From Chiloscyllium plagiosum (taxonomy: Eukaryota), in assembly GCF_004010195.1 (NCBI RefSeq), contig NC_057718.1, positions 95,831,147 to 95,851,331 on the forward strand: a stretch of DNA of 20,185 bases, in the 5' to 3' direction. Made by a program: the position numbers and the translations under genes. Shown piece by piece: positions 1-20,185 of the stretch. Numbering within the stretch: the first letter of the stretch is position 1; every line of letters starts with the position of its first letter. Below the pieces are notes generated by a model, which saw nothing but the letters and a program-made list of their open reading frames with translations, searched no databases and had not been told where the DNA came from.

Positions 1-420
1 ATGTTTTCTTTTGCCAACCATAGCTCAGTGTATATCCTTTTCCATTTCAATGGTGTAGCAGCCTTGATTCCCTTGATATATACTTTCCATTATATAATTT
101 CCATTCATATATTTTTTAAAAATCTAGTGAATCACATATTTTTACTGTGTAAGATAAAGGAAGAAACAGCAACTGATTCACTTCTAATTTTTTAATATGT
201 TGGTTGATTCCATATTTTTCTGTTCAGTTATTTTTGTATCTGTAGAAATAACAATATGTAAGGTTTATACACATGCTTTACTGACATGCAAAGCCTATCC
301 AAGATGACATTTCAAAATTGTCGTAAAAACCAATTCCATTTCCATCTTTAGTTTTTCAAATCAGCTTAGTACTTATCTTTCTCTTAATGTTTCAATTCCA
401 GAACTATTCCTTTGAAGAAT

Positions 421-820
421 TTCCCCTCTCACCCTAAACCTATGCCCTCTTTTTTAGACTACCCCACCCCAGGGAAAAGACTTTGCCTATTTACCCTATC
501 CATGCCCCTCATGATTTTATAAACCTCTATAAGATCATCCCTCAGCCTCCGATGCTCCAGGGAAAACAGCCCCAGCTTATTCAACCTCTCCCTGTAGCTC
601 AAATCCTCCAACCCCGGCAACATCCTTGTAAATCTTTACTGAACCTTTTCAAGTTTCACAACATCCTTCTGATAAGAAGGAGACCAGAATTGCACGCAAT
701 ATTCCAAGAGTGGCCTAACCAATGTTTCGTATAGCTGCAATCTGACCTCCAACTCCTATGCTCAATACTCTGACCAATAAAGGAAAACACACTGAACGCC
801 TTCATCACTATCATATCTAT
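421..820 (-). mobile_element. CR1/HER1-type LINE, decayed ORF2 C-terminal fragment
   Basis: Minus strand reads like the CR1 ORF2 C-terminus ([16 protein letters not shown]...RFTRMLPGLEDLSYRERLNKLGLFSLEHRRLR..LIEVYKIMRGMDRV) with stops. Boundaries approximate. Confidence 0.9.
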
Positions 821-885
821 GTTTCACTTCAATTCTAGTGAACCCCTTCATAACATTAATGATTGCTATTAGGTCAGCCATTAAG

Positions 886-1308
886 GAATAAGAGAACAGT
901 TATAGCACAGAAAGTGAACACTCAGCCCTTGGTGTCCACGTTGGCTCTCTGCAACAGCACATTAACTGGTGATATTCCTTGCCCTTTCCCCACAGCCTAG
1001 CAGTTTTTGTCTCTTCAAGTGCTGAGCCCATTCCCTTTTGAAAACTGCAATTGAATACTCCTTCGCCATGCTTTTCGGCACTGCATTCCAAATTACAACA
1101 ACTTGTTCCGTACAAAGGTGAGGTTCCTCCTCATGTTGCTTCACCCTATAATCAGTGTCCTCTGGTTCCCATTCCTTCTGCCATGGGGACAGTTTCTGCC
1201 TATCTACCCCTGTCCAGATCTCCTCATGAGTTTGAACACCTTGATCAAACCTCCTCCCAATCTTCTCTACTCCAAGCAGAACAGTCCTATCATCTCCAAT
1301 CCATCTAG
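886..1308 (-). mobile_element. Older CR1-type LINE 3' end
   Basis: Minus strand has degenerate CR1 C-terminal motifs (ORF track: VVVIWNAVPKSMAKEYSIAVFKREWAQHL) followed by a 3' UTR-like segment ending near 886. Confidence 0.75.
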
Positions 1309-1674
1309 AATTATTAATTTTTAAGTTATGAAAGCTAATAGTGAAAATTTTATACAAATGGCTTGGATAAAAGGACTGATGGTATGGTGGTTAAAAAATG
1401 CTGTTGACACCAAGATAGGTAGGAAAGTGAGTTGTGAAATGGACATAAGGAGCCGTCAAAGGGATTATGGACATGTGAAGTGAGTAGGAGATGGCGGACA
1501 ATGTGGGAGAGTGTGAAATTGTCCATTTTGGCTGAAGGAATAATAAAAGAAGTATATTGCCTAAACAGTGAGAGCAGAGCTCTGAGATACAGAAGGATCT
1601 GTCTGTCCCAGTGCATTAATCATAGAGGGTTAGTCTGCAGGTACAGCAAATTATCAGGAAAGCTCATAGATTTT

Positions 1675-2236
1675 CTGGTCAGACCACATTTGGAGTATTG
1701 TGTGTAGCTTTGGGCCCCATGTCTCAGGAAGGATGTACTGGCCCTGGAGTGTGTTCAGAAGAGGTTCACGAGAATGGTCCCAGGAATGAAAAGCTTAAGA
1801 TATGGGGAACATTTGAGGACTCTGGGTCTTTACTCGTTGGAGTTTAGAAGGATGAGGGGGGATCTAATTGAAACATACAGAACACTGAATGGTCTGGACT
1901 GAGTGGATGTTGGGAAGATGTTTCCATAAGTAGGAGAGACTAGGACCCCAGGCATAGCCTTAGAGTAAAGGGAAGACCTTTTAGAATGTCATAAGGAGAA
2001 ACTTCTTCAGTCAGTAAGTGGTGAATCTATGGAATTCATTGCCACAGAAGGCTGTGGAGACCAGGTCAATGAGTATATTTAAGACTGAAATCGATAGGTT
2101 CTTGAGTATCAAGGAAATCAAGGGTTCTGGGGCGAAAGTGGGAGAATGGGTTTGAGAAACTCATCAGCCATGATTGAATGGTGGAGCAGACTCAATGGGC
2201 TGAATGGTCTAATTTCTGTTCCTATATTTTATGGTC
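1675..2236 (+). mobile_element. Younger 5'-truncated CR1-type LINE nested in the older CR1
   Basis: LVRPHLEYCV...RFTRMVPGMKSL...RMRGDLIETY motifs, then a 3' UTR (gatTGAATGGtggagcagactcaatgggctgaatgg) and a ttatggtc-type tail. Confidence 0.88.
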
Positions 2237-2361
2237 ATGTAGCCTTATTGTTGTGACTTATTGTGAGGGGGTATTAAATGTAAGAGCAGGGAGGTTATGC
2301 CTCAGTTATGCAGAGTATTAGTATGCATTGGGGATTTTGTGTACAATACTGGTTACCATAT

Positions 2362-2962
2362 TGATGTGGACCAGACTAAACCCACTCAAAACATGTCCTG
2401 ATTTTTTTCTTATTTTAGAGGCAAATGACAGGCATCACATTCAAGATGCAATTTGATTCATCAAACTACCATATTTGAGCAAACCACACTTTATTCATAC
2501 ACTATAATTCCATACAAACAAAAGAAAGGATTAGTATAACAAGTCTATTGGAAAACTTTACAGAATGATAGATTATTTAACTACTAAAGAGCAACTGTTC
2601 CAATACAGTAGCAACCCATTATGCACCTTTGGCAAAGGCAAATTCAGTAAAATTGTTTGTCTCATATGCAATTCCAGCAGCATGGAGAGAACCACAGTTA
2701 TTAGCTGTAGCAAAGTGAAAGAGAGCGATGTAGCAGCTTTCACAAACCCAACAGTTACTGAAGTCTAAACTAAAAATCCTGGCTCTGTGAGAGATTGACC
2801 CCACCCATTCAGGCTGCTTCTATTGTTCCAACTTATTTAAAAAAAGGCCTTGCAAGTTGTTAACTTTATCAGCTTGATCCAGACTGCTCGGTATCTCTGT
2901 CTCAATCTCTCCTCATAAACAAAAAGATAAAGTCCACCTCTTAAAGCCTTAGTATCATCACA
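2362..2962 (-). mobile_element. Solo-LTR candidate (601 bp), probably from an LTR retrotransposon
   Basis: TG...CA termini. Flanked by ATAT (2358-2361) and ATAC (2963-2966), a 4-bp TSD with one mismatch. Cleanly interrupts a CR1. Minus-strand AATAAA at 2490-2495. Confidence 0.7.
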
Positions 2963-4218
2963 ATACTTACAGAAGAATGCTAATGTGTTAGAGCCAGTTC
3001 AAGAAAGGTTTACTTGATTAATAGCTGTATTGCCTGATTAGGGAAGGCTAGACATGTTATGTTTGTATCCTCCAGAGTTTACAAGAATCAGAGGTGACTT
3101 AATTAAACTATTGAAATCCTGATGATCTTGACTGGGTGGATATTGGAAAAAGGTTTCCTTTTGTGGGACATTCTAGAACTTNNTAAGAAGTTTCTATTTA
3201 AAACAGACATGAGGAAACATTTTTTTTCTCTCAGGACGTTGAGAGTTTCTGGAATTCCCTTCCTCAAAAGGCAGTGGATGCAGAACCTTTAAATATTTTT
3301 TAAGGCACAGACAGACAGATTCCTGAACATTTGAGGTGAAGGTGTAATGGAATATAAGTGAGTCCTTTGCTGAGCACATATCATTCAGAATCAAAGACCA
3401 GATGTTCAGAATATCATTTTAGCCTGTTCCTGTCCCACTGAACTTATCCCTTCCTATCTTGATTCTATTTTCTCTCCTATTTTTTTCAGTCTTTTCCCAT
3501 TCATCATCTGACGCTTTACATTTCTTCCTCCATTTCCACCTTCACTTCCCTAACCACCTCCTCTTCATCATGGATGTGCAATCCCTCTCTACATCCATTC
3601 CCCCAATGTGATAATCCGAAGGCTCTCTGCTTCTTCCTTGTAATGAACCCTGAATAGTCCCTGTCCATCACTGTCCTCCATTGCCTCACCAAGCACTTTC
3701 TCATTTGAATAACCTCTCCTTTACAATTTCTCTGAGTCACAGATTAAGCTATGAGTGCCTGCATGGATCCCAGCTTTGCCTGTTTCTTCATGGGGTATGT
3801 GGAACATTTCCTTGTTCCAATCTTACTCAAGCCTCATCCCAAACACTTGTCCAGGTGCTGCTTCCTGTTTTTGGCAGGAATTGGAAAACCATCAGTTTCA
3901 CTTCCAATTTCCATCCTTAACTCACCTTCACCTGTTCCACCTCTGATTCTTCCCTTCCCTAACTTTATCGTTTTGATTTCTGAAATTTCTGTCCAACAAC
4001 ATGCACGACAAACCCGCTGATGCCCATAGTTACCTCAACTACACCTTCTCATGCTCTGCTTCCTGTAAGGATTCCATCCCATTCTCCTTACTTCGCTGTT
4101 GCATTTGTTCTGATGATGCTTCCTTTCAAAGGATTGCCTCTGTCATGTTATCCTTTTTCCTTAAACAAAGATTCCCACATCCATCATGGTTGACAGAGTC
4201 CAAAGCCATGTCTGATCC

Positions 4219-5377
4219 GCGTGCAGATATATGACAGAGAAATGGCAGATGGAGTTCAATCTGGGTAAGTGTGAGGTGTTGCACTTTGGAAGATCAAATG
4301 TCAAGGAAAAATATACAGTTAATGGCAGGACCCTGAACAGCATTGATGTACAGAAGAATTTTGGGGTTCAAGTCCATAGTTCTCTGAAAGTGGCCACACG
4401 AGTAGATAGTATGGTAAAGAAGGCGTGTTGTATACTTTCCTTTTTTGGTCAGGGAATCGAGTACAAGAGTCAGGATGTTATGTTGTAGTTTTATAAGACT
4501 TTGGTTAGGCCATACTTAGAGTAGTCCATTCAATTCTGGTCACCACATGACAGGAAGGATGTGGAATCTTTGGAGAGGATGCAGAAGAGGTTTATCAGTG
4601 TGCTGCCTGGGGGGCATGGCGGCTAAGTGGTTAGCACTGCTGCCTCACAGTGCTAGGTACCAGGTTCGATTCCCACCTCAGGCAACAGTCTGTGTGGAGT
4701 TTGCACGTTCGTCCCGTGTCTGTGTGTGTTTCTTCTGGGTGCTCTGGTTTCCTCCCACAGTCCAAAGATGTGCAGGTCAGGTGGATTGGCTGCACTAAAT
4801 TACTCATAGTGTTAGCCAGGGGTAAATATAGGGTAGGGGAATGGGTCTGGGTGGGCTACTCTCTGGAGGGTCTGTGTGGACTTGTTGGGCCGCAGGGCCT
4901 GTGTCTGTCCTGAAGGGATTCTAATTCAAATTAGAGGGATAAGGATAGGCTAGAAAAACTCGGGTTGTTTTCTCTGGAGTGGCAGAGGCTGAGGGGAGAC
5001 TTGATAGAAGTCTATACAATTATGAGATGGATAGCTAGGGTTGATGGTCAGAACCTTTTTCCCAGAGTTGAAATGTCTAAAACTATGGGGCATGCATTTA
5101 AGGTGTAGGGGGAAAGTTCAAAGGAGAGGTGAAGAGTAGGTTTTTTACACAGAGAGGGGTAGGATTGCGGAATGCGCTGTCAGGGGTAGTGGTGGAAGCA
5201 GATACGATTGGGGAATCTAGGGGACTTTTAGGTGATCACATGAATATGCAGGGGATGGAGGAACATGGACCAAGGGCAGGCAAAAAGGATTGGTTTAATT
5301 TGGCGTCATGTTCAGCACAACATTGCGGGCTGAAGGGCCCATTCCTGTGTTGTGTCGTTCTATGTTCTGTGTTCTAT
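4219..5377 (+). mobile_element. CR1/HER1-type LINE 3' portion inserted in PLE A (split by a SINE at 4611-4929)
   Basis: KWQMEFNLGKCEVLHFGRSN...GVQVHSSLKVA...GIEYKSQDVML; ends in a tgttctat-like repeat tail at about 5357-5377. Confidence 0.92.
4611..4929 (+). mobile_element. tRNA-derived V-SINE (HE1-like)
   Basis: A-box-like GGCTAAGTGG, B-box GGTTCGATTCC, V-domain (gtgtggagtttgcacgtt...ggtttcctcccacagtccaaagatgtg) and a LINE-like 3' end. The CR1 reads tgctgcctgg|attagaggg across it. Confidence 0.92.
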
Positions 5378-5798
5378 CTCTTGCATTTCCACCCTCACCA
5401 CTTCCCTTCATCCCAGGACAGCAATAAAGTCCACTGGCCTTCGCATTCAAAGGATCATCCTCCACCACTCCCGCCACCTCCAGTAGGATTTCCCCAACAA
5501 ACACCCGCCCCTCCAATGTCAGCATTCCACAGGCATCATTCCCTCTGTGACACCCAGGTTCAGCTCTCCATCACTCCTAAAACTTCCTCACTCCCCCACA
5601 GCACCTACCCACACAATTACAGAAGACGCAATACTTGCCCGTTAACTTCCTCATTCTTCTTTGCCCAAGATCCCAAATATACCTTCCAGGTGAAGTAACA
5701 TTTGACTTGTAAAAACTGACAGTACTGCGGATGCTTGAAATCAGAAACAAAACCAGAAATTGCTGGAAAAGCTCAGCAGGTCCGTGGAGAGAAATCAG

Positions 5799-5836
5799 AG
5801 TTAACGCTTCGGCTGGAGTGACCCTTCCTCAGAACT
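5799..5836 (-). ncRNA. Degenerate minimal hammerhead ribozyme motif in the PLE B terminus
   Basis: AGUU-CUGAGGA-agggucacuccagcc-GAAGC-GUU-AACU. Stem I is perfect; GAAA is mutated to GAAG and stem II has decayed. Confidence 0.65.
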
Positions 5837-6653
5837 GATGGTAGCTAGGAAGATGCTGGTTTATATGCAGAATATAGAGTGGGAGAAGGGACTAAGGAGT
5901 AAATGATAGGTGAGAATAGAGCCCAAAGAGAGAGAAGAATAGTGGGACAGACAAACGAGTGGATAACGATCAGCCTGGGAGAATGAATAGCTGCTAATAG
6001 GGACAATTAATGGCAAACAATGGATAGTGTATAATACCAGATCATGTGATAACTGGGCTGGTGTGTGGGGTTTGGAGTAAGAACAAGGGAGAAGATGCTC
6101 TAAAATTGTTGAGCCCAATATTGAGTCCCAAAGGCTGTTGGGTTCCCAAGCGGATAATGAGGTGCTGTTCTTCCAGCCTGCACTGAGCGTCACTGGGACA
6201 CTGCAGCAAGCCTGAGACAGAGATGTTGGCCAGGGAACAGGGTGGGGAGTTGATGGGGCAGGCAACTGGAAGCTCAGGGTCTTTTTTTGTGAGTGGAATG
6301 TAGATGTTCTGCGAAGCTGTCACCCAGTCTATGCTTCATTTCCCCAAGGTAGAGGAGACCACATTGAGAGCAGCCAATGCAGTCGAATGGATTGTGGGAA
6401 GTGCAGGTAAAGTGCTGCTTCACCTGGAAGGTATGTTTGGGCCCTTGGATAGTGAGGAGGAAGGAGGTAAATGGATAGGTGTTACAGTTTGTGCTTTCAG
6501 GGAAAGGTGCTGTTGTGCTGTGGTGGTGGTGGTAGGGGTGGGGGATGGTGGTGGGAGGGGATGGTGCTGATGGAGTGAAGGAGGAGTGGGCCAGGGTGTC
6601 CTGGAATGAACTGTCCTTGCAGAAGGCTGACAGCAAAGGGGGGATGAGTATGT

Positions 6654-6862
6654 AACAAAAACAGAAGTTGCTGGAAAAGCTCAGCATCTGTGAAGAGAAA
6701 TTAGAGTTAACACTCCATGTCCAGTGACCCTTCTGCAGAGTTCTAAGGTCACCAGGTCTGAAATGCTAACTCTGATTTCGCGTCATGGCTGCTGCCAGTC
6801 CTGCTGAACTTTTCCAGCAACTTCTGTTTTTGTTTTCAATTTACAGCATCTGCAGTACTTTC
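6654..6862. mobile_element. Foldback PLE-terminus mini-insertion nested in PLE B
   Basis: Inverted arms 6654-6686 and 6802-6834 (32/33 complementary), two opposed degenerate hammerheads around 6740, a one-sided tail, and a diverged 14-bp TSD (6640-6653 vs 6863-6876, 11/14). Confidence 0.8.
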
Positions 6863-8321
6863 GGAGATGAATGTGTCTCTGATGGTGGCACCCTGCTGGA
6901 GGGGGCGGAAGTGGCAGCTAATGAATCTCTGGATGTGCATGCCGGTGGGATGGTAGGTGAGGACAAGGGGGACTCTATATCGCTGTTGTAGGAGGGAAGA
7001 GAGGGGGTGAGGGCTGAAGTGTGGGAGATAGGTCAGACCCAACTGAGGACCCTGTCAACTACGGTGCTGGGGAATCTTTGGTTGAGGAAGGAGGTTGGCA
7101 TTTTGGTGGCCCCCTTGTTGAAGTTGGCATCATCAGAACGTATGCGATGGAGATAGAGGAACTGGGAGAATGGAATACAGTCTTTACAGGAAGCAGGGTG
7201 TGATGATGTATAGCCAAGGTAACTGTGGGAGTCAGTGGATTTGTAATGTTTATTGATGGCCAGCCTATCCCTATAAATGGAAACAGAGATGTCGAGGAAG
7301 GGAAGGGTGGAGTCATGGATGGACCAGGTGAAGGTGAGAGCGGGTTGAAGTTGGAAGTGAAATTGTTAAACTTTTCCAATTCTAGATGGAGAGGGAACCA
7401 GCACTGATGATATCCATATCGTAGAGAAAGAGTTGTGGGTGTGGTCTGGAATAGGACTGGAACAAGGAATGTCCCACAAAGAGTCAGGCATAACCAAGGC
7501 CCATGCAGAGCAGCCATGGCCACCCCTCTGACTGGAAGAAAGTGAGAGGGGTTAAAGGGGAAGGTGTTCAGGGTGAGGATGGGCTTGGCCAGGCGGAGGA
7601 GGGTAGTAGTGGTGGTTGGTGTCAGTTCAGGACTTTTTCCTAGGAACAAACGGAGAGCCCTGAGACCGTCCTGACAGACGTGTAAAGGGATTGTATATCC
7701 ACGGTAAAGGGGAGGCAGCTGGTGCCCTCAAACTGGAAATTTAGAAACTGATGTAAAGCATCAGAGGAATCGCAGATGTAAGTGACTGGACTAATACATT
7801 TCACTTGTACTTCTTTCAATCTACTCTCTCATACTCGCTGCTCACAATGTGGTACTCATTACAGGGCTGAGACCCAACGGAGACTTGGTGACTGCTTTGG
7901 GAAAGCCTCCACTCTGCCCGCAGAAATGCCCTGGCCTTTCAATAGCTTGGCATTTCAACAAGCCATCTTGATCTTATGTCCATTTCCATCCTCGGCTCCA
8001 GAAAGGCTCATTTCGAAATGGAGGAACGACACCTCACTTTCTCCTTTGGCACTTTACATCTTTTAGCACTTAATATTGGGTTTGACAACTTCATCTTTTG
8101 CCCTTCATTTATTGTAATCTCCACCTCCCACTGCCGTATCTTGTGTGTGTTTCGTTGACATTGCTCTCAGAAGAGAGGATCCATTTTCTCCTTATCACAA
8201 ACACATTTATACCCATTGTACACTATTGCCTCTCTTTTACCACCTTTGGCAATCCCTTTGTCTTTTGCTCTGTTAAAAATCACACAACACCAAGTTATGG
8301 TCCAACAGGTTTAATTGGAAG

Positions 8322-8356
8322 CACTAGCTTTCGGAGCGCCGCTCCTTCATAAGGTG
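8322..8356 (-). ncRNA. Minimal hammerhead motif in the PLE C terminus (one core mutation)
   Basis: CAC-CUUAUGA-A-GGAGC-ggc-GCUCC-GAAAG-CUA-GUG. Stems I and II are perfect and stem III is the palindrome AGCU; CUGAUGA is mutated to CUUAUGA. Confidence 0.7.
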
Positions 8357-8737
8357 GTTGTGGAGTACACAAATGCAAGACACAGGATTTATAGCAAGAG
8401 TTTACAGTGTGATTTCACTGAAATTATACATTGAAACATACCTTGATTGTTTGTTGAGTCTTTCATCTGTTCGAATACCATGATAGTTTCACTTCTTTCA
8501 TGTCTAAATCACAAAACTTTAAAAAAAAAGTTGCATTCTCAGGTTAACTGTAACAATTGGTGTTAGCTGGATAATATGTTGAAGGTATTAGCCCCCTGTG
8601 TTCTCTGTCTGTGCCATAAAGTTTAGACTGATTCTAATCTAAAAAGTAAGATAACAGAGTCTTACATGAATTTATGCAGTTTTTGAGCAAAGTACAATGT
8701 AACTCTGCAAGTACAAATTCACCCCACAAACTTATAC

Positions 8738-9094
8738 GTGTGTGTGTGTGTGTCTGGGTTGGGGTTTTGTGAGTGTGAGAGAGAGAGAGCGTATATGTGT
8801 GTGTATATGAGTGTAGAGTGTCTTAAGTCTGTGAGGGGGTGCATGTGTGAATGTGAGAGTGAGTATGTCTGTAGGAGAGTGTGTGTGTGTCTGGGGTGGG
8901 GGGGTTGTGTCTGTGAGAGGGAGTGTATATGTGTGTGCGTGAGTGTAGAATGGTCTAAGTCTCTGAGAGGATGCCGGTGTGAGTGTGGGAGTGTGTGTGT
9001 CTGTAAGGGTGTGTGTGAATGTCTGTTAGCGTGTCTGTGTATATGTGTGCCCATGTATATGTGTGTGTATAGGAGTGTGTGTGTGTGTGTATAG
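8738..9094. repeat. GT/GA-rich low-complexity tract inside the PLE C 3' region
   Basis: Interrupted (GT)n/(GA)n with an internally duplicated unit (gagtgtaga..g...taagtct.tgag.gg.tgc..gtgtga) near 8809 and 8941. Confidence 0.9.
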
Positions 9095-9907
9095 TGCAAT
9101 GGTGGTCACCTGTAGTGTGACGTGAACCCAAGGTCCCGGTTGAGGCCCTCCCTATGGGTGTGGAACTTAGCTATCAGCCTCTGCCCAGCCACTTCTTGCT
9201 GCTGCGTGTCCCAAAGTCCGCCTTGGAGGATGGTCACCTGAAGGTCCAAGGTTGAATGGGAGGGAACCCTCCTGTCTGTTGATTGTTGTGCGGTGCCCAT
9301 TCATCTGTTGCCGTAGCCTTTGCTTGGTCCACTAAAGTAATGAGGTGTACTAATTCATTACGGACAAAGAATTGGATGTGAGATTTCCTGTCTTGGGAAA
9401 AATGATAACCAATACAACTAAGTCTTTGAGTAAACATTTTAATTTTGTACTGAATCATGAAATGGGTTATAATGACAAGTTTTTATTTGCTAAAGGAATG
9501 AAAAACTACATTTGTGCTTAATTTTGTGTTGTATCTGTATCTGAACAAGTTAATGTAATTCCGTAGAAGACATCAGCATTGATACAAATAATAGTGGCTC
9601 TCCGAAAGCTAGTGCTTCCAATTAAACCTGTTGGACTATAACATAGTGTTGTGTGAGTTTTAACTTTGTACACTCCAGTCCAACACCGGTATCTCCAAAT
9701 CTTTTGCTCTGGACACCCTCACTATCTGTTCCACTCACTCCTCCTTCCCCTCTGTCAACAGCATAAATCCACCATTTTCCAAATCTTGCAAATCTGAAGA
9801 TAGACATATCAGACTCAAAACATTTACTCTGCTTCTCACTCCACAGATGCTGCGAAAGCTGCTGAGTTTCTCTAGAATTTTCTGTTTTTGTACTAAGGCT
9901 GCTAAAA

Positions 9908-10193
9908 TCCACTAAAGTAACTTCAATTTCAGTCTGACTGAGGTGTACTAATTCATTACGGCCAAAGAATTAGATGTGAGATTTCCTGTCTTGGGAAAAA
10001 ATTATAACCAATATAACTAAGTCTTTGAGTAAACATTTTAATTTTGTAGTGTATCATGAAATGGGTTATAATGACAAGTTTTTACTTGCTAAAGGAATGA
10101 AAAACTACATTTGCGTTTAATTTTGTGTCATGTCTGTATCTGAACAAGTTAATGTAATTCCATAGAAGACATCAGCATTGATACAAATAATAG
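9908..10193 (+). repeat. Source copy of a local direct duplication (second copy at 9328-9594)
   Basis: About 95% identical by eye to 9328-9594. The left copy lacks 18 bp (9921-9938). Confidence 0.95.
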
Positions 10194-10919
10194 AGTTCTG
10201 TGGTGCCATATAATGTGTCAGACTTCAACATGAACTCTGCAGTAAAGCAAAAAAAAAGTCATGTTCCTACTGTGGGTACGTTAATACATTTTAATCAAGC
10301 ACAAATGCAGTGAAATTGCCTTTTGGTCTTCACCAGTACAGAGAGCTTTTTGTGTTGTACCCAGCCTAACCCACTAACTCTGGTTTTGTGCATGTGTAAT
10401 TAATTATAAGGAAATACTAAAACACTTGGGTAGATATTACTCTTCCACCAGATGTTCCATATGTGAGAATGTATTTACCCTTTTTTTTGAGTCAAGCATA
10501 ACAAAACTACTGTATTTGATCAGTGTTGTTTCTGTTTTCCTTCTGAACTATTCCCTGCGCTTTGAAGACCATATGGCCTTAGGAATGAAAATGTTGGAAC
10601 TGCTGTCAGTCAAGAAACATCTTGGGAACTACTGTTTGTACTGTACCATTGTGCAGCATTACAAGAAAGGGACTTTCCATGTGCTATTGACTGAAAAATA
10701 TACTCTAGGCGCTCAGATTTTAACATCAAGTAATGGTGTTAGATTTACATTTGAGAAGGGTTTGCCATTTTGTTTACATTTCACGCCGATATCCTGCAAG
10801 CTTTATACTTGCATGATATATCCTTATCGGATGGCTCAAAGACCACTTTGAATGTAATCTCATAGAATGACTTTTGGAACAGATGAAGCTATTGATATTT
10901 GACTTCAGCTAGTTAAATA

Positions 10920-11214
10920 CGGTGGCTCAGTGGTTAGCACTGCTGCCTCACAGCACCAGCGTCCCAGGTTTGATCCCAGCCTCAGGTGATTGTCTGTGTG
11001 TAGTTTGCACGTTCTCCCTGTGCCTGCGCGGGTTTCCTCTGGGTGCTCTGGTTTCCTCCCCAGTCCAAAGATGTGCTGGTTAGGTGAATTGGCCATGCTA
11101 ATTTGCCCATAGTGTTAGATGCATTAGTCAGAGGGAAATGGGTCTGGGTGGGTTACTCTTTGGAGGGTTGGTTTGGGCTGAAGGGCCTGTTTCTACACTG
11201 TAGGGAATCTAATC
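10920..11214 (+). mobile_element. tRNA-derived V-SINE (HE1-like)
   Basis: A-box TGGCTCAGTGG, degenerate B-box GGTTTGATCCC, V-domain, aatct-repeat tail, and TSD taaata at 10914-10919 and 11215-11220. Confidence 0.93.
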
Positions 11215-11357
11215 TAAATATGCATTACAGAACATGAGAAAAGTAATGAGTAAGATTTGATCTATTGAGATCATGCACATTTCGCCTTTATGTAAACTTA
11301 AACTAATTTAATTAATGTCCCCCCAAGAGCTGGTCTACATGGCTAAAAGATCAAGTG

Positions 11358-11509
11358 GGAGAAAGTGAGGACTGCAGATGCTGGAGATCAGAGCTGAAAA
11401 ATGTGTTGCTGGAAAAGTGCAGAAGGGCTAATGCCCGAAACGTCGATTCTCCTGCTCCTTGGATGCTGCCTGACCTGCTGCGCTTTTCCAGCAACACATT
11501 TTTCAGCCG
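11358..11509. mobile_element. Foldback PLE-terminus mini-insertion with a partial hammerhead
   Basis: Inverted arms 11393-11422 and 11478-11507; AGA-A-GGGC-uaau-GCCC-GAAAC-GUC at 11421-11444; TSD ta(a/g)aagatcaagtg at 11344-11357 and 11510-11523. Confidence 0.87.
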
Positions 11510-12758
11510 TAGAAGATCAAGTGTACAACACGGTTCAAAATTCCTCCCTGAACTCCAGATCAGGTTGTGAATTGGATTGGACAAAACATTCTTCAACCTT
11601 TGTTGTCTCCATAGAGATGATTAGGTCCCAATGCTACAGAGCCATTATGTCCCATTTATCATCTAGACTCTTGTTTCACAATCTGGATGTTGTCGGTATT
11701 AAGATAGTACAAAAGATCACACAACTGTTTTTCATCCAAATGTTACTAACTTCTTTTAATGTCAACTTAATCTACATTTCCACTGTGAGGTGAGCAAAAA
11801 CGAAACTTCCAATCTCTGTATGACCTTGAAAAGTGTTAAATCTGTCACTGTTTACCCCCCTTCTGTTTTTATTTATATTATCAGTGTTATTTGGCATTGA
11901 TGTCCACATGTGATGTTAGCTTTAAATTTAGGTTTCAAAGCTCTTCATCAACCTTGCTCTGAAAAACAAATTTGTACAGTATTTTCTATAAACCGGAATC
12001 ATTAAACATAAACCTCATTAATAACCTCATTGATAATCACTCAGCTTTTTGTGTTCCACGTTTGCTAATAGATACCCATTCATTAGGCACACATGTTTCA
12101 CATTTCCTTTCCCAATGTGCATTTTGTTACTTTAATTCATGTTAAAAATCCATCTGCCACTCCTTAGGCTCTCCGTTTAGTTTCTACGAATGCCTTTGAA
12201 TGTTGTTAATTTCCCTTAGGTGGTTCTAATGATTTGGGTTTTGGCTTTCAAGACCAAACCCAATCAAAAAGGCTCTATAATTCAATTTTCTGTACAGACT
12301 GCCCTGGGTTAGGAAGAAGCCTGACCCCACCCCCCCCCCCCGCCCCCCCGCCTTTTGAGGCCCAGACTTGGTGATGTGCACAGTTGCACGAGTGTCCAAA
12401 GCAAAAGGCCAGTGGGCTGATAAAAATTGATCCTTGCTACTTGTTTGAGTACAGGGCATCACTGAGAGGTGACCTTCAGTTAAAACATGGCATTGGGGAA
12501 GGGGGAGGTGGGGACCGGTTGGAATGGGGCAAGGCGAACCTGATGACTGTCTTGCGAGGTGGCTGATCTGTGAAAGGGGTCCTTTTGATGGGTCAAGGCA
12601 CTACTTTGTAGTTTTAAAAGGGACCTAATGCCTATTCTAGGCATTGGTAGTGCCAATGTAGAATAGGAATGGAGACCAACTGTCTGCTGTCTTAATATAC
12701 TTTGTGCCCTAACAACAGCAGCAATATGTACTGCTCAGAGTCTAACCAAAATAACTCT

Positions 12759-13382
12759 GCATCACAGGTAGGCAGGGTGGTTAAGAAGGTGTTTAGCACT
12801 TGCATTCATTGCCAGACCACAGGAATTGGGACGTCATATTGAGGTTGTACAGAACATTGGCAAGGCTTCGTCTCGAATGTTGTGTCCAGTTCCGGTCACT
12901 CTGTTATAGGAAGGAAAAACTGGAAAGGGATCAGGATAGATTTGCTAGGATGTTACCAGGAATGGAAGGTTTGACTTATTAAAAATACAGTGGGACTTTT
13001 TTCACTGGAGCATAGGTGGACGAAGGGTGACCTTATAGAATCATGAGGAGCATAAGATAAGGGTCTTATCCTCAGGGTGGGGGAGTTGAAAACTACAGGG
13101 TATATTTTTAATGTGAGAGGCAAAAGACTTAAAAAGGACATGAGGGGCAACATTTTTACACAGAATGGTTCACATGTGGAATGAACTTCCTGAGGAAGTG
13201 GTGGATGCGGGTACAGTTACAACGTTTAACAGACATTTGAATGAGTAAATGAATAAAAAATGTTTGGAAGAATATGGGCCAAGCACAGGCAAGTGGGAAT
13301 GGTTTAGTTTGGGAACATGGTCGGTGTGAACTGGTTGGACCAAAGGGTCTGGTTCAATGTTGTATGTTTCCATGACTCTGTG
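12759..13382 (+). mobile_element. CR1/HER1-type LINE 3' fragment
   Basis: WDVILRLYRTLARLRLECCVQFRSLCYRK...RFARMLPGMEGL, then a 3' UTR ending ccatgactctgtg. Confidence 0.9.
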
Positions 13383-13577
13383 CTAATTCATAGTTTGGAA
13401 GAAGTACTTGGTGTATGTCATCAGACACAATTATGTTTCAAGTACCTAGCAGAAATATAAGGTTGTCTCATTATCTTTATTATTGAGGTCCATTCTTAAA
13501 AAAAAGGAACAAGCAGAAATTAATTAGCTGAACATAAGTACACCTTTTAATAATGGTCTTCTGGTACAAACTTTGAA

Positions 13578-13925
13578 TCAGTGTAGCTCTTTTGTCTCTG
13601 GATCACAAAGTTCTGGTTCAAGTCTAACCCCTGGATTGATAGTTTAGGCTAACATTTCAGTGCAATCTTGAGGGAGCGCTGCACTGTTGACGTTGGGACC
13701 ATTCAAATGAGACACTAAACCCAGGCCACGACTGTGCGCACAAAATATCCAACAACTCAAGCTCACCTTTATCCTTCAGTACTGTCACTTAAGCAGATTA
13801 ACTGGCTGTTCTTGTTGTTTCTTTAGGGACCTTACTGCAGGCCAATGGGTCATTGTGTTTCTACACTGCAAACAGTGAATGACACGGGTTGTAAGTGATT
13901 TGGGACATCCTGAAATCAGAAAAGG
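13578..13925 (+). mobile_element. Ancient tRNA-derived SINE with a Deu-like domain (SacSINE1-like)
   Basis: B-box GGTTCAAGTC at 13615-13624; Deu-like core tgagggagcgctgcactgt...atgagacactaaacccaggcc at 13669-13727; 3' tgtaagtgatttgggacatcctga. Confidence 0.72.
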
Positions 13926-14040
13926 GACAATTCTTATCTGTACCATCTTTTTTTTACGTTATATTGGTTCAGTCAGCTTTAAGAAGGAGCTGAATGATTG
14001 TGATGAGTCATCAACTAAAGTTGTGGCAAACACAAATCAA

Positions 14041-14077
14041 CATTCCTGATGAAGGGCTTTTGCCCGAAACATCGATT
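14041..14077 (+). ncRNA. Minimal type I hammerhead motif
   Basis: cauuc-CUGAUGA(14046-14052)-A-GGGC-uuuu-GCCC-GAAAC-AUC-gauu. The triplet GUC is changed to AUC, consistent with CpG decay, which breaks the ACGU palindrome. Confidence 0.78.
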
Positions 14078-14175
14078 CTCCTGCTCCTCGGATGCTGCCT
14101 GACCTGCTGTGCTTTTCCAGCACCACTCTAATCTTGGCTCTGATCTCCAGGGCCGGCAGTACCCACTTCCGCCTA
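14041..14175 (+). mobile_element. Solo PLE terminus beginning at the hammerhead
   Basis: Same family sequence as 11358-11509, 15841-16036 and 19967-20185 (ctcctcggatgctgcctgacctgctgtgcttttccagca), plus a tail. Confidence 0.88.
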
Positions 14176-14220
14176 CTTATGTTCCCTGTCAAATTGCTAG
14201 GGATTCCCTGACGAGCAAAT

Positions 14221-14387
14221 AAACCAAAAGGACTGCGGATGCTGGAAATCAGAAAGAAAAAACGAAAAATCAGTTCTTCAGTTCTGAAGGAGGGTCACAG
14301 GACCAGAAACGTTAACTCTGTTTTCTCTCTATAGACGCTGCCAACGCTACTGGATTTTTGCAGCAATATTTGTTTTTGTTTCTGATT
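14221..14387. mobile_element. Foldback PLE-terminus mini-insertion (family of PLE B) with a hammerhead motif
   Basis: Tail plus short inverted arms (aatcagaaa.../...tttctgatt); AGUU-CUGAAGG-agggucacaggacca-GAAAC-GUU-AACU at 14280-14317; possible TSD agcaa(a/g)t at 14214-14220 and 14388-14394. Confidence 0.78.
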
Positions 14388-14669
14388 AGCAAGTTTGTCC
14401 TGTAAGTAACTGTATACTAAACGGTCCAAAAGATGCTCAGACTTGCTTCTCATTCTCTGCTATGTTGGCAGGTTGTTCAAGAGCGATAGTTAGAATGTCG
14501 CAATTAACAGCGGCACTCCTAGGTTGGTTGAGAGGAAAATAGGTCGCCATTCCCTCTCTTGATCACTCTCCAACGCAACCCTGCTCTTCTTTGCATGTGT
14601 GCGATACTACTCAGATTTGATGGTGATACCCAAAGCAAACATCCTACGACCAGAGTCAAGATCATACAT

Positions 14670-15370
14670 GAATTAGAATTAGAATTAGCTTTAATTTCAC
14701 GTGTTCAAATGATTACAGTGAAAAAATCTTTAAGTCGCCAATTATGGTGCCTAGTTACTGACTCTGAAGTATAAATTCCTTGGGAGAAAACTAGAAAAAT
14801 AAAGAAGTTAAAAAGTCCAGTGTGACAGACCATTGGAATAAATTAGAAAAATAAAGAAATAAAAAGTTCAGAATAACAAACCTTCCAACAGAGTCTGTGT
14901 TGGCACCTAACCTCTAGTCCAGGCCAAGCCTTGCCTCCAGACTGTGTTGGGCTTCATCTTACAACTCCCAAGGCTGGGAGACTGCCCTGGAATCATCTCG
15001 AGGATGGACGTCCATGCTGAGGCCACACTGCGTCGCCAAAAGACTGCCACGCCAGGCCAAGAGGCCGCTTCACCGAGTCAACGTATTGCCAAGTTGAGTC
15101 TGAGCTGAGGCCAAGAGTTTGAGTCCATGTTGAGGCTGGGAGTCCACGCTGAGGTTGGGATTCTGAGCTGAGGCCAAGAGTTCAGGGCATTGCCGAGAAG
15201 AAGGAAGGAAAGGAAAACCACAAAAGAGAGAAAAAAAGAAAAGCAAAAAGAAACAGACGGAGTGGACAAACCCCGCTGCCGCCTTGGATCTGACAAGGAT
15301 TACCCATTGGATCAAGCACCGTGGGCGATTGGCACCAAAGAAATCTCCATCGAGGTGTCAAAATCTTCGA
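14670..15370 (-). mobile_element. Unclassified non-autonomous retroposon-like repeat with a (TTCTAA)n tail
   Basis: gaattagaattagaattag at 14670-14688, internal direct repeats (about 14790-14875 and 15095-15183) and a purine-rich tract. No coding motif. The 5' boundary is uncertain (15290-15370). Confidence 0.5.
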
Positions 15371-15788
15371 GAGAGCCAAAGAGATAGGATGGTTGGCAAA
15401 AGAATTGTGAGGTAAGTAAAATTAACATTTATAAATGATCAGTTCCTGAATAGTTAATACTGAAGAAAGTAATTTCGATTGGCACTTTGAGCCAGAAATT
15501 TGTGATGAATGTTTCACACTCAATGACTTAATACAACTAATTCTAGTCGGCTAGTGGAATTGAACATCCAGTTGTCTTCTATCCTCCTTCAAATCCTTAT
15601 TAATGCCTGGTTATGATTCTGTAGACAGCAATTGCTCTCTACTACGTCAAGGAAAGCCCCAGTAATTTATCAGCAGCAAGCATCAGCAAATTATTTAATT
15701 GTAGGTACCAGGGCCAAACTTGATTCTGACCTCAACCCAACTTGCAAACATGTACGTTCAAGTACACAAGATAGAAGCTAGCAGTAGG

Positions 15789-16097
15789 AGCCTCTCGTGG
15801 TATAGTGGTAGTGTCCCTAACTTTGGTTGTGTTATGTCCTAGGCGAAAATGAGTATTGTAGATGCTGGAGATTAGAGTCAAAATTAGAGTGGTGCTGGAA
15901 AAGTACCACAGGTCAGGCAGCATCCGAGGAGCAGGAAAATTGATGTTTCGGGCAAAAGCCCTTCTGAAACATCGATTTTCCTGCTCCTTGGATGCTGCCT
16001 GACCTGCTGTGCTTTTCCAGCACCACTCTAATCTTCTGTTATGTCCTGCCTACTCCAGATGTGGGTCAGAATATCTACAGAGAGGTTGATTACAAAT
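15789..16097 (+). mobile_element. Short degenerate tRNA-derived SINE interrupted by a PLE mini-insertion
   Basis: A-box-like TGGTATAGTGG at 15798-15808 followed by tagtgtccct; resumes after the TSD as gcctactccagatgtg...aggttgatta. Confidence 0.55.
15841..16036. mobile_element. Foldback PLE-terminus mini-insertion
   Basis: About 67-bp inverted arms 15883-15949 and 15966-16032 around a loop containing hammerhead stem II (GGGCAAAAGCCC); one-sided tail; perfect 11-bp TSD tgttatgtcct at 15830-15840 and 16037-16047. Confidence 0.9.
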
Positions 16098-17084
16098 TAG
16101 CTAGATATTATTGGCAGTCATCAACTCCTTTGTGCAGGAGCCAATTGTTAGTCCCTTAGCTCACCCAACTTAACGCAGATCCAGAACTGTATCGGTGCCA
16201 TTCTGGTCTACACGCCTTCGTGCCTTTAACCTACTGCTCATTGGTGGGTATAGATTTTCATTCATAATTACTGCCATCTTTATGGTCTACTGTGGAAACT
16301 ATTTAATTGGAGGGCACTCTCCAGCTGCAATGTTTAACTTTGACAAACCCACAACACTGACTTAGTTGTCATGACAAAATGATATAGCCTAGGATAGATT
16401 TGGAATAATTGGTGCTGGTTTTGGTATTCTGCGTTGTTGGCTTTAAATGTAAAAAGAAAAGTGGATGTACGTGTGCTTTGCCAAAATAAGGAATAAACTA
16501 GGTAATTTAAGGATGAGTTGATGGGCAGAGTCCTGATTTTCCAGTGTAGTCTCTTCTGGCAATGTTGTATTTCCCAAGCCCGTTCATGCTATTTATTTGC
16601 AACAAGAAGGCTTCAAATTCTTATTTTTGTGTAGTTACTCACTCAATGTATAAATGCTTTTGCTCTGAATTGTTTCCACGCTGAAATCTAGGAATACGTT
16701 AACCAGGACCATATAACAAGTGAGAATGAACATGAAAATAAAGCAATTTAGAGAAAATTGTTTTCTTTTGTAGCTAATTTCAATAATTGTTACGCGTTTC
16801 TATGGTGAGGGCCCCTCGGAAATGCAGACACACTCTAACAGACCTCTGGAAATAATGGCAGGTTCCTGGACACCCTCCAACAGAAAGTGTCAGCTACAAA
16901 CAGGAAAGTATTTTCGATTAATGTAAAGCAGCAGAAATATCAAAACAGTCAGACAGCCAGCACCTACAGCAATAGAATTCACAGATCGATGGAAATCTGA
17001 TGATTGCATGAAAATGCAGGAACCATCCATAAGTGTTTGCTACAGAGTCAGTTTCAAAACCTTTAAGAGTTGGAAGCACAGAGT

Positions 17085-17189
17085 CATAGAGATGTACAGC
17101 ACGGAAACAGACCCTTCAGTCCAACTTGTCCATGCCGACCAGATATCCTAACCTAATCTAGTCCCATTTGCCAGCACTTGGCCCATATC
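17085..17189 (-). mobile_element. Severely 5'-truncated CR1/HER1 3' UTR
   Basis: Reverse complement is homologous to the 3' end at about 13270-13380; TSD cagagt at 17079-17084 and 17190-17195. Confidence 0.85.
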
Positions 17190-18524
17190 CAGAGTAAGCG
17201 AACCATGTTTACCAAAGAGGAAATTCAGTGGGGCGATGGAATGAGAATATGGAATTTTAATTTGTGTGACATAATGCATGAATGACGGGCTAATGTTTTT
17301 CTCATGTGGTAACACATTTTAATGCAAGCTAATGGTGCAATTTTGGCAAGCAGGAAAGACATATGTGGTAAATATTTTGTTTAAGTACAGTGCCTTTAAG
17401 TAGGTTGAAGAAGCATGATGTTTATATGGTCTTGGTTACAGAAGTGTTAAATTGACTGATTTCGGTTAACTAGTTTGTCATTGCTACAATTTGTGTATGC
17501 CAATTCAGCACTGATTAGTGCTGGGTCATGGAAGTTTATGCCTTCCAAGAGTTACGTAAAACACATTTTGAGAATCTGCATAGGTGTTACACAGTAGAAA
17601 TGTTTGTCCTGCTTAGAATATTGTTAAGTGAACACTAGTTGACCCATAATGTGAGTAAGCACATTGCAGCAATTACAATCCACTGATTTTTAATGCATTA
17701 CTTTTCTTTTTTTTTGATCAAATACTGGAGAAAGACTAGAAACAAAAGCCGCTGGATGTCAATGCAGCAATTTGAGGATTGTTCAGACAGAGCACTATTA
17801 TACTGGGCTGGAGTTAAATCCAATCTTCACAATTGAAACAGAATGCTGTTGCTTTTTACTGTTCCTTGGAAAAGCATACAGTATTAGGAATTGCACTGTG
17901 CATTTTGTCCACTTGAGTCTACCATACACAGCTCTACCAGCAAAGGGAGTTTGAGAAAAAAAAATTAAAGGAAGCCATCTTTTAGCAGCATGTAGAATTC
18001 TGATTCTGAATGCTTTTTACTGAACATGTTACTGTTTCCATCTAAGAACATAAATACGGACTTGGAATTTGTGGTCCATCGTTTTGTCCACACCCTTCAG
18101 TTAATTGAACTGTAACAACTAACACTTAATCTAGGGAATAAAATTGATGGAATACAACAACATGAGGAGTTCACGTGTCTGGTGTGGATTGTGCAGGAGA
18201 AACTATTGCTATTGATTCTGTGGACTGAGGACAAAACAGCTGCAAATGAGATGTCAGTGCAGGATATTATCAAAATTTGGTTGGAAGGCCAAAAGGCATA
18301 CCCATGGAATGTAAAACAAATCTTTGTCTAAGATCTTTGAAACCTGAGAGAGATTTCTTCACACTAATGTGGCTTCCCTGTAGCTCTGATTTTAATGTTC
18401 TTCCCCCCTTTACCAAAGAATACTGATTGTGCTGGTTCACAGGCATTGTCTGGTTGAATGGCATTTGATATTGTGCATCCTAGACACTGAGCCCTAGGAT
18501 GCTTGATTTACCAAGAATGTAGTA

Positions 18525-18742
18525 CAGTCAGTTCCTCTATAATGTGATGGTGGTGTTTTGTGCAACTCTGCAGTACAGAAAAATCACCCTTTGAAAACAG
18601 TGCTTAAATTGTGGGTGATGTAATTGCATTACGGCCAACACACGTTTTAAAAGTTTGCACTTTAGAAAGAGCATCCCCAATTTGTCAACCACTTTACAGC
18701 GAGTTTGCATTGAAGAAACACGCGTTATAGCAGAATGACCTG
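18525..18742. mobile_element. Tc1/mariner (Tigger/MER6-like) MITE, 218 bp
   Basis: TA on both sides (18523-18524, 18743-18744); imperfect TIRs cagtcagttcctctataatgtg vs the reverse complement caggtcattctgctataacgcg. Confidence 0.8.
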
Positions 18743-18957
18743 TATGACTATTTGTACATACATCCTCAAAAATGTCAATCAACTGACACCTCCAGTGGAA
18801 GAATTTGTAATCAACATCAGCCAGTGCAATAGCCAAGTTGATAGAAAAATGGTAGAACATTGGTTTCCAAGTGTGAACAAGTGATTTGAGTCAAAGTTGG
18901 GGAAAGAGATTGGGGGTGGCATGTGACCAATTTTCAAAAGAAACTTCCTGTGTCATA

Positions 18958-19212
18958 TAGGCTGTGAAGGCAAAGCCAGCATTTATTGTCCATGTCTCAT
19001 TGTCCTTGAAAAAGTGAACATGAATGACTTTCCCGAAAGGACATTAACAATCAAATGTAGCACTATGGCCCTTTCACCATTAGTAATTTTTCTTTTTCAT
19101 AAGAATGTGTATTTCATCAAATTAATTTAGATTCCTCAGCCACCATTGAGGGGATTTGAACTCATCTCATTTGATTAGTAATATAGACCTCTGTAATTCC
19201 TGTGCAATTATA
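18958..19212 (-). mobile_element. Highly decayed SINE with a tRNA-like head and LINE-derived tail
   Basis: Minus-strand B-box-like GAGTTCAAATCCC near 19151-19163; ggcaaagccagcatttattgtccat...tgtccttgaaaaagtg resembles a common elasmobranch LINE/SINE 3' segment (recalled). Confidence 0.45.
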
Positions 19213-19344
19213 CAAGAGGCATGCAACTCCCATTAATAGTCAAGATGTCTCCTTGCAAATATCTATTTACATGGATTCTTGGCTAGAGCACTATATTGAG
19301 AATCATTCTGTTTTTCCAGTATATATCCCACCATTGTCCCAGAT

Positions 19345-19965
19345 AAGATCATGACTTCCGTTTAATGATAAAAGACCACAGAAAGCTACAGAACAGAGCA
19401 ATTTAGGAGTCCCCATCCATGAATCACAAAAAACTAACACCAACATCCAATGGGTGATTGGGAAGGCAAATGGAATGTTAGTCTTTATTTCAAAAGGAAT
19501 GGCATAAAAAAGTAGAGACGTTTTGTGGAAACCATACAAGTCAGACCTTAGCTGGAGTATTGTGAGCAGTTCTGGTCGTCTTAACTAAGGAAAGGTATTG
19601 GACGCAGTCCTGAGAAGCTTCACTCAGCTAGTAATGCATATGGATGGATTTTCTTATGAAGAGATGTTGAATAGTTTGGGTCTGAACTCATTGGCGTTTA
19701 GGAGAATGAGAGGAAACCCTAATTGAAACATTCAAGGTTCTTAGCAGAATGACATGTTGGATGTGGAGAAGTTGTTTCACCTGGTGGGAGAGCCTGGAAC
19801 CAGAGGGTAAAATCTCAAAGTAAGGGGCCACACATTTAAACCAGAGAGGAAGAGGAATTTCTTCTCTCTTAGAGGGGAGGGAATCTGTGAACCCTTCACC
19901 GCAGAGGACTGTTGAGGATGGATCATTATTATATTCAAGGTGAGATAGACAGACTTTTAATCACA
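19345..19965 (+). mobile_element. Old CR1-type LINE RT C-terminal fragment, interrupted by a PLE at about 19966
   Basis: IGKANGMLVFISKG, LEYCEQFWS and RRMRGN-like motifs with stops and frameshifts. Confidence 0.85.
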
Positions 19966-19966
19966 A

Positions 19967-20185
19967 CTGAAAAATGTGTTGCTAGAAAAGCGCAGCAGGT
20001 CAGGCAGCATCCAAGGAGCAGGAGAATCGACGTTTCGGGCATAAGCCCTTCTTCAGGAATGAGGAAGGTATGCCAAGCAGGCTAAGATAAAAGGTAGGGA
20101 GGAGGGACTTGGGGGAGGGGCGTTGGGAATGCGATAGGTGGAAGGAGGTTAAGGTGAGGGTGATGGGCTGGAGTGGGGGGGGGGC
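19967..20185 (-). mobile_element. PLE 3' terminus, continuing beyond the window
   Basis: Near-identical to the arm sequence at 11421-11507, in reverse; hammerhead followed by a G-rich (+ strand) 3' UTR. Confidence 0.9.
20024..20061 (-). ncRNA. Minimal type I hammerhead ribozyme motif with an intact core
   Basis: cauuc-CUGAAGA(20056-20050)-A-GGGC-uuau-GCCC-GAAAC-GUC-gauuc; palindromic stem III ACGU; predicted cleavage between 20029 and 20028; stem I is weak. Confidence 0.82.

Follow-up and report, generated by a model that had tools for sequence, protein, structure and literature searches.

We analysed a window of 20,185 nucleotides of Chiloscyllium plagiosum (contig NC_057718.1), for which twelve minimal hammerhead motifs from three families of Penelope-like elements (PLEs) had been predicted. 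All twelve sites were present within a few bases of their predicted positions, but the full footprint of the motif was found in only seven. The sites derive from nine insertions, five of which are head-to-head double arms. The features of the window are:

5713..7790, minus strand: old 5'-truncated PLE of family 2, probably Neptune-type, with tblastn and HMM matches
7790-6100, minus strand: RT end, PF26215 region, linker remnant and GIY-YIG of the same element, frameshifted, the ORF split by the insertion at 6654-6862; 3' UTR and terminal repeat follow
5799..5838, minus strand: family 2 minimal hammerhead; C3 at 5832, GAAG replacing GAAA, stem I AGUU/AACU intact, stem II with 3 of 5 pairs; initiator-like word at 5838-5832
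6654..6862, two arms: head-to-head family 2 insertion within the old ORF; arm 6739-6654(-) with a motif carrying three core changes, arm 6747-6862(+) with half a motif; candidate 11-bp target duplication, not above chance
7797..8270, plus strand: second old family 2 copy, likewise probably Neptune-type; GIY-YIG remnant and start of the 3' UTR, resuming at 9712-9891
8273..9328, minus strand: long arm of family 3; GIY-YIG C-terminus at 9328-9109, 3' UTR with GT-rich repeats, hammerhead at 8356-8322 (C3 at 8353, G5 to U, 5 of 5 stem II pairs, stem I of 3 bp, AGCU)
9341..9594, plus strand: duplicate of the downstream DNA 9939-10193 (94.5% identity) between the two family 3 arms
9593..9699, plus strand: short arm of family 3 with only the 3' half of the motif; the whole insertion 8273-9699 has a 12-bp target duplication at 8261 and 9700
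9712..9891, plus strand: remaining 3' portion of the copy at 7797-8270, holding a family 2 motif in decay (C3 at 9794; G12 changed to A; stems largely unpaired)
11353..11507, two arms: head-to-head family 1 insertion with a 14-bp target duplication (1 mismatch); stem II, GAAA and GUC are present on arm 11418-11507(+), an intact CUGANGA is not
14041..14178, plus strand: short family 1 copy beginning at the 5' arm of stem I; 12 of 12 core positions, the palindrome degraded to ACAU, cleavage predicted between 14073 and 14074
14219..14390, two arms: head-to-head family 2 insertion; motif on arm 14278-14390(+), C3 at 14284, A9 to G, 4 of 4 stem I pairs, ACGU
15840..16035, two arms: head-to-head family 1 insertion with a 14-bp target duplication (1 mismatch); half a motif on each arm, 15965-15840(-) and 15966-16035(+)
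19960..20185, minus strand: long family 1 copy running off the window, with the only complete minimal hammerhead (20060-20025, C3 at 20056, predicted cut between 20029 and 20028); initiator-like word at 20062-20056

At 6654-6862, 14219-14390, 14041-14178 and 9593-9700 (the last taken alone), the candidate target duplications did not exceed the random control. The window contained neither a same-family, same-strand tandem pair suited to form a dimer in cis nor head-to-tail tandem units each with a complete hammerhead.

Inventory of the motifs

Twelve core positions were checked per site. There was no mismatch at 14046(+) and 20056(-), one at 5832(-) (GAAG), 9794(+) (AAAA, with largely unpaired stems), 14284(+) (A9 to G) and 8353(-) (G5 to U), and three at 6738(-). 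The CUGANGA half was missing at 11418, 15965(-), 15966, 6747 and 9593. A complete core was thus present in 2 of 12 sites, of which only 20056(-) retained the ACGU palindrome. The inventory amounts to one complete motif, one full core with a broken palindrome, five full-length mutants and five halves, so that speaking of twelve hammerheads is an overstatement; the accompanying remark that most copies are mutated or partial was correct. The 4-nt palindrome said to take the place of stem III was intact at five sites, with all three families represented, but broken at seven. Six of these seven breaks are changes of CG to CA or of CG to TG and represent CpG decay. The extra A following the core was seen in six of the seven full copies. 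The G10.1-C11.1 pair closing stem II is G-C in families 1 and 3, and G-C or G-U in the majority of family 2. In sum, a minimal type I architecture was supported.

A sequence-only pattern matched the window twice, a count reached by 5 of 100 shuffles. A descriptor of core plus stems gave two matches compared with none in each of 20 shuffles, three matches compared with a shuffle mean of 0.2 when one mismatch was allowed, and four compared with 1.9 at two mismatches, which is not above chance. Therefore only 3 of the 12 sites stand alone as motifs, and the remaining ones were identified as putative hammerheads through homology to these three copies. An Rfam search of the window gave 11 matches at E<=10, none of them to a hammerhead family; miRNA-like matches at 15902-16012, all below the gathering score, were discarded as the hairpin formed by the head-to-head arms. 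The hammerhead fold is not the predicted minimum-energy fold of the monomer, and none of six folding z-scores passed -2.

The original prediction held that the stems covary among the families and that the ribozyme fold is under selection. In a register set by hand, the letters of stems I and II indeed differ among the three families while pairing is mostly kept. Yet the covariation was not significant: the score of 0.270 was reached by 58 of 500 shuffles, and the 66.7% of paired positions in the alignment test by 193 of 500, the family 3 row being misregistered in both. Mismatches to the column majority were as frequent in the core as downstream of it, with 7/49 and 35/233 in family 2 and 2/43 and 10/240 in family 1. 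Because core and downstream positions are equally mutated, the copies themselves are not under selection, and decay of the core at the background rate implies that selection acted on the source elements.

Penelope-like origin and family states

A PLE origin was supported for families 2 and 3 by RT, PF26215 and GIY-YIG homologs upstream of the motif, their hammerheads sitting in a terminal repeat downstream of RT/GIY-YIG remnants of apparent Neptune type. For family 1, which has no ORF in the window, the tie to PLEs consists of the 3' sequence it has in common with family 2. The linker motif C-x4-C-x2-C was found in 11 of 27 family 2 homologs (most others being partial) and in two of four family 3 homologs inspected, and decayed remnants of it lie near 6490 and 5625. 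This motif is described as a mark of Neptune and Nematis (Craig et al., bioRxiv 10.1101/2021.04.23.441226). Assignment to a Neptune-type clade is therefore probable from the homolog linkers and the decayed remnants, with Nematis carrying the same mark. HMMER searches with the GIY-YIG piece of family 3 yielded 43 homologs, and a word-indexed homolog search with the same piece yielded none. Pfam searches with 13 + 5 frames of the window gave nothing above the curated cut-off.

Public reads showed the state of the families across the genome. The change of 14071 from A to G was present in 1550 of 2073 RNA reads and in 47-56% of the contig depth of three DNA sets. At 14290, 31 of 34 RNA reads had A in place of G, and at 14305, 62 of 66 had C or T in place of A. 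The other core positions are absent among the 40 read differences listed, 43 further differences existing. Thus for families 1 and 2 the genome-wide majority state restores the broken positions, including the palindrome of family 1. The 5' half of the family 3 motif occurs in one copy only, with G5 to U. More than 120,000 contigs per DNA run align to one 431-bp stretch, a figure that is not a copy number. Scans of metagenome collections turned up no further copies of families 1 and 2, and scans for family 3 in metagenomes as well as in prokaryote genomes and viral contigs were equally negative.

Taken together, we favor the view that Neptune-type PLEs left these sites in a cartilaginous-fish genome as dead copies of their 3' terminal repeat (pLTR). 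Upstream ORF remnants, the 3' sequence common to families 1 and 2, target duplications, head-to-head arms, intact majority states and neutral decay all argue for it, and we put its probability, including the cutting scheme outlined below, at roughly 0.85.

5' ends and cleavage

A stable stem III is missing from PLE minimal hammerheads, for which cleavage in dimers held by the 4-nt palindrome has been proposed, an activity described as weak and perhaps aided by an element protein; for Xenopus, only one of nine tested dimers is reported to cut. In the scheme we propose, two motifs of the same family would pair in the RNA of the source element and cut after GUC, GUU or CUA. Reverse transcription would begin 50-105 nt downstream of the motif and usually stop within it or at its 5' edge, mostly on uncut RNA, giving short copies, which CpG decay of ACGU would subsequently disable.

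The 5' ends of the copies bear on this scheme. They scatter in the window from -36 to +50 relative to the cut; seven of the 11 short arms begin at -36 to -8 and none at the cut itself. Sequence upstream of the cut is thus kept in most copies, as expected if the motif were retained as a folded protein-binding or promoter signal and cutting in vivo were rare or never occurred. In the Anolis carolinensis element PAc, insertion in vitro is described as unaffected by catalytic mutations, and RNA-seq reportedly revealed no ends at the cut site (PMC11167929); Naiad PLEs are said to thrive without hammerheads (bioRxiv 10.1101/2021.04.23.441226). On the other hand, the catalytic core is kept in the majority states of two families, and core mutants of PAc lose cleavage, with partial rescue by a double mutant (PMC11167929). 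In addition, the first base after the predicted cut is the commonest partner position among the inversion joints listed. We therefore regard a purely signalling role as doubtful.

Most family 1 copies begin where stem I has its 5' edge, on a word resembling an initiator, and so do most of the top-listed inversion joints. It is conceivable, although we consider it unlikely, that stem I of families 1 and 2 has a second role, its 5' arm serving as a Pol II initiator, and that the RNA begins at the first base of the ribozyme. Run-off reverse transcription from the tail would then account for the great number of short copies, some templates, a minority, would be pre-cut, and the inverted joints from 14041/2 to 14074 would be genomic fossils of cleavage in vivo. 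Two other sources of these ends were rejected for family 1. Splicing to an acceptor at stem I, the situation in D. virilis, does not agree with the long copy, where no AG adjoins stem I, and with the heterogeneous flanks at 14042-14043. Fold-back priming via stem I should place the joint near 14078, not at 14074. A search for a pile-up of RNA ends in one polyA single-cell library, a type poorly suited to the question, showed none.

The short family 1 copies might also be an independent, non-autonomous mini-element or retrozyme of about 85 nt, with tandem or circular RNA, that amplifies itself with PLE enzymes and does not arise by truncation. Their loose ends are most frequent at 14041-14043 and 14126, where the flanks agree poorly (0.30-0.42), joints running head-to-tail from 14126 to 14042 occur in 15, 16 and 17 contigs of the three DNA sets, and PLE-derived retrozymes have been described, one chondrichthyan genome included. 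Such an element is nevertheless quite improbable: the unit is nowhere arrayed in tandem in the window, family 1 also has a long copy (20056), the scatter of 5' ends extends to both sides of the cut, partial tandems are a normal PLE product (bioRxiv 10.1101/2021.04.23.441226), and the motif is minimal, in contrast to the canonical type described for retrozymes. Host selection of the window copies as functional ribozymes, to which the density of 12 sites in 20 kb and the family reads on both strands in one RNA run might point, is already largely refuted and scarcely credible, since 11 of 12 sites either are broken or halved or no longer have the palindrome, the core has decayed as fast as the background, and a tandem pair for dimerization in cis is absent from the window.

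Comparison with known systems

The motif, its extra nucleotide after CUGANGA, the G-C closing pair and the palindrome are the PLE minimal hammerhead consensus already published in 2014 (CUGANGAH, G..C closing stem II, GAAAN, palindrome, NUH; Cervera and De la Pena 2014, PMC4209133). As reported, our observations extend a known PLE feature to cartilaginous fish and add little to it. Their value lies in the material: the very many copies in this genome allow 5' junctions to be counted per base, and such counts bear on whether PLE hammerheads cut in vivo and on where the template RNA starts. If the reading of the joints between the stem I edge and the cut site is true, they are the trace of in vivo cleavage that was sought without success in Anolis RNA (PMC11167929). 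Our literature search, with subscription papers outside its scope, found no report of shark PLE hammerheads or of an initiator located at the motif.

With the metazoan motifs of PMC4209133 the present ones share the consensus, a short stem I and opposite-strand pairs; there too a genome holds several families, and most motifs are single and come from truncated PLEs. A turtle example has the GAAAG-CUH arrangement of family 3. Among the entries seen of its Fig. S3 and Table S1 there is no cartilaginous fish, and in the text covered 5' ends are not said to cluster at stem I. The density here is far above the cases given there, judged by the >120,000 contigs per DNA run on 431 bp, again not a copy number.

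Non-LTR retrozymes (Cervera and de la Pena 2020, PMC7229834; Li et al., bioRxiv 10.64898/2026.07.22.740005) are similarly non-coding, PLE-related and equipped with a type I hammerhead. They occur in one chondrichthyan genome, and head-to-tail joints of the 85-nt unit are present here in reads at low counts. Unlike retrozymes, the copies of the window form no tandem array; they occur singly or inverted and adjoin remnants of PLE ORFs. The supplements of the Li et al. preprint may list these families.

RT, linker zinc finger and C-terminal GIY-YIG correspond to Neptune PLEs as described by Craig et al. (bioRxiv 10.1101/2021.04.23.441226), and 5' truncation, an adjoining inverted 5'-truncated copy and a tail at one end to PLE insertions in general, although most insertions here are cut down to arms of 70-140 nt. 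PAc belongs to the Poseidon clade, with its ORF starting inside stem II (Frangieh et al. 2024, PMC11167929), whereas the families of C. plagiosum are probably Neptune-type. The two nevertheless agree, as far as PAc is described there, in a hammerhead within the pLTR, a presumed start of reverse transcription shortly downstream of it, uncut RNA as the probable main template, and AT-rich targets.

Integrity and evolution of the hammerhead sites

All twelve sites described in the original prediction as minimal hammerheads of Penelope-like retroelements (PLEs) were present, yet the full footprint was found in only seven of them, the CUGANGA half being missing in five. At the 12 core positions tested 14046(+) and 20056(-), named like all sites by window position, had no mismatch, while 5832(-), 9794(+), 14284(+) and 8353(-) had one each and 6738(-) had three. 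Core, both stems and the palindrome, i.e. the 4-nt ACGU or AGCU that replaces stem III, occurred together at 20056 only. The palindrome was intact at 5 of 12 sites; in six of the seven broken ones CG had become CA or TG, as is typical of decay at methylated CpG.

A descriptor of core plus stems detected 2 sites in the window versus 0 in each of 20 shuffles. Allowing one mismatch the values were 3 versus 0.2, and with two mismatches 4 versus 1.9. The bare sequence pattern yielded 2 sites, a number equalled in 5 of 100 shuffles, and an Rfam search of the window returned no hammerhead match. The remaining sites were identified through homology. At the family 2 head-to-head junction, where arms of opposite strand meet, a short palindrome (14275-14290) creates another core-like word, this one on the minus strand.

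The stems had been proposed to covary between families. In a hand register the three families did pair for the most part with different letters, with one U-U mismatch in stem I of family 1 and a stem I of 3 bp in family 3, but the formal count was not significant. A MAFFT alignment of the seven copies, in which family 3 was misregistered by one column, gave 66.7% paired positions (equalled in 193/500 shuffles) and a covariation score of 0.270 (reached in 58/500). Because the flanks of family 3 do not resemble those of families 1 and 2, its stems are analogous by position, with homology unproven. Selection on the ribozyme fold was not apparent in the present copies. Within families the core was as mutated as downstream sequence (7/49 versus 35/233 and 2/43 versus 10/240 positions), which argues for neutral decay; any selection would have acted on the active source elements.

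Elements and insertions

By block count about 5.9 of the 20.2 kb are PLE-derived; much of the remaining repeat-rich vertebrate DNA presumably consists of LINE-like and SINE-like repeats. A putative SINE-like repeat of ~300 bp occurs in two copies (4618-4931 and 10921-11219, 78% identical). The closest homologs with a species name of the retroelement proteins were from stingray (50-52% identity). The frame 7365-7036(-) matched 27 proteins; PF26215 was present in most and RT or GIY-YIG in several. By tblastn, a continuous remnant running from RT to GIY-YIG could be traced over 7790-6100(-), and the 5832 motif lies downstream of it. Likewise, the piece 9300-9109(-), upstream of the 8353 motif, had 43 relatives, among them a GIY-YIG protein and an RT protein of 881 aa. 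Homologs of both family 2 and family 3 ORF pieces contained the linker C-x4-C-x2-C, described as a mark of Neptune and Nematis (bioRxiv 10.1101/2021.04.23.441226). Family 1 had no ORF within the window, but the sequence downstream of its motifs is common to families 1 and 2. Further ORF remnants lacking a terminal motif, 3413-4200(+) and 5433-5712(+), may be one copy split by LINE-like/SINE-like insertions at 4200-5430. A possible exon, 15297-15416(+), ends in a GTAAGT donor; its frame had no Pfam match and a host gene was not found.

The twelve motifs represent nine insertions, five of them head-to-head. Two of the latter had target duplications of 14 bp:

11353-11507: head-to-head insertion, 14-bp target duplication with one mismatch
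15840-16035: head-to-head insertion, 14-bp target duplication with one mismatch

Such a score was equalled by 1 in 150 random pairs; two other insertions had weak candidates only. Both family 3 motifs belong to a single insertion, 8273-9699. The 12-bp duplication on either side of it (8261-9711 in all) has no further occurrence in the window. Enclosed in the insertion is a 254-bp copy (9341-9594) of downstream DNA (9939-10193) located ~240 bp past its right end, an arrangement pointing to template switching onto neighbouring DNA as the element integrated. The family 3 3' UTR also carries a GT-rich 132-bp tandem duplication (8742-9078). The insertion split an older family 2 element into 7797-8270 and 9718-9891, which aligned collinearly with the long family 2 copy, with scores of 176 and 96 versus shuffle maxima of 74 and 54; narrower sub-tests of this alignment did not exceed shuffles. 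Thus, 9794 is the terminal motif of that element. Nesting of PLE in PLE was also seen for the family 2 hairpin 6654-6862, which interrupts the ORF of an older element of the same family, and at 5713 as at 8273-9699.

Source motifs and 5' ends in public reads

RNA reads and DNA contigs from 4 of 24 listed runs were compared with 13990-14420 at 80% likeness. In family 1, position 14071 was G in 1550/2073 RNA reads and 47-56% of contig depth, restoring ACGU, and the only core change among the differences listed was at the free N7. In family 2, A was read at 14290 in 31/34 RNA reads (65-71% of depth), and C or T at 14305 in 62/66, which gives back a closing pair, G-C or G-U. Among the differences listed, the majority states of families 1 and 2, the two families covered, were thus intact at these broken positions; scans of metagenomes, prokaryote genomes and viral contigs found no other family 3 copies. 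Each DNA run had 128,000 to 151,000 matching contigs; although not a copy number, this indicates very abundant families.

Loose ends before family 1 peaked at 14041, 14042 and 14043 (1292, 969 and 657 contigs in X1, similarly in X10 and X17), the first count including longer copies since the reference copy begins there. An agreement of 0.30-0.36 indicated mostly unrelated flanks. The peak falls on the 5' strand of stem I. A heptamer with core base C3 as its last position matches YYANWYY, the initiator consensus, at 20062-20056(-), 5838-5832(-) and 14278-14284(+), the +1 A being the first base of stem I. This match, noticed post hoc, involved 3/7 full copies (both long copies and 14284, none of family 3) against a background of 1.3% per position, with the last base fixed by the core and families 1 and 2 related. 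An internal promoter is known from Penelope of D. virilis (PMC2377424), but its start precedes an intron whose end lies at helix I (PMC4209133).

Nine of the ten opposite-strand joints listed (at least 395 others exist) began at 14041-14043. Partner position 14074, the first base past the predicted cut, was found in 17, 22 and 15 contigs of three DNA sets, and other partners among these ten in at most 9 per set; some joints went uncounted, the three organisms are related, and amplification of a single ancestor could raise the count of a joint. Over 13990-14420, 14074 was not among the top loose ends and the RNA run showed no pile-up of ends. That the stem I 5' arm doubles as initiator and the inverted joints to 14074 record cleavage in vivo is doubtful, and we give this combination about one chance in five. 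In the reads over 14041-14126, 15-17 contigs of each DNA set joined copies of an 85-nt family 1 unit head to tail, and such joints would be natural dimers.

Comparison with known systems

The minimal hammerhead, with its extra nucleotide, closing pair and palindrome, has been defined before; its monomers reportedly do not cleave and its dimers cleave weakly (PMC4209133). As a dimer would swap stem I arms, only partners of the same family should work; the window holds no same-family tandem pair. In an Anolis element cleavage required the protein, the main in vitro template was uncut RNA, and RT started internally just downstream of the motif (PMC11167929). The short arms of the window fit these findings: of 11 arms, seven start between 8 and 36 nt upstream of the predicted cut site and two downstream of it, with no start at the site itself; the other two could not be placed well.

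The literature searched held no account of shark PLE hammerheads, and the species list in Fig. S3 of PMC4209133 names no cartilaginous fish, but PLE-related repeats with a hammerhead are described in one chondrichthyan (bioRxiv 10.64898/2026.07.22.740005). Taken together, the sites are real, ordinary examples of a known PLE feature.

Follow-up and report, generated by a model that had tools for sequence, protein, structure and literature searches.

How does a piece of flanking DNA come to lie inside a transposon insertion whose target-site duplication (TSD) is intact? The question is raised by a Penelope-like insertion of 1,427 bp in Chiloscyllium plagiosum, located inside an older element in the 20,185-nucleotide stretch that was analysed (the window). 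From left to right it consists of a minus-strand body cut in the GIY-YIG domain at 9328, a filler of 267 bp and an inverted arm that carries a tail of 35 nt. This is the order given by a first-pass annotation, which had placed the truncation near 9329.

The insertion is flanked by a perfect 12-bp TSD, as the annotation had claimed. Letter comparison of the left copy (8261–8272) with the right one (9700–9711) gives 12 matches out of 12 that are not extendable, and this 12-mer occurs nowhere else in the window. The target is an older, decayed Penelope-like element of another family on the plus strand, whose left part (7797–8260, ORF end and 3' UTR) is defined by an alignment across the TSD and whose remainder (9712–9891) by an alignment with another copy. 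When the insertion is excised in silico, 7797–8272 and 9712–9891 align continuously to the older-element copy at ca 5750–6415 on the minus strand, with a score of 324 compared to at most 123 in 20 shuffles. The TSD thus marks the true target site.

The 3' part of the inserted element (8273–9108, minus strand) comprises an untailed end at 8273 and a TG-rich 3' UTR, with a hammerhead-like motif at ca 8300–8360 and a repeat of 132-bp period at 8742–9078, both on the minus strand. Next to it lies the C-terminal part of a GIY-YIG endonuclease ORF (9109–9328, minus strand), whose 5' truncation lies immediately behind the domain's second motif and downstream of the reverse transcriptase. The inverted arm, that is, the second cDNA (9593–9664, plus strand), starts inside the hammerhead-like motif, is identical to the reverse complement of 8272–8343 at 66 of 72 positions, and adjoins the body but for the filler. 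The 35-nt tail (9665–9699, plus strand) is found on the inverted arm only, and the ends of the family pile up at 9665–9669 and 9701.

These features are those of the EN+ Penelope-like elements, since the C-terminal GIY-YIG endonuclease, the inverted 5'-truncated copy next to the 5' end and the one-ended tail of 30–40 nt are all present. The 50-aa GIY-YIG piece matched nine proteins among 11 candidates, at 59–80% identity, and the homologue P0006 passes the Pfam GIY-YIG cut-off over residues 25–65, overlapping the piece encoded at 9257–9328. Taken alone, the window's own fragments gave no Pfam family match (0 of 4), and the ESM Atlas returned 30 unnamed clusters, with GIY-YIG only as a lead at 0.85. 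The ORF is damaged at 9257/9258, where ca 20–25 nt are lost and the frame changes, and contigs have loose ends at the same position. For the hammerhead-like region a three-way fold is predicted (z −1.8), and the family consensus presumably contains the hammerhead core sequence; the six Rfam matches are weak, none of them being a hammerhead or meaningful.

We consider now the filler itself (9328–9594, plus strand). It aligns in the same orientation, in three blocks, with the segment 9908–10193 outside the insertion, with 254 of 267 positions identical (95.1%, 13 substitutions), which bears out the copy of about 95% identity that had been reported. The first 13 nt (9328–9340) are identical to 9908–9920, this 13-mer being present in the window only at 9328 and 9908, while the main part (9341–9594) is a copy of 9939–10193. 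One alignment gap comprises 18 nt (9921–9938) and lies 13 nt from the left junction, close to which the annotation had noticed 18 missing base pairs; the other is 1 nt in an A run. The outside segment is single-copy flank DNA on the plus strand with 30% GC, 196–482 bp to the right of the TSD. In organisms B and C it is continuous with its own flank and keeps the 18 nt. The relatives thus show 9908–10193 to be the parent, and the 18 bp missing from the copy to be ancestral. A hairpin was rejected as the cause of the 18-nt skip, the sole predicted one being weak (−2.4 kcal/mol) and overlapping the gap edge without enclosing the gap. Error-prone copying was likewise rejected, as neither the clustering of substitutions (four neighbouring pairs within 3 nt, p 0.06) nor the share of polarised differences assigned to the copy (9 of 12, p 0.15) is significant. 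No function was found for the filler, and the locus gave no sign of function.

The filler is located exactly at the inversion point between body and arm, with no leftover element sequence on either side. The longest word common to its flanks is 3 nt, and it has no TSD of its own. At the left junction 1–2 nt are shared, the third letter misfitting the Glu/Lys codon of the four homologues that cover the place, and the 2–3 nt (tcc) given earlier has to be corrected accordingly; at the right junction 2 nt are shared. Microhomologies of this size are at chance level (P for at least 2 nt = 0.18), and with no excess over chance they were rejected as support for the mechanism. Near-blunt junctions (1–2 and 2 nt) would suit end joining, in which a single-stranded piece from the resected right end or the sister chromatid is ligated between the cDNA tips without new synthesis, and cleavage of single-stranded DNA fragments has been proposed for some L1-associated genomic inserts (PMC11702581, Fig. 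S10A). However, a 13-nt piece followed by an 18-nt skip would need a second event, which makes such a capture very improbable; it also predicts random orientation, which a single case cannot test.

It is important to establish whether the filler is a true local copy or stems instead from a dispersed repeat, the family consensus or a faulty assembly. Uniqueness was judged on public short-read contigs over the stretch 9100–10900, which begins to the right of the left flank; no empty site appears among the joints (15 listed out of 125) and loose ends (24 listed out of 2,296). Contigs from this species or one very close to it show the filler and parent copies separately, each at single-copy depth; the depth of the segment is single-copy in four of four runs, with two copies in run X15. 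In that run (82% likeness), the body has a depth of more than 200,000 and the filler one of 12.9, and a contig of 295 letters is identical over 9299–9593, spanning the left junction. The filler contig and a contig identical to the parent meet at a shared 31-mer, where the depth is 22.5 compared to 12.9 + 9.9, and for this region the predicted bin depth of 29.497 agrees with the observed 29.5. Furthermore, the family sequence upstream of the arm is the 5' half of the hammerhead, not the filler, and the run contigs show loose ends of the family before 9600. Within the limits of short-read contigs, the separate appearance of both copies at single-copy depth thus excludes an assembly error, a dispersed repeat or an origin in the family consensus.

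The body-to-filler depth drop, the separate contigs converging on a 31-mer of double depth, the hammerhead half upstream of the arm and the 13 substitutions all argue against a non-local origin, which we regard as extremely improbable. Nothing was found in its favour; no independent contig shows the left half of the insertion or the right junction. The earlier argument that the divergence speaks against an assembly error is upheld by the separate contigs and the substitutions, and of the findings the annotation had named as fatal to its reading (a dispersed repeat, a part of the PLE C consensus, an own TSD) none of the three was obtained. As to reads spanning the structure, one contig does so at the left junction, whereas the right junction is bridged by none among the contigs listed. 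What is confirmed is thus a non-element genomic segment duplicated inside a TSD-bounded insert, with the parent intact nearby.

Some further features of the contigs should be mentioned. Run X15 has no cover at 9954–10072, the two copies having visibly been merged by graph simplification. Bin 9527–9587 holds 140 excess depth-letters, which would fit a 6-fold contig from 9565, by arithmetic and not as a sighting. Zero cover of the filler (four bins, 9344–9587) in organisms B (X8) and C (X10, X11) was not counted as evidence, because B also has no cover over the single-copy stretch 10001–10130, and because the C runs were read to 86–87%, the records were filtered, and the X15 graph merged the copies. 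Contig ends of organism B at 10000 and 10131, beside filler/parent differences and resembling the forks of a two-copy graph, were not counted either (chance ca 0.003), because they were noticed post hoc and need two unlisted equalities.

The ages of filler and element bear on when the copy was made. The divergence between filler and parent (13/267) does not differ significantly from that between the arms (6/72; Fisher p 0.26), and the element differs from the family majority at 13 of 329 listed places compared to 13/534 per lineage for the filler (p 0.22; 0.22–0.37 on the listed rows). The point estimates, 2.4% per lineage for the filler and 4.0–4.2% for the element, lean to a younger filler. 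If all 10 unlisted X15 difference rows were in the element, the age gap would have a p of 0.0015, and subfamily differences inflate the element figure. The two ages are compatible. A clock places the duplication at 2.0–2.5 times the split from organism C (range 1.3–4.1). In a two-copy graph, contigs should break at shared sequence, and those of organism A do break there, whereas in both runs of organism C one contig passes from 9953 over 10193 without a break. A date before the C split sits badly with this, and of the proposal that the divergence dates the insertion there remains a rough date for the duplication.

A nominally lower divergence of the filler than of arm and consensus would also suit a later repair event, that is, an insertion without filler that suffered a double-strand break near the inversion junction, perhaps favoured by the fold-back centre, and was repaired by copying the nearby flank, with removal of the original junction. 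The end product would be the same. We consider this unlikely, although it deserves some weight, since another break, independent of the first, would have had to be patched in just such a way that the junction was replaced, the age differences are not significant, and the lengths of body and arm match unfilled junctions of other copies. Namely, in these copies (3 of 12 rows listed, of 22) the body is cut at 9173, 9194 or 9302 and joined to an arm from 9614, 9607 or 9608, with 3, 11 and 28 letters in between. Given such similar cut points, the body and arm lengths observed here need no later deletion. In the 28-letter junction, letters 2–11 match the reverse complement of 9294–9303 at 9 of 10 positions, which, judged by eye, may represent fold-back synthesis at another junction. 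Among the four other fold-back pairs in the window, none has a flank-derived filler.

From the position of the filler and the ages we infer that it was probably formed during integration. It is most likely the scar of a polymerase that borrowed neighbouring DNA as template during sealing, and we hold it probable that reverse transcription proceeded from both target ends, one cDNA end then copying the flank opposite to it and only afterwards joining the second cDNA end. In this mechanism, the element endonuclease would cut both strands 12 nt apart, as the TSD suggests, and the reverse transcriptase would start at two sites separated by 35 nt and extend both 3' ends, yielding a left cDNA of ca 1,056 nt and a right one of ca 107 nt, in line with the observed architecture. 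For an anole element, cutting of both strands, extension of both ends and the use of two start sites have been demonstrated in vitro (PMC11167929), and the same paper states that the transposition steps after reverse transcription are unvalidated. The cDNA tips having no complementarity, the break would stay open, and the top strand of the right end would be resected or unwound over ca 500 nt or more. The left cDNA tip would then prime on the exposed bottom strand at 9908, copy 13 nt, slip 18 nt forward and continue to 10193; the orientation and side of the copy are observed, while we infer the direction and the timing of the slip. Finally, the strand would be released and joined to the right cDNA tip at a 2-nt overlap, and filling of both gaps would preserve the TSD as well as the parent.

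When one end primes on the other, resected end, the expected product is a direct repeat of the opposite flank (PMC7165422). The polymerase could be the element's own enzyme working on DNA or a host repair enzyme that acts in a manner similar to synthesis-dependent strand annealing, and a mirror route in which the right cDNA invades its own flank would give the same product. Against this mechanism, the 267 nt copied and the distance of 196 nt exceed what is usual for polymerase theta and are at or beyond the L1 norm, and a later break at the junction would yield an identical product. Of the annotation's Penelope-mediated local templated duplication, the local two-copy direct duplication with its parent outside stands, while the element's reverse transcriptase is a putative maker.

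Another option is an RNA template. Here, the reverse transcriptase would jump from its own RNA to a putative minus-strand transcript of 9908–10193, copy 267 nt and join the second cDNA. The orientation of the filler suits a minus-strand RNA, and the accessible part of PMC10191854 holds one L1 case of a co-inserted local pre-mRNA. The 18-nt gap moreover reads GT...AG on the minus strand, but so do 0.3–0.4% of 18-nt windows, and the match was spotted after several other features had been examined. Neither poly(A) nor an exon is apparent, a rough scan for splice sites having returned a single weak candidate, on the plus strand, and nothing on the minus strand. Apart from the dinucleotides the gap sites show no splice consensus, and vertebrate introns have a minimum length far above 18 nt. 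We therefore find an RNA template quite unlikely. Somewhat less probable still is the proposal that the element's reverse transcriptase bridges two unmatched cDNA tips, left at each insertion by the extension of both target ends, by jumping onto local nucleic acid, in this case the putative flank transcript; if true, inversion junctions with flank-derived fillers would be recurring traces of how insertions are sealed, and the elements would have a means to duplicate host DNA in place. Its extreme form, in which the GT...AG gap is an ultra-short splice-like excision from RNA, is hardly credible.

If copying of the opposite flank during sealing is correct, a filler from that flank together with an intact TSD preserves the trace of a two-ended intermediate that stayed open long enough for ca 500 nt of flank to serve as template, and it represents a small route by which Penelope-like elements duplicate host DNA locally. 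A single case teaches little. However, such junctions are very numerous in shark genomes, and a tally of their fillers by side, orientation, distance and transcription bias would separate host repair from an enzyme jump.

How does this compare with known systems? The EN+ Penelope-like insertion unit consists of a 5'-truncated body, an adjacent inverted copy and a one-sided tail of 30–40 nt (PMC3846280, PMC8557442 and PMC11167929, in their accessible parts), all of which is present here, plus the 12-bp TSD. The canonical junctions described in these parts are direct, palindromic or with microhomology, also with captured host spacers or trans-mobilised genes; here, in contrast, the filler is copied from the target's own flank. 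It shows neither the several loci nor the own TSD of a transduction or a dispersed non-autonomous repeat. The accessible part of PMC9977147 has nothing on flank-derived filler, and we found no report in the literature of templated insertions in Penelope-like elements. The direct-repeat insertions of polymerase theta, as far as covered by the accessible part of PMC7165422, are similar in the orientation expected if one end primes on the second resected end, in short or no microhomology (at chance level here), in the AT-rich template (30% GC here), and in a short first round (13 nt here) followed by re-priming. They usually comprise 3–30 bp from within 30 bp, and the present filler is ca 10 times longer and from several times further from the break. 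In L1, 22 templated insertions were found among ca 3,600 solo insertions (10.1101/2024.08.27.596794) and three in cell clones (PMC11702581), with templates typically below 250 bp and within 15 bp. Unlike this norm, which is not a definition, the template here is 267–286 bp long and 196 bp from the site, and unlike those insertions the present one involves a Penelope-like element, is germline and old, and has its filler between two inverted element ends. As a kind of accident, such a templated copy is already known in human L1.

The insertion is bounded by two identical 12-mers (8261-8272 and 9700-9711), which cannot be extended and have no third occurrence in the window. Between them lie the main part of the Penelope-like element on the minus strand (the body, 8273-9328), a filler (9328-9594) in the same orientation as 9908-10193 to the right of the insertion, and an inverted element end (the arm, 9593-9699) running opposite to the body. 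In the arm, 66 of 72 letters agree with 8272-8343, and a further 35 constitute a tail. The layout described in the first-pass annotation, that is, 12-bp target site duplications (TSDs), body, filler and inverted tailed end, is all present in the sequence. When the flanks are joined in silico without the insert, they align unbroken to a second window copy of an older Penelope-like family (score 324, compared to 123 for the best of 20 shuffles), and the TSD therefore marks a true target inside the older element.

By homology, what the body encodes is the terminal portion of a GIY-YIG protein. Of 11 candidate proteins, 9 are matched by a 50-aa piece of it, and three of these 9 carry the name Chiloscyllium punctatum (bamboo shark). 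One homologue passes the GIY-YIG cut-off of Pfam, and none of the four window fragments themselves matches a Pfam family. The alignment of the window to these proteins reaches 9328, directly past the second motif of the domain. Compared to its family, the element has lost ca 20-25 nt at 9257-9258, inside the GIY-YIG region, with a change of frame, and it has three adjoining substitutions relative to the family majority at 9160-9162, possibly one multi-base event. Its 3' UTR contains a TG-rich repeat (8742-9078) with a period of 132 bp and slightly more than two copies. The left end of the element is predicted to fold in a hammerhead-like manner and contains a putative hammerhead core motif; an Rfam search gave no hammerhead match.

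For endonuclease-bearing Penelope-like elements, PMC3846280 and PMC8557442 give as the usual unit a truncated body, an adjoining inverted copy and a one-sided tail of 30-40 nt. In PMC11167929, an anole element is described to cut and extend both strands in vitro and to start reverse transcription at two adjacent sites, the spacing of which is the tail, while the later steps of transposition are called unvalidated by the authors. The same two-site pattern is found here, with family ends in public contigs clustering at 9665-9669 and 9701 (comparison over 9100-10900).

Aligned in the same orientation to 9908-10193, the filler shows 13 substitutions among 267 aligned letters, lacks 18 nt (9921-9938) at a distance of 13 nt from the left, body/filler junction, and has an additional 1-nt gap within an A run. 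This confirms the earlier description of a copy ca 95% identical, with an 18-nt loss near the junction. Read on the minus strand, the gap begins with GT and ends with AG, and there is no microhomology at its exact ends; a 3-nt repeat close to both ends would yield a 17-nt loss. As to the overlap at the left junction, previously given as ca 2-3 nt, 1-2 nt can be retained but not 3 nt, as the third letter misfits the Glu or Lys codon present in the 4 homologues covering that place. At the right, filler/arm junction, 2 nt are common to both sides. Since blunt joins give an overlap of at least 2 nt by chance in 18% of cases, these overlaps support nothing.

Public short-read contigs were compared over 9100-10900 at 82% likeness in four of the 24 runs listed for 9100-12100, namely X15 (organism A, the same or a very close species, and a different study from the top holder), X8 (organism B), and X10 and X11 (one sample of organism C). 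The tables used comprise 40 of 70 rows of differences, 15 of 125 joints, 12 of 22 filler rows and 32 of 134,886 pieces. In X15, a 295-letter contig is identical to 9299-9593 (depth 12.9) and reaches 29-31 letters past the left junction into the element, which is borderline under the tool's 31-letter rule, and a second contig is identical to 10073-10192 (depth 9.9). The two end at the last 31-mer with a private base, 9563 and 10162, respectively, as is necessary where two paths run together into a shared 31-mer. The remaining depth at the shared 31-mer is 22.5, compared to 22.8 for the sum of the two contigs, and for the bin 10137-10197 a depth of 29.497 is predicted from these contig coordinates and 29.5 observed. 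Because the contig ends and depths add up, both copies are in the sample, with this 31-mer occurring twice. That we are dealing with an artefact or a repeat is exceedingly improbable, considering that filler and parent contigs both occur at single-copy-like depth compared to body and arm, which are 2 x 10^4 to 2 x 10^5 times deeper than the filler. This contrast, together with the finding that in the family the arm is preceded by the 5' half of the hammerhead-like motif, rules out the dispersed repeat and the part of the family consensus that the first-pass annotation had named as counter-explanations. A TSD of the filler's own, also named there, is not seen, the longest word common to its two flanks being 3 nt. 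Among the contigs listed for the four runs over 9100-10900, none bridges the right junction.

Judged from these contigs, the outside copy (9908-10193) is the parent. One contig of organism B spans 9783-10000 gap-free, which makes the 18 nt ancestral and places the segment after the end of the older element. In organism C, one contig extends from 9953 to past 10900 in both runs; it has 990 letters, starts exactly at 9953 in X10 and X11, and has no overlapping neighbour. At the 12 filler/parent differences in 9996-10193, C carries, among the rows listed, the filler letter at three (9996, 10003 and 10162) and the parent letter at nine, assuming that 5 unlisted differences of its contig lie near the ends or under overlapping contigs. 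At 10162, a CpG site, organism B agrees with the parent in its derived letter. Unless this change recurred, the duplication is therefore older than the A/B split. With 16-21 differences per 707 flank letters between C and the window, a simple clock would give the duplication an age of 2.0-2.5 times the split from C (range 1.3-4.1), and the filler is thus expected in C. However, the C contig crosses 10193 unbroken, where the A contigs break; the filler may have been lost in C, an old polymorphism may have sorted, the copy may have changed faster, or the two copies may have been merged in assembly. Over the stretch compared, which starts to the right of the left TSD, no empty site was seen, and the missing coverage of the filler in B and C was left out of the argument. 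At 10518-10521, two X8 contigs meet, and the 30 and 26 unaligned letters at their facing ends probably represent an insertion in B that is absent from the window.

It is unlikely that the filler is a later patch, placed by repair after the insertion. The point estimates of both age comparisons do lean towards a filler younger than the element, but on the listed rows the differences are not significant, neither for filler/parent against arm/arm (13/267 and 6/72, p 0.26) nor for the element against the family majority (13/329 listed places, compared to 13/534 per lineage for the filler; p 0.22, or 0.37 without CpG changes). With all 10 unlisted difference rows charged to the element, a younger filler becomes significant (p 0.0015), a figure inflated by subfamily differences. 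Position is a stronger argument for a single event than the ages: the filler replaces nothing that had to exist, since other family copies join bodies cut at 9173, 9194 or 9302 to arms that start at 9614, 9607 or 9608, with 3, 11 and 28 intervening letters, respectively (3 of the 12 listed rows, 22 in all). Some of these letters may merely be diverged element sequence. In the 28-letter case, letters 2-11 agree by eye with 9294-9303 in reverse complement at 9 of 10 places, which resembles fold-back synthesis, here at a junction other than that of the filler.

Flank-derived filler was found at none of the four other fold-back pairs in the window; a fifth fragment is single-armed. Two short fold-back Penelope-like insertions (11358-11507 and 15842-16036) have exact 11-bp TSDs and junctions without filler, a fold-back element end with a degenerate TSD (6654-6862) is nested in an older minus-strand Penelope-like copy, and a pair of another Penelope-like family (14219-14387) has 14 unassigned central letters with an 8-nt tandem duplication (14270-14277 = 14278-14285). 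Two copies of a SINE-like repeat (4657-4882 and 10920-11220) are ca 82-85% alike.

The TSD, the two oppositely primed element ends, the direct copy from 196-482 bp rightward and the intact parent are the observations on which a mechanism can be based. We consider it fairly likely that the opposite flank was copied as a local template during sealing of the insertion. The two cDNA tips would have been unable to anneal, and the right end would have turned single-stranded over ca 500 nt. Priming of the left tip at 9908 could then have given a first copy of 13 nt, and renewed priming after a skip of 18 nt a second one as far as 10193, after which this end would have joined the right tip. According to PMC7165422, priming of one end on a second resected end leads to direct repeats of the flank, and polymerase theta inserts are 3-30 bp, with templates within ca 30 bp. 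Given these sizes, more processive synthesis would be needed here; a host polymerase could have performed it, or the element's enzyme acting on DNA.

A jump onto a local RNA is a rather doubtful source. The minus strand, on which the gap has its GT...AG ends, is indeed the one that an RNA template would have, and such ends occur in 0.3-0.4% of 18-nt windows. However, they were spotted after other features had been tried, further splice signals are lacking, and vertebrate introns are far longer than 18 nt. No minus-strand candidate came out of a crude exon scan. It is very unlikely that a cut fragment was captured between the cDNA tips.

Copying of the flank thus remains our preferred reading, and the structure is a real, old, locally templated duplication in an otherwise canonical Penelope-like insertion. 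No sign of function was seen for filler or insertion, and transduction was rejected for the filler. In the literature covered, which includes the accessible parts of PMC3846280, PMC8557442 and PMC11167929 and few subscription journals, we found no Penelope-like filler copied from the target's own flank; captured host spacers and a trans-mobilised gene are described in PMC3846280. For L1, PMC11702581 reports three insertions templated by genomic DNA close by, including one with a slippage deletion, and PMC10191854 reports one co-inserted local pre-mRNA. The C. plagiosum filler works like the L1-associated templated insertions, while its 267 letters set it apart in size from a polymerase theta insert.
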